From NCBI GenBank assembly GCA_038064415.1, contig JBBTTD010000003.1, positions 2,597 through 66,596 of the forward strand: a DNA stretch of 64,000 bases, in the 5' to 3' direction. The notes beneath the pieces were generated by a model. It ran no database searches. It had not been told where the DNA came from and was given only the letters and a program-made list of their open reading frames with translations. The stretch comes from Patescibacteria group bacterium (lineage in GTDB: Bacteria; Patescibacteriota; Minisyncoccia; Phycocordibacterales; PALSA-1337). Both the position numbers and the translations under genes were made by a program. This document shows positions 1-64,000 of this stretch, piece by piece. The first letter of the stretch is position 1. Every line of letters starts with the position of its first letter.

Positions 1-78
1 TTTTACCACTCCAACTGTGTCAACTGACTTCGTCCAAAAGTCGCTTACTATCACCGTCCAAGTAACAACACTTTAGGC

Positions 79-765
79 GTGTTGCGGCCTTTTATGGGTC
101 TCATTCCGCTCGCACGATCAGCACGAATGGTGTTATACTTTTACAATATGAAACTGACACATGCGACTTCTTATACTATTTTGATTTCAATATTGTGCGT
201 GGCTGTATTTCTTTTTTCAACTGCCGCGGTCTTCGCGAAAGTTGGCGTTGGTATGGGAGCTGGTGAAATACGCCTTACCGAGTCTGTGAAGCCGGGCGGT
301 GTTTACGAACTTCCAAGTCTGCGGATTTTTAATACTGGCGATGAAGTTACCATATACGGTATGAATATCGCCTATCACCAAGACCGTCCCGAGTTGCGAC
401 CCGCGCAATCTTGGTTCTCATTTAACCCCGCCACATTCACTATTGAGCCGGGCAAAAGTCAGGAGGTCAAAGTTACCATGCTTGTTCCCGTTAAGGCAAA
501 GCCCGGAGATTATTTTGCATTTGTTGAAAGTGGTCCAGTCGCGAGTAATTCCCCTGGGACTTCAGTCGGAGTTGCTGTCGCCTCAAAGCTCTTTTTCACC
601 GCGGCGCCCGCAAATATATTTCAAGCGATAAGTTATCGCACCTCATCATTTTTAGCGGTATATTCACCCTGGTCATGGGTTGGGCTTGGACTTCTCGCTT
701 CCATTATTTTCATCATAGTCGTCAGGAAATTCTTCTCGTTTAATATTGCGGTTAGAAAAAACTAG
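79..765 (+). CDS. Hypothetical membrane/surface protein (N-terminal signal/TM, C-terminal TM anchor)
   Basis: ORF track; hydrophobic N-terminus and C-terminal TM segment (LGLLASIIFIIVV); no recognisable catalytic motif. Confidence 0.35.
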   Translation: MLRPFMGLIPLARSARMVLYFYNMKLTHATSYTILISILCVAVFLFSTAAVFAKVGVGMGAGEIRLTESVKPGGVYELPSLRIFNTGDEVTIYGMNIAYHQDRPELRPAQSWFSFNPATFTIEPGKSQEVKVTMLVPVKAKPGDYFAFVESGPVASNSPGTSVGVAVASKLFFTAAPANIFQAISYRTSSFLAVYSPWSWVGLGLLASIIFIIVVRKFFSFNIAVRKN

Positions 766-786
766 TCGCTTGTCAAAGAAAATCCT

Positions 787-1845
787 ATGCCCGGAGCCAT
801 CCCAAGAACAACTCCTTTATGGATTCTCGCTCTTATAGTTATTCTTGTACTGACCTATGCAGATACCAAGGCGCACGCGGCGACAATAACCGCAACGGTC
901 AAAATAACCGTCTGCGGTGATGGGATTGTTGAAACTCCAGAACAATGCGATAGTTCTAATCTTAATGGAGCTTCCTGTACGACGCGGGGTTTCACCGGCG
1001 GTTCTATCTCCTGCACGAACGCATGCGAGTTTAATACCTCGTCTTGTACTTTGAGTTCCGGTTCTTCAGGATCTTCCGGAAGTAGTGGCGGAGGCGGTGG
1101 AGGCAACGGTATCACCCCTGTTTCAACAAGTGCCGTCTTTAGCGGCAGGGCATATCCAGGAAGTGTGGTAACACTCCTCAAAGACGCGCAAATCGCCGCG
1201 ACAACCATTGCTGGGACTGACGCGAAGTTCCAAATCAACATTTCAAATCTTTCAGGCGGTAATTATATTTTCAGTGTCTATTCGGAGGACAAAAAAGGTC
1301 TACGCTCATCCCTACTTACATTTCCAGTATCCGTAACATCCGGCGCGACGACAAATATCAGCGGCATTTTCATCGCGCCGACAATCGCGACCGACAAAAG
1401 CGAGGTGCGACGCGGAGACAACATTGCTATCTTTGGGCAAAGCATTCCGTCGTCCGAAATCACGGTCAGCATCAATTCAGAGGAAGAGTTTTTTGTCAAA
1501 AGAACAACCGATGCGGCTGGCGCGTATCTTTTGAATTTTGATACATCCGTGCTTGAGATTGGACAACATCAGACCAAATCAAAATCAGCTTTAAGCGGCG
1601 AGATTACCGCATTCGGTAAAACAGTCGGGTTCGTGGTCGGGAATAAAAATGTGCTTGCCGAGCTAACGAAAGTTACCGCTACAAAAGGCGATACCAATGG
1701 CGATAATCGAGTCAACCTTGTTGATTTCTCCGTCGCTGCCTACTGGTACAAACGACTAAATCCTCCCGCGTCGGCCGACCTCAATAGCGACGGGAAAGTC
1801 AATTTGGTTGATTTCAGCATTATGGCGTTTAACTGGACCGGCTAA
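787..1845 (+). CDS. Secreted multidomain protein: signal peptide, Cys-rich repeat (CGDGxVExxEQCD...), Gly/Ser linker, Ig-like modules, C-terminal type-I dockerin
   Basis: C-terminal duplicated Ca-binding segments GDTNGDNRVNLVDFS ... DLNSDGKVNLVDFS are the canonical dockerin repeat pattern; N-terminal signal peptide; CGDG..EQCD cysteine repeat; SSGSSGSSGGGGGG linker. Confidence 0.6.
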   Translation: MPGAIPRTTPLWILALIVILVLTYADTKAHAATITATVKITVCGDGIVETPEQCDSSNLNGASCTTRGFTGGSISCTNACEFNTSSCTLSSGSSGSSGSSGGGGGGNGITPVSTSAVFSGRAYPGSVVTLLKDAQIAATTIAGTDAKFQINISNLSGGNYIFSVYSEDKKGLRSSLLTFPVSVTSGATTNISGIFIAPTIATDKSEVRRGDNIAIFGQSIPSSEITVSINSEEEFFVKRTTDAAGAYLLNFDTSVLEIGQHQTKSKSALSGEITAFGKTVGFVVGNKNVLAELTKVTATKGDTNGDNRVNLVDFSVAAYWYKRLNPPASADLNSDGKVNLVDFSIMAFNWTG

Positions 1846-1851
1846 CATATT

Positions 1852-2619
1852 ATGAACATATTTCTAAAAATAATTGCTGTCGCGTTGTTAGCATTTCCCG
1901 TAGCTGTTTCGGCTATGACAGTTGTTGTTGAAGTTGACACTGGGGAGGAAAGCATCAATGCGCTTGAGGCAACATTAATGTTGCCTGCAAATGCGGATAT
2001 ACATAATATTCAGAACGGCAACTCGGCCTTGCTTATGTGGGTTACTCCGCCCACACAAACGGACAACACGATCATCTTCGCGGGCATCACGCCTGGCGGA
2101 TTTGCCGGTGTCTATCCGATATTCACCATAGACGGTGAATTCGCGGCACAAGATTTGGAACAGATGAGATTTGATTCGGTTACCGCCCTTAGAGACGATG
2201 GCTCTGGTACTCGCGTACCAGTCAAGACGAAAGTCTCACTCATTCAGTCAAAAGGTGACACGATTCCGCCAGAAGACTTTACCCCGGTTATTTCACGCAA
2301 TCCGAGTATTTTTGACGGAAAATATTTCTTGGTGTTTGCCACGCAAGATAAGGGCTCTGGTATAAAGCGCTATGAAGTGCGCGAAGGACGATTCAACTGG
2401 TTTAGAAAAGAGGAAAGTCCATATCTCCTCTCATATCAGCGTCTCAACAAGGACATCTATGTGCGTGCGATAGATAACGCAGGTAACAAAAGAATTACTG
2501 TCATTGAGGCGACGACGCGCAGATCATGGTGGGAGCGTTACGGATTATTTGTTATACTTATAATGTTAGTTCTCGGGCTACTTGTATATAAAAGACAATG
2601 GCTAAAATTTATGCAATAG
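1852..2619 (+). CDS. Secreted, C-terminally TM-anchored protein with possible cohesin-like beta-sandwich module
   Basis: Signal peptide; region VVVEVDTGEESINALEATLMLP...IIFAGITPGGFAG resembles the cohesin pattern seen in the next gene; C-terminal TM (LFVILIMLVLGLLVY). Confidence 0.35.
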   Translation: MNIFLKIIAVALLAFPVAVSAMTVVVEVDTGEESINALEATLMLPANADIHNIQNGNSALLMWVTPPTQTDNTIIFAGITPGGFAGVYPIFTIDGEFAAQDLEQMRFDSVTALRDDGSGTRVPVKTKVSLIQSKGDTIPPEDFTPVISRNPSIFDGKYFLVFATQDKGSGIKRYEVREGRFNWFRKEESPYLLSYQRLNKDIYVRAIDNAGNKRITVIEATTRRSWWERYGLFVILIMLVLGLLVYKRQWLKFMQ

Positions 2620-4319
2620 TTTTTTTTCTCATCGTGTTCGCGACTGCGCCTGTTTTTGCGCATGCGGCATCGCTTAATTTTTCTCCACCCTCTGGTTCTC
2701 ATACTGTTGGGAGTTCGTTCTCGGTGAGCGTTTACGTGGAGAGCGCTAGCCAGGCGATGAATGCCGCTTCCGGCATCGTATCGTTTCCATGGGACAAGCT
2801 TGAGGTCGTGTCGCTCTCCAAGCAGGGCTCTATCTTCTCGCTTTGGCCCACAGAGCCGTCATTTTCAAATAGCCAAGGCACGGTTTCATTTGAGGGCATC
2901 GCTCTTAATCCCGGATATACTGGCACGAACGGAAAGTTGCTCACTATCACTTTTCGGGCGCGGAGCGCGGGAATGGCGAATGTGAGTTTCTCTTCTGGCT
3001 CTATTTTGGCGAATGACGGCACCGGCACGAATATACTGAACGGCCTTCGCGTTGCGAGCTATACGCTCGGAAGCACGAGCGTGCCGACTCCCACATTGCC
3101 ACAAGATGAGCCGGTTTCAACAGGGAACACGCTCGGCATCACATCCACCACGCATCCTGACCAGAGTGCTTGGTACGCAAACAATACGCCGGAATTTTCG
3201 TGGAACCTGCCCGATGGTGTGCTTGAAGTGCGAACACTCATCGGTAAATCGTCATCAGCAACACCATCGGTTTCCCACAACCCGCCGATCTCAAAAAAGA
3301 AAGTTGATGAGCTTCCCGACGGCACTTATCATTTCTCACTCCAAACACGCACGGTTTCTGGCTGGAGCACGGTATCACGTTATCGTGTCAACATTGACAC
3401 GACGCCACCCAAGCCATTCACAATCGCTTTTCCGCACGGGAATACCGGATGGGAGCCGCAACCAGTCGTGTTCTTTAACACAACGGATGACGAGTCTGGA
3501 ATAAGCCACTATGAAATCAAGGTTGGAAACGATATGAGACCATTCAAATCCGCGCCGTTTGCCACATCAAACCCCTATGTACTGCCACCGCAGCTTCCAG
3601 GCACATATACGCTCCTCGTTATGGCGGTGGACAACGCGGGCAATGTACGCAACGGCTCCGCGGGATTTACGATTGAGTCGATTGACGCGCCGACCATAAC
3701 ATACTATCCGGAAATGCTGGAGGAAGGCGATATTCTGAAAGTGAGAGGCACGACATATCCTGATTCTGATGTGACGATGTACATCCGTGAAGGCGACACA
3801 CTAGTGTCGGAGGAATATACGCGGAGCAACACGCTTGGCGACTTCGCTGTTGTCGCGACGAAATGGCTTAAGAACGGAGTATATACAATTACCGCGCGTA
3901 TTAAAGACGCGCGAGGGGCACAGAGTGTGGAGACATCGCCACTTACAGTTTCAGTCCGTTCAGAATTTGTCACGGAAATGGTGAGCTTCGTCCTGAAGTA
4001 TCTCTCTGTCGCGCTTCTCGCGCTTCTCGCGTTCGGGGTACTCGTGTGGGTAGGTCTTCGCTTGTGGTTTAGGATTCCCCGCACGATAGCGCGTATGCGT
4101 CGCGAAGCGCGAGAAGCGGAGAAAGTGTCTGAAAAGGCACTCAATGTTCTACGCGAAGATGTCCTGCGCCATATTGCCCGACTCAAGAAAGCGAAAAGAA
4201 GACTCACAGTGGAAGAAACAGAATTTTTGGAGCAGTTTGGTCAGAAGCTTAAGGAGGCGGAAGATATTATCATAAAAGAAATTCAAGATATTTCTAACGA
4301 TAAGACTGTTGGTAAGTAG
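2598..4319 (+). CDS. Membrane-anchored cohesin-domain scaffold protein (signal peptide, cohesin module, Ig/FN3-like modules, TM, cytoplasmic coiled-coil tail)
   Basis: Residues ~25-150 (SLNFSPPSGSHTVGSSFSVSVYVESASQAMNAASGIVSFPWDKLEVVSLSKQGSIFSLWPTEPSFSNSQGTVSFEGIALNPGYTGTNGKLLTITFRARSAGMANVSF) fit the cohesin fold signature; TM helix near C-terminus followed by Lys/Glu/Arg-rich coiled-coil. Confidence 0.55.
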   Translation: MAKIYAIVFFLIVFATAPVFAHAASLNFSPPSGSHTVGSSFSVSVYVESASQAMNAASGIVSFPWDKLEVVSLSKQGSIFSLWPTEPSFSNSQGTVSFEGIALNPGYTGTNGKLLTITFRARSAGMANVSFSSGSILANDGTGTNILNGLRVASYTLGSTSVPTPTLPQDEPVSTGNTLGITSTTHPDQSAWYANNTPEFSWNLPDGVLEVRTLIGKSSSATPSVSHNPPISKKKVDELPDGTYHFSLQTRTVSGWSTVSRYRVNIDTTPPKPFTIAFPHGNTGWEPQPVVFFNTTDDESGISHYEIKVGNDMRPFKSAPFATSNPYVLPPQLPGTYTLLVMAVDNAGNVRNGSAGFTIESIDAPTITYYPEMLEEGDILKVRGTTYPDSDVTMYIREGDTLVSEEYTRSNTLGDFAVVATKWLKNGVYTITARIKDARGAQSVETSPLTVSVRSEFVTEMVSFVLKYLSVALLALLAFGVLVWVGLRLWFRIPRTIARMRREAREAEKVSEKALNVLREDVLRHIARLKKAKRRLTVEETEFLEQFGQKLKEAEDIIIKEIQDISNDKTVGK

Positions 4320-4349
4320 CCCTTCGCAACCTGACTACCACCCTGTTTT

Positions 4350-5954
4350 ATGTTGTGTTATAATACGAAGATGAAATATAAAATAAATACAATGTTTCCA
4401 TATTTTATTATTTTTCTCTTTATTTTCACTCTTACCATTCCAATCCAGAATGCATCCGCCGGTTCGCTTACTCCTTCCTCCGCGCCAGCGGCCAATGGCT
4501 ATACTCTTTCTGGTATATACAATCGTCTAATAACGAATACCTCTGCCGTTTCTGGCTCTCATTCTTTTGCGCCTACCACTACCCCGCAGTCAACTTTCCC
4601 GACCTTGATTGATATTTATAATGCTATTCCAACAATATATCCAACTGATTTTTTGGCTAGCTCCACATATCTTGGTATTACTGGTTCAATTACGGTTAAA
4701 ACCGGCGATACCGTCGTCGCCTCAAGTTCTGCCCAAGGTACTTCGCTCGTCCTGACTGTTCCTCAAGGGTATTACAGTGGCGGGTCGTCAGTCACCGTCT
4801 CAACATCATCCGCAAGTTTTGTAGCTGGTAGTATTAAAAGCGGAGTTACGATTTTTGGCATTATCGGCACTCTTATTGAATCATTGGGCAATGCCGTTGT
4901 CGCCGATGTTTTCTCCGGTAAAACATTCAGCAATACCACAGATTCAAATATTACCGGTACTTTAAATCTTGCTTGCAATACCGCTACTTTCAACGGCACG
5001 GCAAATCTCGTCGCTACCGCATACGATGGCGCCGGCGATGGCTCAAATCGTTGGTGTGTTACTGATACTGGTGACGCGGTGGCCGGCGATCTTTTGTCTG
5101 GCAAAAAATCTTGGGTAGATGGCGTGGAAATTACCGGTTCAGTATCCGCCGGCTCCAATGTTACTGGCAGTAACGGCACGCTTGCCATGACGATTCCCGA
5201 TGGTTTGTATTCTGGTTCAAAAACAGCTACAGCCAACGATACCAATCTTGTGACCGGCAACATCAAAAGCGGAATCACGCTTTTTGGCGTTGCGGGCAAT
5301 TCCAATGTGGTTGATACTACTTCTGGTACGGCGGTAGCTGGCGATCTGGCCAACAATAAAATCGCCTTTTCCGCGGGCTCGCAGATTACCGGCACTATGT
5401 TTACCAACATGAAAAATCAGACAAAAGATGATTATGTGAATGGCGCGGGAACTACTGGAGAATATACAAGCGAAGAATCTACATGGTCGGCTGTTTCCGG
5501 CTCACCGTTCTCCGGATACGACGCCATTAATTATCTTGGAGCGACGGACTTGTATAGCGGCGCGGTCAAACAAGACGGAAGGACTGGTCTTTGGTGGTCG
5601 GATGTTATGGCTGTTGGCGCGACTGCTTCAACCACCACTAATGTTTTTACACTTTCAGCCGACGGCTCAAGACCAACTGGCGGTTTGGCTATCGGTTTTT
5701 GTGATGCTCTAAATAGTGCTAGTTTTGCTGGTTATACTGACTGGTATTTACCGACCCAGAAACAGCTCATGCAAGCATATATAGACGGTGCGTCAAATAA
5801 TTTATTGAATGCAGGATCAAATTCTTATTGGACATCCACAGAGGATTATAGTACAACGAATAATGCTTGGCGATCAGGTTTTAAATTTTCCGGCACTATT
5901 ATATCAAATACAAAGGTTACTACTACTGGCACTGTGCATTGCGTTCGTCCTTAA
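4350..5954 (+). CDS. Secreted Thr/Ser/Gly-rich fibre-like surface protein with C-terminal DUF1566/Fib_succ_major-like module
   Basis: Signal peptide; repetitive T/S/G-rich beta-rich sequence; C-terminal motif GYTDWYLPTQKQLMQAY...YWTST typical of DUF1566/Fibrobacter paralogous domain. Confidence 0.45.
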   Translation: MLCYNTKMKYKINTMFPYFIIFLFIFTLTIPIQNASAGSLTPSSAPAANGYTLSGIYNRLITNTSAVSGSHSFAPTTTPQSTFPTLIDIYNAIPTIYPTDFLASSTYLGITGSITVKTGDTVVASSSAQGTSLVLTVPQGYYSGGSSVTVSTSSASFVAGSIKSGVTIFGIIGTLIESLGNAVVADVFSGKTFSNTTDSNITGTLNLACNTATFNGTANLVATAYDGAGDGSNRWCVTDTGDAVAGDLLSGKKSWVDGVEITGSVSAGSNVTGSNGTLAMTIPDGLYSGSKTATANDTNLVTGNIKSGITLFGVAGNSNVVDTTSGTAVAGDLANNKIAFSAGSQITGTMFTNMKNQTKDDYVNGAGTTGEYTSEESTWSAVSGSPFSGYDAINYLGATDLYSGAVKQDGRTGLWWSDVMAVGATASTTTNVFTLSADGSRPTGGLAIGFCDALNSASFAGYTDWYLPTQKQLMQAYIDGASNNLLNAGSNSYWTSTEDYSTTNNAWRSGFKFSGTIISNTKVTTTGTVHCVRP

Positions 5955-5967
5955 GTGAGCGGATCTT

Positions 5968-7860
5968 ATGCAAAATATGTTCACAAAAAAATTTATTTCA
6001 GTAATATTGAATTTTGCGTGTATATCTGTATATCTTTTTTTGCTTGTTATTTTTAGCGCCAATTTTGTATATGCCTCAAGTACCGACGGTACCATAGACT
6101 CAACCAACCGCTACGCTTATATGGAAGCGGGAAGTTGGGTAGACTTGGGTAGCACGCAAGGCAATGTCCATGTTACCGATTCAGCGCTTTCGGGCTACGC
6201 GTGGAGTTCAGAATTTGGTTGGATTTCCTTGAATTGTTCAAATACCAGTTCATGTTCAAGTGGTGTTGATTATAAAGTCGCCAATGACAATGAAGGCGTC
6301 TTGTCTGGTTATTCATGGAGTGAGACGGCGGGTTGGATAGATTGGAAACCCACTAATGGCGGGGTAACGATTAATTCCTCCGGGATTTTCTCTGGAAGAG
6401 CGTGGGGAGATCAAGTTGGTTGGATCACTTTCAATTGTTCGGCGGATAGTTCTTGCGGGTCGGTTGATTATACAATTACGACTGATTGGCGACCATTGTC
6501 ATCTCGGTCCGTGGCCAGTCCGGTTACTGATTCAAGCACAGGATCCAATAGCAGTAGCGGCAGTAGGATGTTTTTACCGACGATTATTTCCATCCCAACG
6601 GAGATAGTTTCCAACATAATTGATGCTATTATTCCAGAATTTCTGAAGCCCAAAAAAGAACCAATCGTCAAAATTACCGATGAGATTCAGGTGTCAGATG
6701 TAACTCCGCTGGCTTTTAACGGAAAATGGAGACTATTGCCGATTCAGACTATAGGAGATTTCGTGTTCGCGCCTTTGCCACGGAGCATTCGTGCTTTGGC
6801 GGTAAAGTTTCCAAGTTTTGGTAAAACATTAAGTGAAGTTGGCGTTGTCCGTCTTTCTGATTTGGATAAATTGCGAAGCGCGACATTATCTTTGCCTGGA
6901 CTTACTGAAAGATCCGGTATTTCCGGAGCTTCATTGCGCACCGGTATATTCGCGTCTATGGCGGGAGTACCACTCGCAAAACTCTCTCCCTCTTTCAAAA
7001 AATCTTTACCTTCTGAAACGGTTTTTGCCAGGACGGCGGACGAGCTCATAGATCTGAATACTTCTATTCTGGTGAGCGATACTGGAGATGTCAATCAGAA
7101 AATCAATACTGAATCTAGGCAAACAATACGCCTAGCCATCAAACCGGAAAGTCCAGTGACATCCATCAAAGGATATTTGACTTTCCGAAAGAGGAATGCT
7201 TTGAGCAAAGAAGACGAATATTCAAATGACATGCTGGCTTCCGTCATATCCGCTTTGCCGGTGCTTGGGAAAAAATCAGACGCGCCGATAGAAGACAAAT
7301 TGGTTTTACTTTCATTTGATTACGGCGATTCTGACAAAGACGGTATCTGGACGGCGGATATAAATTCGCCGGTTGTGGCGGGAGAGTATGAGATTATGAC
7401 TATTATCGCTTATGTTGATCCCGAACTTGGTATGCGCCAAGTTAGACTTGTTACGGTGGTCGATCCGGAGGGATATGTTTATGAGAAGAACGGCTCAAAA
7501 GAGACTCGTATTCCAGATGCCGAGGTGTCTATATATGAGCTTAATAGCGATAGCGGTCAATATGAAATGTGGTCGGCCAGTACTTATCATCAAGAAAATC
7601 CTCAAACTACGGGCCTAAGTGGCACATATTCTTTCTTGGTACCACCGGGGACATATCGTATATTTGCCGTTGCTCCGGGTTATTCTCCATATGATGGCCA
7701 GCCATTTGAAGTTCAGATTGGAGGGGGAGTGCATAAGAACATTGAACTTATTCCAGAACATGGATGGATCAAAGCCCTGGATTGGAAGATTTTATTGATT
7801 ATCATAGTAGTGTTATTATTAGCTTACAATTTTTATCGCGATTATCGACGCGATAAGTAA
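5968..7860 (+). CDS. TM-anchored protein with N-terminal tandem 'GYAWSxxxGWIxF'-type repeats and C-terminal carboxypeptidase-regulatory-like (CarbopepD_reg) domain and terminal TM helix
   Basis: Repeats LSGYAWSSEFGWISLNCS / LSGYSWSETAGWIDWKPT / FSGRAWGDQVGWITFNCS; C-terminal SGTYSFLVPPGTYRIFAVAPGYSPYDGQPFEV; paralog of 44599..45459. Confidence 0.5.
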   Translation: MQNMFTKKFISVILNFACISVYLFLLVIFSANFVYASSTDGTIDSTNRYAYMEAGSWVDLGSTQGNVHVTDSALSGYAWSSEFGWISLNCSNTSSCSSGVDYKVANDNEGVLSGYSWSETAGWIDWKPTNGGVTINSSGIFSGRAWGDQVGWITFNCSADSSCGSVDYTITTDWRPLSSRSVASPVTDSSTGSNSSSGSRMFLPTIISIPTEIVSNIIDAIIPEFLKPKKEPIVKITDEIQVSDVTPLAFNGKWRLLPIQTIGDFVFAPLPRSIRALAVKFPSFGKTLSEVGVVRLSDLDKLRSATLSLPGLTERSGISGASLRTGIFASMAGVPLAKLSPSFKKSLPSETVFARTADELIDLNTSILVSDTGDVNQKINTESRQTIRLAIKPESPVTSIKGYLTFRKRNALSKEDEYSNDMLASVISALPVLGKKSDAPIEDKLVLLSFDYGDSDKDGIWTADINSPVVAGEYEIMTIIAYVDPELGMRQVRLVTVVDPEGYVYEKNGSKETRIPDAEVSIYELNSDSGQYEMWSASTYHQENPQTTGLSGTYSFLVPPGTYRIFAVAPGYSPYDGQPFEVQIGGGVHKNIELIPEHGWIKALDWKILLIIIVVLLLAYNFYRDYRRDK

Positions 7861-7881
7861 GATATAAATTTATAAATTATC

Positions 7882-8277
7882 ATGATTGATTTTCGCGCAA
7901 GCTCGATGAAGACGACAAACTGGATCAAAGTTATTTTGGCGATTGTGGTCGTATTCCTGGTCATATCCAATATCTTATTTATCTCAAAATATGTTTCAGC
8001 CAATAGACGAGCTGGACTTGCCGAAGCGATCGTCTCAAAAGAAGACTCCAAATCTAAGGTCCTTGATTTTGCCGGTTTTTTTATTGAAAAAGTTTTACAA
8101 GCCAAAGGAGAAATTAGTTTTGATGACAGGTTAATCATGGAAACCGCGGTTCGTGACCTCAAGGATTTGGAGATTGCGACGCAATGGAAGAAATTCGTGC
8201 AAAGCAGTGATGAGAGGGTAGTCCAGATTGAAGTGACCAATCTCTTAAAATTATTAGTGGATAAGGCGAGAAAATAG
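7882..8277 (+). CDS. Small membrane-anchored hypothetical protein
   Basis: ORF track; single N-terminal TM helix. Confidence 0.3.
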   Translation: MIDFRASSMKTTNWIKVILAIVVVFLVISNILFISKYVSANRRAGLAEAIVSKEDSKSKVLDFAGFFIEKVLQAKGEISFDDRLIMETAVRDLKDLEIATQWKKFVQSSDERVVQIEVTNLLKLLVDKARK

Positions 8278-8391
8278 AGAGCAAAATGATTCTCGTCTGA
8301 CCAATCCATCATAGCGTTTATTAGCACATCATTTATGGGACGATATTCTAAAACTGGTATAATTATTTCATTATCAACCTAATTAATTTTT

Positions 8392-8931
8392 ATGCGACAT
8401 CATACGATTGAAGTATCACCATTTTTTTATTTTCTTTTTAATGATAAGAAAATTTCCTGGTTTTGGATTATAATACGATTATATGTTGGTTATGAATGGC
8501 TTATTGCCGGTTGGTCAAAAGTTACGAGTGATGCTTGGGTTGGTTCTGGCGCTGGTTCCGCGCTTTTAGGTTTTCTCAATGGGGCGTTAGCCAAGACGGT
8601 TGGCGCGCACCCTGATGTTCAGGGGTGGTATGCTTACTTCTTGCAGAGCGCCGTTGTGACACATCCCGCTTTTTGGTCCAATTTGGTTGCTTGGGGGGAA
8701 TTGGCGGTTGGTATAGGTCTTATTATCGGTGCTTTTACGGGAATCGCGGCATTCTTCGGACTTTTTATGAACCTGAACTATTTACTTGCCGGTACCGTAA
8801 GTAGCAATCCAGTGTTGTTTACTCTTTCTATTGGTCTGGTTTTGGCGTGGAAGGTCGCGGGTTACATTGGCGCAGACAAATATCTCTTACCCAGGTTGGG
8901 TGTTCGTCCTGATAATGTTGTAGGGGGGTGA
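8392..8931 (+). CDS. DoxX-family membrane protein
   Basis: 4-TM protein, motif WIIIRLYVGYEWLIAGWSKV and overall DoxX-like organisation. Confidence 0.5.
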   Translation: MRHHTIEVSPFFYFLFNDKKISWFWIIIRLYVGYEWLIAGWSKVTSDAWVGSGAGSALLGFLNGALAKTVGAHPDVQGWYAYFLQSAVVTHPAFWSNLVAWGELAVGIGLIIGAFTGIAAFFGLFMNLNYLLAGTVSSNPVLFTLSIGLVLAWKVAGYIGADKYLLPRLGVRPDNVVGG

Positions 8932-9002
8932 TAAAACTGGCTATTCCCAAGAATTCCTTTAGGTGGTACAATCATATAGTTAATAAATAAACAGTTAAAA
9001 AC

Positions 9003-9257
9003 ATGCCAAAAGCAAATTCAGCGTTTATGAAGCCTTTGACCGTTAGTGCCGATTTAGCAAAAGTCGTGGGTAATGGTCCAATGCCTAGGTCAGAAGTGGT
9101 CAAGAAGCTTTGGGTCTATATCAAGGGCAAGAATCTTCAGGATCCAAAGAACAAGCGTAATATTGTCGCTGATGAGAACTTGAAGAAGGTATTTGGAGGC
9201 AAAGATGTGGTGAATATGTTTGAGATGACCAAACTGGTTTCCAAGCATCTTTCGTAA
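9003..9257 (+). CDS. SWIB/MDM2-domain protein
   Basis: Full-length match to SWIB consensus: KPLTVSADLAKVVG...RSEVVKKLWVYIKGKNLQDPKNKRNIVADENLKKVFG...FEMTKLVSKHL. Confidence 0.7.
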   Translation: MPKANSAFMKPLTVSADLAKVVGNGPMPRSEVVKKLWVYIKGKNLQDPKNKRNIVADENLKKVFGGKDVVNMFEMTKLVSKHLS

Positions 9258-9271
9258 GATAAAGGAAAAGA

Positions 9272-9455
9272 AGCAACAAAAAGTACATGTGTTTTGATGT
9301 GCCTGCGGAACTCGCTTCTGAAATTACTAAATAAAAGGCTCAGGAATCACACAAAGCAAAGCTTTGGTGATTCCAACGCCATTCGCCTTTTATTAAGTAA
9401 TTTCTAGTCGCTCAGACAGTCCTCGGCAATCAAAACACATGTACTTTTTGTTGCT
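9272..9455 (+). repeat. Copy 1 of 125-nt structured repeat element (core 9302..9426) nested in a perfect 27-bp inverted repeat (9272..9298 / 9429..9455)
   Basis: Core begins CCTGCGGAACTC and ends CAGTCCTCGG; ~85-90% identical to cores at 38131..38255 and 47901..48025; lies between convergent genes. Confidence 0.8.
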
Positions 9456-9476
9456 CCTTAATTCTCCTTCTGTTTA

Positions 9477-10430
9477 CTACTCATAAAAGTTAACCAAATA
9501 GTCGTCAATCGTCCTCTGATCTAAGTCATAGAAATTCTTTTTTTGATCATGCAGATAAGTCGCCAATTTGACTCCCACAAATCTCCAGTGCCATGGTTCA
9601 AAGACATAGAATTTATTGTCTTTTGAATATGAGATTATAAATCCATAGCGATATGCGTTAGCTAGAAGCCATGTGTAAGTTTTTGTCGCGTCAAAACCAT
9701 CAAGCACACCGCCAAGTCCAGAAGTTATAAGATCAACCGTTGTTCCAAGTTGGTGTTCTGAATAACCTTGATCGGCGGAGAATGAATTTGCCGAACCTGC
9801 TCCGTAGTTTACTGTATACGCGCCTTTGAGTGCTTGTTGTTCATTGAATGAACGATACGCTGAAAAAACATAGGTAATGACATTGTCTTTTTTCGCGCCA
9901 TCAATCATTTTTTTTAGATATGTCCAAACTTCCGGAATGACTTGCAGACTTTTTGAATCGCTGTATTTATAATCACTGGTTATTTCTGCCAGACGCGCTG
10001 GCGCGTAGTATTCGTTCAAAAAGAAAACTTTGGAGTATTTCTGCAATAATTGTGAGTCGGTTTTACTCAATTTTTGTAATGTACTGACGGTACTTGATAC
10101 ATCGCCAACTTGCTGTTGATAAGTTCCGAGCTTTTGCGCGATGTTACCGACATTTTGCTTTTCTTGGTCAAGCGCGATGGAGAGGGTATTGCGCGTGCTG
10201 GCGATATTTTCTTGGAGACTTGCAGTTGACGAGGCAAGTTGCTGTTTTAACGAAGAAATATCTCCCGATTGGTTATTTATCTTATCATTGAGTCTACTCA
10301 AATTGATCTGTCCATAAGTTCCTATGAAAATAATTAGTAAGGCAAATATCAAAAAAGTGTAAAAAATTCCACGGTTTTCTGGTCGGATTAGTTTCAGCAA
10401 TTCCTTCGTTTTTTTTATTGGATTAATCAT
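9477..10430 (-). CDS. Peptidase M15 (VanY-like D-Ala-D-Ala carboxypeptidase) with N-terminal TM and coiled-coil
   Basis: Motifs SAYRS, SEHQLGTTVDL and EPWHWR match the Zn-binding motifs of the M15B family. Confidence 0.6.
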   Translation of the reverse strand: MINPIKKTKELLKLIRPENRGIFYTFLIFALLIIFIGTYGQINLSRLNDKINNQSGDISSLKQQLASSTASLQENIASTRNTLSIALDQEKQNVGNIAQKLGTYQQQVGDVSSTVSTLQKLSKTDSQLLQKYSKVFFLNEYYAPARLAEITSDYKYSDSKSLQVIPEVWTYLKKMIDGAKKDNVITYVFSAYRSFNEQQALKGAYTVNYGAGSANSFSADQGYSEHQLGTTVDLITSGLGGVLDGFDATKTYTWLLANAYRYGFIISYSKDNKFYVFEPWHWRFVGVKLATYLHDQKKNFYDLDQRTIDDYLVNFYE

Positions 10431-10505
10431 GGCTATTTAGACATTATATATTGAAATGCTGAAAATCACCAAAATCTGTTACAATGATGATGTGGTGATT
10501 CTTCA

Positions 10506-11249
10506 ATGATTACGCCAATTCTAATCTCAATTTTGGCCTCCATTGCCGCATTCGCGGGTGGTTTTGTTGCTCTCAAATTTAGAGACAAATTGCACTTGAT
10601 ACTTGGTTTTTCCGCTGGGACATTGATTGGCGCCGCGCTTTTTGATCTGATACCGGAATCTATTGAGCTTGGTTCCACATTTTATGGTTCAGGGACATTG
10701 ACGGCATTGACAGCGCTGGGCTTTTTGACTTATCTGGTTTTGGATAGGATATTTTCATTTCATGAGCATACTATTGAATATCACACTGCCGAAAAAAATC
10801 AGACGAATATACACAAATCCGGCTCACTTGGCGCCGCCAGTTTTTGTCTTCACAGTTTGATTGATGGTTTGGCAATTGGTCTATCATTTCAGGTCTCAAC
10901 GCTAGTTGGTTCAGTTGTCGCTGTTGCCGTGATAGCACACAGATTTTCTGATGGCATAAATACCGTCGGTGTAATACTTAGACATCGTGGAGAAAATCAG
11001 ACGGCTTTAGGTTGGCTGACGGCGGTGGCGATCGCCCCGATTATCGGAACATTGGCGACCTCCTTTATTTCAGTTTCAAATTTAGCCCTAGCGGTTATCC
11101 TAGCTGTGTTTGCCGGATTTTTTCTTTACATTGGCGCAAGCGATCTTATTCCAGAAGGAAAGCATAGTCATTCAAAAATTTTGACGACAATCATGACGCT
11201 GATTGGCGCGATGGCACTTTATGTTATTGTTCATTTATCGGGTGTGTGA
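10506..11249 (+). CDS. ZIP-family divalent metal transporter (ZupT-like)
   Basis: 8-TM protein with HSLIDGLAIGLSFQ and HRFSDG motifs. Confidence 0.6.
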   Translation: MITPILISILASIAAFAGGFVALKFRDKLHLILGFSAGTLIGAALFDLIPESIELGSTFYGSGTLTALTALGFLTYLVLDRIFSFHEHTIEYHTAEKNQTNIHKSGSLGAASFCLHSLIDGLAIGLSFQVSTLVGSVVAVAVIAHRFSDGINTVGVILRHRGENQTALGWLTAVAIAPIIGTLATSFISVSNLALAVILAVFAGFFLYIGASDLIPEGKHSHSKILTTIMTLIGAMALYVIVHLSGV

Positions 11250-11300
11250 TGATACTGACCAAGTTTATTGACTATATGTTAAAATATTATTAATTAAATT

Positions 11301-12611
11301 ATGTTAAAGCCTCATATTGTCATTTTGGGTGCTGGATTCGGCGGCGTGTATACTGCCAAGAAGTTGTTAAAATATGTCAAAAAAGGCAGGATTGACGTGA
11401 CTATCGTCAATCGCACTAATTATTTTCTTTTCACCCCACTTCTCCATGAGGTAGCTACCGGATCACTTTCGCCAATTAGCGTCGCCGAACCTTTGCGTGA
11501 GATATTTTCTGGAACTGGAATCAGGATTGTTCAAGGTACTGTTGAATCTATAAATTCCGAGAAAAAGACCGTTAAACTCAAAGGATATAGCCATGAATGC
11601 TCGCTAAGCTATGATTATTTAGTTATTGCCACTGGCGCGGAAACAAATTATTATGACATTCCCGGAGCTGAAAAATTTTCTTATCCGCTGAAAGATCTCC
11701 TTGACGCCACGCGGATTCGTTCACGAATAATAGATTCTTTTGAACAGGCGGTTCTGACCAAAGATCCGACGGAGCGCGCCAGACTCCTCACTTTTGTGGT
11801 TATCGGCGGTGGCGCGACAGGCGTTGAGGTCGTTTCTGAATTGACTGAGTTTATCAATGAAATGGTAAAACGCTATTACAGCGCGACTAAAGATTGTGAA
11901 ATTGGCGACCAGATGTCGTGTCGGCCAGAAGAATTCTCGGTCAATCTCGTGCATGCCGGTCCTGAAGTTCTCCAGACATTTTCGCCAACTCTTCGCAAAT
12001 CTGCAGAAAAAAGGTTGCGTGACAGAGGGGTAGTCATAAATTTAAATACCATCGTGACTGAAGTCACATCCCAAGGATTAAAGTTTTCCAATTCTACTTC
12101 TATTTCAACCAATACGATCATTTGGAACGCGGGAGTTAAATCGGTTATTCCACACTTTGAATCAGGCACCCCAGCGCTTGTTTCTGGTCGTTTGATTGTT
12201 GATAAGTATTTTCATCTAGGCAATGATCAAAAAATTTTTGCTTTTGGAGATGTGGCCGGATATGTTGACCAGGAATCATTAAAAGATAATCCGACGAATA
12301 TAAAAATATTTCCAATGCTAGCTCAAGTCGCCACCAAACAAGCTGACATTATTTCAAAAAATCTGATCGCGTCTATTCGTGACAAACCGCTTGGTGATTT
12401 CAAGTATCATTCCAAAGGCAGTCTCGTCTCAGTCGGGAAGCGGTTTGCGATTGGCGAAATATTTTCTTTTCACATTTTTGGCACGCTGACTTGGTATTTG
12501 TGGCGAATTGTCTATCTTTTCAAGTTTGCTTCTAGAAAAAAGCGTATTCGTATTGCTTTTGAATGGGCACTTGGATTGGTATATCCGCGAGATATTACCA
12601 AGCTGACATAA
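11301..12611 (+). CDS. ndh: Type II NADH dehydrogenase (NDH-2; pyridine nucleotide-disulfide oxidoreductase)
   Basis: N-terminal Rossmann ILGAGFGGVYTA; second dinucleotide site VVIGGGATGVE; FAFGDVAG motif. Confidence 0.7.
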   Translation: MLKPHIVILGAGFGGVYTAKKLLKYVKKGRIDVTIVNRTNYFLFTPLLHEVATGSLSPISVAEPLREIFSGTGIRIVQGTVESINSEKKTVKLKGYSHECSLSYDYLVIATGAETNYYDIPGAEKFSYPLKDLLDATRIRSRIIDSFEQAVLTKDPTERARLLTFVVIGGGATGVEVVSELTEFINEMVKRYYSATKDCEIGDQMSCRPEEFSVNLVHAGPEVLQTFSPTLRKSAEKRLRDRGVVINLNTIVTEVTSQGLKFSNSTSISTNTIIWNAGVKSVIPHFESGTPALVSGRLIVDKYFHLGNDQKIFAFGDVAGYVDQESLKDNPTNIKIFPMLAQVATKQADIISKNLIASIRDKPLGDFKYHSKGSLVSVGKRFAIGEIFSFHIFGTLTWYLWRIVYLFKFASRKKRIRIAFEWALGLVYPRDITKLT

Positions 12612-12653
12612 TCCATATCACCAAGTTTCAAGTGGTTACATCTTATGCGTCTA

Positions 12654-12692
12654 AATAAAAAAAGCGTAGCTCCGAATCGGAGCTACGCTTGG
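12654..12692. terminator. Bidirectional rho-independent terminator between convergent genes
   Basis: A-tract + perfect hairpin AGCGTAGCTCCG-AAT-CGGAGCTACGCT. Confidence 0.6.
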
Positions 12693-12708
12693 GATGATGG
12701 TGAAATCA

Positions 12709-13638
12709 TCAAAAAATGGATCTGAACCAATTTACAGAGTCGGGCCATGGCGCGAAAAACCCGACACTGGTCAGCACCTCCTGATGTCCTTCATAGGGGC
12801 CAGATTTGACACTAGCATAAATGACCCCCGGGATTCTGGATTTTTTCAAGATATGTTCCAGACGAGCCGAGAACACCGGTGGCCGATCGGAAGAATTGAA
12901 TTTAGTCGGATCAAACGAACCGCCGATGACTAATTGGCTCTGATCGGTAAAAGGAATGATAATTTGTTCTTGAATTCTGACCATTCCGATTCTATCATCC
13001 AGCGGAGTGACTATTCTGAAATTAGATCGAAGGATTGGCTTTTCACCCAATCGTCCAATGTCAGCGTCAATGTATGAGTATCCGTCCCACGGTCTTATCC
13101 CATATCGCAGTATATTTGTCTTGCGAGTTCTCTGCCACCGCGAATTTCCGATAGTCGCGGTTGATGGAGATGCCGAAGTCGGATCAAGGCGTTCTTCCGT
13201 GGTGTTGCCGATTGATCCACTCAAGAATCTAAAGAAAGATTTTTGTTCAAAATCTTCCCAATAATCTATTGACAGATTTGGCAGTGCCACGACAGACTCT
13301 CTCAAACTATCCAGAGCGGTATCAATAAACACATCTCTGCCGGTGTTAATGACGCGTTGATGGATCTCGTAGTTTTCTTTGTTTATTTTTCGAGTCCAAT
13401 TGAATGCCGACGGGCCGCCAAATCGGTCAAAAGAAATTTCCTGACCATTCTTTTCAATTTCTTGACGATACAGACTCCAAAAATTGTCATCCTGTTTTTT
13501 GGCGTTTAATTCGTACACCATTTTCGCATAGGCGACTGCCATCCGGTTGGTATTGGTCGTGCCAGCTACCAAATTAACTACTGTCGTAAGATACATTACT
13601 ATGACCGCTAAAGTCAGATAGATTTTTCTCATAATCAA
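12709..13638 (-). CDS. Secreted hypothetical protein
   Basis: ORF track; N-terminal signal peptide; no recognised domain. Confidence 0.35.
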   Translation of the reverse strand: MIMRKIYLTLAVIVMYLTTVVNLVAGTTNTNRMAVAYAKMVYELNAKKQDDNFWSLYRQEIEKNGQEISFDRFGGPSAFNWTRKINKENYEIHQRVINTGRDVFIDTALDSLRESVVALPNLSIDYWEDFEQKSFFRFLSGSIGNTTEERLDPTSASPSTATIGNSRWQRTRKTNILRYGIRPWDGYSYIDADIGRLGEKPILRSNFRIVTPLDDRIGMVRIQEQIIIPFTDQSQLVIGGSFDPTKFNSSDRPPVFSARLEHILKKSRIPGVIYASVKSGPYEGHQEVLTSVGFFAPWPDSVNWFRSIF

Positions 13639-13784
13639 TTCCCCGGTTGTGCTTTTTGCTTGTTTTCAATTTTACAAAAACTTCAAATATACTAACGCTA
13701 TTTAAAAAATCCGCAACCTTGACCTCTTTAATTTTCAATGATTAAGATTGCCTCACTCCAATTTTGGCACAGATAAATAAAAGA

Positions 13785-13804
13785 GGGAACCCGTTGCGGT
13801 TCCC
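13785..13804 (-). terminator. Rho-independent terminator of gene 13831..14118
   Basis: GGGAACC-CGTTGC-GGTTCCC hairpin followed by T-run on minus strand. Confidence 0.5.
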
Positions 13805-13830
13805 ACTGCTTTTGATTTCTTCGTGTTTGC

Positions 13831-14118
13831 TCAAGTTTTGAGCATGCGTTCAAATCTTTCAATGTATGTTCTCAAGAACTGTTGTTGAAGTTGAGGAGGA
13901 ATCACACTCAACATGTCTAGCATTGTTGAGGCGGGATTGAGTTGCGCGCACCACTTTTCCGTGGATCCACCCTCACCAATTTCGTGGCAAATTTTCCAGA
14001 ACAAACTTTCGTCGTAGTAGAGCTCCGGTTTGTTGGCAATAAGTTCTTCGCATTTCATTTGCACAAACAAAACGACAGACTTTTTTAGGGAACCAGTCCC
14101 GGTACTTGTTGAATCCAT
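13831..14118 (-). CDS. Hypothetical protein
   Basis: ORF track only. Confidence 0.3.
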   Translation of the reverse strand: MDSTSTGTGSLKKSVVLFVQMKCEELIANKPELYYDESLFWKICHEIGEGGSTEKWCAQLNPASTMLDMLSVIPPQLQQQFLRTYIERFERMLKT

Positions 14119-14184
14119 ATTATTACCTTTACACTGTCTTCCAAATACACTGTATCAGGGTCATAATTTTGTGTCAAATACCCC

Positions 14185-14214
14185 TTGACAGAATAGGTAG
14201 TGGTGTGCTATAAT
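14185..14214 (+). promoter_or_regulatory. Near-consensus sigma70-type promoter (TTGACA-18-TGcTATAAT)
   Basis: TTGACA at 14185-14190, extended -10 TGCTATAAT at 14206-14214; drives gene 14317..15360. Confidence 0.5.
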
Positions 14215-14316
14215 GGCCAAGTAAATAGGGCATTCCTGCATTCATGCAAATGGATGGGAAACGAGTCTTATCTTACGAGGCAAAAAGCACAAAACCAAAC
14301 GAAAGGACCTTTACAT

Positions 14317-15360
14317 ATGAAATTCACAAGAATATTGTTCGGCTTCATGAATGGCAATTACGATTGCAAAAATGGAGTCGGCATGGTGGCGGTGGACGAT
14401 CCCAATCTCAAAAGTGACATCAAAGTCACGAGGGAGAAGGGTCCGTTCTTCGTCGGTGCTGGCAATGAGAGTCCGTATTTCCTGAATGGGGAATATATCA
14501 AAGACCCTCCGATCAACATGACCGAAGTCGCACTTGAAGTAGCTGGGAGAGACGATGATCCCGTGGTCATTGCCTGGGGCTTGAAAAAGTCTTGGGACAA
14601 GACTCTACAGGTCATTGGTTCGCGTCCCCACTTCCGCGTCATGACTGAGAATCGGTTTAAGGGACAGATGATGTCTCATGAAGTTCGCGAAGTGAAGTCT
14701 TTTGAGGGTAACCTCAAGGATCTCGTCGCGACCTCGGCCAGAACCGGCGAATTCGTCAGCAAGACTGATAAATTCGCGCCTGTTTATCAGGCGATGAAAG
14801 GCATCACTGCTCTTAATCGGTTCCAGCGCCGGACCAAGAATGGTGCTACTCCCGCCGAAGATGTCTATGTTGACTGCCAAGATCCTCGACCATTTCCGGT
14901 CGGCGCGGTTTATCGGTTAACTCGCGTCGTTGACGGCAAAATGGCTGACAAGCTCGGCATCGGCACCGCTCTGGAACTCAACTTCCGTTATCCGCTGGGA
15001 GCTTCGACCGACAAACTCGCCAGGTTCAAGCCGGAAGAGTTGATCTGGGAAAAGCGGGAAGTGAAGCCGACAGAAATGATTCACAAAGTCCAGGAGATCT
15101 GGGTTGAAGTCGCTGACCCTCGTCCGAAACTTGAGCTTCCTGCTTCAATGAGGGTCAAGGTTGAGGAAAAATCACAGATTGCTGTCGTTGAAACTGTTGT
15201 TACCGCTCCAGCAACGGAGTCGGCGACAACCGCTTCTTCCGAGGTTCCGGCAACTGCTCCGATCAAGAAGTCCGTGGCAATGCCCAAGCGCCCCAAAAAG
15301 GTCTTGAGCACCAGAGTCAACGGGTTCGCGACGCTCGAGCAAGTACTCGTCATCGGATAG
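14317..15360 (+). CDS. Hypothetical protein (start chosen downstream of promoter; ORF-track start 14200 overlaps the -10 box)
   Basis: ORF track; GC content higher than genome average; acidic, Ala/Thr-rich C-terminal tail. Confidence 0.35.
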   Translation: MKFTRILFGFMNGNYDCKNGVGMVAVDDPNLKSDIKVTREKGPFFVGAGNESPYFLNGEYIKDPPINMTEVALEVAGRDDDPVVIAWGLKKSWDKTLQVIGSRPHFRVMTENRFKGQMMSHEVREVKSFEGNLKDLVATSARTGEFVSKTDKFAPVYQAMKGITALNRFQRRTKNGATPAEDVYVDCQDPRPFPVGAVYRLTRVVDGKMADKLGIGTALELNFRYPLGASTDKLARFKPEELIWEKREVKPTEMIHKVQEIWVEVADPRPKLELPASMRVKVEEKSQIAVVETVVTAPATESATTASSEVPATAPIKKSVAMPKRPKKVLSTRVNGFATLEQVLVIG

Positions 15361-15504
15361 CGTTATCAGATAGACAGTGTTGAAAATTCACGAAGGTCCA
15401 GCTACAAGTTGTGGCTGGCCTTTTTTATTATCCACAATTATTACACACGATTTCACCGAGACAGATCTGATGAAAATGTCGCTCTTTCTGCTATACTCTT
15501 ATTC

Positions 15505-17307
15505 ATGACCCAGAATCAAGCTTTGGACATTTTGAAGATGGGTAAGAATGTTTTTATAACCGGACCGGCAGGTTCGGGTAAAACATTTGTAGTCAATCAA
15601 TATATTAGATATCTGAAAGAACATGGAGTCGCGATTGGTATTACCGCCTCAACGGGAATTGCCGCTACCCATATGGGCGGTATAACTATTCATTCTTGGT
15701 CAGGGATGGGTTTGAAAAACAATATGAGCGAATATGACTTGGCTGACCTTTTGGAGAGGACTCAAGTAGTTCGTAGAATTAAAGAGGCTTCTGTGTTGAT
15801 TATTGATGAGGTTTCAATGTTGCATCATTTTCGTCTTGATACCTTAAATACAATCGCTCAACATGTTCGTAAAAATAAAGAGCCGTTTGGCGGTTTGCAA
15901 ATCGTGCTGTGCGGAGATTTTTTTCAACTTCCGCCAATCGCGAAATACGGTGAACCTGACACGCATTTTATATATAGATCAGAAGCTTGGCGTGATGGAA
16001 AATTTACCGTTTGTTATTTACATGAAAATTATCGCCATATTTCAGACGATATTCTTTTTGTCTTAAATGAAGTTCGTGCTGGAAAAGTCTCTGATGCGGC
16101 GAGGTCTCGGCTGAACGGCAGAAGAAATATAATTCAAAATAGTGATTCTGAATTTGGACCAACTCGCCTCTTTACTCACAATGTTGATGTGGATAAGGTC
16201 AATGATCTTGAACTCAACAAAGTTCAAGGTCATGAATCAACATATGAGATGACCTCAAAAGGTAAAAAATCTTTGGTAGATGGATTGAAAAAATCTTGTC
16301 TAGCTCCAACAAAACTTCGTTTGAAAAAAGGCGCTCGGGTAATGTGCGTCAAGAACAATTTTGATCAAGGTTATGTCAATGGGACTTTGGGCGTAGTCGT
16401 ATCTTGTGGTTACGGCATTGACCCAGTGATTCATACCGCTAGCACTCCAGATTTTCCAAGTGGTCGGCGAGTGACCATTGAGTTGGCTGATTGGACAATT
16501 GAAGATGATGGCAGAGTCTTGGCCAAAATCACTCAATATCCTTTGCGTTTAGCTTGGGCAATAACGGTTCATAAAAGTCAGGGCATGAGTCTAGATTCAA
16601 TTGAAGTTGATCTCTCTAAAGCTTTTGAGCCGGGTATGGGATATGTAGCACTGTCACGGGTCCGTACTTTGGCGGGCTTAAGTATTATTGGCATAAATGA
16701 AAATGCGCTAAAAGTTCATCCGGAGGTATTAGAGTATGACAAACATTTGCGCGAATTATCTGGAAAAGCTGAAAGCGTGATTGAGTATACTGACACAGCT
16801 GAAATAATCCGCACTCAAGAAGGATTTTTGGCAAAAGTGGCGCCACTGCACCGAATAGGTCGCAAGGCACAAGGTTCTAATTACAATGAGGGAAAACCAG
16901 AAAAAGTCTCGACATTTCAGAGAACAGTAGCTCTTATTCAAAAGCAAAAATCTGTGCTTGAAATCGCAAAGGAGCGAAAAAAGACGATTGAGACGATTAT
17001 TCACCATATTGAAAAATTGATTGAAGTTGGTTCAGATAGAGGCGGTCTGAATTTATCCGACATCTCATATTTGAAAAAAGAAATTTCCCCGATTCATTTT
17101 CTGAAAATTGAAAAAGCGCTTGAAGAAGTATCTCTTGAAAAAAATGCCAGTAATGATTCAGATGAGAATAAATCTAAGCCACCTCTACTTTCCGCGATAA
17201 AAAGAAAAGTTGAGCCGAACATCTCGTTTCGTGAGATTCAATTGGTTAGAGTTTTACTTGGGTATGTTAAGCGTGGTGAGCGAGTCAGCGACAGCGCGTC
17301 TCACTAG
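15505..17307 (+). CDS. Pif1/RecD-family 5'-3' DNA helicase with C-terminal extension
   Basis: Walker A GPAGSGKTF; motifs DEVSML, GGLQIVLCGDFFQLPP, TVHKSQGMSLD, ALSRVR; likely start at MTQNQ (ORF-track start 15409 probably too early). Confidence 0.65.
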   Translation: MTQNQALDILKMGKNVFITGPAGSGKTFVVNQYIRYLKEHGVAIGITASTGIAATHMGGITIHSWSGMGLKNNMSEYDLADLLERTQVVRRIKEASVLIIDEVSMLHHFRLDTLNTIAQHVRKNKEPFGGLQIVLCGDFFQLPPIAKYGEPDTHFIYRSEAWRDGKFTVCYLHENYRHISDDILFVLNEVRAGKVSDAARSRLNGRRNIIQNSDSEFGPTRLFTHNVDVDKVNDLELNKVQGHESTYEMTSKGKKSLVDGLKKSCLAPTKLRLKKGARVMCVKNNFDQGYVNGTLGVVVSCGYGIDPVIHTASTPDFPSGRRVTIELADWTIEDDGRVLAKITQYPLRLAWAITVHKSQGMSLDSIEVDLSKAFEPGMGYVALSRVRTLAGLSIIGINENALKVHPEVLEYDKHLRELSGKAESVIEYTDTAEIIRTQEGFLAKVAPLHRIGRKAQGSNYNEGKPEKVSTFQRTVALIQKQKSVLEIAKERKKTIETIIHHIEKLIEVGSDRGGLNLSDISYLKKEISPIHFLKIEKALEEVSLEKNASNDSDENKSKPPLLSAIKRKVEPNISFREIQLVRVLLGYVKRGERVSDSASH

Positions 17308-17380
17308 CTGGATCACTCCCATTGATTTTATTTTTGATTGATTGACCGACTTTATTAAGAATTAATTGATCAATAAAAAA

Positions 17381-17430
17381 TCTCGAGACATTGGGTGTCT
17401 CGAGAGGTGTGCTGGTTGACAAGGTCAACC
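17381..17430. terminator. Bidirectional terminator (two hairpins) between convergent genes
   Basis: TCTCGAGACA-TTGGG-TGTCTCGAGA and GGTTGAC-AAG-GTCAACC. Confidence 0.5.
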
Positions 17431-17808
17431 CAATTGGCTTTCTCGTCGTAAAAATTCTTTCACCCAAGACCCGTCAACACTTAAGACCTCATCAGATTCT
17501 TTCTCCCAGATGATGTGGGTTGCGATCCCGTCAATCTTGAATGGTTTGATCACCAATCGCATAGTGAAACTACTTCCTTTGTAGGTCACTTTAACTTCAA
17601 AAAGATAACCACTGACTCCAGAACTTTTTGTGCTTCTAAATGTCGTTGTGATTTTGCATCTGAAGTTAGGACTTCGGAGCTCTTCTTTTTTGGCTCGTGT
17701 TTTGATCATTTCGCCAGCCACAGTGGTGACTATGTTCACGATTTTTTGTACGGCATCATTGCTCACACACGCCCCAATCACTACACAATCCGCGACTAGT
17801 TGTTTCAT
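17425..17808 (-). CDS. Hypothetical protein
   Basis: ORF track only. Confidence 0.3.
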   Translation of the reverse strand: MKQLVADCVVIGACVSNDAVQKIVNIVTTVAGEMIKTRAKKEELRSPNFRCKITTTFRSTKSSGVSGYLFEVKVTYKGSSFTMRLVIKPFKIDGIATHIIWEKESDEVLSVDGSWVKEFLRRESQLG

Positions 17809-18008
17809 AGTTTGTGCTATTTGAAGGTTTTTGTTTTTACTCCAGTAACTTACTCCACGGAAAGATTACCACTATTGGTAATAGATGTCAACATCATTGA
17901 CTTTTCTGTTCAAATAATATATAGTAGTAATCTAATCAATCTCTCATCGTTTGCCCATGGTTAAGGGCCTTCAGTTGGGAATAATATAGCCCAACGGCTC
18001 AATAATTC

Positions 18009-19283
18009 ATGTATCAAAAGCATTTTAGAAGCGGAAGTAAGACTAGTACTAGTCGTCCATTTAACTATAGAAAACCAGCAGGACACGGCTCTTCAGGAGC
18101 TCGTGGTGGTTTTCATGGTAAACCGGCACATAGGGGTGGTCGCGGAGGTCGTGGTGGACGAGGTCCAGGAGGCGGATTTTCCAGGCACATTGATGTTTCA
18201 AAGTTTATCAACAAAGCAGTCATTACCGAAAAGACTGAACACTTCGTTCCCGACCACAGCTTCACTGATTTTCAGATTGATAATCGTCTGAAGACGAATG
18301 TTGCTACTAAAGGTTATTTTGTCCCTACGCCGATTCAAGATAAAACTATCCCACATATTATTCGCGGAGCGGATCTAGTAGGGATTGCCAATACGGGCAC
18401 AGGTAAAACCGCGGCTTTTTTGATTCCTCTAATCAATAAAATTTTAATTAGTTCACGCGAAAAAGTCTTAATTATTGTTCCGACTCGTGAATTGGCTCAA
18501 CAGATTGAACAAGAGTTCATGGCTTTTTCAAAACATCTCAACCTTTGGGCAGTCTGTTGTGTTGGTGGCGCGAGCATCGTGCCGCAAATGAAAGCACTTG
18601 GTCGTCCATACAATTTTTTGATTGGCACACCAGGTCGTTTGCGCGACCTGATTGAACGCAACAAGATTCGTTTAAGTGAGTATGCGACGGTAGTTCTTGA
18701 CGAAGCAGACCGCATGCTTGACATGGGATTTATTGCCGATGTTAAATTCATGGTTTCTCAAATGGCCAAACAGCGCCACACGCTTTTCTTTTCCGCCACA
18801 ATGTCTCGCGAAATTGAAGGACTGATAAAACAATTTCTGACTGATCCTGTGATGATTTCGGTCAAGACCGGCGACACCGCACAATTGGTTGATCAAGATG
18901 TGGTGCGTGTTCCCGTCGGTAAAAATAAGCTTGATGTCCTTCAAGATTTGTTAAATCAGTCCGGTTTTACTAAAGTGCTAATTTTCGGAAAAACTAAACA
19001 TGGTGTCCAAAGATTGACAGAAGATCTAAATAAGCGCGGTTTTTTGGCTGAAGCCATTCATGGCAATAAGAATCAAGGTCAACGCATGCGCGCCCTCAAA
19101 TCATTCAAGGATCATCGCGTAAAAGTTTTGGTTGCCACTGATGTGGCGGCTCGCGGTCTTGATATTTCCGGGATAACTCATGTTATTAATTTTGATATTC
19201 CCGCGACTTATGATGACTATATTCATCGTATCGGCAGAACGGGACGAGCGGGCAAAAAAGGGCAAGCCCTGACTTTTGTGTAG
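18009..19283 (+). CDS. DEAD-box ATP-dependent RNA helicase with N-terminal Arg/Gly-rich (RGG) region
   Basis: Q-motif FVPTPIQ, Walker A ANTGTGKT, DEAD, SAT, HRIGRTGRAG; N-terminal RGGFHGKPAHRGGRGGRGGRGPGGG. Confidence 0.8.
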   Translation: MYQKHFRSGSKTSTSRPFNYRKPAGHGSSGARGGFHGKPAHRGGRGGRGGRGPGGGFSRHIDVSKFINKAVITEKTEHFVPDHSFTDFQIDNRLKTNVATKGYFVPTPIQDKTIPHIIRGADLVGIANTGTGKTAAFLIPLINKILISSREKVLIIVPTRELAQQIEQEFMAFSKHLNLWAVCCVGGASIVPQMKALGRPYNFLIGTPGRLRDLIERNKIRLSEYATVVLDEADRMLDMGFIADVKFMVSQMAKQRHTLFFSATMSREIEGLIKQFLTDPVMISVKTGDTAQLVDQDVVRVPVGKNKLDVLQDLLNQSGFTKVLIFGKTKHGVQRLTEDLNKRGFLAEAIHGNKNQGQRMRALKSFKDHRVKVLVATDVAARGLDISGITHVINFDIPATYDDYIHRIGRTGRAGKKGQALTFV

Positions 19284-19321
19284 ATGACACAAATTACACG
19301 AATTCTCTGACTAACATTTAG

Positions 19322-19427
19322 AAACTCAGTCATGTGAATTTTTAATGAGTTATGTTACTTCGCCACATTATTTTTGTTGAGGACTCTGTATAACTCATTA
19401 AAAATTCATATGACTGAGTTTTTTTAG
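19322..19427 (+). terminator. Long hairpin terminator (32-bp arms, 1 mismatch, 36-nt loop) followed by T-run
   Basis: AAACTCAGTCATGTGAATTTTTAATGAGTTAT ... ATAACTCATTAAAAATTCATATGACTGAGTTT then TTTTTT. Confidence 0.45.
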
Positions 19428-19483
19428 GTATGATTATTCGTATTTCAAATAAATAGACACCCGCCGACTTGGTGGGTGTCTTG

Positions 19484-19882
19484 CTAATTCAACTGCTCTT
19501 TACCCGTGACATAATTGTCTATCACTTCGCAGGCACTTTCAAATTCCTCCGATACAACAGCGCGACCTAATGATCTTGACAGATCAAATCCAATAAGGCG
19601 ACTGTCAACGGTATTTGGCATTGAATTCGTTCCAGCACTTTTGCGCACCTCATATTTCTCATTGGCGATCAGGACCGTTGAGATGATCACGAATTTGTAG
19701 TAGAGCAGACGAAAGTCTGGATCGGAATTGTGGCGACATATTAAATCACTTTGTTGCCAAGATACCCACGCGCAGTTTGGCTGGCCAATCCACTCCAGGT
19801 ATTCTTTGCGTTTGTTTTCCAACTTTATTTTGAGCTCCCTGGGTATCGGGAGCAGGAACTCTCGATTTTTCAGGTCACTCAT
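19484..19882 (-). CDS. Hypothetical protein
   Basis: ORF track; followed on minus strand by hairpin GACACCCACCAAGTCGGCGGGTGTC + T-rich tract. Confidence 0.3.
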   Translation of the reverse strand: MSDLKNREFLLPIPRELKIKLENKRKEYLEWIGQPNCAWVSWQQSDLICRHNSDPDFRLLYYKFVIISTVLIANEKYEVRKSAGTNSMPNTVDSRLIGFDLSRSLGRAVVSEEFESACEVIDNYVTGKEQLN

Positions 19883-20006
19883 AATTTTGTTTGGTTTCCG
19901 TTCGTTTCTGCTATAAGACTATTCTATTTAGGACTTTTGTCAATTGGATGAACCTGAATTCTATTTGAATTGAATATAATGTTATAAGTATGGTATTATT
20001 GTAATC

Positions 20007-20405
20007 ATGAAAAATGAAAACAGGTGGAAACAACGGTTTGCCAATTTTGAGAAGGCATATACTTTCTTTAAGAGATTTTTAGATTCAGATACAGCTAGTA
20101 ATGAGTTATTAAGAGCTGGGCTCATTCAGGCATTTGAATTTACCTTTGAGTTGGCATGGAAGACGATGAAAGATAAGCTTGAGTATGGAGGTATAGAGGT
20201 TAAATTACCTCGAGATGTTATTCAGGAAGCATTTCATGCCGGTTATATAACCGATGATGCGGCTTGGATAGACGCGCTACAAAAACGAAATGAAATGTCG
20301 CATTTGTATAATGAACAAATGACTAAAAAAACTGAAGAACTGATCAGGAAATCATTTGCCCCTATCCTAGAATTATTTTATGTTTATTTTAAAAAATCTC
20401 TATGA
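20007..20405 (+). CDS. HEPN-domain nucleotidyltransferase substrate-binding protein (HI0074 family) - toxin-like partner of HEPN/MNT pair
   Basis: Full-length similarity to HI0074/TIGR01987 pattern (FEKAYTFFKRFL...IQAFEFTFELAWKTMKDKLEY...RNEMSHLY). Confidence 0.65.
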   Translation: MKNENRWKQRFANFEKAYTFFKRFLDSDTASNELLRAGLIQAFEFTFELAWKTMKDKLEYGGIEVKLPRDVIQEAFHAGYITDDAAWIDALQKRNEMSHLYNEQMTKKTEELIRKSFAPILELFYVYFKKSL

Positions 20406-20704
20406 ACTTTGGATTAAGCAAAGAAAATTTAGATTTTATTGTCCAAGCAATTGGGAATTATGCTGATGTTAACGAAGCCTTAATCTTTGGTTCACGGGCA
20501 ATGGGAAATTTCAGACTAACATCAGACATCGATATTGCTTTAAAAGGTAATCTCACCGACCGGACAGTTGGTAGTCTTTCAAATTTTCTCAATAATGCTT
20601 CCCCCTTCGCTTACAAAGTTGATGTGCTGGATTATGATAAGATATCAAATATTGAGTTGAAGAAGCATATTGATCAATATGGCAAGGTGATATTTGAAAG
20701 ATAG
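20402..20704 (+). CDS. Minimal nucleotidyltransferase (MNT, HI0073-like) - antitoxin-like partner
   Basis: LIFGSRAMGNFRLTSDIDIAL = GS...DxD pol-beta NTase motif; 4-bp overlap (ATGA) with upstream HEPN gene. Confidence 0.65.
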   Translation: MNFGLSKENLDFIVQAIGNYADVNEALIFGSRAMGNFRLTSDIDIALKGNLTDRTVGSLSNFLNNASPFAYKVDVLDYDKISNIELKKHIDQYGKVIFER

Positions 20705-20863
20705 ATTTTAGATCTAATCAAAACCATTGCGTTCTACCCCCCCATGCGATAATTGAATCATAAGATGATGGCATTATCTTTATTATTTATAATTTTATTT
20801 ATAATATGAAAACATCTATATTTTCGGTTATTCTATCATTGACAGTATTTTCTTTGGTGGTTT

Positions 20864-22894
20864 TTGTGGTTGCGCCGAGTAGCGTCGGAGCACAGTATAG
20901 ATGCTTATACTAAAACTAATTCACAGTCATGTTATACATTTTCCACTAATCTTCAACTTGGTTCTCGTGGCGTGGATGTTGTTGCTTTACAGACATTCTT
21001 GATCTTGAAAGGTTTCTCGATTAGTAATCTCTTCGCAAGTAATGATACTCAAAAAGGATATTTTGGCTTTGCTACATTTCAAGCACTCAAGAAGTATCAA
21101 AAGAATGCTGGTATTGAAGCCACTGGATTTTTTGGCCCAATAACTAGAATGAAAATAAATAGTGAGTGTTCTGTGCCGACAGGCAATGTCAACTCCTACT
21201 CAAATACCTTAAAATCCAAAGATTCATTGGTCACATCTACACCAAAAGCGAGCTCAAATATCCCCGCGCAGGACACTCTAAAGCTTTTTTTGGATAATTT
21301 GTCAAAAAAACAAGAGAAAGAAATGGATGATTATAGAATTGAATATAAAAAAAGAATTAATGCCAACTTCAAACAAATAAATAAAATTGATAATTTTTCA
21401 CTTACCGCACAAGTTGCAAGTGCAGAACTTCAACCTGTAGCCTATATAAAACAGAACAAATTTACAGAGACGAAAAAAATCAAGTTTACTTATTCATTTG
21501 TGCCCTGTTTAATCTCCGGTCACGATGATGATTGTGAGAAAACCGCCGAGAATACTACTAGTTCATATTTAAAAAGTATACAAGATATAATTATTTCATC
21601 GCTAAATATCGATGAAATAATTACAACCCATTGGTCTCTTGGTTGTGAAGGAGATAGATATCAGTCGTGGACATATGATAGTTCCCAATCACCAAAAGGA
21701 GGAGATTACACTCTTAATGAATGTGATGCAACTGGGGTATTATTCCCTGCCACAAATTTTGGCAGAAAAATAAGTATTACACCTAACTATTCCCAGTCTG
21801 TACTTCCACAGCAGTTGATAGGTGGTATTAAATATTATACTGATGTCATACATCAATCTGGTAGTACTGAAGAAACAACACATTCAGAAATTACAGTAAA
21901 TGATGATAGTGGGGTTGTGTTTAGATATAATGGTGCAAAATCTTCTGAGAATAGCAATCTTGGTTGGGCATATACCATTAGAGTTTTAGCTGATCGTATT
22001 TTTGTAAAAAACTATACGAATGGTTACCCAAACTTTTATTCGGAACCAATACCTTGTACAAAAATTGGAATTGGTTTTGCGACAACTACTAGTAGTGCAT
22101 GTGTCTTTAGGTGGATTGGCCAAGTACCTTCACTTTCGGAGATAGATATAACACCTATGGCTAGAGATATTCCTTTTTATCAATATCGTGTAGAAATTGT
22201 TGGAGGGCCATATGATCTATTTGAGAATATAGGGCCAACAATTTCACCTCCACCCCCACCTTCAGCTTCACGAGATCAATACCTTGCTCAAATTTCATCA
22301 GCTTTTGCTAATAGTATTGTGTATGGTGCGACACCGAGTTCACAAGTTTCTATTTTTGGAACAGGATTTACTAGTACCGATAACTGGATTAGGATTGGTA
22401 ACAGTGACATAGGTCACATTATATCTGGAGTATCAAGTGCAGATGGTACAAGTATTACATTTACTTTACCTGATATAGATGTCTTACCAATCGGAACATA
22501 TAGTCTTGATGTTGCTGGTTATAATACTCCTTGGAGTGATCCTGTGCAATTTAATATTCTTTCTACAGTCCCACCCCAAATCTCCTCTTTCAGTGTTTCT
22601 TCTTTATCAATCAATTCAGGACGACCAGTTGACTTTTCTTGGAAAACAACACCAGCGGCAGTTTCCGCCTGTACTCTTACAGGTGATGGACCAGTTCCTA
22701 AATCAGTTCCAATTTCCACCAATTATTATGAAACCCAGCCCATCACAACTACAACCACATTTACTCTGACTTGTATGGGAACAAACGGTCAAACAGTCTC
22801 AAAATCTATAACGGTGACTGTTAATTCAATTTCATTCCTGCAAAGTTTTCTTGCTTCAGTGAATGGCGCGATACAATTTCTTTTTAGAAAATAA
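20864..22894 (+). CDS. Large surface protein with N-terminal peptidoglycan-binding (PG_binding_1) domain and C-terminal Ig-like modules; N-terminus apparently frameshifted from its signal peptide (20806..20913)
   Basis: LQLGSRGVDVVALQTFL...GYFGFATFQALKKYQKNAGIEATGFFGPITR = PG-binding motif; ORF has no in-frame ATG (opens at 20843); a signal-peptide ORF MKTSIFSVILSLTVFSLVVFVVAPSSVGA lies in the -1-shifted frame immediately upstream. Confidence 0.5.
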   Translation: MWLRRVASEHSIDAYTKTNSQSCYTFSTNLQLGSRGVDVVALQTFLILKGFSISNLFASNDTQKGYFGFATFQALKKYQKNAGIEATGFFGPITRMKINSECSVPTGNVNSYSNTLKSKDSLVTSTPKASSNIPAQDTLKLFLDNLSKKQEKEMDDYRIEYKKRINANFKQINKIDNFSLTAQVASAELQPVAYIKQNKFTETKKIKFTYSFVPCLISGHDDDCEKTAENTTSSYLKSIQDIIISSLNIDEIITTHWSLGCEGDRYQSWTYDSSQSPKGGDYTLNECDATGVLFPATNFGRKISITPNYSQSVLPQQLIGGIKYYTDVIHQSGSTEETTHSEITVNDDSGVVFRYNGAKSSENSNLGWAYTIRVLADRIFVKNYTNGYPNFYSEPIPCTKIGIGFATTTSSACVFRWIGQVPSLSEIDITPMARDIPFYQYRVEIVGGPYDLFENIGPTISPPPPPSASRDQYLAQISSAFANSIVYGATPSSQVSIFGTGFTSTDNWIRIGNSDIGHIISGVSSADGTSITFTLPDIDVLPIGTYSLDVAGYNTPWSDPVQFNILSTVPPQISSFSVSSLSINSGRPVDFSWKTTPAAVSACTLTGDGPVPKSVPISTNYYETQPITTTTTFTLTCMGTNGQTVSKSITVTVNSISFLQSFLASVNGAIQFLFRK

Positions 22895-22956
22895 CAGTTT
22901 AACTAAAGTCGCCTCAGTAACCGGTGAATAGTATTTTCTCGTGTTATAATTACCCC

Positions 22957-24585
22957 ATGTTAAATGTTCAAGAATTGACCAAGTTGCTTGAAGGTGATGT
23001 TGATAATACGGCGAAATCTCTGGAAAACGCTTCTCATGACGCCAGCATTTTTGAAATCAAACCAGAAGTGATTGTCAGACCAAAAAATGTTGAAGATATT
23101 AAGAAGTTGGTTAAATATGCTTTGGATCACAAAGGCGTAAGTCTAACCGCGCGCGCGGCTGGCACTGACATGTCCGGTGGTCCACTTACCGAATCCGTCG
23201 CAGTTGATTTTCTGAAGTATTTTAACCACATCAAAAAAGTTTCCGATGGGTACGCGATTGCCGAACCAGGAGTCTATTATCGTGATTTTGATAAAGCTAC
23301 AGTTGAAAAAGGCCAAATTATGCCGAGTTATCCCGCGTCGCGCGAGATCTGCACGGTTGGCGGGATGGTCGCCAACAATGCCGGCGGAGAGAAAACCTTG
23401 GTTTATGGAAAGATAGAAAAGTATATTCGGCGCTTGAAAATGGTCTGTGCCGATGGCAAAGAACACGAGTTTAGACCCCTTACTTTTTCTGAATTGGAAC
23501 AGCACAAGAAGTTCCCAACCTTTGAAAGTGAAATTTATCGTCAAGTACACGATTTAATTGTTGAAAACGAGACAATCATAAATGCCGCCAAGCCAAAAGT
23601 CACCAAAAATTCTTGTGGTTATTATTTATGGAATGTTCTTGACAGAAAGAATGAGATATTTGATCTGACAAAATTGATTGTTGGTTCGCAGGGAACACTC
23701 GGACTCATCACGGAAATAGAGCTTGCTCTGGTTAGGCCCAAAAAACACTCGCGTTTGTTAGTCGTGTTTTTGAAAGATTTGAAACTGCTTGCTCCTACCG
23801 CGACTAACATAATGTCGTTTAAGCCCGAAAGTTTTGAATCATATGATGACCACACATTTCGCGTGGCTGTTAAGTTCTTGCCCGCATTGATAAAACAGCT
23901 TAAAGGAAATATTTTCACGCTCGGCTATAAGTTTCTGCCGGAAGTTTTGGCAGTTCTACGAGGTGGTGTTCCAAAAATGGTTTTGATGGCGGAGTTTACG
24001 GCTGACACTCCAGAAGAAGCTCTATCAAAAGCGGAAAAAGCGCAAGCTTCTCTCAAAGAATTCCATGAACAATCAAAGGTTACGAAATCCGTTGAAGATG
24101 AAAATAAATATTGGGTCATTCGTCGGGAAAGTTTCAATATGTTACATCACCATGTCCATGGATTGCGCACTGCTCCATTCATTGATGACTTCGCCGTATC
24201 AGCGGAGAAGCTTACTGAATTTTTGCCAAGACTCTACGAGATTCTTGACCAATACAATCTAACCTATACGATTGCTGGTCATGTCGGCGATGGCAATTTT
24301 CATATTATTCCTCTAATGAATCTTCATGAAACTCATTCTCATGAAATCATCAAGGAGTTGTCAATTAAAGTTTACGCTTTAGTCCACGAATTTTGCGGTA
24401 CTATTACCGCCGAACACAATGATGGGATTATCCGTTCTCCATTTGTGAAAATGCAGTATGGTGAAGAAGTGTACAAATTATTTGAGCAAGTCAAAAAGAT
24501 TTGGGATCCCAAAGGAATTTTCAATCCCGGTAAAAAGGTTGGGGCAAGTTGGGAATACGCGGTTAGGCATATTGTTAGATCATGA
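22957..24585 (+). CDS. FAD-binding oxidoreductase (GlcD/D-lactate dehydrogenase-like, FAD_binding_4 + FAD-oxidase_C)
   Basis: TARAAGTDMSGGPL FAD-binding region; C-terminal EHNDGIIRSPF...WDPKGIFNPGK; start may be 22924 or (leaderless) 22957. Confidence 0.7.
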   Translation: MLNVQELTKLLEGDVDNTAKSLENASHDASIFEIKPEVIVRPKNVEDIKKLVKYALDHKGVSLTARAAGTDMSGGPLTESVAVDFLKYFNHIKKVSDGYAIAEPGVYYRDFDKATVEKGQIMPSYPASREICTVGGMVANNAGGEKTLVYGKIEKYIRRLKMVCADGKEHEFRPLTFSELEQHKKFPTFESEIYRQVHDLIVENETIINAAKPKVTKNSCGYYLWNVLDRKNEIFDLTKLIVGSQGTLGLITEIELALVRPKKHSRLLVVFLKDLKLLAPTATNIMSFKPESFESYDDHTFRVAVKFLPALIKQLKGNIFTLGYKFLPEVLAVLRGGVPKMVLMAEFTADTPEEALSKAEKAQASLKEFHEQSKVTKSVEDENKYWVIRRESFNMLHHHVHGLRTAPFIDDFAVSAEKLTEFLPRLYEILDQYNLTYTIAGHVGDGNFHIIPLMNLHETHSHEIIKELSIKVYALVHEFCGTITAEHNDGIIRSPFVKMQYGEEVYKLFEQVKKIWDPKGIFNPGKKVGASWEYAVRHIVRS

Positions 24586-24615
24586 CGCAGGGTAGACCTA
24601 CGTACTGCGCAAATT

Positions 24616-24825
24616 TTACTCATATCTCAAAGCTTCTATTGGGTTTAATCTTGAAGCTCTTCTAGCGGGATAATATCCAAAAGATATACCAATCAGAGCG
24701 GAAACTCCGAAAGCTAGCGCTACAGAAGTGAATGATACTTGCGTTTGAAGAATTCCGAGCGAAGTTACAGTGGCGGCAATGGCCCAGCCAAGAGCTACTC
24801 CAATTGCGCCACCGATGACCGTCAA
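24616..24825 (-). pseudogene. Remnant: C-terminal last TM helix of an FtsX/MacB/LolE-type ABC permease (69 aa only)
   Basis: Ends with hallmark FtsX-family C-terminus GYYPARRASRLNPIEALRYE; no upstream remainder of the ~400-aa protein. Confidence 0.5.
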
Positions 24826-24884
24826 AGCAACGGCTTCAGACAGAAATTGAATAAATGGTGATCATAAGGTATAATTGAATCAAT

Positions 24885-24998
24885 ATGGCAAAAAGAGCAT
24901 CAGTCCAAAAGAAAACTTCACGATCGCGCAAGACCAAGAAGCGTTTAGCTACAAAACATGCGCGATTGGCGGCACAGCGAGCAAAACATCACAAATAG
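24885..24998 (+). CDS. Possible 37-aa highly basic small protein (MAKRASVQKKTSRSRKTKKRLATKHARLAAQRAKHHK)
   Basis: Not in ORF track (<60 aa); Lys/Arg-rich composition reminiscent of small ribosomal proteins; weak. Confidence 0.25.
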   Translation: MAKRASVQKKTSRSRKTKKRLATKHARLAAQRAKHHK

Positions 24999-25056
24999 TA
25001 GTTGGTTAATAGTTATTGGTTAATGGTCGGTGTGGTTTACGATTATTATTAACTAA

Positions 25057-25224
25057 TTACCAATTACTTAATTTAAATCCTCCCCAAATACCGAGGAGGC
25101 CACCTATTGTGCTACCAATAATTCCAGAGAATGAAAAACTGCCCGCACCCCAAAGTGTCGGTATCCAACCACCGACAAAAGAACCTATAAAAACTCCGAT
25201 CCAGATGAGTGATTTTGTGTTCAT
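25057..25224 (-). CDS. GlsB/YeaQ/YmgE-family small membrane protein (transglycosylase-associated protein family), 55 aa
   Basis: Own translation of minus strand: MNTKSLIWIGVFIGSFVGGWIPTLWGAGSFSFSGIIGSTIGGLLGIWGGFKLSNW - two Gly-zipper TM helices. Confidence 0.5.
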   Translation of the reverse strand: MNTKSLIWIGVFIGSFVGGWIPTLWGAGSFSFSGIIGSTIGGLLGIWGGFKLSNW

Positions 25225-25251
25225 TGATAACTATTATACAATATTCATAAC

Positions 25252-25647
25252 ATGTCCCCAACTTACTCTTGGTACTCACAACTAATTAAACCATCGTTCG
25301 CTCCACCATCATGGATTTTTGGTCCAGTTTGGAGTGTACTTTATATAATTATTGCGGTAACTTTTATTCGGGTTTTTTATTTATCGGCTACAAAAGTTAT
25401 CCCAGGAATCATAGTTATTCCTTTCATCCTCAATTTAATCTTTAACTTCTCATTCACGCCACTGCAATTTGGTTTACAAAATAATTATCTAGCCGCAATT
25501 GATATTTTACTTGTGCTTGGGACACTCATTTGGGCGATTATAGCTATTTGGCCATACTCCCGAAAATTAGCTTACGCGCAAATTCCATACCTTTTATGGG
25601 TAACTTTTGCCACCGTTTTACAACTTACTATTACTTGGATGAATTGA
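25252..25647 (+). CDS. TspO/MBR-family (tryptophan-rich sensory protein) membrane protein, N-terminally short
   Basis: WYSQLIKPSFAPPSWIFGPVWSVLY matches TspO signature WYxxLxKPxWxPPxxxFxxVWxxLY; C-terminal PYLLWVTFATVL; in-frame stop at 25228 shows no upstream extension. Confidence 0.55.
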   Translation: MSPTYSWYSQLIKPSFAPPSWIFGPVWSVLYIIIAVTFIRVFYLSATKVIPGIIVIPFILNLIFNFSFTPLQFGLQNNYLAAIDILLVLGTLIWAIIAIWPYSRKLAYAQIPYLLWVTFATVLQLTITWMN

Positions 25648-25739
25648 ATATTAAATTATTATTTAATTTTTATCTTTAAAAATTACAAACAAAAAGCGCA
25701 ACATGTTTTAATGCTACGCTTTGATTGAGTCTTGTATAG

Positions 25740-25982
25740 CTAAAGAAAGATAGACAGTCCTTTGGATATTACGACTGCACAGAAGTGTGATGACACAACT
25801 GGTAATGAACAAATGATCATTAAAACTCCCAGTGCAGACACACCTTGAGATTTTTCCATTCTCCATTTTGTTGCATTATCGAATGCTTTACCTATCAAAT
25901 ACAATCCGAAGAAAAACATTATCCATACTGTCAAAATAACATAATTCATAAAGAGCCTTTCTGTTTCGCGGTTTAAATACAA
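25740..25982 (-). CDS. Small 2-TM hypothetical membrane protein
   Basis: ORF track only. Confidence 0.25.
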   Translation of the reverse strand: MYLNRETERLFMNYVILTVWIMFFFGLYLIGKAFDNATKWRMEKSQGVSALGVLMIICSLPVVSSHFCAVVISKGLSIFL

Positions 25983-26023
25983 TATACTCCTTATTATTTA
26001 AATTGCAAGTATAGATGGGATCA

Positions 26024-27352
26024 TTATTGAGATAACAATGTATCAATTCTGTTCAAATCCCTAGGGAATAGCGCGGCTTCTTTGACATTATCAATATTCA
26101 AAAGTTTGGCGGTTAAGCGTTCCAATCCCAGACCAAATCCACCATGGGGAGGTAAGCCATATTTGAAGGCTTGGAGGTAATAGCTGAATTTTTCAGGATT
26201 GAGTTTTTTATCTTTCATTGAAGCGATGAGGTCGTCATATTTATGGATACGTTGGGCAAGTGTCGTAATCTCTACTCCACGGAATAATAGGTCAGCTCCT
26301 TTGGTATAGGTTGGGTCTTTCTCATCTCGGTATGTATAGAATGGTCTTTTAGCAGTTGGGAAGTTTGTTATGAAGATAAAATCAGAACCAAATTTTTCGG
26401 CGGAATAGGCACAAAGCCAGCGTTCATGTTCTGGTTCAAGATCCGGCTCCTTGGTGCAATCTTTGCCGGTTTCTTTGGTAATAAGTTTTTGCGCCTCACG
26501 CAAAGTCATTTGTGGAATTTTTTCTGGAACTTTTGGAATATTGGCACCTAAAAGTTTGAATTCTGCCGGACATTCATTTTCTAGAATCTTTGAAAGATAT
26601 AAAAGAAAAGAATTTTCCATATCCATGACATCTTGATGATCCTTGATGAATCCCATTTCTATATCCAACGAAGTATACTCATTCAGATGACGCGTAGTTG
26701 AATGTTTCTCTGCTCTGTAAACATTGCCAATAGTGAACACGCGCTCAAAAACACCGACTAGTATTTGTTTATAAAGTTGAGGACTTTGCGCAAGGTGCGC
26801 AATATGTTTGAAGTACTCTACATTGAATGAATTTGCACCACCTTCTGCGTCGTCGCCAATAAGTTTTGGCGCTTGAAATTCAGTGAAACCTTTTTCAGTA
26901 AAAAATTCTCGGAAAGCTTTGGTGATAACCGCTTGAATCTTGAAAACTGCAGTATGTTTTGGTGCACGAAGGGTGAGTGGCAGATTATCAAGATAAGTAT
27001 CAATATTAATGTCGGCGTCTTTTTCAAATGGCAGTTCTTTTGACGCGGATAAAATTTCCACGGAAATAGCTTCAAATTCAATTGAGCCATTGAGCTCGTC
27101 TTTGTTAACCATTTTCGCGGGGCGTTCATTTACTTTTCCAATAATAGAAACAACCCATTCACTTCTCAGCTCTTTTGCTGACGCGTGTGCCTCGGTGTGA
27201 TTTGGCAGAAATACAGTCTGGACTTTCCCAGAGACATCGCGAATATCTATAAAAATGAGTTTTCCATGATCGCGACGAATATCAACCCAGCCGGAGATTG
27301 AGACTTCTTTGCCGACCGAATTCTTTAAATCCTTAATGTAAGTGCGGTTCAT
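26024..27352 (-). CDS. Class IIb aminoacyl-tRNA synthetase: aspartate/asparagine--tRNA ligase (archaeal/ND-AspRS or AsnRS type, 442 aa)
   Basis: N-terminal OB anticodon-binding domain, class II motifs incl. FRGVEITTL and GLPPHGGFGLGLERL. Confidence 0.8.
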   Translation of the reverse strand: MNRTYIKDLKNSVGKEVSISGWVDIRRDHGKLIFIDIRDVSGKVQTVFLPNHTEAHASAKELRSEWVVSIIGKVNERPAKMVNKDELNGSIEFEAISVEILSASKELPFEKDADINIDTYLDNLPLTLRAPKHTAVFKIQAVITKAFREFFTEKGFTEFQAPKLIGDDAEGGANSFNVEYFKHIAHLAQSPQLYKQILVGVFERVFTIGNVYRAEKHSTTRHLNEYTSLDIEMGFIKDHQDVMDMENSFLLYLSKILENECPAEFKLLGANIPKVPEKIPQMTLREAQKLITKETGKDCTKEPDLEPEHERWLCAYSAEKFGSDFIFITNFPTAKRPFYTYRDEKDPTYTKGADLLFRGVEITTLAQRIHKYDDLIASMKDKKLNPEKFSYYLQAFKYGLPPHGGFGLGLERLTAKLLNIDNVKEAALFPRDLNRIDTLLSQ

Positions 27353-27397
27353 AGGGGAAACTATAACATATTTTATGTTTTATGCTATATTGCCTAT

Positions 27398-27865
27398 ATG
27401 AAAAAGCCTTATGTTATAACGGTCGTAATTATAATAGTTATTATTATCGCCACATTCTTATTATTCAATAGAAAACAGGCCCAAGCCCCGATAGGTGTTA
27501 TTTCATATAGCGGAGAAAATGCCGTCAACATGATCAAAATCACATCTCTGGAGCCAAATTCAGTAATTAGTTCACCATTAAAGATTACTGGTCAAGCTCG
27601 TGGTAATTGGTATTTTGAAGCAAGTTTTCCAATCGTTTTAGTAGATTGGGATGGAAAAATCATTGCAAACGGTCACGCAGATGCCAAATCGGATTGGATG
27701 ACCGAAAATTTTGTGCCATTTGAAGCAACGCTAGAATTTACCAAACCAGTGTGTGCTTCTGGAATTGATTATTGCAAGCGAGGTTCACTCATCTTGAAGA
27801 ATGATAATCCATCAGGTTTACCACAAAATGATAAGGCGGCGGAGATGCCAGTTTTATTTGAATGA
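27398..27865 (+). CDS. TM-anchored protein with Gmad2-like Ig-fold domain
   Basis: PLKITGQARGNWYFEASFPIVLVDWDGKIIANG resembles GerM-associated Gmad2 domain; weak. Confidence 0.3.
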   Translation: MKKPYVITVVIIIVIIIATFLLFNRKQAQAPIGVISYSGENAVNMIKITSLEPNSVISSPLKITGQARGNWYFEASFPIVLVDWDGKIIANGHADAKSDWMTENFVPFEATLEFTKPVCASGIDYCKRGSLILKNDNPSGLPQNDKAAEMPVLFE

Positions 27866-28590
27866 AAACAAGCGAAGTTAAAAGGGAGCTTTTGAAGCGT
27901 GCCAATCCCATTAAAGCCAAACTTTTATCTGGTTTTTTCAAAACTGGAAAAGGAGAGTATGGCGAAGGCGATAAATTTCTTGGAATTATGGTTCCAGTTC
28001 AGAGAATTATTGCCAAGAAATTCAAAGATTTACCATTGAATGAAGTTCGCAAACTTATCAATGATCAGTATCACGAGGTTCGTTTGACTGGACTCTTGAT
28101 TTTAATTTACAAAATTAAGCGTGCTAATGAGGTAACACATAAAACGGTTACTGATTTTTATTTGTCTAATACGAAACAAATTAATAATTGGGACTTAGTA
28201 GATGTCACGGCGCGTGATATTGTCGGCGGTTATCTATATGATTTCAATAAGGACCGAAAGATTCTTTACAAACTAGCTCGTTCAAAAAATCTTTGGGAAC
28301 GCCGGATTGCCACAATCTCAACTTTTTATTTTATTGGCAAGAATGATTTCAGTGATTCAATCCGAATTGCTGAAATTCTTTTAACTGACAATCATGATCT
28401 GATCCATAAAGCGGTTGGTTGGATGCTTCGCGAAATGGGGAAGCGGGACAAAAAAGAGCTGATTAAATTTTTGAAAAAACACGCGCGTGAAATGCCGAGG
28501 ACGATGCTCAGGTATTCAATAGAACGGTTGAATTTGAGAGAAAAGGAAAAGTATATGAGAATACGCAATCCGCAGGGTAGACCTGCGTGA
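27862..28590 (+). CDS. DNA alkylation repair enzyme (AlkD-like HEAT-repeat glycosylase family)
   Basis: Family pattern FLGIMVPVQRIIAKKF...NNWDLVD...WERRIATISTF...HKAVGWMLREMGKRD. Confidence 0.6.
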   Translation: MKTSEVKRELLKRANPIKAKLLSGFFKTGKGEYGEGDKFLGIMVPVQRIIAKKFKDLPLNEVRKLINDQYHEVRLTGLLILIYKIKRANEVTHKTVTDFYLSNTKQINNWDLVDVTARDIVGGYLYDFNKDRKILYKLARSKNLWERRIATISTFYFIGKNDFSDSIRIAEILLTDNHDLIHKAVGWMLREMGKRDKKELIKFLKKHAREMPRTMLRYSIERLNLREKEKYMRIRNPQGRPA

Positions 28591-28617
28591 GACGCTTATG
28601 CTATAGTTTTATTTCAA

Positions 28618-29634
28618 ATGTCTTACGAAATTTCACCTCTAATAAAAGAAAAAGCGCCGTTAATTTTGGCTGAAATAAAAAAGGCCAATTCTATCCTTTT
28701 GCATTGTCATCCGTCTCCTGATCCTGATTCTGTTTGTTCGGCTCTTGCCATGAAATTTGCGGTTGAACAGTTTGGCAAAAAGGCCACAATTATAAAAGGT
28801 GATTCAGAAATCCCGGAGGCATTCATGCATTTTCCTGGGGCAAAAGAAATAGTGATGAAGAGTTATTGGGAAATTGATCCTAGTCAGTATGATTTATTTA
28901 TTGTTGTTGATTCTGCAATTACTGGCGTCTCTAGAATAAAAGAAGTCTCTCTGCCGAGTACAATGAAAGTTATTAACATTGACCATCATCGTACAAATAC
29001 CGGTTCCGGTTCAATTAACATAGTTGATCCAACATACCCAGCAACAGGCCAACTCCTATTTGATGTTTTGGGTGAGATGAAAATCAAAATAACTCCAGAA
29101 ATCGCCATAAATTTGTTTGCCGGAATCATCACCGATACCGGCGGATTTAAATTTGAAAGCACTACTGCTAACACTTTTGAAGTCGCTGCCCAATTGGTCA
29201 AGATTGTTCCCGATTTTGGCAAATATATTGCCGAAATGGAGAACAGCAATACTTTGAGTGATATGATGTTTCATGGTTTGGCCTTAAGTTCAATTGAAAC
29301 ATTTTCTAATGGTAAATTGGCAATTTCAGCTGTGCCATATTATCTGATTGAAGAAAAGAAAATACTTTCTGTCAGCACAAGCGCCGGTACAATCTCATCT
29401 ATTTTGAGAACAGTCGCTCAATTTGAAATAATGGTTGCCTGCATTGAAACCAAGCCAAATCAGATTCGTCTTAGTTTCCGCACGCGTGACGCTCAAAAAT
29501 ATGATGTTTCCAAAATTGCCGCGTTATTTGGCGGTGGAGGACACATTGTCGCTTCCGGAGCCACTTTAAATATGACTCTTGATGAAGCTAAAAAACTTGT
29601 TGTGGCAAAAGTAAAGGAACTGTATAATCTCTGA
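28618..29634 (+). CDS. DHH/DHHA1 phosphoesterase (NrnA-like nanoRNase/pAp phosphatase)
   Basis: DHH motif region LHCHPSPDPDSVCSALAM, IDHH, C-terminal GGGGH (DHHA1). Confidence 0.7.
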   Translation: MSYEISPLIKEKAPLILAEIKKANSILLHCHPSPDPDSVCSALAMKFAVEQFGKKATIIKGDSEIPEAFMHFPGAKEIVMKSYWEIDPSQYDLFIVVDSAITGVSRIKEVSLPSTMKVINIDHHRTNTGSGSINIVDPTYPATGQLLFDVLGEMKIKITPEIAINLFAGIITDTGGFKFESTTANTFEVAAQLVKIVPDFGKYIAEMENSNTLSDMMFHGLALSSIETFSNGKLAISAVPYYLIEEKKILSVSTSAGTISSILRTVAQFEIMVACIETKPNQIRLSFRTRDAQKYDVSKIAALFGGGGHIVASGATLNMTLDEAKKLVVAKVKELYNL

Positions 29635-29675
29635 ATGTTTACTGAATTGGCGATAATATTGATAAAACAAAAACA

Positions 29676-30317
29676 ATGGAACCACAAAAACAAAAAAAAT
29701 TTCCGTGGGTGTCAGTGATTATTATAGTGATAATAATTCTTGCCGGGATTCAATGGTGGCAGACCAACCTAAGAACCCAATTTAGTACAGACAATAGCAA
29801 TGCCACGACTACTGTTATAAATAACTCATCAACAAAGAACTCCATGCACACTATAACTATTGAAACCAACAAGGGGACAATTGTATTTGAGACTTATGAC
29901 GCTGACGCGCCAAAGACTTCCGAAAACTTTATCACTCTAGCTAAAAAGGGATTTTATGACAATCTTATTTTTCATCGCGTGATCAGAGATTTTATGATTC
30001 AAGGTGGTGACCCTACTGGTACTGGGATGAGTGGTCCTGGATACCAATTTGAAGATGAACTCAATCCAAACACCGAATCTTACAAAGCTGGTTATGTCCG
30101 TGGAACAGTTGCCATGGCAAACTCTGGACCAAACACAAATGGTAGTCAATTCTTTATTATGCATCAAGATTACCAATTACCTCACTCCTACACAATTTTT
30201 GGAAAAGTTATTTCAGGAATGGATGTAGTTGACGCTATTGCTAATAGTCAGATTGGCCCGAATGATAAACCTGTTCAAGCTGTTGTCATGAAGAAGGTGA
30301 CGATTAAGGATAATTAA
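29676..30317 (+). CDS. Cyclophilin-type peptidyl-prolyl cis-trans isomerase with N-terminal TM anchor
   Basis: FHRVIRDFMIQGGDPTGTGMSGPGYQFEDE...VAMANSGPNTNGSQFFI. Confidence 0.8.
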   Translation: MEPQKQKKFPWVSVIIIVIIILAGIQWWQTNLRTQFSTDNSNATTTVINNSSTKNSMHTITIETNKGTIVFETYDADAPKTSENFITLAKKGFYDNLIFHRVIRDFMIQGGDPTGTGMSGPGYQFEDELNPNTESYKAGYVRGTVAMANSGPNTNGSQFFIMHQDYQLPHSYTIFGKVISGMDVVDAIANSQIGPNDKPVQAVVMKKVTIKDN

Positions 30318-30386
30318 ATTGGCTACCAACCTGTTGAGGTTTACATTCGGACGAAAAAAAGTGCGCTCATCAAACGAGCGCCTTTA

Positions 30387-30920
30387 ATGTCTTTGATGTT
30401 AAGGATCCACATCTTGCTTTTTAAAATAATCAGAGTAGACTTCAAATTAGATCCCATGAAAACTACATATTATATTGAACCACGTGATTCAAACACCAAT
30501 CAGCGGATTGCGGAGCTTCTAAGTCAGCAGGCATGTGAATCAGAAGCGGCGGAAAGAAGATGTGCAGATAAGTTGTCTCGTAACCTTTGGGCAATACCTG
30601 GAAATCTTTTTCCGTTTATTCTCGGCTCTTCCGGCTTGAATATTTCTATTTTCAAGGATGAAGGATCTGGAATCATCTTTTTTAATGCTGTTGACTTTGT
30701 AACCACTTCATCAGACATTACCTTTGATGATCCGATTGCTAGGAAAAACTTTATACTAAAGATTCTTAGTCAGAGTAAATGGCTTGATCTTTTGAGTCAG
30801 CTTGAAAGATTTACTGAATCATTTCTAAAGCCTTCAAGGTATACGATCGAAAGACACAATCGTAAGAGATCGAGTGTGATCAAAATGAAAACACATCAGC
30901 CAAAAAAGAAGAAAAAGTAA
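30387..30920 (+). CDS. Hypothetical protein with basic C-terminal tail (start possibly at 30453)
   Basis: ORF track only. Confidence 0.3.
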   Translation: MSLMLRIHILLFKIIRVDFKLDPMKTTYYIEPRDSNTNQRIAELLSQQACESEAAERRCADKLSRNLWAIPGNLFPFILGSSGLNISIFKDEGSGIIFFNAVDFVTTSSDITFDDPIARKNFILKILSQSKWLDLLSQLERFTESFLKPSRYTIERHNRKRSSVIKMKTHQPKKKKK

Positions 30921-31033
30921 TTTGTTTTACTTCATTACAACCGAGAGTGCTCCTCTCGGTATTTTATTTGTTCGTAGTTTTTGATTTACTAGATGTTTTA
31001 ATGACTTGAGTTAATTTATGTTACAATAATTTT

Positions 31034-31804
31034 ATGTCCGATTATTACAATCCACACAGGACGAAAAATCTTTTTGATCCCAAGAGCGATGAACCATTTA
31101 GAGTTAGTCGTTCCAAGATTGATTTATTTTTGAATTGTTCACTTTGTTTTTATCTTGATTGCCGACTTGGCGTGGCGCGTCCGCCAGGATTTCCTTTTGC
31201 CCTGAACTCTGCCGTTGACACACTATTGAAAAAAGAATTTGATTTGCATCGCGCAAAGAAGCGCGCGCATCCATTGATGCACGCTTATGGGTTGAAAGAT
31301 GTCATTCCATATTCGCATGAAGATCTGGATATTTGGAGGAGCAATTTCAAAGGTATACGTTTTACTCATGAAGAGAGTAATCTTTTGGTGACTGGCGCGA
31401 TTGATGATATTTGGATAAATAGTAACGGGGAAGTCATTATTGTTGATTACAAGTCAACCAGTAAAGAAGAAAAAGTTAGTTTAGACAAAGAATGGCAGAT
31501 CGGTTACAAACGCCAGATGGAAATCTATCAGTGGCTCTTCAGGATGAATGGATTCAAAGTTTCGTCTACTGGTTATTTTGTTTATTGTAACGGAAAGACT
31601 GATAGAACAGCTTTTGACGCCAAGCTAGAATTTGATATAGATCTCATACCATATATAGGTGATGATTCATGGGTAGAAAAGACTCTAAAAGACATCAGAA
31701 AATGCCTAATGCAAGAAAAACCACCCACACCAGCAGATAAATGTGATTATTGCGCCTATAGGAAAGCGTCTAGGGATGTACAGACTATTTCCAAGCGCCG
31801 ATAA
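31034..31804 (+). CDS. PD-(D/E)XK nuclease, Cas4/RecB-like with Cys cluster (no CRISPR locus in window)
   Basis: N-terminal SRSKIDLFLNCSLCFYLDC, GAIDDIW (motif II), IVDYKST (motif III D-x-K), QMEIYQWL (QxxxY), C-terminal CDYC. Confidence 0.5.
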   Translation: MSDYYNPHRTKNLFDPKSDEPFRVSRSKIDLFLNCSLCFYLDCRLGVARPPGFPFALNSAVDTLLKKEFDLHRAKKRAHPLMHAYGLKDVIPYSHEDLDIWRSNFKGIRFTHEESNLLVTGAIDDIWINSNGEVIIVDYKSTSKEEKVSLDKEWQIGYKRQMEIYQWLFRMNGFKVSSTGYFVYCNGKTDRTAFDAKLEFDIDLIPYIGDDSWVEKTLKDIRKCLMQEKPPTPADKCDYCAYRKASRDVQTISKRR

Positions 31805-32198
31805 TCGCTCCACCGATTACAAATCCAAACAAAACATTTATTGTGTCAATTGTTACAAGTTTGAGAGGCGATCTTCTCCAAATAAAATCTGATACAGCCA
31901 TTGTCGCGATAAATCCTACCCAGACCAAGAAGCCGATAGTCGCGCCATCGGTTGCGGTTTGTGAATTTGTGACTACAATGACAAAAGCCAAAACACAAAA
32001 AGAAACTAGGGTGGCAATGAAATGAGTAATGTATAATTTCCACATTCCTCTAGCTTTCATTTCCACCAAATCTTTTTCACTCATTTTGGTTAGCGCCATC
32101 CATTCTTTTCCGAAAAGAATTGGCGAGTACCAAAGTGCCATAATCGCGAACGACGCGACTGATGCGACTAAAACTGGCCAGAAATTAATGTTATACAT
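31785..32198 (-). CDS. Small 4-TM membrane protein (DUF1761-like)
   Basis: ORF track; hydrophobicity pattern; weak family assignment. Confidence 0.3.
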   Translation of the reverse strand: MYNINFWPVLVASVASFAIMALWYSPILFGKEWMALTKMSEKDLVEMKARGMWKLYITHFIATLVSFCVLAFVIVVTNSQTATDGATIGFLVWVGFIATMAVSDFIWRRSPLKLVTIDTINVLFGFVIGGAIIGAWK

Positions 32199-32285
32199 GG
32201 TAAGTATTCTGATTAGGTTGATATGCTAAAATGGTATCATGCGACGGAACAGTTTTCCATCACTAATTTCTGATCTTAATTATTC

Positions 32286-32990
32286 ATGAAATTTATTTTC
32301 ACGACAGTCGTAATTTTTATCAGCATTGGCGTGCTGGTTTATTTCGCGAAATATAGCGTCTCAATGAAAGCTATTCCATCACTTGATGAATTTATTGCCA
32401 GCAATACGGCGCAGTTGGATTCTATTCAAAAAGATTCAGTGACGGACGAGAACAGCAATCCGAATCAGACAGGTTCTGTTTGGTATGCTTCTTCCACAAT
32501 TGTAAAAATGATTTTATCCGACGATAATGGATCGACAACTTCTGGAACTTCTTCTATCACAACTTCCAATACAAAAGATATCATTAAAAAATCAATTATT
32601 AGTGTCCCGTCGTCAACTAATTCAACATCGTCAACAATTTTATTACCTGTGTATACGCCAAAGGGCAAGATTTTAGTCTATACCGCCAAGAATCCGACGA
32701 CTCGACGGCTTGGACTTAGTGGTTATAAATCTTTAGCTGTTGATAAAGGCATGTTATTTATTTTTCCAGAGGCCGGTAAGTATGATTTTTGGATGAAAGA
32801 TATGAATTTTCCTCTTGATATTGTTTGGATCAATAGTAATAAAGTAATTATTGGAGTGGGAAAAAATATTTCTCCAAAAACTTATCCGAAATCTATTACT
32901 TCGCCGAAAAACATTCAATTTGTACTTGAATTGAACGCTGGAACTGCTGAAATATTTGGTCTGGCGACGGGGACGCGAGTTTCTTTTTAA
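32286..32990 (+). CDS. TM-anchored DUF192-domain protein (COG1430 family) with Ser/Thr-rich linker
   Basis: C-terminal GMLFIFPEAGKYDFWMKDMNFPLDIVWINSN...VLELNAGTAEIFGLATGTRV matches DUF192 pattern. Confidence 0.5.
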   Translation: MKFIFTTVVIFISIGVLVYFAKYSVSMKAIPSLDEFIASNTAQLDSIQKDSVTDENSNPNQTGSVWYASSTIVKMILSDDNGSTTSGTSSITTSNTKDIIKKSIISVPSSTNSTSSTILLPVYTPKGKILVYTAKNPTTRRLGLSGYKSLAVDKGMLFIFPEAGKYDFWMKDMNFPLDIVWINSNKVIIGVGKNISPKTYPKSITSPKNIQFVLELNAGTAEIFGLATGTRVSF

Positions 32991-33324
32991 AAAACTGTGG
33001 ATAACTAACTCTTTCGGACGATTTTGTCACGAAACTTAAAAATGATTTTTGCGTATGATTAAGAAAGTGATTTAAAAGTGTTCTAAAATCGTTGCAAACG
33101 CTTTTCATTTTGACAGCACCTCTTCACAAAATGAGAATTTCCATCTCAAGTGATGGATTTCTCTAAAATGGTCTTGTAAACTCTTCCTTTCATTATTGTA
33201 TAGGAGTACAATGTAGCTAAACAATAACTTTTTCAACTTTGGGTATTTATTCAATCTGAAAAACCAGTACATCGGATCATTATTAAAAAATTTTTCATCA
33301 AACAACTCCTGTTTATAAACTTGT

Positions 33325-35646
33325 ATGCCAAAAAATAAAAAGACCGCGTCCATAAAAGGAGTGAGTGTTTCCATTCCCACAATCATTAAGAGAGACGGTC
33401 GGATTGTTCCATTTGATTTGCAGAAAATCACCAATGCTATTTGGAAGGGCATGAATACCGTCAAAGAGGGTTCAATGGATGATGCGACGATAGTCGCGCA
33501 ACAAGTTTTTAACGAATTAATCAGGATAAAAAAGAAATTTGCCAACTTCGTGCCAACGGTTGAAGGTGTACAAGATATAGTTGAGGCGGAACTGATGCGA
33601 TCTGATTATGTCAAAACTGCCAAACACTATGTGATCTATCGTGAAGAGCGCGCCAAACTTCGCGCGGTCGGATTTGAAGTCCCAGAACATGTCCGCAAGT
33701 TGGCCACTGATTCAAAAAACTATTTCAAAAACGCTTTGGGTGAGTTTGTTTACTATCGTTCATACTCTCGATGGATTGATCAGGAAAATCGTCGTGAGAC
33801 TTTTATTGAGACGGTTGATCGATACATGTCGTTCATGAAAGAAAATCTCGGATCAAAACTCAAAGAATCTGAATACAAAGAAATTCGCGAAGCAATTCTA
33901 AATCAGCAGGCCATGCCGTCAATGCGTTTATTCCAATTTTCCGGCAAGGCCGCTCGCGTCACAAATGTTTGCGCGTACAATTGTTCATTCATCGCGCCAG
34001 AATCGTTTCAAGATCTCGCGGAGATAATGTATATCTCAATGTGTGGCACCGGAGCCGGCTGGGCCGTGGAGAGCGTCAATGTTGAAAAATTTCCGCAGAT
34101 TATGATGCAGAATGGAGATAAAATAAAAAAACATCTTATCCCTGATCATAAAGAAGGTTGGGCTGATTCTTTAACTATTGGCATGAAAGCTTGGGCGTTG
34201 GGAAAAGATATTGAATTTGATTATTCAGCGATTCGTCCAGAAGGAACGCGACTGAAAACTATGGGTGGCAAAGCTTCCGGTCCGGCACCACTTCAAAGAC
34301 TTTTGAGTTTTACTCGTCAAATTATGTTGTCACGACAAGGCAAGCGTCTGCGAGCGATTGATCTTCACGATATTATTTGCATGATTGGTGATTGTGTTGT
34401 TGCTGGAGGTGTTAGGAGGAGCGCTATGATCTCTTTGTCAGATTTGGGCGATGATCAGATCCGTGATGCCAAGAAAGGGGCCTTCTATATCACTCATCCA
34501 CACCGGATGTTAGCCAACAATTCAGCTGTTTATATAAATAAGCCCACAAATGAGGAGTTTTTGAAGGAATGGATGGCTCTGATAGAGAGTCGCGCGGGTG
34601 AGCGTGGCATATTCAACCGTGGTTCATTAGCCAAGACGCTTCCAGAGCGTCGCATAAAGGCACTGCGAGAGTACAAGGGTTATTTTGATCCAAATGGACA
34701 GCATATTATTGGTCCGATCGGTACCAATCCTTGCGGTGAAATTATTCTACAGTCAAAACAATTCTGTAACCTTTCAGAAATCGTGGCTCGCGCTGAAGAT
34801 ACCGAAAAAACTCTTTTGAAGAAAATGCGCATCGCTACTATTCTCGGAACTTATCAATCCACCCTGACCAATTTTCCATATTTGTCTAAAGAATGGAAAG
34901 AACATTGCGACCACGAGCGTCTACTTGGAGTTTCCATTACCGGCCAATGGGATAGTCCGGTTGTTCGGGACGCCACTGTTATGCGCAAACTTAAAGCAGA
35001 GGCGATCAAAGTTAACAAAGAGTACGCGAAAAGATTTGGTGTTAATGAGTCTACGGCTATTACTTGTGTCAAACCTTCCGGTACACTTTCGCAAACTGTG
35101 GATTGTGCTTCGGGTATGCATCCTCGCCATTCAAAGTTTTATATTCGTCGTATTCGCATCGCCGCCACGGATTCACTTTTCAAAATGCTCAAAGATCAGG
35201 GCGTGCCATATTTTCCAGAAGTCGGTCAGACCACGGAAAATGCCACAACTTTTGTTTTGGAGTTTCCCGTCAAAGCTCCAAGTGGTTCAATTTTCAGAGA
35301 TGATTTGTCAGCGCTTGAACAGCTTGAGTACTGGAAGGTGGTCAAAGAAAATTACACCGAACACAACCCTTCAATAACTATTTCTATTGGTAACAATGAA
35401 TGGGTTGCTGTCGCCAATTGGGTTTATGAAAACTGGGATATTATCGGCGGACTTTCATTCTTGCCACGTGAAGATTCGGTTTACAAACTAGCTCCATACG
35501 AAGCGATTGATGAGAAGACCTATAAACATTTAGTGAAGAGGTTAGAGCATATTGATTATTCCAAGATCATTACTTATGAAAAGCAAAATGAAACTGACCT
35601 CAAAAAAGAATTGGCGTGTGTCAGTGGGGTATGTGAAATAGTGTAG
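33325..35646 (+). CDS. nrdJ: Ribonucleotide reductase, likely class II (adenosylcobalamin-dependent NrdJ) with N-terminal ATP-cone
   Basis: ATP-cone VIKRDGRIVPFDLQKITNAI; active-site finger loop NPCGEI; C-terminal redox Cys pair CVSGVCEIV; no nrdB-type small subunit adjacent. Confidence 0.7.
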   Translation: MPKNKKTASIKGVSVSIPTIIKRDGRIVPFDLQKITNAIWKGMNTVKEGSMDDATIVAQQVFNELIRIKKKFANFVPTVEGVQDIVEAELMRSDYVKTAKHYVIYREERAKLRAVGFEVPEHVRKLATDSKNYFKNALGEFVYYRSYSRWIDQENRRETFIETVDRYMSFMKENLGSKLKESEYKEIREAILNQQAMPSMRLFQFSGKAARVTNVCAYNCSFIAPESFQDLAEIMYISMCGTGAGWAVESVNVEKFPQIMMQNGDKIKKHLIPDHKEGWADSLTIGMKAWALGKDIEFDYSAIRPEGTRLKTMGGKASGPAPLQRLLSFTRQIMLSRQGKRLRAIDLHDIICMIGDCVVAGGVRRSAMISLSDLGDDQIRDAKKGAFYITHPHRMLANNSAVYINKPTNEEFLKEWMALIESRAGERGIFNRGSLAKTLPERRIKALREYKGYFDPNGQHIIGPIGTNPCGEIILQSKQFCNLSEIVARAEDTEKTLLKKMRIATILGTYQSTLTNFPYLSKEWKEHCDHERLLGVSITGQWDSPVVRDATVMRKLKAEAIKVNKEYAKRFGVNESTAITCVKPSGTLSQTVDCASGMHPRHSKFYIRRIRIAATDSLFKMLKDQGVPYFPEVGQTTENATTFVLEFPVKAPSGSIFRDDLSALEQLEYWKVVKENYTEHNPSITISIGNNEWVAVANWVYENWDIIGGLSFLPREDSVYKLAPYEAIDEKTYKHLVKRLEHIDYSKIITYEKQNETDLKKELACVSGVCEIV

Positions 35647-35693
35647 GATTGCCAGTCTTTTATTTAGCACGGATTCAGGTATAATTACTTATT

Positions 35694-36476
35694 ATGAATC
35701 CATGGATACAATTAAGCATTGATTACGCAAATCAAAAGAATTATCTCGATGATCTTTTTCAAGTGTACCCAACTATTCCTGATGGGATTAGAGATATTGA
35801 TACAACATTATGGAAAAAAACTGAAAAAGCGTTCAAGGATCGTAAAAATGACGAACTTGTAGAGAGTCTATTGCAACTTGATCTTTTTCCGATAAAAGAT
35901 TCATACGTTGCTTATCTTAAGAGAGATAAGAAAGCAATGCAAAGAAATCCAGCAACAATTTCTCGCTTAGCAGGTCGTTTATATGGAATGGGATTGACTA
36001 GACTTTTTGAGCGTTGCTCCGAACCAAAAGAGACGAATCGTCAGATTGGCCCATTATTCCGTCGCTGGTTAAATAGAAAATCATTAGGCGTTGAGTCTTT
36101 AAAAGTAGAGCAATTTTTAGCCACGAAAGACAATGCAATTCTTGATGCTGGTGATATTGAAATGATGGGTTTTGCAAGAGAATATCTTAATTACAAACAT
36201 GGTAAAGGGCTAGATCTAGTTGCTAGATTTAATAATAAGTATGTTATTGCAGAAGCAAAATTTCTTACTGATTTTGGTGGACATCAAAATGCTCAGTTTA
36301 ATGACGCTATATCTACAATAAAAGCAAAGAATGTAAACGCTATTAAAGTCGCTATCTTAGATGGTGTTCTTTATATAAAAGGTAATAACAAAATGTATCG
36401 AGATATTACTACAACCCTGAAAAAAGAAAATATTATGAGTAGCCTTGTTCTTCGTGAATTTCTTTATCAAATATAA
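35694..36476 (+). CDS. Candidate Type II restriction endonuclease (PD-(D/E)XK) of an R-M pair
   Basis: GLDLVARFNNKYVIAEAKF = D...ExK catalytic motif; 5 bp upstream of a DNA methyltransferase; very AT-rich. Confidence 0.45.
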   Translation: MNPWIQLSIDYANQKNYLDDLFQVYPTIPDGIRDIDTTLWKKTEKAFKDRKNDELVESLLQLDLFPIKDSYVAYLKRDKKAMQRNPATISRLAGRLYGMGLTRLFERCSEPKETNRQIGPLFRRWLNRKSLGVESLKVEQFLATKDNAILDAGDIEMMGFAREYLNYKHGKGLDLVARFNNKYVIAEAKFLTDFGGHQNAQFNDAISTIKAKNVNAIKVAILDGVLYIKGNNKMYRDITTTLKKENIMSSLVLREFLYQI

Positions 36477-36481
36477 TTTAT

Positions 36482-46564: not shown

Positions 46565-47866
46565 ATGCCATATTTTCACTTATTTTCGGCCTTTACTAGC
46601 CATTTAGAGACTATTGTCGCTCAAGGTGGTTATATATTTCTATTCCTTACGACCATGCTTGAGGGCATACCACTTATAGGGATGGCTATACCAGGGCATG
46701 TAGCCATTATTATCGCGGGTTTTTTAGCTAAAATAGGCTTACTTGATTTGTGGCTAGTTCTTTTATTAGGTGTTGTGGGCGCGATGATTGGTGACTATAT
46801 CGGTTTTTATCTTGGCAGAAAATATGGATTGTCATTTATTGATCGTTTACGACCTTATTTTTTTATTACTGATCAGCATATTGAAAAAGCTAGCAATCTT
46901 CTAGCCAGACATACTGGCAAAGCCCTGATCATTGGTAGATTTAGTCCGGTAACACGACCATTGATGCCTTTTTTGGTCGGTGCCAGCAAGACATCGGAAA
47001 AGAGATTTTGGGTCTTTAATACTATTGGTGGAGCTAGTTGGGCGATTTTATCTGTCTTTATCGGATATATTTTTGGTGCTGGATATCATATTGCCGCTGG
47101 ATATCTTGGTAAATTCGCAATGTTTGCGATCGTTGTTTCAATCATCATTATCTGGGGTTATCATTTTGTAAATGTCAGATTTCACATCTTCAGGCGCTAT
47201 GAGCTGTTTATGCTGATATTAAACCTGTTTTCAATTTATGGTTTAGCCAGAACAATTCAAGATGCTCGTTTTACCATGATCAATCCGATTTGTTCCAGCA
47301 AAATTTGTACATTTGATGTTTATCTAAATCAATTTTTTGATGGAATTGACCGTATTCATCCATTTATTGTCACAATAAGTGAGTGGGTTACAAATATTGG
47401 TGGAACGGCCGTCATGACTGTTTTAGGGGTTTTGTTAATATTTTGGTTTTTGTTTCGCAAAAGATGGCGTTCCGCGGTAGTCACATTCATCTCTATTGGA
47501 TCTACAGGACTATTTCTTGGTTTGATGAAAGCATTCTTCATGCGCGCGCGTCCAGATAACGCTTTGATCTTGATTACAAACGATCCGAGTTTTCCTAGCG
47601 GTCATGCCGCCATGGTAGCAGCATTACTTGTGGTTGTGGCATATCTTTTTGCTCCGAAAATTAAATCACGATTTAAGCGTGAATTTATGATTGTGTTGTG
47701 TGTTCTTGCGATTATCGCGGTTGGTCTTTCAAGAGTTGTCTTGAATGTCCACTGGGCATCTGATGTTGTCGCTGGCTGGTCGTTGGGAATATTCTTTGCG
47801 ACGGCGTCGGTTTTACTTGTTAGGTATGTTGGAGTTTTGGTTGTCGGAAAAACAGATCGGAAATAA
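46565..47866 (+). CDS. Fusion protein: N-terminal DedA/SNARE-associated membrane domain + C-terminal PAP2 (type 2 phosphatidic acid / undecaprenyl-diphosphate phosphatase) domain
   Basis: DedA motifs GHVAIIIAGFLAK...GDYIGFYLGRKYG; PAP2 motifs KAFFMRARP, PSGHAAMVAAL, SRVVLNVHWASDVVAGWSLG. Confidence 0.65.
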   Translation: MPYFHLFSAFTSHLETIVAQGGYIFLFLTTMLEGIPLIGMAIPGHVAIIIAGFLAKIGLLDLWLVLLLGVVGAMIGDYIGFYLGRKYGLSFIDRLRPYFFITDQHIEKASNLLARHTGKALIIGRFSPVTRPLMPFLVGASKTSEKRFWVFNTIGGASWAILSVFIGYIFGAGYHIAAGYLGKFAMFAIVVSIIIIWGYHFVNVRFHIFRRYELFMLILNLFSIYGLARTIQDARFTMINPICSSKICTFDVYLNQFFDGIDRIHPFIVTISEWVTNIGGTAVMTVLGVLLIFWFLFRKRWRSAVVTFISIGSTGLFLGLMKAFFMRARPDNALILITNDPSFPSGHAAMVAALLVVVAYLFAPKIKSRFKREFMIVLCVLAIIAVGLSRVVLNVHWASDVVAGWSLGIFFATASVLLVRYVGVLVVGKTDRK

Positions 47867-48059
47867 TGTTTTTGAACCTTGTGGGTATTATTTTTTAGTA
47901 CCTGCGGAACTCGCTTCTTAAATTGCTAAGTAAAATGCTCAGGAATTACTCAAATCTTCGACTTGGTAATTCCAACGCCATTCGCATTTTACTAAGCAAT
48001 TTACAGTCGCTCAGATAGTCCTCGGTACTAAAAAATAATACCCACAAGGTTCAAAAACA
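47867..48059 (+). repeat. Copy 3 of 125-nt structured repeat element (core 47901..48025) nested in a perfect 34-bp inverted repeat
   Basis: TGTTTTTGAACCTTGTGGGTATTATTTTTTAGTA ... TACTAAAAAATAATACCCACAAGGTTCAAAAACA flank the conserved core. Confidence 0.8.
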
Positions 48060-48061
48060 GG

Positions 48062-49573
48062 CTATTTTTTAGTTATCAAAGATTTTCCCGTCATAGACTT
48101 GGGAATGTCAATTCCCAAAAGGTCTAATATTGTAGGCGCGATATCATAAAGAGCACCATCTTTTATAGAATATTCACTATCTGTAATGATGCAGGGGACT
48201 GGACTAGTAGTATGGGAAGTGTGGATAATTCCTGTGTTTGAATCAACATTAATTTCAGCGTTACCATGGTCTGCGGTAATCAAGGCGATGCCGCCTTTTT
48301 CTCCTAGAGTTTTAATGACTCGCTCCAGTTGCTTATCTGTAGTTTCAATGGCCGTAATAATCGCTGGAACATTGGCGGTATGTCCGACCATATCAGGATT
48401 GGCAAAATTTATGAAAATAAAATCCGTACCTCTTTCTATTTCTTTGATGGCGGCGTCGGCGATACTATCGGCGCGCATTTCCGGTGCTTGGTCATGAGTT
48501 TTAATATCTTTCCGGCTTGGAATCAAAATGTCTTGTTCTTTTTCATATGGATTTTCCAAACCACCGTTTAAAAAGTATGTGGCATGGGCGAATTTTTCAG
48601 TTTCAGCGATGCGAGCTTGGGATAGTCCAAAAGCTGAAATCTCTTTTCCTAAAGTTGTCTCAACTTTGTTTGGAGGAAAAGCCATGGCGCAAGTATAGTC
48701 TATGCAATATTCAGTTAGTGTCACAAACATAATGTTTTCTGATTTTGGTATTGCCATCATTTTCTGCGACAACATTCGAGCACGATCGGCGCGGAAATTG
48801 AAAAAGAACACAGCGTCATTATTTTTTATGGCACAACCACTTCCTTCTGGCGTCGCGCAAACGATTGGCTCCATTAATTCATCGCTTTTTCCATTTTTGT
48901 ATTGCTCCTCAATATATGCCGACGGTTTGATTTCACAGACATTTCCTTTGCAATCAAATATTGCCATTTCTACTTTAGCCAGACGATCCCAATTATTATC
49001 TCGGTCCATGGCGTAATATCTTCCAGAAATCGTGGCAATAAAGAAATTTGGACCAAGTCCAGCCAAGATCTTTTCTAATTCTTTAATATACTCCGAAGCG
49101 CTCTGTGGTGGTGTATCGCGTCCGTCAGTAAAAACATGGATTGCCACTTTTGGCACATTATTTTTTTTAGCTAGACGTAAGAATGCGTACAAATGATTTT
49201 GATGACTATGAACTCCGCCTGGACTAAGTAGACCTTGCACATGCAAAGTGGAATTGTATTTTTTGACATGATTAAATAGAGACAGAAAAGCCGGGCTTGT
49301 ATCAAATTCGCCAGAAGCAATTGCTTTATCAATCCTGGTTAAATCAGTATCTGCTGGTTTACCTGTTCCAATTGTCATATGTCCGACTTCACTATTGCCC
49401 ATTTGACCATCTGGTAGTCCTACGGCACTGCCTGAAGCTTTAAGCAGGGAATGCGGGTAAGCATTCCAAAGATAGTCAAAAAATGGTTTTTTTGAGGCGG
49501 CAATTGCGTTATTTTTTGTTTCTTCTCTATAACCCCAACCATCAAGGATGATGAGGGCGACGGGCTTTTTCAT
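48062..49573 (-). CDS. gpmI: 2,3-bisphosphoglycerate-independent phosphoglycerate mutase
   Basis: N-terminal MKKPVALIILDGWGYRE, metal-binding and Ser-phosphatase motifs; start corrected to 49573. Confidence 0.85.
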   Translation of the reverse strand: MKKPVALIILDGWGYREETKNNAIAASKKPFFDYLWNAYPHSLLKASGSAVGLPDGQMGNSEVGHMTIGTGKPADTDLTRIDKAIASGEFDTSPAFLSLFNHVKKYNSTLHVQGLLSPGGVHSHQNHLYAFLRLAKKNNVPKVAIHVFTDGRDTPPQSASEYIKELEKILAGLGPNFFIATISGRYYAMDRDNNWDRLAKVEMAIFDCKGNVCEIKPSAYIEEQYKNGKSDELMEPIVCATPEGSGCAIKNNDAVFFFNFRADRARMLSQKMMAIPKSENIMFVTLTEYCIDYTCAMAFPPNKVETTLGKEISAFGLSQARIAETEKFAHATYFLNGGLENPYEKEQDILIPSRKDIKTHDQAPEMRADSIADAAIKEIERGTDFIFINFANPDMVGHTANVPAIITAIETTDKQLERVIKTLGEKGGIALITADHGNAEINVDSNTGIIHTSHTTSPVPCIITDSEYSIKDGALYDIAPTILDLLGIDIPKSMTGKSLITKK

Positions 49574-50276
49574 GAGGTGATTGTAGCATTTCGGGGGAGA
49601 ATTATGAAATAATGTGTTCAAATGTTGATTATCATTAGAACACACTCATAAAGCACGAATTGAAGCCACTATCGCAATATAAATTTTGACATCTAGTCAA
49701 TTTGCTGAGCTAACATCATTAGGGCTTGCATCAGGCGTATAATACTTCTCGCGAGACATAACCCCCTCGCAGACTATTATGGCCAAAAAGCCAAATCCAG
49801 TACCAGCTCCTGCTCCGCAGCAGCCTACAACTCCTCCGCAGACCGTGTAGTTTGCGTGGATTTGCAACAAAGAAAACCTCTTGCGAGGTTTTCTTTGTAG
49901 TTGAGTGAGGAGATTGACCAGATTAACCAGTAAGATTATTTCATACGCAATACAACCCGCCGAAGCGGATTGTATGCCATAGGGTAGGCCACATATTTTA
50001 CAGAGGAGAAAGAAATCCAAAAATATAAGTGGGGTCGTAATCCAGCACTAAGGCTGGGTATAGTGTGACTCCTATAATGTGTGTTAAGGATCTTCTCCAT
50101 AGAAATGATAGTAGCCTAATATCAGTATGTACCCACGAATCAAAAAGTCAATCAAATTTTAGGGGAAAACACTGTGAACAAGATGTGTACATCAAGTAAA
50201 TTTCTGTGGATAAGATTTTAGAACACAAAAAATAAAATATGTATGCGCTAAATTCTCAAGCTATTTTAGTTTATCT

Positions 50277-53200
50277 CTATAGTCCTTTGACTCTTTCAAT
50301 CACAAATCCCTTTTCACCATTTCTAGTATTTATCGTTGCTTTAATGGCCAGACAACTATCTGGCATAATCAGCGCGCGAAATTCTCTGTAGACTCGAGGG
50401 AATACTACTGCTTCCGAAGAACCGGAAAAATCAGCTATGGTAATAAAAGCCATAGTTTCGTTATTTTTTGTTTGTACCAAACGGACTTCGTTTATGATTC
50501 CAGCTAATATGATTGATGCACCATCTTTCAGAGTCTCAAATGCTTTTTTTATATTTATGCCATTCTTGTCAATAATTGAACGATATTTTTCAAGTGGATG
50601 TCCAGAAATGTAGAGACCTAGAAGTTCTTTTTCCCAAGTTAATTTGTCGCGCATTTCTGCTAAAGGCGCGGGATTTAGACGCAAAGTCGGGACGCTAGAA
50701 GTGTCGGTCATTGTTCCAAAAAGGGAATTCTGGTCAGTGTGTTGATTGTTGCTTTCTTTATTATATCCAAGCAAAAGTTCAGTATTGGCAAGCATGACTC
50801 CACGATCTTCACCAAAACAATCCATAGCCCCCGCTTTAATTAACGACTCAAGAGATTTTTTGTTTAGATTTTTGTCTTTAATGCGATCAAGAAAATTTGC
50901 CAGTGAAGAGAATTTACCATTCTTTTTGCGTTCCTCAATAATAGCAGTTGATATTCCTTGCCCAAAGTTCTTAATAGTTACAAGTCCAAAGCGGATACGG
51001 TAATGATTATTGATTGGAGCAAGCGCATTTCCGCCTTGCTCATCTTTTATTACGGTAAACTGACTAAAACTCTCATTGATGTCTGGTGGCAGGACCGGAA
51101 TCCCAATACGCTTGCATTCAGCAATAGTCTCCGCTACTTTTTCCGTATCACCTTGTTCAGAAGTCAAAACGGCTGATAAGTATATTTCTGGAAAATGCGC
51201 TTTCAGATATGCGGTTATATAGGCGACACGACCATACGATACCGAGTGTGCTTTGTTAAATCCATAAGCCGCGAACGGCTCAATCCATCTCCAGATTTCT
51301 TTGGCTTTTTTCTCAGACCATTTACTGTGATTGATACAACCCTGGATAAATTTTTCCTTTTGTAGTCCCATTTCCTTTGGAATCTTCTTACCGACCGCTT
51401 TGCGGAATTTGTCCACCTCAATCCAGCTGTATCCAGCCAGATCATGCGCCATGATTAAAAGATCATCCTGATAAACTAGCACGCCATAAGTTTTTTTAAG
51501 AATTTTTTCCAGCGCAGGGTCAAGATATTTGATTTTTTTCTGATCATGTTTTCTTTTGATATATTCAGGGATAAATTGAATTGGTCCGGGTCGATAAAGT
51601 GCCACCATGGCGTTGATGTCATGAATCGTGCTGGGCTTCAAGTCTTTCAGGAATCGGGTCATACCATCTCCGTTTAATTGAAAGAGGTCAGCGGTTTCTC
51701 CGCGCGCCAACATTTCAAAAGTTTTCTTGTCATTTACAGGAATAGTTTCTGTGTCAATTAGAACGTCATCAATTTTCTTGATCCTCGCGACGGTATCGGC
51801 AATTATCGTCAGATTTTTCAAACCTAGAAAATCAAACTTCAACAGTCCGGCTTCCTCAATGGAATACATATCATATTGAGTGATGATTTTACCTTCTCCT
51901 TTGGGATCAAATTGCAGCGGTGTATAGTCGGTAAGCGCACTTGGCGATATGACTACGCCCGCGGCGTGCACTCCAATGTGACGAGCGCAACCTTCAATTT
52001 TTTTTGCCATATCAATGATTCGACGAGTATTTGGTTCTTCTTTGTACGCGGATTTCAATTCTGGAGTTTCATTCAAGGCGCGATCAATTGTCATTGGAAA
52101 ACCTTGCGAACCAATCGGGATCAGTTTGGAAATTCGGTCACCGATTTCATAAGGGAATTCCATAGCGCGAGCAACATCACGGACTGAACCACGCGCCGCC
52201 ATAGTTCCGAATGTACCGATTTGGGCGACTCTATCTGCGCCATATTTTTTGCGGACATAATCAATAACCTCGTCTCTACGATCATCGGCGAAATCCATGT
52301 CAATATCCGGAGGGGATGGACGGTCTGGATTCAAGAATCGCTCAAATGGGATTTCATATTCAATTGGATTGATATTCGTAATCCCAGCTAAATATGTAAC
52401 CATTGATCCGGAGACCGACCCTCTAATATTTGAGAGAATTTTATTTTCTCGAGCAAAACGAAGCATGTCTGCTACCACCAAAAAATACGGGGCATATCCT
52501 TTGTCTCTGATCACTTTGAGTTCATATTCGGCGCGTTTAACAATTTCTTCGGTTTTTTTTACATCTCGTTGGACAAATCCTTCAAAAACTATATGCCTAA
52601 GTTCATCGTCTGGCTTGCGACCACTCTCAATCGTCAGGTCGGGGAAGACCCATTTTCCTAAAATCAACTCAAGGTTGCATTGCTCAACGATTTTGGTTGT
52701 GTTTTCCAAAGCATCGGGCGAATCCCTGAATAATTCTTCTGCTCGTTCTGATGAGATGAATGAGAAGTCGTCTTCATCGCTGTCGGAAATTTTATCCGAT
52801 GCATCGCTATGGGAATTGACACGCACCAATGTTTCTCTAGCGAGACGATCGTCGGGTTTTATGTAATAAACATCATGAGCGGCCATTATGGGAATTTTCT
52901 GACTTTTAGCGAATTGAATCAATGTCTTCATGTTGGCTTCATGGCCATCAATTTCTGGGTGGTGTGTGATTTCTATGAACAGACGCGGATAAAAATGAAG
53001 GTCAGGCCTTGGGTGATTTGGTGTTAAGGCCTGACCTTCATTTTTCTGACCTTGCTGAAAAACTTTTTTATAAAATTCCGCAACCTCTTTCGCCTTGTCC
53101 TGATTCCTACTTTTTAGCGATTGAGCGATTTCACCTGAAAATGAAGGCGAAATGGCAACCAATCCCTCATTATATTTTTCCAAAAGCTCGCGATCTATTC

Positions 53201-53555
53201 GCGGTTTGTAGTAGAACCCTTCAAGGTGTGATTTTGTAACTAATTGAATGAGATTTTTATAGCCCGTTTCATTCATGGCTAATAGGACCAATCGCGTACG
53301 ACGGTTGTCTATTCCCGCCTGCATATCTTTGCGCGATCGTGTCGCGACATAAAAATCAACACCGATAATCGGCTTTATACCTCTGTTTTTGCAAGTTTTA
53401 TAGAATTCAATCGCGCCATAGAGATTGCCATTGTCAGTCAATGCTAAAGATGTCATTCCAAGACTTTTGGCTTCACCAACCAAATCATCAATTTTCGGCA
53501 GAGCTGAAAGCAAGGAATAGTGGGAGTGGGTATGGAGGTGGGTGAAGAGGGACAT
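50277..53555 (-). CDS. dnaE: DNA polymerase III alpha subunit
   Basis: N-terminal PHP domain HLHTHSHYSLL, polymerase core, HhH and OB domains; 1092 aa. Confidence 0.9.
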   Translation of the reverse strand: MSLFTHLHTHSHYSLLSALPKIDDLVGEAKSLGMTSLALTDNGNLYGAIEFYKTCKNRGIKPIIGVDFYVATRSRKDMQAGIDNRRTRLVLLAMNETGYKNLIQLVTKSHLEGFYYKPRIDRELLEKYNEGLVAISPSFSGEIAQSLKSRNQDKAKEVAEFYKKVFQQGQKNEGQALTPNHPRPDLHFYPRLFIEITHHPEIDGHEANMKTLIQFAKSQKIPIMAAHDVYYIKPDDRLARETLVRVNSHSDASDKISDSDEDDFSFISSERAEELFRDSPDALENTTKIVEQCNLELILGKWVFPDLTIESGRKPDDELRHIVFEGFVQRDVKKTEEIVKRAEYELKVIRDKGYAPYFLVVADMLRFARENKILSNIRGSVSGSMVTYLAGITNINPIEYEIPFERFLNPDRPSPPDIDMDFADDRRDEVIDYVRKKYGADRVAQIGTFGTMAARGSVRDVARAMEFPYEIGDRISKLIPIGSQGFPMTIDRALNETPELKSAYKEEPNTRRIIDMAKKIEGCARHIGVHAAGVVISPSALTDYTPLQFDPKGEGKIITQYDMYSIEEAGLLKFDFLGLKNLTIIADTVARIKKIDDVLIDTETIPVNDKKTFEMLARGETADLFQLNGDGMTRFLKDLKPSTIHDINAMVALYRPGPIQFIPEYIKRKHDQKKIKYLDPALEKILKKTYGVLVYQDDLLIMAHDLAGYSWIEVDKFRKAVGKKIPKEMGLQKEKFIQGCINHSKWSEKKAKEIWRWIEPFAAYGFNKAHSVSYGRVAYITAYLKAHFPEIYLSAVLTSEQGDTEKVAETIAECKRIGIPVLPPDINESFSQFTVIKDEQGGNALAPINNHYRIRFGLVTIKNFGQGISTAIIEERKKNGKFSSLANFLDRIKDKNLNKKSLESLIKAGAMDCFGEDRGVMLANTELLLGYNKESNNQHTDQNSLFGTMTDTSSVPTLRLNPAPLAEMRDKLTWEKELLGLYISGHPLEKYRSIIDKNGINIKKAFETLKDGASIILAGIINEVRLVQTKNNETMAFITIADFSGSSEAVVFPRVYREFRALIMPDSCLAIKATINTRNGEKGFVIERVKGL

Positions 53556-53643
53556 AAGTATAGTTTAATAGAAAGAAGAAAATAAGCAAAGAAGCAAAAA
53601 TTTGCATATTGAGTGTTTGTGGTTTAAGAAGTAAGATTAAATT

Positions 53644-54288
53644 ATGGCTAAAATTAAAGGATTAAAAGATTCTGGCATTGAATACTTGATTGGCATTGAC
53701 GAAGTCGGTCGTGGACCAATTGCAGGGCCAGTTGCCGTTGGCATCTTTCTTATTTCAGCTAATAATTTTGTGCATGTCAGAAAACTATTCCAAGGAGTTA
53801 AAGAATCAAAACAATTAACCGAGGTGAAAAGGGAAGAGTGGTTTGATATTATTGAACAAGCGAAAAAGGTCAAACATATTGATTTTCAAGTGACATTTCA
53901 GAGCGAGAAAATTATTGATTCTAAAGGATTGTCGTATGCAATCAAAAAATCATTGACAACTTCATTGAAATTAGTTTTGATTCGCAATAAAATCAGACCT
54001 AAACAAGTACGAATACTTCTAGATGGTGGTTTAAAAGCGCCAGCAAATTATCCCAATCAAAAAACAATCATTAAAGGCGATGAAAAAGAAATGGTTATTG
54101 CGCTGGCTTCAATCTGCGCAAAAGTTTTGCGTGATCGGAAAATGAGTAAAGTAGCAAAAAAATATCCAAAGTATGGATTTGAGAAACATAAGGGGTATGG
54201 GACAAGGGGACATTATAGAGCGATTAGAAAATATGGAATATCGTCAGTACATCGTAAAAGTTTTCTGAAAGATTTCAAAAGCAGATAA
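53644..54288 (+). CDS. rnhB: Ribonuclease HII
   Basis: GIDEVGRGPIAGPVAVG catalytic motif, 214 aa. Confidence 0.85.
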   Translation: MAKIKGLKDSGIEYLIGIDEVGRGPIAGPVAVGIFLISANNFVHVRKLFQGVKESKQLTEVKREEWFDIIEQAKKVKHIDFQVTFQSEKIIDSKGLSYAIKKSLTTSLKLVLIRNKIRPKQVRILLDGGLKAPANYPNQKTIIKGDEKEMVIALASICAKVLRDRKMSKVAKKYPKYGFEKHKGYGTRGHYRAIRKYGISSVHRKSFLKDFKSR

Positions 54289-54454
54289 TGAAAAACTGGC
54301 GGCAACAATCGGAATGATTGCTTAGATCCGCCAGTAAGACTCCTTAACAAACCAACTAATAGGTTGTCTAGGTTGCAGCCATAGACACGCCTCATTTTTA
54401 GCGCCCCCACAGTTATTGTTTGTTCTAAGGTTATTTTAGCACAAGTTTTGTCTA

Positions 54455-54496
54455 GATCCGTACCCCAGAAAGTGGACACTTTATGGGGTACGGATC
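54455..54496. repeat. Near-palindromic hairpin motif, copy A (13-bp stem, 16-nt loop)
   Basis: GATCCGTACCCCA-GAAAGTGGACACTTTA-TGGGGTACGGATC; a second copy at 55524..55555. Confidence 0.6.
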
Positions 54497-54658
54497 AAGA
54501 TATAGACAATCAAGAGTTTAAGCCAAGGTCTTGACGGATGTGATAGATATGGTATACTACCGCTAGATACCTCTCCCCACGTATCTAGACCGATGTAACG
54601 CACTGCCGTCTGAAACGGATAGCGCGGGCACGAAGCCCTTCGGCCTCTTGAATGGGGA

Positions 54659-55342
54659 ATGTACATTGAAAGGTCAGTTATGAAAATGAGACAACTGTTG
54701 GAGTTGGCGAATAAAGATAACCCGATGCTGGTTAAATACGCCAAGCGCTGGGTTGCGACAAGAAACCCGTCCGTGAAAGAGGAAGCCAAGTTGCCCGACC
54801 CGGTGACGGCGGCGCGTGCGTGGTCTAGAAAATCCCGTCGTAACTTTCTGATTACGATAACACTACTCATTCCGTGTTCTGCACTTGCGTTGGCCACTAG
54901 GGTTGCACACGACGTTTGGCATGTCCATTTTGGCTGGTTTACCATCTTCCCCATTCTGGTGTTTGTTCTTTTCTTTTTGGATAGTTTGAGGGATTTCTTT
55001 CACAAACCAAAAGACATCATACGGTTCCTTGAGACCATGACACTGCTTGAGTGGGTTCCTATCAAGCGGCGGGGAGGAAATATCACACAACTTGGTCCGT
55101 TCCCCGCAGATGAGGACTGGGATCCTGAGGAAGCCTCAAGTCTCTTGACATCGCACCTGTGCGCGTTGGGAGACGAGATTCGTCGAATGGAAGAAAAAAG
55201 GTCTGATATTCCATGGCGCGTCTCGGAAGTTGAAGCGAAAATCGCGAAATTGAGAAAGATGTTTGCGGAGAGGCATCATTTCTTTCGACGGTTTTTTCAC
55301 GAAATTCCAGAAGGTTGGGACTACTACTTCAAAAAGTACTGA
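54659..55342 (+). CDS. Hypothetical membrane protein on GC-rich islet
   Basis: ORF track; 2-3 TM helices; local GC clearly above window average; competing antisense ORFs judged less likely. Confidence 0.35.
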   Translation: MYIERSVMKMRQLLELANKDNPMLVKYAKRWVATRNPSVKEEAKLPDPVTAARAWSRKSRRNFLITITLLIPCSALALATRVAHDVWHVHFGWFTIFPILVFVLFFLDSLRDFFHKPKDIIRFLETMTLLEWVPIKRRGGNITQLGPFPADEDWDPEEASSLLTSHLCALGDEIRRMEEKRSDIPWRVSEVEAKIAKLRKMFAERHHFFRRFFHEIPEGWDYYFKKY

Positions 55343-55523
55343 ACCTGTCTGACAGTTTCACCGCCCGTGTCGCGTTTTGCGACCCGGGTGGTTTTCTTTT
55401 TAACTGTGGTTGCAAAAACACCATGGAGGAAAAATATTACTGTCCAAACCTTCCATGCTGCTTTTCTTTTCCCTGTAGTATATTTTGGCATTGGTTTATG
55501 CCGCGCCTCTGGCGCACTGATCT

Positions 55524-55555
55524 GTACCCCACAAAGTGTCCACTTTATGGGGTCC
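55524..55555. repeat. Near-palindromic hairpin motif, copy B, immediately downstream of tRNA-Leu (minus strand)
   Basis: GTACCCCACAAAGTGTCCACTTTATGGGGTCC; ~90% identical to copy A (in either orientation because the motif is palindromic). Confidence 0.6.
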
Positions 55556-55561
55556 ATTTCA

Positions 55562-55648
55562 TGGTGCCCGGGGTGGGAATCGAACCCACATGACCTTGCG
55601 GTCGACAAATTTTAAGTCTGTTGCGGCTACCAATTACGCCACCCGGGC
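55562..55648 (-). tRNA. tRNA-Leu (anticodon TAA), long variable arm
   Basis: Manual fold of reverse complement: acceptor GCCCGGG/CCCGGGC, anticodon loop CTTAAAA, long variable arm, T-arm GTGGG-TTCGATT-CCCAC, CCA encoded. Confidence 0.8.
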
Positions 55649-55677
55649 AATACTAGTCATTAATTACTAATAACTAG

Positions 55678-55753
55678 TGGGAGGCCACGGCGGGAATCGA
55701 ACCCGCGATAGCGGTTTTGCAGACCGCGGAATTACCACTTTTCTACGTGGCCC
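55678..55753 (-). tRNA. tRNA-Cys (anticodon GCA)
   Basis: Reverse complement folds with anticodon stem GCGGT/ACCGC, loop CTGCAAA, T-arm GCGGG-TTCGATT-CCCGC; exact end coordinates +/-2 nt. Confidence 0.7.
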
Positions 55754-55841
55754 AACTAGTCTCAAAGTCCATAAATTCTATGGTTTTAAAGACTTTACTA
55801 TAGTAGCATGTAATTTTGCAGACTTTAAGGACTTTATGGCT

Positions 55842-56165
55842 TTACAGACTTTTTTCAATTTCGTCTATTTTAATCCTATTTTTCTCGCCAAGATCAATCG
55901 CTACTTCAAAAAATGGAATACGACCAATGCGGGATTTTTCCATTACATATTGACGAAAATCAGTTAGTTGACGATGGGCAAATTCAAGCGCAACCGCCTC
56001 TTTTTCCACGGGTAACACCGTCATCAGAATGCGCGCCTTTCCACCTCCGCTAAAGATCTCAACGCCCGTAATTGTGATTAGTGATTGTCTATTTGATTCG
56101 CGTGAAAAAAATTCCGCGGCGAGTTCACGAATGATTTCTTTAAGTTTATTGTCTTTGTCAGTCAT
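55842..56165 (-). CDS. rbfA: Ribosome-binding factor A
   Basis: 107 aa, RbfA pattern (REL...TITGVEIFSGGGKARILMTV), immediately downstream of infB on the same strand. Confidence 0.7.
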   Translation of the reverse strand: MTDKDNKLKEIIRELAAEFFSRESNRQSLITITGVEIFSGGGKARILMTVLPVEKEAVALEFAHRQLTDFRQYVMEKSRIGRIPFFEVAIDLGEKNRIKIDEIEKSL

Positions 56166-56243
56166 AATTTAGTTATCGTATAGTATATTCTTTTATGGTT
56201 ATGTCATGAATTCCGGCTTTTGTGGGAATGACAAACTGACATA

Positions 56244-57848
56244 TTAATTCTTTTCAACTGTCCTCACCGCTTCAATCCTGTCTCCGACCGCGACTTCAAA
56301 TTTGGCGTCCAATAGCATTCCAAATTCATAACTTTCACGAATTTCGTCAACGCTTTTCTTTTGTTGTTGGAGTCCGCGGATTTTACCACGGCCAATCTCC
56401 GCTTCACGACGCGTGATTCGGACTTCATTTCCGCTACTTATTGTTCCAGTCTCTACTTTTCCGCCAATTACTTGCTTATCTTTTTCTTTTGAGAATATCG
56501 CCAAAATCTTCGCGCGGCCGGTCATTTCTTCAATATATTCTTTTGGGACTTTCGCCAAGAGAGCATCTTTGACATATTGGGTTAGTTCGTAAATGATTTT
56601 GAAATTTTTCACCAAGAGTTTGACGGCTGATCGCTCAATCATGGTCGCGGTATCTTTTTCTGGTTCAGAATTGAAGCCGATTAAAAGAATACTTGGATCG
56701 CCAATAACGGTTTTGATGTCATTTTCATTGATGCTCCCGATGCCTTCGGAGACGATTTTTATCTTGACTTTATCGTGAGTAATTTTGGCTAACTCATGCT
56801 TGATGCCATCCAAACTCCCGATGACATCGGCTTTGATAATAATTGGTAATGTGACGATTGTTGGTTCACTGTCAGCTTCTGTTTCGGCGTCTTTGGAATT
56901 CTGTGTTGTTGAATTGTTTATTGTTTCTTTGGATTTTACATCTTTACTGATTAGTTTCTTTGCTTCTCTCGTTTTCAATTCCTGATTCTTGGTTTTTGAT
57001 TCCTCCGCAATTTTTTCCGCCTCTTTTTTGTTTTTGACGGTCTTAAATTCAACGCCGCAGGCCGGCATATTATTCCAGCCGAGAATTCTGATTGGCATTG
57101 AAGCCGTGGCTTTCTCAATTTTTTCACCTTTAAAATTCTCAATAAAACGGACGGGCGCGAAAGCTTCACCCGCGACGACGAATGAACTCAATTCTAATGA
57201 ACCGTTTCTTAATAACAAAGTGGCTGAGACTCCTTTACGAGTGTCAAGAGTTGATTCAATAACAAATCCATTTGCCGATAATGAGAGGTCAGCTTTGAGA
57301 TCGGCTAATTCAGCCACAAGCATGACCATGTCAAGCAGTTCAGGGACGCCTTTTCCACTGACGGCGGATACTTCAACGCAAGGCACATCACCTCCCCAGC
57401 CCTCAATATAAATCTCATTTTCACCTAAACTTTGTTTGGCTCGTTCGGAATTGGCATTTGGTTTATCTATTTTTGTAATGGCGACTATATAGGGAATATG
57501 GGCGCTTTTGATAATTTTATAGGCCTCAATAGTTTGTGGTTTGACACCATCTTCAGCGGAGACGGCTAGAATTGCCACATCAGCCGCTTGGGCGCCACGT
57601 TCGCGAATATCACAAAATGCTTCATGGCCGGGAGTATCAAGGAATGTGATAGTCGTTTTCTTTTTTTCAGCGGAAATATGATCAACTTGATACGCGCCCA
57701 TGTGCTGGGTAATACCACCAGCCTCGCTGTCAACGATCTTGGTTTTACGGATAAAATCAAGCAGTGTGGATTTGCCATGGTCAATATGGCCCATGATCAC
57801 AACCACGGGAGGACGAACAATCAGATTGTGCTGATTTTTGTTGGGCAT
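56244..57848 (-). CDS. infB: Translation initiation factor IF-2 (short form lacking N-terminal extension)
   Basis: G-domain [25 protein letters not shown], domain II and C-terminal beta-barrels; Lys/Glu-rich low-complexity insert mid-protein. Confidence 0.85.
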
Positions 57849-57911
57849 AATGGTAAAAAGATATTGTATCAGAAATTGACATATTATGCTAATATTGTTA
57901 CATATTCCGCT

Positions 57912-58601
57912 ATGAAGCCCTATTTCCTCATCCCTTTATTTTTTCAAAAGCTTGTTTGGGTACCTGTTCGTCTGACATTCTATCTTTTTATCAGAATGAA
58001 AGTGGAGGGTTTAGAAAATCTACACGGTCTTGATCGTAGAGTGATTTTCGCGGCCAATCATCCATGCGAGCTTGATCCGGCGTTTATTCCGGCGGCAATA
58101 CCTTTTTGGTCACGGTTTTCTCCGATTTTTGGTGCTTCAAGAGAGAAATCATACTACGCAAAACTTGGTTGGCGGCGTCATTTTTATGGACGATGGTTTT
58201 TTGTGATGTGGGGTGGTTCTCCGGTTTATGCTGGACTGCACAACTATGAACAATCCGTGAGAAATCATATTAGATTGATTCAAGATCGAGCGACTTTGGT
58301 AATCTTTCCTGAAGGAGGTATCAGTCGAGATGGATTGATTCATCCAGCGAAGGGCGGGATTGCTTTTTTGGCAGAACGCGTAAATTGTCCAATTATACCA
58401 ATTGGTATTTCTGGCGCGGTCGGCTTGAATTTCAAAGATTTTTTTCTGCGTCGTCGTAAAGTTGTTGTCAGATTTGGGTCAGTCATAACTCAACAAGAGA
58501 TTAAGGATAATGTCCCTAGGCCAGCCAATTTTAGTCCGTCCATATATAGAGTGGAGGCGGACTATGTGATGAGGAAGGTGGGGGAGTTGATTGGGGGGTG
58601 A
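57912..58601 (+). CDS. plsC: 1-acyl-sn-glycerol-3-phosphate acyltransferase family (PlsC-like)
   Basis: HX4D motif AANHPCELD, FPEGGISRDG motif; start set to MKPYFLIP (ORF-track start 57588 overlaps infB). Confidence 0.7.
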   Translation: MKPYFLIPLFFQKLVWVPVRLTFYLFIRMKVEGLENLHGLDRRVIFAANHPCELDPAFIPAAIPFWSRFSPIFGASREKSYYAKLGWRRHFYGRWFFVMWGGSPVYAGLHNYEQSVRNHIRLIQDRATLVIFPEGGISRDGLIHPAKGGIAFLAERVNCPIIPIGISGAVGLNFKDFFLRRRKVVVRFGSVITQQEIKDNVPRPANFSPSIYRVEADYVMRKVGELIGG

Positions 58602-58657
58602 TTTTAATTCGGAGGTAAGTTGGTTGCAAACATGTTTTTATCAGTTAGACTGAAGTT

Positions 58658-59524
58658 ATGGCGAAATTATCATACTCGCAAAACTATATAAACAACAAAC
58701 AACTCATAGAAAAATTGCTGATGTTTGTTGATTTTAATTTAGCCGATACAATCATAGAGATTGGGCCAGGTATGGGTGTAATTACCGACGAACTTATTCA
58801 ACACAACAAAGAGGTTGTGGCTGTTGAGGCCGACCAAAAACTTTTTTCCAAATTACAAAAACGATATGCTACTGTAAAAAACCTTACATTAGTCAACACA
58901 GATTTCTTGAAATATTTGCTTCCAGAAAAACCTTTTGTTGCTGTCTCCAATGTTCCGTTTAATATCACTGCAAATCTAATCCGTAAAATTACCGACGAGA
59001 AATCGAAACTATCCGTAGCATACCTTATTGTGCAGAAAGAGGCTGCTATTAAATTCGTTGGGGCACCATATGCACACTCTCCACTTCTTTCACACCTCTT
59101 ACAGATTAATTTTGAAATAAGGTGTCTTATGGATATATTACGAACAAACTATAGCCCGAGACCACGCTTTGACACAACCTTTCTGATGATTAAAAGACGA
59201 GAAAACCCTATATTTGATGAACCGGAGGCCGTGCAGTTTAAAAACTTTTTGGTTTACATATTTGAGCGACGCAAGCCACAAATTAAAGATGCTCTAAAAA
59301 GCTTGATGAGTAACCTGCAAGTCAAAATCATCTTGAGCAACCTTAATATTCCGGCAGGTACGGAGATAAAGAAAATAATGTTCGCTGATTGGGTAAAGAT
59401 ATTCAACACTTTCGTGCATCACGCGCCAGAAAAGTCAAAAAAAATAATAAGTGGCTCGTACGCGAAACTCCTTGCGGAACAGTTACAGCTAAAAAAGATA
59501 AATCGGTCGCGAGCAGACACCTAG
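58658..59524 (+). CDS. rRNA adenine N6,N6-dimethyltransferase family protein (KsgA/Erm family; N-terminal motif closer to Erm)
   Basis: SQNYI (cf. Erm SQNFI / KsgA GQNFL), SAM-binding IIEIGPGMGVIT, VSNVPFNIT (N[LI]P[YF]NI), LIVQKE. Confidence 0.65.
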   Translation: MAKLSYSQNYINNKQLIEKLLMFVDFNLADTIIEIGPGMGVITDELIQHNKEVVAVEADQKLFSKLQKRYATVKNLTLVNTDFLKYLLPEKPFVAVSNVPFNITANLIRKITDEKSKLSVAYLIVQKEAAIKFVGAPYAHSPLLSHLLQINFEIRCLMDILRTNYSPRPRFDTTFLMIKRRENPIFDEPEAVQFKNFLVYIFERRKPQIKDALKSLMSNLQVKIILSNLNIPAGTEIKKIMFADWVKIFNTFVHHAPEKSKKIISGSYAKLLAEQLQLKKINRSRADT

Positions 59525-59695
59525 CAAAATAAAAGGGGCTCAAGGAAAATTTATTCCTACAAGCCCTGAGCTTACTCCACGCTTTTTGCCTGCTCGCTAA
59601 GAAAAATTGTAATGGATTGACGGAATCAAATAGATAATGTATTATACATTCAGCCCGTAAAGTACATTCAAAAAACCATAGAAAGGAGATGAGTC

Positions 59696-60472
59696 ATGAA
59701 AAAGCACCAGCGTATCTGGAGTAGAAAGGTTTTGAAAGTTGTTGAAACCTACGACCGTAATCGAGATCTGTTTCTGTTCGGGGTCACTGGAGACCTCGAT
59801 AATCTCGGGGTCTTTGTCTCACGATACGGACGTCCATTGGCGGAAAATCTTGTAGATATCTACAATCGCCTAATTGGTGCGTTCATGTACGGGTTCATTA
59901 AGAGGCACCCGAAGGCGATTCCGGCTTTTTGCATGATTCCTTCGGGAGAAGAAATCTTTGCTACCGGAGTAGCGACTAACCAGTCGGTCGTGAACGAGTT
60001 TTTCTTACTGTTGGAAGGTGAAGTAAATAACTTCATCAAGGAGAACGCTCCACTCGCGGATGAGGATGTTACCGTATCGTTCGGCTGCAAAATCTTCTCA
60101 GGCGACACAATCGGTTCCGCGACATCACGCCTCGTTGGGTTGGTAAGAAAACGGCGAGTTCAAGAAGCTTCATCGGCATATCTTGAACTTATGCTTGCTA
60201 TGCGTCGCGAGCTTGCCTACAAACTTGACCGAGCAAAGTTTAGCACTCTCAACGCTTCCGACCTTAATCTTGTTATGTTCTTTCGGAACATAGTGTACGC
60301 CAAACTTCAGAACTACAAGAAAGAAACAAAGGAAGCGCTCGTAACGCTTGCTGATCGGCTAAGTCACGATGTCGAACTTCGGGAACGTCTTCAAATCATG
60401 GTGTTAAATTCCGAATACGGCATAGTGGCCGAAGGTGCCAAGTTCATCAACGAACTTCTTGCAGAGAAGTAA
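59696..60472 (+). CDS. GGDEF-like nucleotidyl cyclase-fold protein with non-canonical SGEE(I)F active-site motif
   Basis: GDLDNLGVFVSRYGRPLAENLVDIYNRL aligns to GGDEF DxDxFKxxNDxxGHxxGDxxL; PSGEEIF in position of GG[DE]EF; strong RBS AAAGGAGATGAGTCATG; GC ~50%. Confidence 0.45.
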   Translation: MKKHQRIWSRKVLKVVETYDRNRDLFLFGVTGDLDNLGVFVSRYGRPLAENLVDIYNRLIGAFMYGFIKRHPKAIPAFCMIPSGEEIFATGVATNQSVVNEFFLLLEGEVNNFIKENAPLADEDVTVSFGCKIFSGDTIGSATSRLVGLVRKRRVQEASSAYLELMLAMRRELAYKLDRAKFSTLNASDLNLVMFFRNIVYAKLQNYKKETKEALVTLADRLSHDVELRERLQIMVLNSEYGIVAEGAKFINELLAEK

Positions 60473-60473
60473 A

Positions 60474-60506
60474 AAGGCCGAATAGAACGTGTTCTATTCG
60501 GCCTTT
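60474..60506. terminator. Bidirectional terminator (14-bp perfect stem)
   Basis: AAGGCCGAATAGAAC-GTG-TTCTATTCGGCCTT between convergent genes. Confidence 0.6.
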
Positions 60507-61575
60507 ATTGTTGGTACGGAGACTCCGCAAGCAGCAATTCGCCGGTTCCGACAACGATGGAAGCGGTAATCCCAATCGGCAAAGTGAGCTTGTACGCACA
60601 ATGGCCGGCAGGAAAACCGTGAAAAAGAGGCAATCCCTCTCCGAGCAGTTCCGAAACTTCCCGAAGAAAGTTTCTCACCTGATCTGGATCTCGTAATTCC
60701 GGATATAGGAGATCTGCCCGGTCTGTTCTCTCGGCGAGCGAGGAAAAGACGACTGCCGCGGCATGGGAAAGATTACAGTGAGCATTGAAATGCTGGAGTA
60801 GTTCGACAATTGTCTCAAAAGACATATCCAGCGAATCAAGCATGACAATCTTATCAGTTACATCAGGTTTCAATCCTTCCTCGCAAAGTCTCACCAGTAC
60901 TGCAAGAGACCCAATCAAGATTTGTCCGGTTACATTCCGGCCCAAACTGGGAGTGTAGTAGAAGTTATCTCTATAGCGGTCATTTGTGATGAGTCTTGGA
61001 TCACGGTAAATGTTGCGAATTGTCACCGGGAGTGTTGGCTTTCGAGGGGCAGCAAAAAAGTGGTATGCTTCATTTTTACTTAAGCCATTCCTTCCGTGCC
61101 AATCCCACTGGAGCATATTCCAAAAGCTCCTCACCGTAAATCTGTTCTCAAGCTTTGATGCCTTTGGGTTCAGGAAGTTGAGATGCGGACCAAAGAACGT
61201 TACTATGCCCGCTCTCTCGGCGATCGTCACCACAAGAGCTGAAAGCTCGCTTGAACCGCAGATGATCTTCGGATGACTAGCCAACACATCGTAATCAATC
61301 AGTAGAAGAACATCGTAGATTCGCGCACCGCCACAAAGAGGCAGTATTGCTTTCACTTGCGGGTCGGTAAACGCCGCCTGTAATGTTTCAGTACACTTCC
61401 GGACATCCTCCCAGCCGCTTTCGATTACCATATCCTTAACAAAGAATCCAAGTTCCTCAAGATATGCTTTGACATATCCGTGTTGGTTTTTGAATCGTTC
61501 CGGAAGTACACCAGCCGGATTGACCAAAGCCACCCCATCTCCAAACTGTAGGGGGCGCGGAATTTTCGAGATCAT
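60505..61575 (-). CDS. Peptidase S66 (LD-carboxypeptidase LdcA / microcin C7 immunity MccF-like)
   Basis: N-terminal GDGVALVNPAG, nucleophile region CGSSELSAL (cf. GxSDxTxL), C-terminal GFPAGHCAYKLTLPIG (catalytic His); GC ~52%. Confidence 0.6.
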   Translation of the reverse strand: MISKIPRPLQFGDGVALVNPAGVLPERFKNQHGYVKAYLEELGFFVKDMVIESGWEDVRKCTETLQAAFTDPQVKAILPLCGGARIYDVLLLIDYDVLASHPKIICGSSELSALVVTIAERAGIVTFFGPHLNFLNPKASKLENRFTVRSFWNMLQWDWHGRNGLSKNEAYHFFAAPRKPTLPVTIRNIYRDPRLITNDRYRDNFYYTPSLGRNVTGQILIGSLAVLVRLCEEGLKPDVTDKIVMLDSLDMSFETIVELLQHFNAHCNLSHAAAVVFSSLAERTDRADLLYPELRDPDQVRNFLREVSELLGEGLPLFHGFPAGHCAYKLTLPIGITASIVVGTGELLLAESPYQQ

Positions 61576-61594
61576 TTGCCACCTCCTTTTTGGT

Positions 61595-62311
61595 TTAACG
61601 AGATTTGTGAAAGTACAAGGTTACCTGTTTCTTTTTAACATAAGGGGGACGAATTGTAAAGGCCTTTTCTTTAGTTACTGGTATGGAACCCTTTAGTTTT
61701 TCGTCAATGTATATCACTGCACATTTGTCTTCAATGGCAGTAACAATAGTTTTTATCTTGCGAATTTCAAGAGGGAATGGATTCGCGGTTTTATAATGAG
61801 GGATTACGACACCTTTAAGTATGCCAAGTCCTTTTTTGAGGCGAGTTTTTTCATTCTTGTCGCTGTCTATGAGATATTCATACCAGACAACACATCCCGC
61901 GCTTAATCCGGTAAGAATAGTTCCTTGTTGATATGCCGACTGTATGAGAGGAATAATTTTGTGTCTCTCCCATGTCGAAAGCAAAATATCGTAATCACCG
62001 CCACCAACATAAATAATATTGGTACTTGTGATGTTTTTTTTTAATACTTTTGGAGAGATGATTTTTTTACTAAACAAACGCAAAATTTTTACTTGACATC
62101 CCAACTTTTCATATACTTGTCGAAAGGCGGTAGAGTATACTGGTAAATCTTTACTTCCGGTGGGTATAAATAAAACCCTCGGACTTTTTTTGCCACTTTC
62201 TTTAATAATAAATTTATCTATGGAAATTGTTTCGCCCAAGCGCAAAAGACCTCCGCCGATGGGAATAATTTTATGTTCTATATTTGATTTTAGCTTTTTA
62301 TTAGGTTTCAT
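61595..62311 (-). CDS. Peptidase S51 (dipeptidase E / cyanophycinase-like)
   Basis: PRVLFIPTGS, IYVGGGDYDILL, GLSAGCVVW (Ser nucleophile in GxSAG). Confidence 0.6.
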   Translation of the reverse strand: MKPNKKLKSNIEHKIIPIGGGLLRLGETISIDKFIIKESGKKSPRVLFIPTGSKDLPVYSTAFRQVYEKLGCQVKILRLFSKKIISPKVLKKNITSTNIIYVGGGDYDILLSTWERHKIIPLIQSAYQQGTILTGLSAGCVVWYEYLIDSDKNEKTRLKKGLGILKGVVIPHYKTANPFPLEIRKIKTIVTAIEDKCAVIYIDEKLKGSIPVTKEKAFTIRPPYVKKKQVTLYFHKSR

Positions 62312-62520
62312 TGTGATGTTATAATATCATCATTAAAGATTCTCGTAAATTCTTGCACTGGGTTAGTGTACAGTTGACAGTAGATTGAAGCTTGAAAACA
62401 ATGAATACTGAAGCCGAATCAATCAGAAACTCATGGCTTGCTGACATCAAACGGCGTACCATCGAGTGTATGACAAATCTAGCGGTGAATAAGTTCACCC
62501 ATTTCTACACTCATTTTACT

Positions 62521-62768
62521 TTCCCCTCCACCCTCACCTCCGTAATTTTCAAAAAATCCTCTAGAATTCCTGTCAATTTTTCAACCGACGCTTCTGACAT
62601 GGTACAAAGAAAAGACACTTCAACGTGCTATTAGTTCCAAATACAAACCTGATTTTTCGGCGACTTTTGTATACAAAAAATAATAATAACTATTTTCTTT
62701 ATTTTTTATTCCTCCACCCTCACCTCCGTAATTTTCAAAAAATCCTCTAGTATTTCCGTCAATTTTCC
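62521..62768. repeat. Two ~60-nt direct repeats (62521..62582 and 62707..62768) separated by 124 bp
   Basis: Shared CCTCCACCCTCACCTCCGTAATTTTCAAAAAATCCTCTAG(A/T)ATT(C/T)C(T/C)GTCAATTTT. Confidence 0.7.
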
Positions 62769-62924
62769 GACAGATTTTTCAGATTCTTTCAACACTTTCT
62801 GTAGTTCCTCGCAACCACGCACACGAATCTTTTCTCCACTTTTGTCGTTCTCATCACCACCCACCCCCTTTCGTATCTATTCCAACTGCCACCGCAGGGC
62901 AATCAACGGTGTCCGTAAATCATG

Positions 62925-63155
62925 CTATGCCGCAGTAATCAACTCATTCTTAGTTTCATCCAACTTCTCCAGTTCACCACGAGCTTTCTTTTCAACCTCG
63001 TAAGCTCGGGTAATCTCTTTGGTTTGTTCCGTAACTTTCATCTCTAAATGCTCATTTAAGTCCTTGACTTCCGCGTACGCATACTCAAGATCTCTAGCTA
63101 ATTGCTCAATATGTTCCCGTTGCTTAATCTCCTTCAATGTGCTGCGAATGAGCAT
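62925..63155 (-). pseudogene. Coiled-coil 76-aa fragment, possibly truncated N-terminal piece of a larger protein
   Basis: Heptad-rich sequence ending abruptly (...ELITAA*) directly abutting the direct-repeat region. Confidence 0.25.
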
Positions 63156-63622
63156 AATCTAGTTATCAACACTTTTACAGGAATGGGTGGGGTTATTCAG
63201 GCTGTTGACAAGCTGTGGAAAAGGTGCAATCATTTCAGCAGACAGAACATTGAGGACAACATATGAGTTCTTTATGAGATCTGTCCAACAAAGGAAAAAT
63301 TATGCCTGAAGGCACATGTGACGGAGATGGACAGGGGCAGACTGTAGTTCGGAAGTGGATTCGAATTCCTCCTCCCCCTCGTCAATAGTTTACCTCTATG
63401 AGGAAGAACCGCTAGGCAATTGAAACCTATGGCTCGTAACAACCGTATTTGGTAATCCCTAAAGACTCTTATGTTTATCACTGAAAACAGCGGTAATGGT
63501 GGCTCGAACAACACTGGTTCAAGTGGGACTCATGGCAGTAGCACTGGCAACGGTGGCAAATAGTGCCAAAGAAGATTGGTTCAAACGGGGATGGTTCATT
63601 TCATGTTCCATCCCCTAATTTT

Positions 63623-64000
63623 ATGATTTATACACACTATAAAAATTCTAAGACAGGTATGCATTGTGTGCAGGCGTGTTTGAAGAATCTCCTGCGTTAT
63701 TTTGATATGCCGGTTCTTTCTTTTAAAGAGCTTGACAAAATTACAGACCATGATCCTAATAAATTTACTTGGATGAGTAAGGCACTTTTATGGCTTGCGT
63801 CAAAAAGACTTCATGTGCTTCATATTGAGAATCTTGATTATGTTATGTTTTCAAAACAAGGAGAAAAATATTTAAAAAACATTTGGGATGCAGAGACTTT
63901 CAAAGTTCAGGATCAATATTCCAATTTGAAGGCAGAACAGAAAGATGCGGCCAAGTTGGTGGCTAGTAAAAATATCACACTTCTCAACAAAAGATTAAAT
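63623..64000 (+). CDS. Partial ORF running off window end; possible papain-like Cys peptidase (C39-like) N-terminus
   Basis: Open frame from ATG 63623 to window end; N-terminal MHCVQACLKNLLRYF weakly resembles C39-like Cys motif; weak. Confidence 0.25.
   Translation, partial: MIYTHYKNSKTGMHCVQACLKNLLRYFDMPVLSFKELDKITDHDPNKFTWMSKALLWLASKRLHVLHIENLDYVMFSKQGEKYLKNIWDAETFKVQDQYSNLKAEQKDAAKLVASKNITLLNKRLN

Follow-up and report, generated by a model that had tools for sequence, protein, structure and literature searches.

A candidate cohesin–dockerin pair of the cell envelope, encoded by a conserved gene cassette in Parcubacteria

Introduction

Three adjacent genes in a 64-kb window (i.e., the whole stretch of DNA that was analysed, 64,000 nucleotides) probably encode a dedicated, non-enzymatic cohesin–dockerin complex of the Parcubacteria cell envelope, a reading to which we give a probability of about 60%. 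Their products are a secreted protein that ends in a dockerin (352 aa), a short membrane-anchored protein with a truncated cohesin-like module (255 aa), and a long membrane-anchored protein with a cohesin at its N-terminus (573 aa). Judged by their sequences, these three genes and U1, the conserved gene upstream of them, belong to a non-enzymatic cassette of four or more genes that is syntenic throughout the lineage. From the same data we infer physical docking, its dependence on calcium, the choice of cohesin partner, and a constant role as an envelope or display scaffold rather than as a host-specific adhesin.

The window comes from a metagenome-assembled genome of a groundwater member of the Patescibacteria. 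The 573-aa protein is identical to NCBI entry MEK7609686.1, annotated as [quoted passage not shown], which bears out the CPR-like origin proposed in the earlier note on this DNA.

Organisation of the locus

Open reading frames coincide exactly with the three genes, all of which lie on the forward strand (Table 1). The dockerin gene is separated from the gene for the 255-aa protein by 6 nt, and overlaps of 22–28 nt between the two cohesin genes recur at other loci; thus, these two genes are probably translationally coupled. According to hydropathy, the dockerin protein has a signal peptide only, and the other three proteins of the cassette have C-terminal anchors. Scans for promoters and terminators in positions 1–8500 of the window revealed nothing that clearly exceeded shuffled expectation. 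Antisense open reading frames (e.g. 855–1241 and 3704–4207) were rejected as candidate genes, their apparent conservation being the shadow of the sense genes.

Table 1. Features of the cassette in the window (nucleotide positions; aa, residues of the protein named)
Feature	Position	Strand	Details
U1, conserved upstream gene	148..765	+	ORF 79–765; NCBI product of 205 aa corresponds to 148–765
Dockerin-bearing secreted protein, 352 aa	787..1845	+	Signal peptide 787–879; without membrane anchor
Cys-rich head of 352-aa protein	904..1056	+	aa 40–90; sub-threshold TIGR02232, DUF4215
Two Ig-like modules of 352-aa protein	1123..1656	+	aa 113–195 and 196–290; first is Big_6
Type-I-like dockerin of 352-aa protein	1678..1842	+	aa 298–352; Pfam, PDB, alignment
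Short membrane-anchored cohesin paralog, 255 aa	1852..2619	+	Profile comparison, hydropathy
Signal peptide of 255-aa protein	1852..1914	+	
Truncated cohesin-like module of 255-aa protein	1915..2244	+	
Ig-like/FN3-like module of 255-aa protein	2272..2517	+	
C-terminal TM segment of 255-aa protein	2527..2604	+	
Long membrane-anchored cohesin protein, 573 aa	2598..4319	+	Start overlaps the 255-aa gene by 22 nt
Cohesin module of 573-aa protein	2670..3077	+	aa 25–160; Pfam, AlphaFold2, Foldseek
Three Ig-like stalk modules of 573-aa protein	3135..3962	+	aa 180–268, 269–362, 363–455
TM helix and charged cytoplasmic tail of 573-aa protein	3990..4316	+	TM ~aa 465–490, tail aa 493–573; hydropathy, charge

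The dockerin protein

The earlier note had placed a duplicated dockerin segment at the end of the first gene and a cohesin at the N-terminus of the third, and had proposed a search with the corresponding Pfam models; both modules score above the curated cut-offs. For the dockerin, the match to Dockerin_1 (PF00404) covers aa 300–346 with 27.6 bits (cut-off 22.9), and the top sequence match of the protein in the PDB is also a dockerin (2y3n_B, E 0.002). In the module, a unit of about 22 residues, an EF-hand-like loop followed by a helix, occurs twice in tandem. The two 12-residue calcium loops, DTNGDNRVNLVD and DLNSDGKVNLVD, both have D or N at positions 1, 3, 5, 9 and 12; the repeats have the core VNLVDFS in common, and the protein terminates in an invariant WTG. 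In an alignment of 36 sequences, D302, D306, N310, D313, N333, D335 and D342 are invariant, and the contact helices are nearly invariant and internally symmetric. Most members of the dockerin-protein family carry a precomputed match to PF00404. A regular expression for the paired loops, applied to the 64-kb window translated in all six frames, found no open reading frame besides that of the 352-aa protein and, in 1.2 Mb of related loci, no match beyond the dockerin-protein family; thus, the loop pair exceeds what is expected by chance.

At the other end of the protein is a Cys-rich head, in which aa 42–60 give the sub-threshold matches listed in Table 1 and six Cys residues (C43, C54, C64, C76, C80 and C87) are invariant in the family. 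A Cys-rich segment ahead of the dockerin had been noticed before and is present, although as a single N-terminal six-Cys unit and not as a repeat array. In certain lineages, FN3 or CarboxypepD_reg modules replace this head. Big_6 matches the first of the two Ig-like modules with 28.1 bits (cut-off 27.6).

Cohesin and dockerin modules are together the hallmark of the cellulosome, and Bell et al. interpreted such domains in a Microgenomates metagenome genome (Shapirobacterales) as a minimal cellulosome, in which cohesins recruit dockerin-tagged enzymes that degrade polysaccharides. For the present locus, such a function is highly improbable. Neither the sole dockerin protein nor any of its lineage variants was found to carry an enzyme or a carbohydrate-binding module; the loop searches in the window and in the related loci returned no second dockerin; each anchor bears a single cohesin and no carbohydrate-binding module; and there was no glycoside hydrolase among the ten large open reading frames of the window that were scanned. 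Neither several dockerin-bearing enzymes nor a multi-cohesin scaffoldin with a carbohydrate-binding module was found in the window or the related loci, so that the description “cellulosome-style”, which had been given to this gene pair, is not supported in the functional sense. Of this genome, the searches covered the 64 kb of the window, and further dockerins may be encoded elsewhere in it.

The two cohesin proteins

Pfam Cohesin (PF00963) matches aa 32–140 of the 573-aa protein with 26.7 bits (cut-off 24.1). The AlphaFold2 model of aa 1–180 has a pLDDT of 91.7 and shows the cohesin fold, a nine-stranded β jelly-roll of about 140 residues that superposes on cohesins of solved structure; when it was compared with the PDB by Foldseek, the top 35 matches were all cohesins, with E values down to 3e-8 and TM scores, normalised to the target, of 0.47–0.80. 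Between this cohesin and the membrane is a stalk of three Ig-like modules, on which the earlier note was silent: Big_13 matches aa 363–455 with 45 bits, and the module at aa 269–362 is OmpL47-like and common to the 255-aa protein. The anchor and charged tail that had been read from the letters are both present; the 80 residues after the TM segment include 20 K/R and 16 D/E, and in the family this tail has a mean pairwise identity of 53%, with many residues near-invariant.

A second cohesin-like module had been suggested for the gene in the middle. A cohesin-like module is there, in truncated form: profile comparison identifies it as a paralog of the long cohesin (hhalign E 1.2e-37), and in the window it is without the first strand or strands of the fold, so that it may be a non-binding module; an ortholog of the middle protein, P0183, is full-length at 290 aa. 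The positions conserved in both cohesins are N55-A56, S78, W83, P87, F98, G100, G106 and N139-D140-G141-x-G143. They fall in the presumed strands 3, 5 and 6 and in the loop after strand 8, an arrangement compatible with the canonical dockerin-binding face, the placement on the 8-3-6-5 face being by strand order and not by coordinates. At one locus (L068), the two cohesin genes are joined in a single reading frame. This was rejected as evidence that the two act together, since the product keeps the TM segment of the middle protein followed by the signal peptide of the second, which indicates read-through or an assembly error rather than a clean fusion.

Conservation of the cassette

Within the Parcubacteria group, the dockerin protein is encoded in at least 540 of the species-level genomes of GTDB. 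Among the 80 loci fetched, essentially all of those whose flanks were long enough have the dockerin, short cohesin and long cohesin genes in this order on one strand. There is one dockerin at each of 83 loci, with two cohesin open reading frames at 68 loci, three at 7 and one at 6; the window itself is of the common kind, with exactly one dockerin and two cohesins. In one complete chromosome (L063), the genes for the dockerin and middle proteins are both present, but the 10 kb that were fetched downstream contain no long cohesin gene. The earlier note, made from the letters of one locus, did not recognise that the genes belong to a cassette of four or more whose order is kept throughout the lineage.

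Cohesin and dockerin folds could also be present without binding one another, each binding, for example, glycan, peptidoglycan or an S-layer, and be neighbours through participation in a common envelope process. Dockerin-like modules for which no cohesin partner is known have reportedly been found outside cellulosomes, the middle cohesin is truncated, and both Pfam scores are a few bits over their cut-offs. Docking here is itself deduced, and a covariation analysis of the dockerin and cohesin columns (APC-corrected mutual information, 73 paired loci) was uninformative, the top pairs probably being phylogenetic noise, because the dockerin helices hardly vary. Against these points stand the strict adjacency and fixed order in the 80 loci fetched from the at least 540 matching species, with a single dockerin in each; the invariance of calcium-loop residues and of contact positions in the helices; the sharing of one set of conserved positions by the two cohesin paralogs; and the fact that cohesins bind dockerins in every solved system among the fold matches. 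Thus weighed, two folds that ignore each other are an improbable account of the cassette, and the capture of the neighbouring dockerin protein by an anchored cohesin, as the earlier note envisaged, is the best reading of the data.

Upstream genes and the question of host attachment

U1 begins with a signal peptide, followed by a single Ig-like domain, and is anchored by a TM segment at its C-terminus (nt 664–753, by hydropathy). Its family, of WxLIP-like anchored Ig proteins, is the usual 5′ neighbour in the cassette, lying immediately upstream of the dockerin gene at 72–74 of 83 loci. The top PDB match of the family profile is EfmWxLIP1 (9i25_C), a weak match with an E value of 0.017, and 16 of 37 members have sub-threshold matches to WxLIP_PGBD (PF06030; best E 1.6e-4). 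The U1 of the window is a one-domain short form of this family, with generic Ig-like matches only and no match to PF06030 in Pfam.

The logic of the operon has a parallel in the WxL/WxLIP (DUF916-DUF3324) clusters of Firmicutes, in which the genes for a small and a large secreted protein with a common C-terminal domain precede that for a protein with a pair of Ig-like domains and a TM helix at its C-terminus. These clusters have neither cohesin nor dockerin. The small upstream proteins of the Parcubacteria loci carry a nearly invariant W-x-L. The identification of the far-upstream genes as WxL genes was rejected, as the profiles of their small and large proteins (A5 and A6, weakly linked to each other with an hhalign probability of 44%) had no WxL match in Pfam or the PDB; their relation to WxL proteins is one of analogy. 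U1 is the only one of the upstream genes compared with WxL clusters that lies inside the window.

Variable upstream genes encode lectin-like surface proteins with Laminin_G_3 or BNR domains. Such proteins would suit host attachment, i.e., a cohesin stalk that shows the dockerin protein as an adhesin to the surface of a host cell. So would the surface location indicated by hydropathy, the exchange of the Cys-rich head for FN3 or CarboxypepD_reg, the presence of the cassette in an archaeal parasite, Ca. Microsyncoccus archaeolyticus (L057), and the essentiality of a dockerin-domain protein in a Saccharibacterium, albeit one that does not belong to the cassette. Adhesins that track different hosts normally diverge fast, whereas the head and the Ig modules of the dockerin protein have mean pairwise identities of 62% and 70–72%, respectively, over many candidate phyla, and the folded modules across the cassette families are all 55–72% identical. 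Moreover, the dockerin protein is at least as conserved as a few housekeeping genes of the same loci (median identity to the window copy 56% versus 42–52%), and it is the upstream genes that vary, not the cassette. Episymbiotic adhesion therefore fits this very high and uniform conservation of all modules poorly, and we regard it as unlikely, though as the least unlikely of the alternatives.

Comparison with known systems

One close likeness is to OlpA and OlpC of Clostridium thermocellum (PDB 3ul4 and 4dh2), in which one cell-bound cohesin captures a type I dockerin directly on the surface of the cell; among the Foldseek matches of the cohesin of the 573-aa protein, 4dh2_C ranks first. In these two proteins, SLH repeats provide the anchor, and the enzymes that are recruited come from a pool of about 70 dockerin proteins. 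Here, the anchor is a C-terminal TM helix with a conserved cytoplasmic tail, and the putative ligand is one dedicated protein, non-enzymatic and encoded in the same cassette. Non-cellulosomal modules are also known from the cohesin of Archaeoglobus fulgidus (2xdh) and the glycoside hydrolase and toxin complexes of Clostridium perfringens (2vo8, 2w1n and 2jh2). There, the modules belong to enzymes or to soluble proteins and are dispersed through the genome, unlike the fixed, lineage-wide cassette with two anchored cohesin paralogs described here.

Among CPR bacteria, the Saccharibacterium Southlakia epibionticum has an essential envelope protein with a dockerin domain, SEML1_0315 (Wang et al. 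2023, PMC10633639). It resembles the 352-aa protein in being a dockerin-annotated envelope protein of a CPR bacterium, and it has an experimental fitness phenotype. It differs in its length of 927 aa and in its gene, which is monocistronic, has a tRNA and the gene of a hydrolase as neighbours and adjoins no cohesin gene; orthology was rejected on length, architecture and gene neighbourhood.

In the literature, no paper describing the cassette was found, only annotation-level mentions from other CPR lineages. To that extent, the statement that such a system is not characterised for this lineage stands; it needs the correction that the modules already have names at NCBI, where the cohesin module of the 573-aa protein is named and relatives of the 352-aa protein are dockerin-repeat proteins.

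Proposed mechanism

The proposal of a dedicated envelope complex can be put as follows. The 352-aa protein would be exported, with no anchor of its own, and its C-terminal dockerin would most likely dock in a calcium-dependent manner on the cohesin with which the 573-aa protein begins. This long protein is predicted to be a three-Ig stalk held in the membrane by its C-terminal helix, with the cohesin at the outer tip. The paralogous cohesin of the anchored 255-aa protein may be a second partner of the dockerin, or the partner in place of the first. With the WxLIP-like U1, the three genes form a fixed four-gene core behind the variable genes for lectin-like surface proteins, and the outcome would be a fixed envelope complex of a secreted protein on one or more membrane cohesins.

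A bolder version, which we consider speculative, is a near-universal, lineage-defining envelope machine of Parcubacteria, in which the almost invariant, symmetric dockerin would join the secreted protein to both of the membrane cohesins, made in stoichiometric amounts, and the conserved cytoplasmic coiled-coil tail of the long cohesin would couple the external assembly to an intracellular partner. If true, coupling through the tail may serve signalling, the cytoskeleton or division, and the whole would be a transmembrane cohesin–dockerin device of a kind not previously described.

Significance

The cassette cautions against taking annotations of cohesins and dockerins in CPR genomes as evidence for cellulose degradation. 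A labelled dockerin or cohesin could possibly serve as a lineage-wide probe for staining Parcubacteria cells in samples or for capturing them, and the cassette may provide a new orthogonal cohesin–dockerin pair for protein engineering. Patescibacteria account for much of the diversity of bacteria. For the study of how they build their envelopes and make contact with other cells, a candidate docking pair that is syntenic, single-copy at each locus and nearly invariant over many candidate phyla offers a concrete, testable hypothesis.

Organization of the Cassette

Genes of the cassette at the start of the window
Gene	Position (nt)	Strand	Description
U1 (upstream gene)	79/148-765	+	ORF, first of four tightly packed genes
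Dockerin protein gene	787-1845	+	ORF, 352 aa
Middle protein (short cohesin) gene	1852-2619	+	ORF
Long cohesin gene	2598-4319	+	ORF, 573 aa

The gap between U1 and the dockerin gene is 21 nt and that between the dockerin and middle genes is 6 nt, whereas the middle and long cohesin genes overlap by 22 nt, such that the final 22 nt of the middle gene (2598-2619) double as the codons for the start of the long cohesin (MAKIYAI). Overlaps of 22-28 nt between these two genes are seen again in many loci, and in one related locus (L068) the stop codon at this junction has been lost, resulting in a single ORF of 866 aa in which the second signal peptide is retained as well as the transmembrane segment. 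The two overlapping cohesin paralogs are probably translationally coupled.

The GC content of the cassette is 0.45-0.51 (genes in window 1-6000), compared with about 0.40-0.43 in the remaining window, and its GC3 is 0.44-0.54, compared with 0.33-0.41 in the genes for DnaE, LepA, IF-2, MurJ, RNR and iPGM. The high GC content could be due to lateral replacement from a higher-GC relative, e.g., one of the Kaiserbacteria, or to expression-linked codon bias.

The Dockerin Protein

The dockerin proposed by the earlier note is present: the C-terminus of the protein matches Dockerin_1 with 27.6 bits (Pfam cut-off 22.9) and has two canonical calcium loops, DTNGDNRVNLVD and DLNSDGKVNLVD. By sequence, its closest solved relative is the dockerin 2y3n_B. 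Positions 8-14 of repeats 1 and 2 (VNLVDFS) are near-invariant and mutually symmetric, which is the pattern of dual-binding-mode type I dockerins. From the N-terminus, the protein comprises a signal peptide, which is its sole hydrophobic segment by hydropathy, a unit with six cysteines (sub-threshold matches to TIGR02232 and DUF4215), a Gly/Ser linker and two Ig-like modules, the first of which matches Big_6 (28.1 bits, cut-off 27.6). The domain scan found no catalytic or carbohydrate-binding module. In lineage variants, the Cys-rich head is replaced by FN3 or CarboxypepD_reg repeats, and never by an enzyme. The six-frame translation of the window contained no second ORF with the paired-loop dockerin pattern, and 1.2 Mb of related loci contained none beyond the dockerin protein family.

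The Cohesin Proteins

The anchored cohesin that had been suspected next to the dockerin protein is borne out by sequence and by predicted structure. The long cohesin scores 26.7 bits against Pfam Cohesin (cut-off 24.1). An AlphaFold2 model of residues 1-180, built with 47 homologs, has a pLDDT of 91.7, and the 35 top-ranking PDB structures in a Foldseek comparison are without exception cohesins, both type I cellulosomal modules and non-cellulosomal modules of C. perfringens and A. fulgidus. The cohesin module is followed by three Ig-like modules (Big_13, 45 bits; one OmpL47-like), a transmembrane helix and a charged tail of 80 residues. The long cohesin is identical to MEK7609686.1, from Hainich groundwater contigs, which is named by NCBI as [quoted passage not shown]

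The middle protein appears to carry the second cohesin-like module that had been thought possible; in the clade of the window the module lacks about 20-35 of the N-terminal residues of its 290-aa orthologs; a C-terminal helix serves as anchor, as judged by hydropathy. The positions conserved in both paralogs lie in presumed strands 3, 5 and 6 and the loop that follows strand 8. Mapped by strand order only, they are compatible with the canonical dockerin-binding face.

Distribution, Synteny and Conservation

Each of the three proteins belongs to a large family with a single architecture. The dockerin protein has more than 2,100 homologs (among the best 120 listed, identity is 57-76% and length mostly about 345 aa). 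When GTDB species were scanned, each through one genome, at least 540 were found to encode it; the matches listed include Kaiser-, Nomura-, Wolfe-, Zambryski-, Campbell-, Magasanik-, Komeili-, Veblen-, Jorgensen-, Portnoy- and Torokbacteria and Ca. Microsyncoccus archaeolyticus. Kaiser- and Magasanikbacteria, the two named phyla checked, fall within NCBI's Parcubacteria group. The long cohesin has more than 600 homologs (the best 120 listed are 50-79% identical; full-length ones have about 560-600 aa), and the middle protein has 287.

Family HMM searches of 80 fetched loci and three others placed the dockerin, middle and cohesin genes in this order and on the same strand in every case where the contig was long enough. 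Each locus has a single dockerin ORF; 68 loci have two cohesin ORFs, 7 have three and 6 have one. The U1 family lies directly upstream of the dockerin gene in 72-74 of the 83 loci. In one complete chromosome (OY970181.1, 5007-13821), U1 is absent and a protein of 1,662 aa is encoded directly before the dockerin gene; the long cohesin gene was not found in the 10 kb fetched downstream, where there are instead two genes whose translations read like ABC-transporter ATPase/permease fusions. Thus, the short cohesin may be sufficient in some lineages.

Within each family, identity is 55-72% for every folded module, the Ig domains of the stalk and the cytoplasmic tail among them; drift is confined to signal peptides and linkers, and conservation of the dockerin protein at least equals that of the few housekeeping genes common to the same loci. 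This uniformity suggests that the proteins form a multi-protein assembly under tight constraint, whose partner is constant and would more likely belong to the cell's own envelope than be a host-specific ligand.

Surrounding Genes

The best PDB match of the U1 family profile is the WxL-interacting protein of E. faecium (E 0.017), with which U1 shares its layout of Ig-like domains and a C-terminal anchor, and 16 of 37 family members have weak WxLIP_PGBD matches. Farther upstream, beyond the window, there are two alternative sets of paired genes with a common C-terminal domain, some large members having ConA-like or BNR heads. Together with U1, these pairs parallel the layout of Firmicute WxL clusters; sequence profiles did not support a WxL domain in the pairs. 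Four source contigs (L005-L008) all break off upstream of the window, about 2.6 kb from its position 1 and about 5.2 kb from the cohesin gene, just before a gene for 616 aa, and distant relatives have a giant gene (more than 2,200-2,700 aa) in the corresponding region. This suggests that the region upstream of the cassette is repeat-rich or strain-variable and breaks assemblies.

Downstream, 4350-5954 encodes a secreted protein of 534 aa with a C-terminal Lcl_C domain (PF07603), called at 518 to 532 aa across otherwise near-identical contigs; other lineages do not conserve it next to the cassette. The 630-aa protein of 5968-7860 has repeated SGYAWS..GWI motifs near its N-terminus, a CarboxypepD_reg domain that scores below threshold, and a hydrophobic segment at its C-terminus; the dockerin protein of one Kaiserbacteria genome has this same kind of CarboxypepD_reg module where others have the Cys-rich head. 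The 891-aa protein of 41919-44594 has a Peptidase_S74 domain (endosialidase intramolecular chaperone) near its C-terminus, a domain typical of phage tail-fibre-like or self-cleaving fibre proteins. RNA genes at 37721-38061, 46058-46131 and 55562-55753 indicate an ordinary chromosomal context; those of the window are bacterial RNase P RNA class A (116 bits), tRNA-Gly(CCC), tRNA-Leu(UAA) and tRNA-Cys(GCA).

Function and Relation to Known Systems

Hydropathy indicates C-terminal anchors in U1, the middle protein and the long cohesin, but no anchor in the dockerin protein. We infer that the dockerin protein docks on the anchored cohesin, and likewise the calcium dependence of docking and the choice of partner. 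The earlier note had read the genes as a cellulosome-style assembly; this is supported in part, as a non-cellulosomal cohesin–dockerin pair, whereas a cellulosome is not supported. A dedicated docking pair fits the evidence better, because the sole dockerin protein is without catalytic or carbohydrate-binding modules, its variants exchange the head for other non-enzymatic repeats, and each anchor protein has one cohesin.

In mechanism, the cassette comes nearest to two single-cohesin surface anchors of C. thermocellum, OlpA and OlpC (4dh2 is the top fold match); the non-cellulosomal modules from A. fulgidus and C. perfringens are near to it as well. The cassette differs from all of these in four respects: its transmembrane anchor is joined to a conserved cytoplasmic tail, it has two cohesin paralogs whose genes overlap, its one ligand is dedicated and non-enzymatic, and its synteny is lineage-wide.

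For the candidate phyla radiation, the searchable literature mentions cohesin and dockerin at annotation level only, and no paper in it joined either with Parcubacteria terms. A Shapirobacterales genome has been interpreted as cellulosomal, and a dockerin-domain protein has been reported to be essential in a Saccharibacterium (PMC10633639); size and gene neighbourhood rule out the latter as this cassette. In NCBI records, the cohesin module of the long cohesin is already named, and relatives of the 352-aa protein are entered as dockerin-repeat proteins; that the genes form a conserved core cassette of Parcubacteria seems not to have been described. While it involves no new principle, the cassette is testable and useful for the biology of the candidate phyla radiation.

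Follow-up and report, generated by a model that had tools for sequence, protein, structure and literature searches.

Three intergenic hairpins from a groundwater Parcubacterium belong to a new repeat family, probably a small non-autonomous palindromic mobile element

What kind of sequence places the same folded, non-coding module in three intergenic regions of one bacterium, each time inside a long and almost perfect inverted repeat? The question is raised by a stretch of 64,000 nucleotides (the window), which corresponds to positions 2597-66596 of contig Hain_H41_01um_R3_159 (110.6 kb, ENA ERZ1292624) from Hainich groundwater. An earlier note on this DNA had listed several candidate explanations, among them a small non-autonomous mobile element, a retron-like structure and a family of structured RNAs. 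In this study we find that the hairpins are a real, well-defined new repeat family. We favour the first of these candidates, since the family is multi-copy, non-coding and polymorphic between sister strains: with a probability of roughly 60% we regard it as a new small mobile element, palindromic and non-autonomous, of the same kind as REPIN, ERIC or Correia sequences, and not as a new RNA machine. This reading rests on six members from one species.

The window and contig L090 come from strain H41, contigs L097 and L098 from the sister strain H51 (Hain_H51 contigs; NCBI bin GCA_964361975.1), which shares ~100% identity with H41 across most coding sequence. Contigs L093 and L100 belong to genus-level relatives, whose proteins are 78-85% identical. 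As the next-closest gpmI protein is 78% and the next-closest hisS protein 85% identical, the species appears isolated in current databases; the nearest other gpmI proteins are those of Parcubacteria/Paceibacterota. Our census of the family covers ~105 kb of the host species. Differences between the two strains were also seen away from the hairpins. A gene for a Tsp45I-like restriction enzyme (35694-36476) and one for an N6/N4 DNA methyltransferase (36482-37651) lie directly upstream of rnpB in H41; this pair (window 35694-37651) is missing in the near-identical sister strain, where a ribonucleotide reductase gene abuts rnpB (L012). At ~5400-6000 of the window (L001 6394-6990) the sister strains are only 57-95% identical within identical surroundings, over a patch that straddles the junction of two putative surface-protein genes. 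This patch is consistent with recombination imports or with diversifying selection.

The three cores of 125 nt described before do exist on the plus strand, at 9302-9426 (c1), 38141-38265 (c2) and 47901-48025 (c3). For the second copy the position given earlier, 38131-38255, had to be shifted by 10 nt, and the arms move along with the core. The cores start with CCTGCGGAACTC and end with CAGTCCTCGG, or with TAGTCCTCGG in the third copy, and their mean column identity is 93%. The near-perfect inverted repeats of 26-34 bp around all three were confirmed. They were recovered at 9268-9298/9429-9459 for c1 (31 nt, 97%, containing the perfect 27 bp reported earlier), at 38112-38142/38264-38294 for c2 (31 nt, 94%) and at 47867-47902/48024-48059 for c3 (36 nt, 100%). 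The whole hairpin of c1, arms and core together, occupies 9268..9459 on the plus strand in the gap between a SWIB gene (stop 9257) and a VanY gene (stop 9477, minus strand). Its left arm, the 5' half of the outer stem P1 (9268..9301), is complementary to 9427-9459 at 32 of 34 positions and is followed by a conserved 5' junction strand, CCTGCGGAACTCGCTTCT (9302..9319), which is mostly unpaired and occurs in 6/6 members, including the divergent copy c5. The inner module (9320..9404) consists of the stem P2 (9320-9339 paired with 9385-9404), the hairpin P3 (9343-9374) and the conserved loop AACGCCATTC (9375-9384). It is closed by the 3' junction strand TAGTCGCTCAGACAGTCCTCGG (9405..9426), conserved in the family alignments and retained in c5, and by the right arm, the 3' half of P1 (9427..9459). 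The second element extends over 38112..38294 on the plus strand, with arms at 38112-38140 and 38266-38294 that are complementary at 27/29 positions; it lies 50 nt past rnpB and past rnpB's own small terminator hairpin, with murJ downstream. The third (47867..48059, plus strand) has fully complementary arms (34/34) at 47867-47900 and 48026-48059 and entirely fills the gap between the stop of a PAP2/VTT gene (47866) and that of gpmI (48062, minus strand).

The note had suggested looking for further copies, and three were found beyond the window, each with long arms. We used a covariance model of the core (R1), a pattern scan of metagenome contigs and contig look-ups anchored on proteins. The ~105 kb of the species contain six distinct members, which occupy five loci. 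Besides c1-c3 of the window these are c4 in L090 (3591-3715, minus strand, 144.9 bits), c4' in L097/L098 (9802-9926, plus strand, 135.9 bits) and the divergent c5 in L097 (17971-18071, 54.8 bits). Scores for R1 range from 54.8 to 153.8 bits across the six (E 1e-13 to 1e-43). Extrapolated from six members in one species, the density is ~1 copy per 20 kb. Units measure 154-193 bp and have no coding capacity, only a short non-conserved ORF fragment being seen by eye. Their cores diverge by 6-17% among each other and by 35-39% from c5.

Further searches gave no copy outside this species. The metagenome contigs scanned with a 25-base pattern gave one match, c4 itself; ~105 kb from genus-level relatives held no family copy, and neither did positions 66.6-74.9 kb of the contig. 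A blastn search with the whole unit against phage and plasmid collections returned no match, three patterns run on viral contigs gave one chance match only, in a GC-rich coding region, and among 185,579 species genomes scanned with AACGCCATTCN{17,32}AGTCGCTCA the 74 matches are about what we estimate for chance, none being recognised by the covariance model. The statement that the element belongs to no nameable family holds for Rfam 15, in which the whole window matched only RNase P (37721-38061) and three tRNAs at the gathering threshold; the c1 region at E <= 10 gave only spurious long-hairpin matches far below threshold. Other long hairpins in the window, at 19322-19421, 52991-53045, 54451-54500 and 60473-60506, were considered as 'empty' arms or degenerate copies and proved unrelated to the family. 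The first of these, downstream of a DEAD-box helicase gene, combines 32-nt arms (97% complementary) with a loop of 36 nt, and a T-run follows; its sequence shows no relation to the family, and its 18 bits against R1 are a generic hairpin score. The other three have unusually long stems of 16-24 bp with loops of 2-15 nt, and those at 52991-53045 and 60473-60506, which have flanking A/T runs, are probably ordinary bidirectional terminators of the host genome.

With six members in hand the anatomy of the family can be described from the outside in: P1 arms of 26-34 bp, junction strands, P2, and a three-way region with the loop AACGCCATTC and P3. Compared with shuffled sequences, the three window cores fold with z = -5.2 to -6.9 and whole units with z of about -14 to -15 (two units; c1 z = -14.3). 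The calculated RNA fold of whole units amounts to about -80 to -99 kcal/mol (-91 to -99 kcal/mol for c1), and as single-stranded DNA the units likewise form very stable hairpins. The compensatory changes that had been described for two inner helices are real: among the six members 15/43 pairs have changed on both sides, 12/21 modelled pairs in P2 (20 bp) and 3/14 in P3. In the six-member alignment, which was fitted to the model and so favours structure somewhat, paired cells make up 96.3% as against 87.2 ± 1.2% in shuffles (0/500), and slid registers yield at most 5 double-changed pairs versus the 15 of the true register. The two junction strands, CCTGCGGAACTCGCTTC(T) and (T)AGTCGCTCARAYAGTCCTCGG, are strongly conserved to almost invariant and mostly unpaired; as a pair they may also be written CCTGCGGAACTCGCTTC / AGTCGCTCARACAGTCCTCGG. 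The P1 arms are 87-100% complementary inside each copy and 45-81% identical across copies, from which we infer that the outer stem requires pairing of its arms, not a particular sequence. In c5 the arms, the junction strands and the base of P2 are retained and the apical module is an unrelated hairpin. What is essential is therefore the stem formed by the arms, together with the subterminal junction; the tip is not. Inspection of the element by eye for a hammerhead core, for a kink-turn and for the R/L boxes of attC sites gave no convincing match.

Such a structure might be that of a functional RNA. In that case each copy would be transcribed, RNase III would cut the long stem or the stem would protect the RNA, and the copies would be duplicates under selection whose core, released or presented, binds a protein or another RNA through the junction strands and the AACGCCAUUC loop. 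Several of the above findings agree with this proposal: whole units fold very stably, P2 and P3 covary while the arms stay paired, and the most conserved parts are unpaired segments. The minus strand moreover folds 8-10 kcal/mol better than the plus strand (plus being the core strand in the window) in 6/6 copies, and five A.C oppositions of the plus strand become G.U on the minus strand as compared with 1-2 in the reverse case, a wobble asymmetry that is statistically not decisive. We nevertheless consider an RNA family unlikely. The apical module with its conserved loop is dispensable in c5, Rfam contains no match, and no promoter-like site was seen in or beside c1 and c3. Orientation is inconsistent as well, for whichever strand is chosen one of the six copies is antisense to both of its neighbours. 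No known RNA gene disperses as exact units of 155-195 bp to unrelated intergenic sites without a mobility mechanism.

The arms had been thought unrelated between loci, and this view has to be given up: in an alignment anchored at the core, the left arms of c1-c4 reach a summed pair score of 82 versus 43.8 ± 9.4 for shuffled arms (0/2000; p < 0.0005), a similarity that is significant only when anchored and not when end gaps are free. The arms of c4 and c5 are identical at 21/26 positions (81%) and their cores merely at 61%; arm identity is 65% between c1 and c2 and 61% between c1 and c4'. By eye, every copy has a T-run and a semi-conserved G-N-A-Y-A-T-K block ahead of its core. Two orthologous sites were compared in relatives. 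L093 keeps the gene order dnaE-gpmI-PAP2-glutaredoxin with only 7 nt between the convergent stops of gpmI and PAP2, as against the 193 nt of c3, and L100 keeps the divergent pair of a PKD gene and hisS, where the conserved motifs AAAAAGTCAAG and TGCTACAAT are separated by a spacer of 36 nt that does not hold the element. Neither site has a palindrome. Arms that are homologous across copies, together with relatives that have no palindrome, mean that the unit is the whole hairpin and that the arms are neither pre-existing targets nor locus-specific. Thus the arms belong to the element and travel with it.

These data bear directly on the idea of a smaller unit, in which the 125-nt core enters the centre of pre-existing long palindromic terminators, or gives rise to an inverted duplication of local sequence on insertion, so that the arms are locus-specific. 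Long hairpin terminators, in which tiny loops cap stems of 16-20 bp, do occur in the host genome, and the stem base of c1, CAACAAAAA/TTTTTGTTG, resembles the base of the H51 terminator at the same site, AACAAAAAC/GTTTTTGTTG. But the homology of the arms between loci contradicts this idea, as does the lack of a palindrome at the gpmI/PAP2 and hisS sites of relatives, and in the promoter spacer that holds c4 and c4' one would not expect a terminator. Nor do the arms match anything else in the available sequence beyond chance 8-14-mers, which also rules them out as 'guides' or copies of other genomic sequence. Their origin as inverted duplicates of the target was rejected on the spacer of L100, which has no similarity to either allele of the hisS locus. 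A core that targets or creates locus-specific palindromic terminators, as the earlier note had proposed, is therefore already largely refuted, and we hold it to be highly improbable.

The copies are mosaic in their make-up. As judged by eye, one outer-arm type is common to c1 and c2 and another to c3, c4 and c5, the tip variant CAAGTC-TTC-GACTTG is common to c3 and c4', and an inner-arm type to c1 and c4'. This mosaicism of arm, core and tip suggests recombination among copies. Arm mismatches number 0-4 per arm and are mostly transitions. With so few mismatches inside copies and large divergence between them, the copies seem to have inserted recently, from several source lineages that had already diverged.

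Where the units have settled depends little on the type of intergenic DNA. The terminator-like context noted earlier stands for the window, with c1 and c3 between convergent genes and c2 after rnpB (37721-38061), and fails for the copies outside it: c4 and c4' sit where the promoters of a PKD-repeat gene and of hisS diverge, in the spacer, and c5, upstream of a tRNA with a tandem-repeat region, has a 96-aa gene on its other side. The family thus enters intergenic DNA of any type, and the neighbours of all six copies are housekeeping genes. Simple scans with terminator and promoter consensus sequences found neither a stem plus T-run nor a promoter-like site at c1 and c3. An intrinsic terminator is marked by a short GC-rich stem-loop at the 3' end of a gene with a T-run behind it, and the family does not have this form. 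The surroundings of c4, c4' and c5 have features of their own. hisS is apparently leaderless, its extended -10 box TGCTACAAT ending 7 nt before the ATG; this box is conserved in the relative with 85% hisS identity (L090 3741-3765; L097 9975-10003; L100 9985-10003), and the opposite flank of the spacer (CTTGACTTTTT, minus strand) resembles the -35 box of the divergent gene. Beside c4 in H41 (L090 3510-3560) lies an extra segment of ~49 nt with its own small inverted repeat, bounded by the direct repeat AGTCAAGA, possibly a second kind of tiny insertion. At L097 17612-17935 (also the end of L098) a minus-strand tRNA gene precedes a ~73-nt tandem repeat of which the tRNA's first 15 nt are a part; this repeat adjoins c5 and is interrupted by an assembly gap, and several assemblies break there.

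Near-identical strains differ in the presence, variant and orientation of the element. Of four loci that can be compared between H41 and H51, with coding flanks ~100% identical, two differ; c2 and c3 have the same sequence in both strains. At locus 1, c1 of H41 sits where H51 has an ordinary terminator: the SWIB-VanY spacer of H51 is without c1 and consists of an unrelated 126 nt with a 14-bp terminator. Identity of the flanks is 100% up to a few bases from either stop, and the final codons of the two genes differ by synonymous changes. In the hisS spacer the H41 element is c4 (minus strand) and the H51 element c4' (plus strand), and arms and filler differ; an inversion of the core between its arms was rejected as the source of the opposite orientation because the arms differ. 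The adjacent filler differs at both polymorphic loci, and neither is a clean insertion. By eye no target-site duplication is recognisable at any of the six copies, where no clean empty site defines the junctions. An empty c5 site was not found either, four further contigs from four sequencing runs all carrying the same c5 sequence. Short-read contigs from several runs end in arms or at the core apex, as expected for a repeated palindrome.

The same differences could be explained without transposition, by import of a divergent allele through homologous recombination, and this weakens the mobile reading; so do the lack of a recognisable target-site duplication, the outermost termini, which are not conserved among copies, and the negative searches of ~105 kb from genus-level relatives and of the 185,579 species genomes. 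Taken further, the hairpins might be cis-acting parts of the host, such as bidirectional terminators, stabilisers of mRNA 3' ends or attenuators, which are spread by recombination between strains and whose strain differences are imported intergenic alleles. It fits this proposal that c1 and c3 lie exactly between convergent genes, c3 filling the whole gap, and that the alternative allele at locus 1 bears an ordinary terminator. Diverged filler and synonymous changes at gene ends are part of the polymorphic segments, and further patches in which the two strains diverge are evidence that recombination imports do occur. However, recombination between strains cannot put homologous units at six unrelated loci, and c2, c4, c4' and c5 are in positions that need no terminator. 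At c1 and c3, moreover, the terminator scan finds no stem with a T-run, and both recombination end points at locus 1 would need to lie within ~10 nt of the stop codons. Like an RNA family, host hairpins do not account for exact units dispersed to unrelated sites, and we think of them as an improbable explanation.

It also speaks against the mobile reading that the called genes (Pfam) of the ~105 kb examined include no transposase, integrase/recombinase, reverse transcriptase or HUH enzyme, and that none was found among ORFs of at least 110 aa in window 19-36.5 kb. A gene for a RAYT (REP-associated tyrosine) transposase (Y1 transposase, PF01797) was not seen either among the called genes and ORFs examined in the ~105 kb. 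The element is thus non-autonomous relative to all genes examined, and the retron-like candidate finds no support, there being neither a reverse transcriptase nor a recombinase among the genes and ORFs scanned. With conservation in two non-complementary subterminal strands and a free terminal stem, we infer that the element is recognised by its shape and by the sequence of the bubble, probably as a folded single strand. The recogniser would be a protein whose gene lies elsewhere in the genome and which reads the folded shape and the subterminal junction motifs, much as has been proposed for the REP-associated transposase acting on REPs and REPINs; it would then move or copy the element in trans. 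Once inserted, a hairpin of ~190 nt probably affects the transcripts of its neighbours as a by-product, be it as a terminator, a stabiliser or an RNase III site. A bolder version is conceivable, and to us doubtful: the family could be an undescribed class of CPR element, a hairpin recognised by shape, sequence-specific only in its two unpaired bubble strands and with a free, covarying stem of 26-34 bp, that moves as a folded single strand (DNA or RNA) by means of an unknown enzyme or doubles as a trans-acting small RNA released by RNase III.

Genomes of CPR/Patescibacteria are tiny and gene-dense, and the family shows a Parcubacterium with an active or recently active palindromic repeat. In our literature search miniature elements were nowhere combined with CPR/Patescibacteria, apart from an unrelated preprint. 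The hairpin reshapes intergenic regions, in that it takes the site of a terminator, sits in a promoter spacer and breaks assemblies. As it differs between otherwise identical strains, it could be used to tell strains apart along the Hainich groundwater series. The inversion of the usual conservation, with a conserved bubble and a free stem, could hint at a structure-specific recombinase or an RNA-binding protein, enzymes that are uncharted in CPR. If the family is merely a local relative of REPINs or ERICs, it is a useful annotation and no surprise.

How, then, does the family compare with systems already described? In size and copy number it resembles MITEs (below ~600 bp, non-coding, several dispersed copies), and insertion polymorphism between close relatives was found too, with neither locus a clean insertion. 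Each copy ends in an inverted repeat of 26-34 bp; these repeats are 45-81% identical between copies and their outermost bases are not conserved, whereas classical miniature elements driven by a transposase have conserved outermost termini. A retron ncRNA is likewise a structured core closed by a pair of inverted repeats, but its a1/a2 repeats are short and it is encoded beside its reverse transcriptase; here no reverse transcriptase lies near any of the six copies, and the family is multi-copy and dispersed. The attC sites of integrons are also imperfect palindromes and are recognised as folded single strands, in which structure and a few unpaired bases outweigh the sequence of the stem. They have conserved R/L boxes at the stem base and occur in tandem cassette arrays with an adjacent integrase; in our family there are no R/L boxes (arms inspected by eye), no cassette array and no integrase among the called genes and ORFs scanned. 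ERIC/IRU sequences of enterobacteria and Correia/NEMIS elements of Neisseria are intergenic imperfect palindromes of 100-170 bp, often co-transcribed with their neighbours; their RNA folds into long hairpins, which RNase III or RNase E can cleave, and they may replace or create terminators and promoters. Being an intergenic imperfect palindrome that is polymorphic between strains, our family is similar to both. The 26-bp terminal repeats of Correia elements are conserved and come with a TA duplication, and ERIC copies can be aligned over their full length. Our family lacks conserved termini and shows no duplication, its sequence is unrelated, and it resides in a CPR bacterium whose genome is very small.

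REPINs, finally, come closest in kind: they are REP doublets that form hairpins from inverted repeats, in ssDNA or mRNA, with compensatory changes, and their mobilisation in trans by RAYT has been proposed (PMC3116915). Sequence similarity to them is absent, and no RAYT/Y1 gene was seen in the ~105 kb examined. A REPIN conserves its flanking REPs and varies the spacer, whereas the family described here varies its outer arms and conserves two non-complementary junction strands; these strands are only partly complementary, and the copies do not have the REP-type architecture of two inverted conserved REPs, each itself an imperfect palindrome, around a variable spacer. What both share is a short, non-coding, extragenic inverted repeat, dispersed in multiple copies and folding into one long hairpin with compensatory changes, for which the mover protein is proposed to be encoded elsewhere.

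Follow-up and report, generated by a model that had tools for sequence, protein, structure and literature searches.

The window, meaning the whole 64,000-nt stretch of DNA that was analysed, carries a complete gene for a 433 aa membrane protein in which a DedA domain is followed on the same chain by a PAP2 phosphatase domain, and this single-chain architecture is confirmed as real and conserved. The most plausible role, to which a probability of roughly 0.55 is given, is that of a bifunctional protein which would recycle a polyprenyl-phosphate carrier, its PAP2 domain converting the polyprenyl pyrophosphate and its DedA domain returning the polyprenyl phosphate inward. The family is already known: the fusion is an ordinary member of it, named in the databases, the subject of three or more papers and, for a Pseudomonas member, partly tested.

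A single open reading frame and its relatives

46565..47866, forward strand: complete DedA-PAP2 fusion gene, ATG start, 433 aa plus stop
46565..47182, forward strand: DedA half, residues 1-206, delimited by Pfam, NCBIfam, AF2 helices and K/R distribution
47183..47863, forward strand: PAP2 half, residues 207-433, six TM helices, delimited by Pfam, phmmer and Foldseek

Reading of the 433-codon frame gave zero internal stops, and both Pfam models expected for the two halves were matched within it. VTT_dom (PF09335) was found at residues 42-168 (nt 46688-47068; E 8e-19, 68.7 bits against a cutoff of 33.9) and spans model positions 1-122 of 123, which places the N-terminal half in the DedA/VTT family. 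PAP2 (PF01569) was found at residues 308-421 (nt 47486-47827; E 1.3e-21, 77.1 bits against a cutoff of 27.2), and this score above gathering, together with all three catalytic motifs, places the C-terminal half in the PAP2 superfamily. The initial annotation, made from the letters of the DNA, had proposed this same order of domains on one chain; its DedA signature GDYIGFYLGRKYG is present at residues 76-88, its PAP2 motifs are found as KAFFMRARP, PSGH and SRVVLNVHWASD, and both domain assignments hold, as does the single-chain reading, given the continuous frame and the collinear full-length homologues.

The identical protein is encoded by 10 contigs, which come from a Logan run and from independent 0.1-µm metagenome assemblies of Hainich groundwater, and NCBI names it (P0001) 'bifunctional DedA family/phosphatase PAP2 family protein', a PGAP-named family with whose members it is collinear, being one polypeptide with the DedA domain N-terminal. 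Both Pfam domains are present in 120/120 best homologues (52-66% identity, 97-100% coverage). When 1.84 billion cluster representatives were searched exhaustively with HMMER, 202 matched at E ≤ 1e-30, and the best 150 of these were examined; 109 of these best 150, which stand for 50%-identity clusters and reach down to 28% identity, are full-length collinear fusions. Because the homologues are conserved collinear fusions, the architecture is not a product of sequencing or gene calling. The frameshift or pair of overlapping genes that the initial annotation had named as fatal to its reading is ruled out by the unbroken frame, the 10 contigs, more than 100 diverse collinear fusion clusters and the highly conserved junction; unfused adjacent dedA-pap2 pairs do exist in Paenibacillus and Azospirillum, but with these results the chance that two such neighbours were merged here through a frameshift, a misassembly or an overlooked stop codon is negligible.

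Both functional sites are also kept over long distances. The E/R/R/W set of the DedA half and the catalytic set of the PAP2 half are each retained in about 94-98% of diverse fusions and are both intact in 90/111 of them; therefore, both halves are under purifying selection. A pattern scan of GTDB species representatives returned 135 loci with relatives, of which 80, essentially full-length, were kept, and the relatives' loci lie nearly all in Paceibacterota, Parcubacteria, Taylorbacteria or unclassified Patescibacteria. In plasmid records, tblastn found the same architecture in Rhizobium, Mesorhizobium, Massilia, Pseudomonas, Agrobacterium, Azospirillum, Roseibium and Burkholderia, and these proteobacterial matches stand at about 25% identity and 75-94% query coverage under the same PGAP product name. 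The survey of CPR against other bacteria suggested in the initial annotation thus gives a divided answer: the fusion is widespread in Patescibacteria but is not specific to CPR, being found in Rhizobium, Pseudomonas, Massilia and others.

Two full-length relatives (38-41% identity) lie on contigs binned as archaea, and nothing diagnostic of domain was found in the flanks of these two loci. A further local addition is a triple fusion, DedA-PAP2-GpmA.

The two halves and their junction

46661..46699, forward strand: tip of re-entrant hairpin 1, E33 ... P36 ... P43-G44-H45, placed by YqjA alignment
46790..46828, forward strand: GDYIGFYLGRKYG motif, residues 76-88, holding D77, placed by conservation
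46937..46957, forward strand: tip of re-entrant hairpin 2, R125 ... R131, corresponding to YqjA R130/R136 and UptA R112/R118
47039-47041, forward strand: W159, put at UptA W146 by the inferred UptA mapping

The DedA half is organized, by the AF2 helices, as an N-terminal helix, re-entrant hairpin 1, a TM helix, cytoplasmic amphipathic helices, re-entrant hairpin 2 and two TM helices, and the K/R distribution and AF2 helices have these last two TM helices terminating on the cytoplasmic side. Its best NCBIfam match is DedA PRK10847 (68.6 bits, residues 12-194). The two UptA models match residues 13-202 at scores far below their equivalog cutoffs (NF052604, 57.5 vs 250 bits; NF052605, 45.2 vs 300 bits), and no PetA-type model matched the fusion in the NCBIfam profile search. 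A search for a DedA structure in the PDB found none, as phmmer with the N-terminal half gave 0 matches at E ≤ 10 and Foldseek returned only PAP2 proteins.

Direct alignment with E. coli YqjA equates E33 with E39, H45 with D51, R125 with R130 and R131 with R136; E39, R130 and R136 are essential in YqjA/YghB. In B. subtilis UptA, mutation of E32, R112, R118 or W146 lowers C55-P binding, and Q64 is hydrogen-bonded to R112. These five UptA residues would map to E33, R125, R131, W159 and D77, using a constant +13 offset for Q64, R112, R118 and W146 and another offset for E32; by the same +13 offset, D77 is the likely equivalent of Q64, and R125 and R131 are the presumed phosphate-binding arginines. 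Across 36 CPR fusions, E33, P36, P43, H45, D77, R125, R131 and W159 are invariant, as are G76, D77, G80, G84 and G88 of the GDYIGFYLGRKYG motif in the Patescibacteria fusions. Among diverse fusions, retention is similarly high for D77 (109/112), R125 (105/112), R131 (110/112) and W159 (109/112).

The position of YqjA Asp51 is the exception. Todor et al. defined COG0586, the UndP subfamily in which they list PAP2 fusions, by two acids on hairpin 1 and two arginines on hairpin 2. The fusion has both arginines, R125 and R131, but of the acidic pair it keeps E33 only, and one feature that defines COG0586 is lacking because this clade has His at the Asp51 position. In diverse fusions position 45 is Gln in 45, Glu in 19, His in 16 and another residue in 32, so that Glu is found in only ~17% and the residue is mostly Gln or otherwise non-acidic.

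47528..47554, forward strand: PAP2 motif C1, KxxxxxxRP, read as KAFFMRARP, K322-P330; K322, R329 and P330 invariant
47594..47605, forward strand: PAP2 motif C2, PSGH, P344-H347; P344, S345 and H347 invariant, G346 present
47729..47764, forward strand: PAP2 motif C3, SRxxxxxHxxxD, read as SRVVLNVHWASD, S389-D400; R390, H396 and D400 invariant

The PAP2 half holds a predicted active site of which H396 is the nucleophile, and in the 36 CPR fusions no other 15-residue stretch is as conserved as the motif C3 region. The closest structural relative is B. subtilis PgpB/YodM (5jki), matched by phmmer over residues 266-411 (E 1.7e-16, ~24% identity) and, from the AF2 model, by Foldseek over the entire 201-residue target (target-normalised TM 0.79, 213 columns). 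Since the model superposes on the whole 5jki chain, the PAP2 unit is taken as a complete six-helix domain of residues about 207-433. Six TM helices, with the catalytic loops opposite the K/R-rich loops, place it among integral-membrane PAP2 proteins like BsPgpB. The best NCBIfam match of this half is the UndPP phosphatase SepP, a name for which a literature search as undecaprenyl-diphosphatase found nothing relevant. The phosphatase equivalog scores are all low (SepP NF047884, 45.4/250; YbjG-type PRK11837, 19.9/229; PgpB PRK10699, 30.1/261), and because the UptA, SepP, YbjG and PgpB equivalog scores lie so far below their cutoffs, no substrate was assigned from sequence.

47153..47215, forward strand: domain junction, WGYHFVNVRFHIFRRYELFML / WGYHFVNVRFHIFRRYELF, residues 197-217, basic, cytoplasmic, without a linker helix

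Only one stretch of the fusion protein is better conserved than the junction, whose mean column identity in the 36 CPR fusions is 0.85, compared to 0.70 and 0.73 for the DedA and PAP2 cores. The junction motif is common to the close relatives and the loci L071 and L076; it is absent from the proteobacterial fusions, whose linkers are different or longer. Segments rich in K/R at residues 85-147, 203-212, 298-302 and 364-373 and in the C-terminal tail (429-433) lie on the side opposite the PAP2 catalytic loops, and by positive-inside analysis residues 85-147 and 203-212 are cytoplasmic. In the literature, PAP2 active sites face outward and the YqjA C-terminus is cytoplasmic in all topology predictions. 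As the C-terminus of the DedA domain and the N-terminus of the PAP2 domain would both be cytoplasmic, the two can be joined head to tail without an extra helix. The AlphaFold2 model, built on the 36-sequence alignment, has a mean pLDDT of 81 and a pTM of 0.64; confidence is lowest at residues 170-210 (pLDDT 57-69), and the relative placement of the domains is uncertain.

Promoter and genomic neighbourhood

46548..46556, forward strand: extended -10 element TGTTATAAT, ending 8 nt 5' of the ATG, read from the sequence
46183..46419, reverse strand: YruB-type glutaredoxin-like gene, 78 aa, CVYC, divergent neighbour (Pfam Glutaredoxin E 7.5e-19)
46058-46131: tRNA-Gly
38288-40018: MurJ, 6.5 kb upstream of the fusion

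A TGnTATAAT/TGnTATACT box precedes the gene in 59 related loci, ending mostly 7-10 nt before the ATG with a mode of 8 nt (18 loci). A GGAG/GAGG/AGGA core at -16..-4 was found in 0/59 of these loci, and the fusion gene has no Shine-Dalgarno sequence. Because an extended -10 box lies so near the ATG and a Shine-Dalgarno is lacking, a dedicated promoter and a leaderless or nearly leaderless mRNA are probable. The box is visible only by comparison across loci, as the promoters in a generic promoter/terminator scan of the window were not above shuffled expectation. An upstream regulatory RNA was considered and rejected, since Rfam at gathering scores detects nothing in the window beyond RNase P RNA and three tRNAs.

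The neighbours are, in order, MurJ, LepA, two surface-protein genes, DivIC, tRNA-Gly, the glutaredoxin-like gene on the reverse strand, the fusion, and convergent iPGM and DnaE. A lipid II operon was therefore rejected, as LepA, the two surface-protein genes, DivIC, tRNA-Gly and the divergent glutaredoxin separate the fusion from MurJ and the fusion has a predicted promoter of its own; by this arrangement the gene is predicted to be transcribed alone, without an operon. The glutaredoxin-like gene stands divergent to the fusion at a distance of 42-168 nt in 55/78 related loci, even where other synteny is lost; it scores 86.8 bits against the TIGR02196 YruB family, below the cutoff of 88.55.

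Genes related to peptidoglycan within the window are MurJ, VanY, an LD-carboxypeptidase, a PG-binding protein and DivIC, which indicates that the organism makes peptidoglycan and therefore needs a lipid II cycle. No second DedA, PAP2, UppP or DUF368 gene was found within the 64,000 nt. The window is typical of a small Patescibacteria genome, and the locus shows no compositional anomaly, with a GC of 0.38 compared to 0.34-0.50 across the window (about 0.40 overall), and recent horizontal transfer into this genome was set aside as a candidate explanation, being supported neither by base composition nor by the conserved synteny.

Proposed carrier recycling, rival readings and known systems

In the favoured mechanism, undecaprenyl pyrophosphate freed by peptidoglycan polymerisation would be hydrolysed by the outward-facing PAP2 domain to undecaprenyl phosphate, whose phosphate head group would be bound by R125 and R131 of the COG0586-like DedA domain, supported by E33 and W159, and the DedA domain would then return the UndP to the cytoplasmic leaflet. 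The two domains would be joined directly through the conserved basic cytoplasmic junction, and the gene, with an extended -10 promoter to itself, would give a monocistronic and probably leaderless mRNA. We infer the substrate (C55-PP/C55-P), the direction of transport and any hand-over of lipid between the domains. Pointing to this mechanism are UptA and SepP among the top NCBIfam matches, the invariant E/R/R/W and PAP2 catalytic residues, the BsPgpB-like fold of the PAP2 half, the compatible topology, the published adjacency and fusion of dedA and pap2, the unfused neighbouring pairs in Paenibacillus and Azospirillum, and the peptidoglycan genes in the window.

The link between the two activities has been drawn before. 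Roney & Rudner 2022/23 (bioRxiv) reported that dedA and pap2 lie side by side in some genomes and form a single gene in others, with ~1.3% of dedA genes fused, and argued that such genes catalyse sequential steps of the lipid II cycle; DedA-PAP2 fusions or adjacency have been used as evidence for UndP flipping by DedA in Roney & Rudner, Sit et al. and Todor et al. (2022-23). The initial annotation had presented the fusion as a 'Rosetta stone' joining DedA flippases to UndPP phosphatases; its logic is sound and the topology is compatible with it, but it adds no new link, because these three groups had already published the argument.

Much of the evidence that counts against carrier recycling also favours a module for phospholipid remodelling, in which the PAP2 domain dephosphorylates PGP, PA, lyso-PA or another outer-leaflet phospholipid and the DedA domain scrambles or flips the glycerophospholipid substrate or product, as has been proposed for PetA-like and YqjA-like DedAs; such a module could be useful to a lipid-scavenging CPR cell. 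BsPgpB, the closest solved PAP2 relative, acts mainly as a phosphatase of phosphatidylglycerophosphate. In P. aeruginosa, PA4011 failed to rescue a mutant of the UndP flippase PA4029 and its deletion caused no aggravation; PA4011 was judged an unlikely participant in C55-P flip-back, with 'membrane lipid remodeling' offered as its role instead. UptA and YqjA also bind anionic phospholipids, the Asp51 position of the fusion is non-acidic (His), and its UndPP phosphatase scores miss the equivalog cutoffs; the uncertain domain placement in the AlphaFold2 model is a further point against carrier recycling. Phospholipid remodelling is nonetheless judged unlikely, as the best family models are UptA and SepP while PetA-type models give no match, the quartet E/R/R/W that binds UndP is conserved, both BsPgpB and E. 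coli PgpB hydrolyse C55-PP as well, and Todor et al. place PAP2 fusions in COG0586.

A variant that is distinctly improbable keeps the carrier as substrate and has the fusion of Paceibacteria-type CPR (and of related DPANN-binned sequences) as mechanistically distinct, with lipid movement driven or gated by the fused phosphatase rather than by proton-motive force alone. It is proposed because the proton-binding Asp51 is replaced, by His45 here and mostly by Gln elsewhere, and because the junction is conserved. The phosphatase would act by passing C55-P directly to the DedA domain or through C55-PP delivered outward, and the protein would possibly be the sole carrier-recycling machinery of the cell, co-regulated with the YruB-type glutaredoxin gene.

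Speculative and highly doubtful is a reversal of the order of events, in which the DedA domain exports newly made undecaprenyl (or other polyprenyl) pyrophosphate to the fused PAP2 domain and UndP is returned by something else. According to a review, no flippase is known for the passage of de novo Und-PP to the outer leaflet, and such a role would explain the failure of PA4011 to replace the UndP flip-back protein PA4029 and fits the divergence of the fusions at the Asp51 position. UptA, however, has a higher affinity for C55-P than for C55-PP and the same binding residues are conserved in the fusion, and no DedA protein is known to transport Und-PP.

The fusion is a legitimate genomic argument for placing DedA proteins and UndPP phosphatases in one pathway, an argument which the UndP-flippase papers have already used. 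This instance adds only how widespread and well conserved the architecture is among groundwater Patescibacteria, peptidoglycan-makers with very small genomes. Minor local additions are the invariant His45, the conserved junction, the candidate leaderless promoter, the divergent glutaredoxin neighbour, the triple fusion and the archaea-binned relatives. The 433 aa protein could serve as a compact experimental handle on the physical coupling of dephosphorylation and flipping, a question that is sharpened by the non-flippase behaviour of PA4011 and by the Asp51 differences in most fusions.

In comparing the protein to known systems, it does not differ in kind from the published PGAP-named fusions, with which it has in common the domain order, a length of ~410-440 aa, and the E/R/R/W and K-RP/SGH/R-H-D residues. 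The Patescibacteria (Paceibacteria-like) branch is only ~25% identical to the proteobacterial fusions, and is set apart by its own direct junction motif and by His at the position of YqjA D51. PA4011 (437 aa), the only genetically tested protein of DedA-PAP2 architecture, has the same architecture and size, and the PA4011-like locus L083 keeps the hairpin 2 R/R pair and the PAP2 motifs; PA4011 differs from the CPR fusion in being only 27% identical and in having Val at the D51 position and another junction. UptA (YngC) and YqjA/YghB hold the elements of the VTT/DedA fold in common with the fusion, in which E32/E39, R112/R130, R118/R136 and W146 are conserved. These proteins stand alone (~200-220 aa), whereas the fusion has His45 in place of Asp51, and at position 77 it has Asp where UptA has Q64 and YqjA has Cys. 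BsPgpB/YodM, BcrC, YbjG, E. coli PgpB and SepP are related membrane PAP2 phosphatases, to which the fusion adds a DedA domain.

Neighbours and start of the DedA-PAP2 gene

The most persistent neighbour of the DedA-PAP2 gene in the 78 related loci is a small, divergently transcribed gene upstream, which in the window is as follows:

46183-46419, minus strand, YruB-type glutaredoxin-like gene (TIGR02196), 78 aa, with a CVYC motif

The protein scores 86.8 bits against TIGR02196, just under the cutoff of 88.55. The divergent arrangement is found in 55 of the 78 loci (L001-L074 range), with a spacing between the two genes of 42-168 nt (median 104), and is kept even in loci lacking the MurJ-LepA-DivIC and iPGM synteny.

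An extended -10 box (TGnTATAAT or TGnTATACT) is conserved in the window (46548-46567) and 59 related loci, where it mostly ends 7-10 nt 5' of the DedA-PAP2 start codon, and a Shine-Dalgarno core was found ahead of the start codon in none of these 59 loci. Judging by sequence, the gene appears to be leaderless throughout Paceibacteria-like genomes.

The next gene downstream codes for cofactor-independent phosphoglycerate mutase (iPGM), both in the window and at 24 of 80 loci. A homologous protein of 684 aa from JGI (P0119) carries a complete 2,3-BPG-dependent phosphoglycerate mutase domain (GpmA/His_Phos_1) fused C-terminal to PAP2; this GpmA-type domain is unrelated to iPGM. The third domain could be a coincidence, a read-through or a real triple fusion.

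Fusions on contigs binned as archaea

Two relatives lie on contigs of 48 kb and 69 kb binned as DPANN archaea:

L071, 5962-7263 of BDTJ01000018.1 ('Archaeon BMS3Abin17'), DedA-PAP2 fusion
L076, 5962-7242 of JACRKG010000040.1 ('Candidatus Woesearchaeota archaeon'), DedA-PAP2 fusion

Both are full-length, hold 38-41% identity to the window protein and have its junction motif in common, and could represent CPR-DPANN transfer. Their flanks encode a tandem AsnC-type HTH regulator, NYN, a Na+/H+ exchanger, AdoHcy hydrolase and a LAGLIDADG protein, a gene content that is compatible both with archaeal and with mis-binned contigs.

Other features of the window

787-7860 and 41919-45459, clusters of genes for large secreted or cell-surface proteins
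35694-37651, Tsp45I-type type II restriction endonuclease (Pfam E 9e-119) with adjoining N6/N4 DNA methylase
37721-38061, RNase P RNA gene
56244-57848, minus strand, IF-2 ORF, 534 aa (mechanical call)
57588-58601, plus strand, PlsC-like acyltransferase ORF, 337 aa from a TTG start (mechanical call)

Domains encoded in the surface clusters are cohesin, dockerin, Big_6/Big_13, Lcl_C and CarboxypepD_reg; one of the proteins, 891 aa long, has Peptidase_S74 (endosialidase-chaperone) at its C-terminus. Such proteins may serve an episymbiotic CPR cell in attachment or in interaction with a host. The endonuclease and methylase form a complete restriction-modification system directly upstream of the RNase P RNA gene. 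The IF-2 and acyltransferase ORFs overlap on opposite strands by about 260 nt, and the true acyltransferase start is probably downstream of the called TTG, as its Pfam domain begins only at residue 136.

Key residues of the DedA half

46697-46699, plus strand, residue 45 of the fusion, equivalent to Asp51 of YqjA/YghB

In YqjA/YghB, Asp51 is essential and putatively proton-binding. The equivalent position is seldom acidic in the alignment of 109 fusion representatives (Gln 45, Glu 19, His 16, Gly/Ala/Ser/Thr/Asn/other 32), and the PA4011-like protein has Val there. Asp77 is nearly invariant; its counterpart is Cys in YqjA and would be Q64 in UptA. This pattern of residues may bear on PA4011 not acting like a classical UndP flippase.

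Follow-up and report, generated by a model that had tools for sequence, protein, structure and literature searches.

The window that we analyzed, a 64,000-nt stretch of a groundwater Patescibacteria genome, contains a long inverted repeat with a structured centre between its convergent DedA-PAP2 and gpmI genes. The initial annotation described this feature as the third copy of a repeat (copy 3), bracketed by a 34-mer and its exact reverse complement, and we found both sequences where they were claimed to be, at 47867-47900 and 48026-48059 (0 matches expected from 100 shuffles). The inverted repeat is 2 bp longer per side than described, with arms of 36 nt (47867-47902 and 48024-48059) that are 100% complementary and a centre of 121 nt between them, and the 34-mer has no second occurrence anywhere in the window. 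The setting between convergent genes holds as well: the DedA-PAP2 stop codon ends at 47866, the gpmI stop codon (minus strand) is 48062-48064, and copy 3 occupies the whole spacer except for 2 nt. The parts of the locus are the following.

47867-47888, + strand: distal part of the left arm (TGTTTTTGAACCTTGTGGGTAT), which begins right after the DedA-PAP2 stop codon
47889-47899, + strand: first copy of a direct repeat (TATTTTTTAGT), in the part of the left arm nearest the core, 11/11 identical to 48063-48073
47902-48024, + strand: conserved 123-nt core (CTGCGGAACTC ... AGTCCTCG), 77-90% identity across five copies
48024-48059, + strand: right arm, exact reverse complement of 47867-47902 (36/36 complementary)
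48060-48062, + strand: GGC filler leading from the right arm to the outer direct repeat; copies 1, 2 and L006 (below) end in ...AGTCCTCGGC
48063-48073, + strand: second copy of the direct repeat (TATTTTTTAGT), whose minus strand supplies the Thr-Lys-Lys codons and bases one and two of the gpmI stop

With the direct repeat set in brackets, the layout is TAA-TGTTTTTGAACCTTGTGGGTAT[TATTTTTTAGT]AC-C-core-G-GT-ACTAAAAAATA-ATACCCACAAGGTTCAAAAACA-GGC-[TATTTTTTAGT]TATCAAAG, and the right arm holds an inverted copy of the direct repeat at 48027-48037. Folding of the 193-nt unit gave -90.4 kcal/mol on the + strand and -98.8 kcal/mol on the - strand, with a z of about -16.7 on either strand, a stability that 0/200 shuffles matched.

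Fold-back chimeras are a known amplification artefact, and the arms could be supposed to be a chimeric inverted duplication arising from assembly or amplification, the more so as short-k Logan contigs stop 30 nt into the arm. This explanation is almost certainly wrong. The copy 3 locus is identical in independent Hainich groundwater assemblies from wells H41 and H51 (L007 and L008), and another copy of the repeat, L019, is identical in five assemblies from different projects; the wells and projects differ and yet the structure is the same. The element lies midway along contigs that measure 110-124 kb. Since the same sequence recurs in independent assemblies, copy 3 is not an assembly artefact. 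The Logan contigs in question, L009 and L010, end exactly 30 nt into the left arm (window 47896), which implies that short-k assemblies break at such inverted repeats and that these elements are under-represented there. Strain L008, which is 99.79% identical, has zero SNPs in the element and is hence uninformative on polymorphism.

Copy 3 belongs to a family of five independent copies: three in the window, all on the + strand, and two outside it (L003/L019 and L006) that were found by core pattern scans of public collections. The copies in the window are as follows.

9268-9459, + strand: copy 1, core 9303-9425, between convergent SWIB and VanY-like genes
38112-38294, + strand: copy 2, core 38142-38264, 50 nt downstream of the RNase P RNA and upstream of murJ
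47867-48059, + strand: copy 3, between convergent DedA-PAP2 and gpmI

The copy in L003, which comes from a MAG labelled Saccharibacteria and is identical to L019-L023, lies between convergent genes at a DHFR-like/rplK junction, and the copy in L006, another Hainich contig, lies between divergent genes, at a distance of 27 nt from the start codon of hisS. The contexts are convergent three times, tandem once and divergent once. Each copy is 180-193 nt long and free of ORFs, and the family is multi-copy and dispersed (3 in 64 kb plus 2 on other contigs).

The core of 123-125 nt forms a nested hairpin, whose helices in copy 3 are P2 (47919-47938/47984-48003) and P3 (47942-47973), and it contains the invariant unpaired blocks CTGCGGAACTC, TTCCAACGCCATTCGC (47970-47985 in copy 3) and CTCAnAnAGTCCTCG. 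Across the five sequences its 42 pairs are 97.6% paired and 11 of them have changed on both sides, which 0/500 shuffles equalled, while one-sided G.U occurs in one cell only. The arms (27-36 bp, 94-100% complementary) are sequence-unrelated between copies. Those of copy 1 (9268-9298/9429-9459) are 31 nt long and 97% complementary, with 3 more core-adjacent pairs and a 1-nt bulge, and those of copy 2 (38112-38142/38264-38294) are 31 nt long and 94% complementary. What the arms share is confined to the vicinity of the core, which is preceded by T4-7, 4-6 nt and (G)CC and followed by GG(C), 4-6 nt and A4-6; in 5/5 copies the left arm has this T4-7 run at a distance of 4-6 nt from the core. The termini of the element in copies 1, 2 and L006 are GCC-TGCGG...CCTC-GGC (GCCTGCGGAAC...AGTCCTCGGC), and the L003 copy is short of 2 terminal nucleotides.

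A covariance model gave the family copies 195-201 bits and detected no further copies in ~400 kb of window and fetched relatives' loci, and 8 kb past the right end of the window likewise held no additional copy. The core pattern scans returned 1 true match and 4 chance matches in GC-rich coding DNA from genome contigs, 1 match from metagenome contigs and zero from viral contigs; these scans used exact-match patterns and probably under-sample the family. No match to the core was found in phage and plasmid records, and the window contains no solo termini and no longer element with the same ends. Among the window ORFs of at least 140 aa, neither those scanned nor those that already had Pfam calls included a transposase, integrase or reverse transcriptase, and none appeared in the Pfam calls of the fetched element-bearing loci. 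One relative without the element (L025) has a 332-aa reverse-transcriptase (RVT_1) gene at 16922-17920, which is missing from the otherwise syntenic L024.

Strong core covariation together with invariant unpaired blocks could indicate a family of structured noncoding RNA genes or cis-acting RNA elements, in which P1 is constrained only in its pairing and diverges by compensatory change, and mobility plays no part. The very stable fold on either strand agrees with this, as does a same-strand upstream gene in 4/5 copies, from which co-transcription would be possible. However, the element has no promoter, one of its contexts is a divergent promoter region, and it has no Rfam match: at gathering thresholds only RNase P and tRNAs were found in the window, and a permissive scan matched the element only to plant miRNA-hairpin models, at 55 bits versus a 144-bit threshold. 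It is also missing at the syntenic sites of relatives and from ~250 kb of their DNA, and it is associated with direct repeats that mark insertion. Furthermore, arms that are unrelated and yet nearly mismatch-free, beside cores that are 77-90% identical and a single G.U cell, are unlike the outcome of gradual compensatory drift. We consider resident RNA quite unlikely. The varied contexts and the absence from relatives instead argue for a sequence that is mobile and dispersed, and against a dedicated regulator, and we think it probable that copy 3 is a mobile insertion, as opposed to an ancestral palindrome or a resident RNA gene.

The initial annotation had envisaged insertion into a pre-existing palindrome, or a target-site duplication in inverted orientation around one. 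In its fullest form, the first of these ideas holds that the core was inserted at the apex of a palindromic bidirectional terminator, the arms being the split halves of the old hairpin, and it implies an intact 72-bp site, TGTTTTTGAACC...AGTAC/GTACT...GGTTCAAAAACA, at the DedA/gpmI junction. We compared orthologous junctions. The DedA/gpmI synteny is kept in relatives, the closest DedA-PAP2 orthologues to the window organism, a Patescibacteria/Paceibacterota-like bacterium, being 63-66% identical; the stop codons are 1 nt apart in L013, and the genes are separated by an unrelated 115-nt spacer in L017 and L018 and by 365 unrelated nt in L011. The DHFR-like/rplK junction is 218 nt long with the element, in five assemblies, and 183, 155, 97, 67 and 45 nt long in relatives with 79-82% DHFR identity. 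Neither core nor long palindrome was present at this junction in four such lineages, whose spacers hold nothing beyond short terminators (arms of 9-17 bp) or sequence that is otherwise unrelated. L029-31 and L035-37 have a common ordinary terminator there, AAAAAATAA(C)GCC-TRTA-GGCATTATTTTTT-ATATTTTATA, and in L034 (~2040-2125) the spacer holds a different G+C-rich sequence of ~80 nt (CCCTTGCCCTTCGTAGCTCGCGACC...), by eye partly self-complementary. The DHFR/rplK spacer seems to be a recurrent landing site.

Insertion into a palindrome of 68-72 bp is thus unsupported, as no long palindrome was found at the DedA/gpmI or DHFR/rplK junctions of relatives; in place of an empty palindrome these fairly distant genomes show stops 1 nt apart, unrelated spacers or terminators of 9-17 bp. 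Several features of the window would suit a split hairpin. Uninterrupted perfect palindromes with 16-24-nt arms occur in it, one of them (60473-60506) takes up precisely the stop-to-stop spacer of a convergent gene pair, as the arms of copy 3 do, and 3/5 copies of the element lie between convergent genes and 3/5 have no direct repeat. On the other hand, no uninterrupted palindrome in the window has arms longer than 24 nt, and the element's arms of 27-36 bp exceed all of them; relatives' junctions have arms of at most 17 bp or no spacer. The T-run lies on the inner side of the arms, which is the opposite of the terminator polarity (A-tract, stem, T-tract), copy 2 and L006 are not in terminator positions, and a split hairpin leaves both the GGC filler and the third, direct copy of the 11-12-mer unexplained. 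We regard a pre-existing palindrome as unlikely, though conceivable for the copies that have no direct repeat, intact palindromes in convergent spacers being present in this genome.

The window also contains other palindromes and repeats. A compact bidirectional terminator at 60473-60506 has a stem of 16 bp and a loop of 2 nt and takes up exactly the room that two convergent stop codons leave, beginning right after one and overlapping the other by 2 nt. The dnaE ORF contains an inverted repeat (52991-53045) that is perfect over 20 nt and encloses a 15-nt loop. It is translated in frame as an insertion (QGQKNEGQALTPNHPRPDLHFYP) within a variable loop of the protein, and this insertion is absent in the L013 orthologue and different in L015. 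Two near-perfect palindrome copies of ~36-50 nt (ACCCCAnAAAGTGnnCACTTTATGGGGT; 54451-54500 and 55518-55553) flank a 1-kb segment with a hypothetical gene without Pfam match, and the second abuts two tRNA genes. A hairpin at 19322-19421 has 32-nt arms (97%), each partly self-complementary, a 36-nt loop and a T8 tail, and lies downstream of an unannotated 424-aa ORF (18009-19283). Its loop has the motif GAGGACT, and we considered whether it might be a decayed copy of the element, but rejected this because the motif is misplaced on either strand. Two direct repeats of 73 nt, 86% identical and 186 nt apart, occupy 62525-62783, where there is no convincing ORF. Among the coding regions, 12709-17307 holds a PIF1-like helicase (15409-17307) whose C-terminus carries an HTH_40 domain, preceded by two ORFs without Pfam match, and 35694-38061 encodes a Tsp45I-like type II restriction enzyme and an N4/N6 DNA methylase directly upstream of the RNase P RNA; since in relatives murJ is immediately preceded by a TPR gene instead, the block has the look of an insertion.

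How the arms arose is indicated by the direct repeats, which are 11 nt long in copy 3 and 12 nt long in L003/L019. The layout in L019 is taa-TATAACAGTCTCATT-AAAGCAGAAGGCTTGTT[CTTTTTTAGATT]C-core(rc)-G-AATCAAAAAAAGAACAAGCCTTCTGCTTT-GCC-[CTTTTTTAGATT]TTAGA-tta, and its geometry is that of copy 3: one copy of the repeat is core-proximal within its arm, and the second comes exactly 3 nt past the outer end of the opposite arm. Measured against random 45-mers from the window, and with the geometry not counted, the chance of such a repeat is P ~0.003 for copy 3 and ~0.001 for L019. The filler of 3 nt, which is GGC in copy 3 and, read in the same direction, GCC in L019, equals the terminal trinucleotide of copies 1, 2 and L006. 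In copy 3 we take it to be the last three bases at the element's own 3' end, moved to the outside. Its C gives the third base of today's gpmI stop codon (TAG). Because the outer repeat of copy 3 encodes the last gpmI codons (the minus-strand translation of 48062-48097 is SMTGKSLITKK followed by the stop), it is native. Joining 47867-47888 to this outer repeat regenerates a gpmI end that reads SLITKK-stop, and excising the element together with the inverted copy leaves a 21-nt spacer and a gpmI gene that ends in SLITKK with TAA as its stop in place of TAG. We infer that 47867-47888 is native spacer, reaching from the DedA-PAP2 stop to the ancestral gpmI stop, and, from the geometry of the direct repeats and the GGC, that the right arm was newly synthesised as an inverted copy of the upstream flank.

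The two direct copies in L019 agree at 12/12 positions, and the inverted copy departs from both at a single base. This pattern would most simply result from a duplication followed by an imperfect reverse-complement copy, which fits better than a pre-existing hairpin. A hairpin of 11-12 bp as the source of the direct repeats is less parsimonious, since it needs a chance 3-nt G/C filler at two loci and, further, a specific back-mutation in L019. A direct target-site duplication made up of palindromic junction bases (e.g. GTAC) was also considered and set aside as uninformative, as any cut at a dyad yields such a pattern. The arm, repeat and downstream sequence of L019 (GGCTTGTTCTTTTTTAGATTTTAGA) match the 3' half of the relatives' terminator and the bases after it (GGCATTATTTTTTATATTTTATA) at 15/17 positions in the local alignment (p ~0.01), a weakly supportive likeness. 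Direct repeats were searched for in copies 1, 2 and L006, and none was detectable; copy 2 has GGC after its right arm, but no direct repeat. Either the length of the duplication varies, or the repeats of these three copies were overwritten, or the two positive cases mislead.

The inverted target duplication of the initial annotation fares better in the light of these results: one arm does look like native flank and the other like a reverse complement copied from it, and there is in addition a direct target-site duplication of 11-12 nt, which had escaped notice. Arms of 27-36 nt, unique to each copy, are also within the range of CRISPR spacers, and could conceivably have been imported as spacer-like or guide sequences from a phage or donor site and not taken from the local flank. 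We judge this very improbable, given that the arms have no match elsewhere in the window or in viral contigs, and that in copy 3 and L019 the proximal 11-12 nt of one arm are the same as the native flank next to the element.

These observations can be assembled into a model in which a non-autonomous mobile hairpin element inserts with a target-site duplication and acquires an arm by fold-back copying of its upstream flank, to which we assign a probability of roughly 0.55. The mobile unit would be a DNA of ~125 nt with the termini GCC...GGC, a conserved nested hairpin and asymmetric, sequence-conserved internal loops, the latter presumably forming the recognition surface for an enzyme acting in trans. 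Insertion would take place ~5 nt downstream of a T-run, in copy 3 within the last three gpmI codons, and would yield a direct target-site duplication of 11-12 nt that in copy 3 rebuilt the end of gpmI. At or soon after insertion, synthesis proceeding through flank, repeat and core would reach the base of the terminal stem and fold back on the nascent strand, copying ~30-33 nt of repeat and upstream flank in reverse complement before rejoining the template at the GGC. The expected product is flank-repeat-core-(inverted repeat + inverted flank)-GGC-repeat-downstream, in which a perfect, locus-specific arm has been made and the last three bases of the element (GGC) have been pushed outside it. 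The empty DedA/gpmI site would have read ...GGGTAT-TATTTTTTAGT-TATC..., with a 21-nt spacer and TAA as the gpmI stop. Were the point of return further downstream, the copy would replace the second repeat, and this would explain copies 1, 2 and L006.

The order of events, the fold-back step, DNA and not RNA as the relevant molecule, and mobilisation in trans are all deduced from the comparison of sequences; for DNA as the acting form, towards which we lean, the few G.U intermediates and the lack of strand preference in context speak. Template switching along the nascent strand is a documented maker of perfect stems and expander of inverted-repeat arms (PMC8794818, PMC10710096, PMC13100816), and arm pairing that is 94-100% Watson-Crick is the expectation for templated copying. 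As such a switch would require, relatives are without the repeat and the arm has a copy of native gpmI coding sequence, on ancestral states that are reconstructed from distant relatives, the nearest being 63-66% identical for the window lineage and 79-82% for the L019 lineage. Microhomology at the point of return to the template was not evident. The other perfect palindromes in the same genome, among them the one in dnaE that L013 lacks, are consistent with an active palindrome-forming process. Because sporadic replication errors do not explain an arm length of 27-36 bp in 5/5 copies, either a built-in step or selection is implied.

The duplication puts a T-run 3-4 nt after the new giant hairpin, and a terminator-like arrangement is thereby recreated with each insertion. 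Hairpin and T-run together could terminate transcription between convergent genes, likely as a side effect. If the model is true, a tiny noncoding element makes long, perfect, locus-specific inverted repeats in one step, which bears on the origin of long hairpins and of new structured RNAs, on the tolerance of mobile DNA in very compact genomes (the last codons and stop of gpmI having been rebuilt), and on repeat finders and assemblers, which would miss such elements or break at their arms. The conserved ~125-nt structure with invariant loops implies a putative protein partner in Patescibacteria. A bolder proposal, which we regard as doubtful, is that the family represents an undescribed class of mobile element that builds its long terminal inverted repeats anew from the target flank by self-primed fold-back synthesis at each insertion; if so, every insertion installs a giant hairpin and a T-run, a portable terminator, in the compact genomes of Patescibacteria.

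Several known systems share parts of this behavior. Class C group II introns insert after terminator hairpins, and IS1397 and ISKpn1 insert in REP loops. Our element resembles these in its insertion by a terminator-like T-run in gene-end spacers, a low-harm niche, but it is without intron or IS coding capacity and has no Rfam group II intron match, and its palindrome seems to be a product of the event, whereas those elements use one as the target. Non-LTR retroelements insert by target priming, with a T-rich nick site, variable-length duplications and 5' truncation. The T-run at the target, the duplications of 0-12 nt and the 2 terminal nucleotides missing from L003 recall this, as a resemblance only, although the element has no poly(A) tail and no reverse transcriptase is found at element-bearing loci. 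Integron attC sites have conserved ends and a variable centre, while the element has a conserved centre and variable ends. An intrinsic terminator is a short G+C-rich stem with a small loop and a T-tract, unlike the 36-bp A+T-rich stem and 121-nt interior of copy 3, and a consensus scan for intrinsic terminators found none on the element; T6 does follow the hairpin at 3-5 nt in copy 3 and L019, and terminator-like activity is possible.

Template-switch mutations (PMC8794818, PMC10710096, PMC13100816) are alike in that a one-step reverse-complement copy of adjacent sequence gives a perfect stem, that a quasi-palindrome nucleates the event and that the ancestral state is without the repeat. They differ in being sporadic and local, whereas here 5/5 copies of a mobile sequence have arms in the narrow range of 27-36 bp, which suggests that the arm-building step is coupled to insertion or selected for.

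The closest likeness in general behavior is to bacterial MITEs and other small repeats (Correia, ERIC, RUP, BOX and RPE; PMC3184786 and general knowledge), which are likewise under 300 bp, noncoding, dispersed between genes, hairpin-forming, near gene ends and without a gene of their own; the direct target-site duplication in two copies of the element is a further point in common. In MITEs a direct duplication of fixed length flanks each copy; in our family the duplication measures 11 nt for copy 3 and 12 nt for L003/L019, and none was detectable in copies 1, 2 and L006. Classical MITEs have the same terminal inverted repeats in all copies, in contrast to our element, whose copies share only GCC/GGC and the T-run/A-run, whose long inverted repeat is unique to each locus and flank-derived, and for which no autonomous partner is known. 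Such acquisition of arms from the flank is unusual for a mobile element, and the arms were most likely copied in reverse from the neighbouring DNA. The element falls outside every Rfam, attC, REP and terminator class tested, and it is MITE-like in its behavior, yet without the shared terminal inverted repeats that define MITEs.

Follow-up and report, generated by a model that had tools for sequence, protein, structure and literature searches.

A predicted palm-fold nucleotidyl cyclase encoded with MccF-type hydrolase partners in a three-gene cassette of Patescibacteria, a probable new module of nucleotide signalling or conflict

Small nucleotide-signalling modules are central to present research on bacterial immunity. 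To our knowledge, the synthase of CBASS, type III CRISPR, Thoeris and Panoptes always comes with an effector bearing a dedicated sensor domain. CBASS, type III CRISPR and Panoptes keep one synthase and exchange its partners (PMC12657218). CARF-domain partners go with 40% of the genes for mCpol, the minimal CRISPR polymerase of Panoptes systems (PMC12657218; PMC13577387). Thg1 is related to both GGDEF and Cas10 (PMC2904730). A quite different chemistry is that of MccF and MccG, which belong to the peptidase families S66 and S51, respectively. Both hydrolyse aspartamide-nucleotides, the latter with a Ser-His-Asp catalytic triad, and stand-alone homologues of both confer resistance to microcin C, McC (PMC9239234). 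We describe here a locus where the two worlds meet; literature searches combining MccF or S66 with Cas10, GGDEF or CBASS brought up no account of such a pairing.

The window, that is, the whole stretch of 64,000 nucleotides that was analysed, comes from a Patescibacteria group bacterium. It carries a conserved block of about 2.78 kb (59575..62354, spanning genes of both strands), which blastn aligns at 81-84% nucleotide identity with cassettes of other Patescibacteria contigs (L001, L003, L015 and others), the similarity ending at both borders. Gene 1 (59696..60472, plus strand, 258 aa) faces gene 2, coding for an S66 hydrolase (60505..61575, minus strand, 356 aa), itself preceded by gene 3, coding for an S51 peptidase (61595..62311, minus strand, 238 aa); the cassette has two promoters of its own and one bidirectional terminator. 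The preliminary description had delimited a two-gene unit at 59525-61590. Both of its open reading frames are as it described them, but it had cut off the S51 gene, which we include because blastn places the limits of the conserved unit beyond it.

Flanking genes are unrelated and differ from genome to genome, while the cassette proteins are 75-91% identical between different CPR lineages. Patescibacteria are the main home of the module, which is patchy there and decays as a unit, with a split S66 gene in L009 and gene-1 fragments in L038 and L041. We conclude that it is a self-contained, horizontally spread set of three genes. The earlier idea of a mobile island is deduced solely from the changing flanks and from the close similarity between lineages; the cassette has neither an integrase nor a transposase. 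No gene-1 homologue appeared in the viral contigs and plasmids searched. The accompanying argument from base composition was overstated. Instead of a rise from about 39% to about 50% GC, we found 46.6% for 59525-61590, where the window averages 41.0% (sd 3.2% between segments of equal length) and 6.3% of such segments match or exceed this value, and the S51 gene has only 35% GC; a GC-rich foreign island was therefore rejected as primary evidence. The surroundings in the window are made of housekeeping genes, not of a defence island, a context that counts against reading the cassette as a signalling module. An Erm-like methyltransferase gene lies nearby; considered as a possible member of the cassette, it was rejected because it is outside the block conserved in blastn.

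Expression signals are part of what is conserved. A predicted sigma-70-like promoter of gene 1, TTGACG-17-TATTAT, is found at 59617..59645 of the plus strand (10/12 match in a promoter scan); its TTGACG box and the 5′-UTR motif AGYACATTCA are common to the window, L001, L003, L017 and L018. The only Rfam matches near the locus are two tRNAs, so that this conserved 5′-UTR is not explained by a riboswitch. The strong ribosome-binding site noticed at the outset, AAAGGAG (59682..59688, plus strand), read from the sequence, stands 7 nt upstream of the ATG and is kept in related cassettes. Between the convergent genes lies a perfect hairpin (60473..60506, no strand assigned) that would act as an intrinsic terminator for both units. 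An inverted-repeat scan gives it 15 pairs, slightly more than the 14 bp first counted, with a 4-nt loop, and it sits between an A-run and a T-run, hence T-runs on both strands, and blastn recovers it in other cassettes at 94-97% identity. On the minus strand, inside the conserved end of the cassette, a promoter scan finds TTTACG-17-TG-TATTAT (62321..62349), which resembles a promoter and would serve the S51-S66 operon. Its -10 box ends 10 nt ahead of the S51 ATG, a spacing which suggests a leaderless or near-leaderless mRNA. A 7-codon ORF (MYYTFSP) in the leader of gene 1 was considered as a microcin-like precursor and discarded, since it shares positions with the -10 box there and lacks a ribosome-binding site.

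Gene 1 belongs to a distinct family of predicted palm cyclases, of 85 clusters among 1.84 billion representatives, which is assigned by none of Pfam, NCBIfam, PADLOC and PHROGs. PDB sequences, searched with the protein alone and with two profiles, yielded nothing beyond a spurious uL29 match and sub-threshold GGDEF matches, the GGDEF match of the family profile being weak (E = 0.1). The fold is more telling. The AlphaFold (AF2) model (pLDDT 92.1, pTM 0.85) predicts a nucleotide-cyclase palm, nearest to GGDEF and Cas10, at residues 26-134 (59771..60097, plus strand), with the order beta-alpha-beta-beta-alpha-beta, followed by a C-terminal helical domain with conserved basic residues (136-258; 60101..60469, plus strand). 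The latter is predicted to comprise helices 136-151, 155-185, 193-224, 226-233 and 245-256; the extra region that had been noted there does exist, with about 120 aa instead of about 90. The strings DLDNL, YGRPLAENL, PSGEEIF and VTVSFG, on which the first alignment to a GGDEF palm was based, are all present in the translation. Inside the palm core, on the plus strand, lie the motifs D33xD35 (59792-59800) and S83-G84-E85-E86 (59942-59953). G84 and E85 never vary in 45 sequences with identities as low as 21%, and conservation is at least 90% for D33, D35 and E86. In the hairpin motif S83-G84-E85-E86-I87 the family has Ser, Ala, Cys or Gly at position 83 and Ile or Val in place of Phe. In the helical domain R170 and K181 are invariant and D178, F182, R197 and K208 at least 90% conserved, in a comparison that includes the distant branch linked to CARF partners, to which we return below. 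With acidic motifs conserved throughout the family, gene 1 is not the inactive GGDEF remnant that might have been feared.

How, then, does it compare with the described palm enzymes? GGDEF domains carry a C-terminal ADxALYxAKxxGRN region, in place of which gene 1 has its different helical domain. They are its top Foldseek matches (4urq, 4zve, 4yme; E about 1e-4), S-G-E-E-I aligning with G-G-E-E-F and SFG with SxG. Yet the Pfam GGDEF model (PF00990) matches neither the window protein nor any of 31 members at E <= 10, and there are no sensory or EAL/HD-GYP partners, so that "GGDEF-like" holds for the fold but not for membership of the Pfam family. Cas10 chains follow in Foldseek at 5e-4 to 7e-3; they give the longest structural alignments, of at most 198 columns, which run past the palm into the helices. 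To this similarity of fold are added matches to PF22335 (Cas10-Cmr2_palm2) in 6 of the 31 members, weak and below the gathering threshold (best 8.6e-4), and the CARF-type readers of the distant gene-1 branch. Unlike Cas10, gene 1 has a single palm, lacks HD and zinc domains as well as crRNP partners, and has neither a CRISPR array nor cas genes in its vicinity. With mCpol it shares the status of a stand-alone single-palm enzyme outside CRISPR loci, with a partner gene next to it in a compact mobile operon. Two acidic positions of the metal-binding kind are spaced by about 50 residues in both, D11 and D63/D64 in the Cst mCpol (PMC13577387), D33/D35 and E85/E86 in gene 1. The differences are an additional N-terminal helix and the helical domain of about 120 aa in gene 1, and SGEE where mCpol has GGDD. 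Neither the mCpol structure 9NWN nor an mCpol-type model matched gene 1 in sequence, and 9NWN is absent among the best 50 fold matches. The partners described for mCpol are membrane effectors (S-2TMbeta, CARF-2TM, SAVED-2TM) or HEPN proteins, whereas those of gene 1 are soluble S66 and S51 hydrolases or a CARF-sigma54 activator; in the window cassette they are S66 and S51 only, with no S-2TMbeta, CARF, SAVED or HEPN.

Gene 2 codes, as first proposed, for an S66 peptidase (PF02016, 3.4e-18; PF17676, 3.7e-12) of the MccF/LdcA kind. Sources label the cassette S66 proteins LdcA. Similarity points rather to MccF, by a modest margin: phmmer against PDB gives 6e-17 to 1e-11 for MccF-like proteins and 1e-7 to 5e-6 for LdcA, while the best 29 Foldseek matches of the two-domain model (pLDDT 94.9) all belong to the MccF clade, with TMq 0.71-0.75 against 0.63-0.69 for LdcA. 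Many of these relatives were crystallised with AMP or aminoacyl-nucleotide analogues. Among the partners of gene 1, S109 is kept in 27/28 and H325 in 28/28, the third position, at about 243, being D or E; in the window Asp replaces the canonical S66 Glu, in parallel with the triad of MccG (PMC9239234). The cassette proteins nevertheless form a separate small subfamily of about 70 clusters, with signatures of their own (FxGPHxxF, W152, N188, GHxxYKLTxP) and a sharp drop in score before ordinary LdcA, and L021 has an ordinary S66 protein separately from its cassette copy. The product of gene 3 (PF03575, 1.4e-34) belongs to the S51 family of PepE, cyanophycinase and MccG. S137 and H172 are present in 20/20 cassette-linked homologues, the third acidic residue being variable, and PDB relatives are equally distant (1.5e-5 to 4e-3). 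The resemblance to PepE and cyanophycinase is of low significance. Genes 2 and 3 thus represent the same two peptidase families as MccF and MccG, with a conserved pair of serine and histidine; unlike the microcin operon, the cassette has no mccA, mccB or mccC.

The S66 gene adjoins gene 1 in 29/34 distinct loci with unrelated flanks, where the preliminary description had left room for a pair never seen again, and a reverse look-up starting from S66 retrieves gene 1. Pairwise identities of the two proteins covary (Mantel r = 0.95, 0/2000 permutations): the S66 partners are inherited together with gene 1. Next comes usually a second hydrolase, which may be S51, a Ser_hydrolase or an S33-like protein; two-gene versions do without it (L021-23, L046), and in one lineage S51 is fused to the gene-1 homologue (P0068/L012). 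An apparent enrichment of aminoacyl-tRNA synthetase or CCA-enzyme neighbours was dismissed, as 3/8 annotated loci is within chance in gene-dense genomes of about 1 Mb. Distant members of the gene-1 family behave otherwise. In three independent cases (L029, L042, L044/45) the gene is followed, with no hydrolase partner, by that of a CARF-sigma54-HTH activator, the CARF domain being of the Cas_NE0113 type, above the TIGR02584 cutoff. This activator, to judge from its domains, is a nucleotide-signal receptor; an identity with RtcR was rejected, since the RtcR model matches its AAA+ part alone. Partners of this kind recall the CARF proteins that go with 40% of mCpol genes, and the association argues that the gene-1 family makes a nucleotide signal, which could differ between the CARF-linked and the S66-linked branches.

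Taken together, the cassette probably represents a new kind of module for nucleotide signalling or for conflict. Among specific scenarios we lean, tentatively and at somewhat less than even chances, towards a horizontally transferred signalling module made of a stand-alone cyclase with a pair of MccF-type hydrolases as its output arm. Gene 1 would be a Cas10/GGDEF-type palm enzyme, presumably a homodimer by analogy with single-palm cyclases, condensing NTPs into a small, possibly cyclic, oligonucleotide. The MccF-clade S66 hydrolase would be its obligatory partner and output enzyme, and the S51 peptidase a frequent but replaceable second hydrolase. The nucleotide-accommodating region of the S66 active site would read the product and thereby turn on, or off, the cleavage of an aminoacyl- or peptidyl-(nucleotide) substrate at its amide link. 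The purpose would most likely be conflict, in defence against phages or competitors, perhaps with an inverted logic akin to that of Panoptes. Our data show the fold and the conservation of the catalytic residues, a unit of three genes that strictly occur and are inherited together, the fusion, and CARF as the other kind of partner; the nature of the product, the sense of the control and the biological role are inferred. Several observations go against it. PADLOC finds no match for the cassette; S66 and S51 have no recognised sensor domain (CARF, SAVED, beta-barrel), the S66 model being fully accounted for by the MccF fold; and we know of no S66- or S51-family peptidase documented as a cyclic-nucleotide effector. 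The destruction of aminoacyl-nucleotides by members of these families would, by analogy, fit a hydrolase acting on the product of gene 1, or resistance, about as naturally.

The first of these two possibilities, unlikely in our eyes, sees the genes as a toxin/immunity or synthase/hydrolase pair, with a logic similar to that of GGDEF-EAL or toxSAS-SAH pairs: gene 1 would make, or nucleotidylate, an amide-containing nucleotide conjugate, toxin or messenger, whose carboxamide would be cleaved by S66 and S51 in the way MccF and MccG cleave processed microcin C. The activity of these two enzymes on aspartamide-nucleotides speaks for it, as do the MccF-like character of the cassette S66, the catalytic Ser and His kept in both hydrolases, the exchange of the second hydrolase for other small serine hydrolases and the fusion of gene 1 with S51, akin to synthase-hydrolase fusions. 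Cas10 has moreover been found to conjugate ATP to SAM (work cited in PMC13577387), which indicates that palm enzymes can take acceptors other than NTPs. However, palm cyclases form O-P phosphodiester bonds, none being known for an N-acyl phosphoramidate or an amide; the cassette comes without a precursor-peptide gene, an MccB/ThiF-like enzyme or an exporter; and the lack of a hydrolase partner in the CARF-linked branch implies that the product of the gene-1 family does not inherently need an amidase.

The second possibility, which we consider improbable, is a mobile cassette for resistance to antibiotics of the peptidyl-nucleotide, aminoacyl-nucleotide or nucleoside type, where S66 and S51 detoxify the drug while gene 1 attaches a nucleotide to the hydroxyl of its ribose or reports that it is there. 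It has for itself the McC resistance that stand-alone homologues of MccF and MccG confer, a distribution such as resistance genes typically show, with its high protein identity across CPR lineages amid unrelated flanks, and recurring resistance-like neighbours, the Erm-like gene of the window, macrolide-glycosyltransferase-like and MacB-type ABC genes in L006, and a double-ABC ATPase in L021. These neighbours, however, vary from site to site and lie outside the conserved unit. Known drug nucleotidyltransferases have a different fold, the CARF-sigma54 partner in the distant branch speaks for signalling more than for modification of a drug, and the strict placement of gene 1 beside this S66 subfamily would be unexplained if hydrolases sufficed.

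A housekeeping operon for salvage of peptides or murein peptides, with an LdcA-like S66, an Asp-dipeptidase-like S51 and gene 1 as a metabolic regulator or unrelated neighbour, is very improbable. CPR bacteria do rely on scavenging, the S66 proteins bear the LdcA label, S51 shows its faint resemblance to cyanophycinase and PepE, and the cassette sits among housekeeping genes. Yet the S66 subfamily is rare, closer to MccF and sharply set apart from ordinary LdcA; L021 has an ordinary S66 besides its cassette copy; distribution is patchy and horizontal, with decay as a unit; and the gene-1-S51 fusion and the covariation of gene 1 with S66 show that gene 1 does not stand beside them by chance. 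Least credible of all, gene 1 might be a Thg1-like 3′-5′ nucleotidyltransferase or an RNA-end-modifying enzyme tied to RNA repair and not a cyclase, as its similar plan of palm plus helical domain in about 260 aa, the position of the L012 fusion downstream of archease and RtcB and the RtcR-like look of the CARF-sigma54-HTH architecture might evoke, but the Thg1 Pfam model matches 0/31 members at E <= 10, no Thg1 structure figures among the best 50 Foldseek matches, the activator has a Cas_NE0113-type CARF domain and matches the RtcR model in its AAA+ part alone, and RtcB is next to the family in one lineage only.

Coming back to the signalling module, the three enzymes are small soluble proteins and therefore directly testable in vitro and in E. 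coli. What is at stake is a palm-cyclase family tied to hydrolases for which the only relatives studied in depth are enzymes that cleave aminoacyl-nucleotide antibiotics. Its main hosts are Patescibacteria, and little is known of their means of defence and signalling. On a wider and unlikely reading, the gene-1 family would be an unrecognised class of signal synthases, its S66-linked branch handling a new kind of small molecule, either a nucleotide messenger with direct control over amidohydrolases of the MccF/MccG type or a palm-made amide-linked aminoacyl-nucleotide that both hydrolases destroy, while the sister branch would run a CRISPR-independent path from cyclase to CARF to sigma54 transcription. 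In the former case MccF/MccG-type enzymes would be the first peptidase effectors read via their own nucleotide pocket. If the link between cyclase and hydrolases is mechanistic, then either soluble serine amidohydrolases join the repertoire of effectors or a new amino-acid-nucleotide chemistry exists, and a natural role would be suggested for many orphan MccF- and MccG-like enzymes.

An S66 hydrolase gene adjoins gene 1, which encodes a palm-fold protein, in 29 of the 34 distinct loci that carry a full-length gene-1 homologue, as tallied from exact-protein look-ups, 27 loci in species-representative genomes and a tblastn census. The recurrence of the pair, a check proposed in the preliminary description, is thus borne out, and a reverse search from two members of the S66 subfamily (36-40% identity) agrees, meeting again S51 followed by S66, convergent with a gene-1 homologue. 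Across 25 loci the pairwise identities of gene 1 and of S66 vary together (Mantel r = 0.95; 0 of 2000 permutations as high). The arrangement is variable. Besides the window type, where gene 1 faces S66 preceded by S51, we find gene 1, S51 and S66 co-directional (loci L032-L036 and L040 of other genomes); a gene 1-S51 fusion (P0068, 488 aa) overlapping the start of S66 (L012); gene 1 convergent with S66 preceded by a Ser_hydrolase (PF06821; L025-L027, L030); gene 1 followed by S66 with an S33/alpha-beta-hydrolase neighbour (L024, L028); and gene 1 with S66 only (L021-L023, L046). The cassette also decays as a unit: S66 is split into two ORFs in L009 (6815-7877), and gene-1 fragments stand without S66 in L038 and L041 (around 6001), from two gut 'Alphaproteobacteria' MAGs.

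Several loci have peculiarities of their own. L035 holds a second, tandem S66 copy (8413-9474) with its nucleophile changed from Ser to Ala. The fusion gene (L012:6001-7467) belongs to a same-strand run (L012:897-10334) that also encodes archease, RtcB and two further proteins, 564 and 598 aa long, without Pfam or NCBIfam match. The most divergent S66-linked locus (L046:2554-7732; gene 1 at 23% identity) has an overlapping SAM methyltransferase gene after the pair and a divergent leucyl-tRNA synthetase gene before it. L001, L003, L048 and L050 likewise have a class I synthetase or CCA-enzyme gene close to the cassette, though no more often than chance would allow in genomes this compact, and enrichment of these neighbours was discarded.

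In the window, gene 1 (59696-60472, +; 258-aa ORF) and gene 2, the S66 hydrolase (60505-61575, −; 356-aa ORF), are present as first described, together with the gene-1 ribosome-binding site (AAAGGAG, +, 7 nt 5' of the ATG) and the perfect bidirectional terminator between the convergent stop codons (60473-60506; 15 pairs, a 4-nt loop, T-runs on both strands). The two-gene extent was too short, however: directly behind S66, and on its strand, a third gene encodes an S51 peptidase (61595-62311, −; PF03575 at 1.4e-34), and blastn delimits a conserved block at 59575-62354, with 81-84% nucleotide identity to related contigs and similarity ending at both edges. The claimed rise in GC was likewise overstated, 59525-61590 standing at a modest 46.6% against a window mean of 41.0%, a value that 6.3% of same-size windows match or exceed. 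Within this one conserved cassette S51 has 35% GC (GC3 30%) and gene 1 and S66 have 47-48% (GC3 49-51%); though they travel together, the three genes may differ in their history. A promoter scan gives promoter-like sites for gene 1 (TTGACG-17-TATTAT, 59617-59645, +) and for S51-S66 (TTTACG-17-TG-TATTAT, 62349-62321, −), and the gene-1 promoter box is shared between cassettes, as is a 5'-UTR motif. On the − strand, 10 nt separate the end of the -10 box of the S51-S66 site from the start codon of S51 (62311-62349); S51 has no Shine-Dalgarno sequence and S66 a strong AAGGAGG site. The S51 message may be leaderless.

Gene 1 is best treated as a palm cyclase-fold family of its own. Neither Pfam, NCBIfam, PADLOC and PHROGs nor the PDB sequences offer a match to it. 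Among 5.8 billion proteins it finds 49 clusters, most members being about 258 aa long and those with a named source being hypothetical proteins of Patescibacteria/CPR MAGs; a family profile run exhaustively over 1.84 billion cluster representatives finds 85, with full-length members of 230-315 aa save two of 425 and 488 aa. As seen through these searches, the family is small and sharply bounded. The AlphaFold2 model built from the family alignment (pLDDT 92.1, pTM 0.85) places a helix at the N terminus, then a beta-alpha-beta-beta-alpha-beta palm core (26-134), then a helical domain (136-256). The structural check suggested earlier, a Foldseek search, ranks GGDEF domains first in the PDB (E ~1e-4, about 150 aligned columns), then Cas10/Csm1 chains (up to 198 columns), while a viral structure library also gives diguanylate cyclases. 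In fold gene 1 is of the GGDEF/Cas10 kind, but it does not pass the GGDEF profile test, none of 31 members matching that model, and the GGDEF label first given to it needs correction. The sole Pfam-level signal is a weak match of 6 of the 31 to PF22335, the second palm domain of Cas10, and a diverse gene-1 profile aligns with GGDEF domains at E = 0.1 only (SGEE on GGEEF, SFG on SxG).

R46, G84, E85, R170 and K181 are invariant in 45 sequences, down to 21% identity, and conservation is 90% or more at D33, D35, E86, F129, G130, D178, F182, R197 and K208. Two acidic motifs are what is expected of a two-metal palm enzyme. Both being conserved, they are under selection, and gene 1 is not a degenerate remnant; the inactive GGDEF relic envisaged as a refutation is ruled out. 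Every branch keeps the conserved Arg and Lys residues of the helical domain, from which we infer that these take part in catalysis or substrate binding. The spacing of the acidic motifs, about 50 residues, is that reported for D11...D63/D64 of one mCpol cyclase (PMC13577387), mCpol being the minimal CRISPR polymerase of Panoptes systems. Placement of gene 1 within mCpol is unsupported by sequence or by the fold matches listed.

CARF domains serve to sense signals of the cyclic oligoadenylate type. Three independent distant gene-1 members without S66 (L029, labelled Zixiibacteriota; L042; L044/L045) are followed by a gene whose product joins an N-terminal CARF domain of the Cas_NE0113 type (113 and 104 bits; trusted cutoff 80.65) to a sigma54-interaction AAA+ domain and a Fis-type HTH (HTH_8): L029:6154-8058, L045:1656-3359, L042:3421-4608 and L044:2886-4584, the last a split copy. 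They are not RtcR orthologues, the RtcR model matching the AAA+ part only. This pairing is the strongest contextual evidence that the gene-1 family, like Cas10 and mCpol, produces a nucleotide signal.

Gene 2 is an MccF-clade-like hydrolase: by sequence, MccF-clade proteins (6e-17 to 1e-11) come ahead of LdcA (1e-7 to 5e-6), and for its model (pLDDT 94.9) the top 29 Foldseek matches are MccF-clade structures (TMq 0.71-0.75; LdcA 0.63-0.69). Cassette-linked S66 proteins keep the nucleophile S109 (27 of 28), H325 (28 of 28) and an acidic third residue (Asp in the window), with the signatures FxGPHxxF, W152, N188 and GHxxYKLTxP, which the ordinary S66 of L021's genome lacks. After about 70 clusters the score of an S66 database search falls sharply, from 164 to 83 bits, so that the partner S66 proteins stand apart as a subfamily, comparable to gene 1 in rarity. 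Gene 3 belongs to the S51 family, with S137 and H172 in 20 of 20 homologues and a variable third acidic position. Processed microcin C is an aspartamide-nucleotide whose carboxamide bond is hydrolysed by S51 enzymes ('MccG') as well as by the S66 enzyme MccF, and stand-alone homologues confer resistance (PMC9239234, 2022); both hydrolase families thus include characterised members acting on aminoacyl-nucleotides.

The flanks of the cassette differ at all loci, and in three genomes tRNA genes lie within ~100-400 nt of one end (tRNA-His, L015:64-136; tRNA-Gly/Lys/Arg, L003:8703-8938; tRNA-Ile, L018:9025-9097), which hints at tRNA-proximal insertion; in the window tRNA-Leu and tRNA-Cys (55562-55753) are 3.8 kb away. 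The transferable unit of the preliminary description agrees with these flanks, yet no integrase was seen with the cassette, which is thus a putatively mobile unit. Viral contigs, plasmids and PHROGs contain no gene-1 homologue. Elsewhere the window has the genes of an ordinary chromosome (DnaE, iPGM, RNase HII, IF-2, RbfA, an acyltransferase). To the right of the cassette, a histidine-kinase-like frame (62355-63160, −) has in-frame stops (…ELITAA*HDLRTPL…) and a 73-nt direct repeat (62525-62597/62711-62783; 86% identity, 186-nt spacing) through which part of the peptide occurs twice; apparently these are the remains of a gene at the edge of the cassette. A 227-aa ORF (54659-55342, +; ~50% GC) without family match adjoins the two tRNAs and, further upstream, an 891-aa protein (41919-44594, +) ends in a Peptidase_S74 (endosialidase chaperone) domain, typical of phage tail fibres.

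What does the cassette do? The mechanism that we infer, and favour tentatively, is that the gene-1 product would control the S66 hydrolase, S51 or its substitutes being accessory to it, in a role that is probably conflict-related; control might be activating, or inhibitory as in Panoptes. This draws on the nucleotide-accommodating active-site region of MccF-clade enzymes, many of whose crystal structures contain AMP or aminoacyl-nucleotide analogues. If gene 1 is a synthase family-wide, S66 fills the place of the CARF protein in the sister branch, and the two-gene versions offer no other candidate receiver. The main rival, which is more doubtful, makes the gene-1 product, or a conjugate made by gene 1, the substrate of the hydrolases: the known MccF/MccG chemistry and the fusion of synthase with hydrolase speak for it, but the type of bond formed by palm enzymes and a CARF branch without any hydrolase speak against it. 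A resistance cassette is unlikely. Stand-alone MccF/MccG homologues do have that function, the spread is resistance-like, and so are some neighbours, namely macrolide-glycosyltransferase-like and MacB-type genes in L006 and, 5' of the cassette in the window, an Erm-like rRNA adenine methyltransferase gene (58658-59524, +); these, however, lie outside the conserved unit and differ by site. The methyltransferase scores better against the broad Erm 23S model (207.3 bits, cutoff 212) than against KsgA/RsmA (160.4 bits, cutoff 171), and may be either a resistance gene of the Erm type or the KsgA of this genome. Housekeeping salvage is quite improbable, and gene 1 as a Thg1-like RNA-end enzyme more improbable still.

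Of the idea first put forward, a transferable unit pairing a cyclase-fold nucleotidyltransferase with an MccF-like hydrolase, the core survives both of the refutations envisaged for it; its GC argument, its GGDEF label and its omission of S51 need correcting. Control of S66 by the gene-1 product would make the cassette one of the synthase-plus-effector nucleotide modules, a kind already known, with a type of partner unreported in the literature searched, where we found no paper linking MccF or S66 with Cas10, GGDEF or CBASS. In section 12 of PMC12657218, the partners of mCpol are S-2TMbeta, CARF-2TM, SAVED-2TM and HEPN proteins, with no peptidases or sigma54 activators, whereas the gene-1 family is associated with peptidases or with a CARF-sigma54 activator. 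The latter association, which is not among the mCpol partners described there, would, if the family does signal in this way, couple a cyclase to transcription independently of CRISPR.
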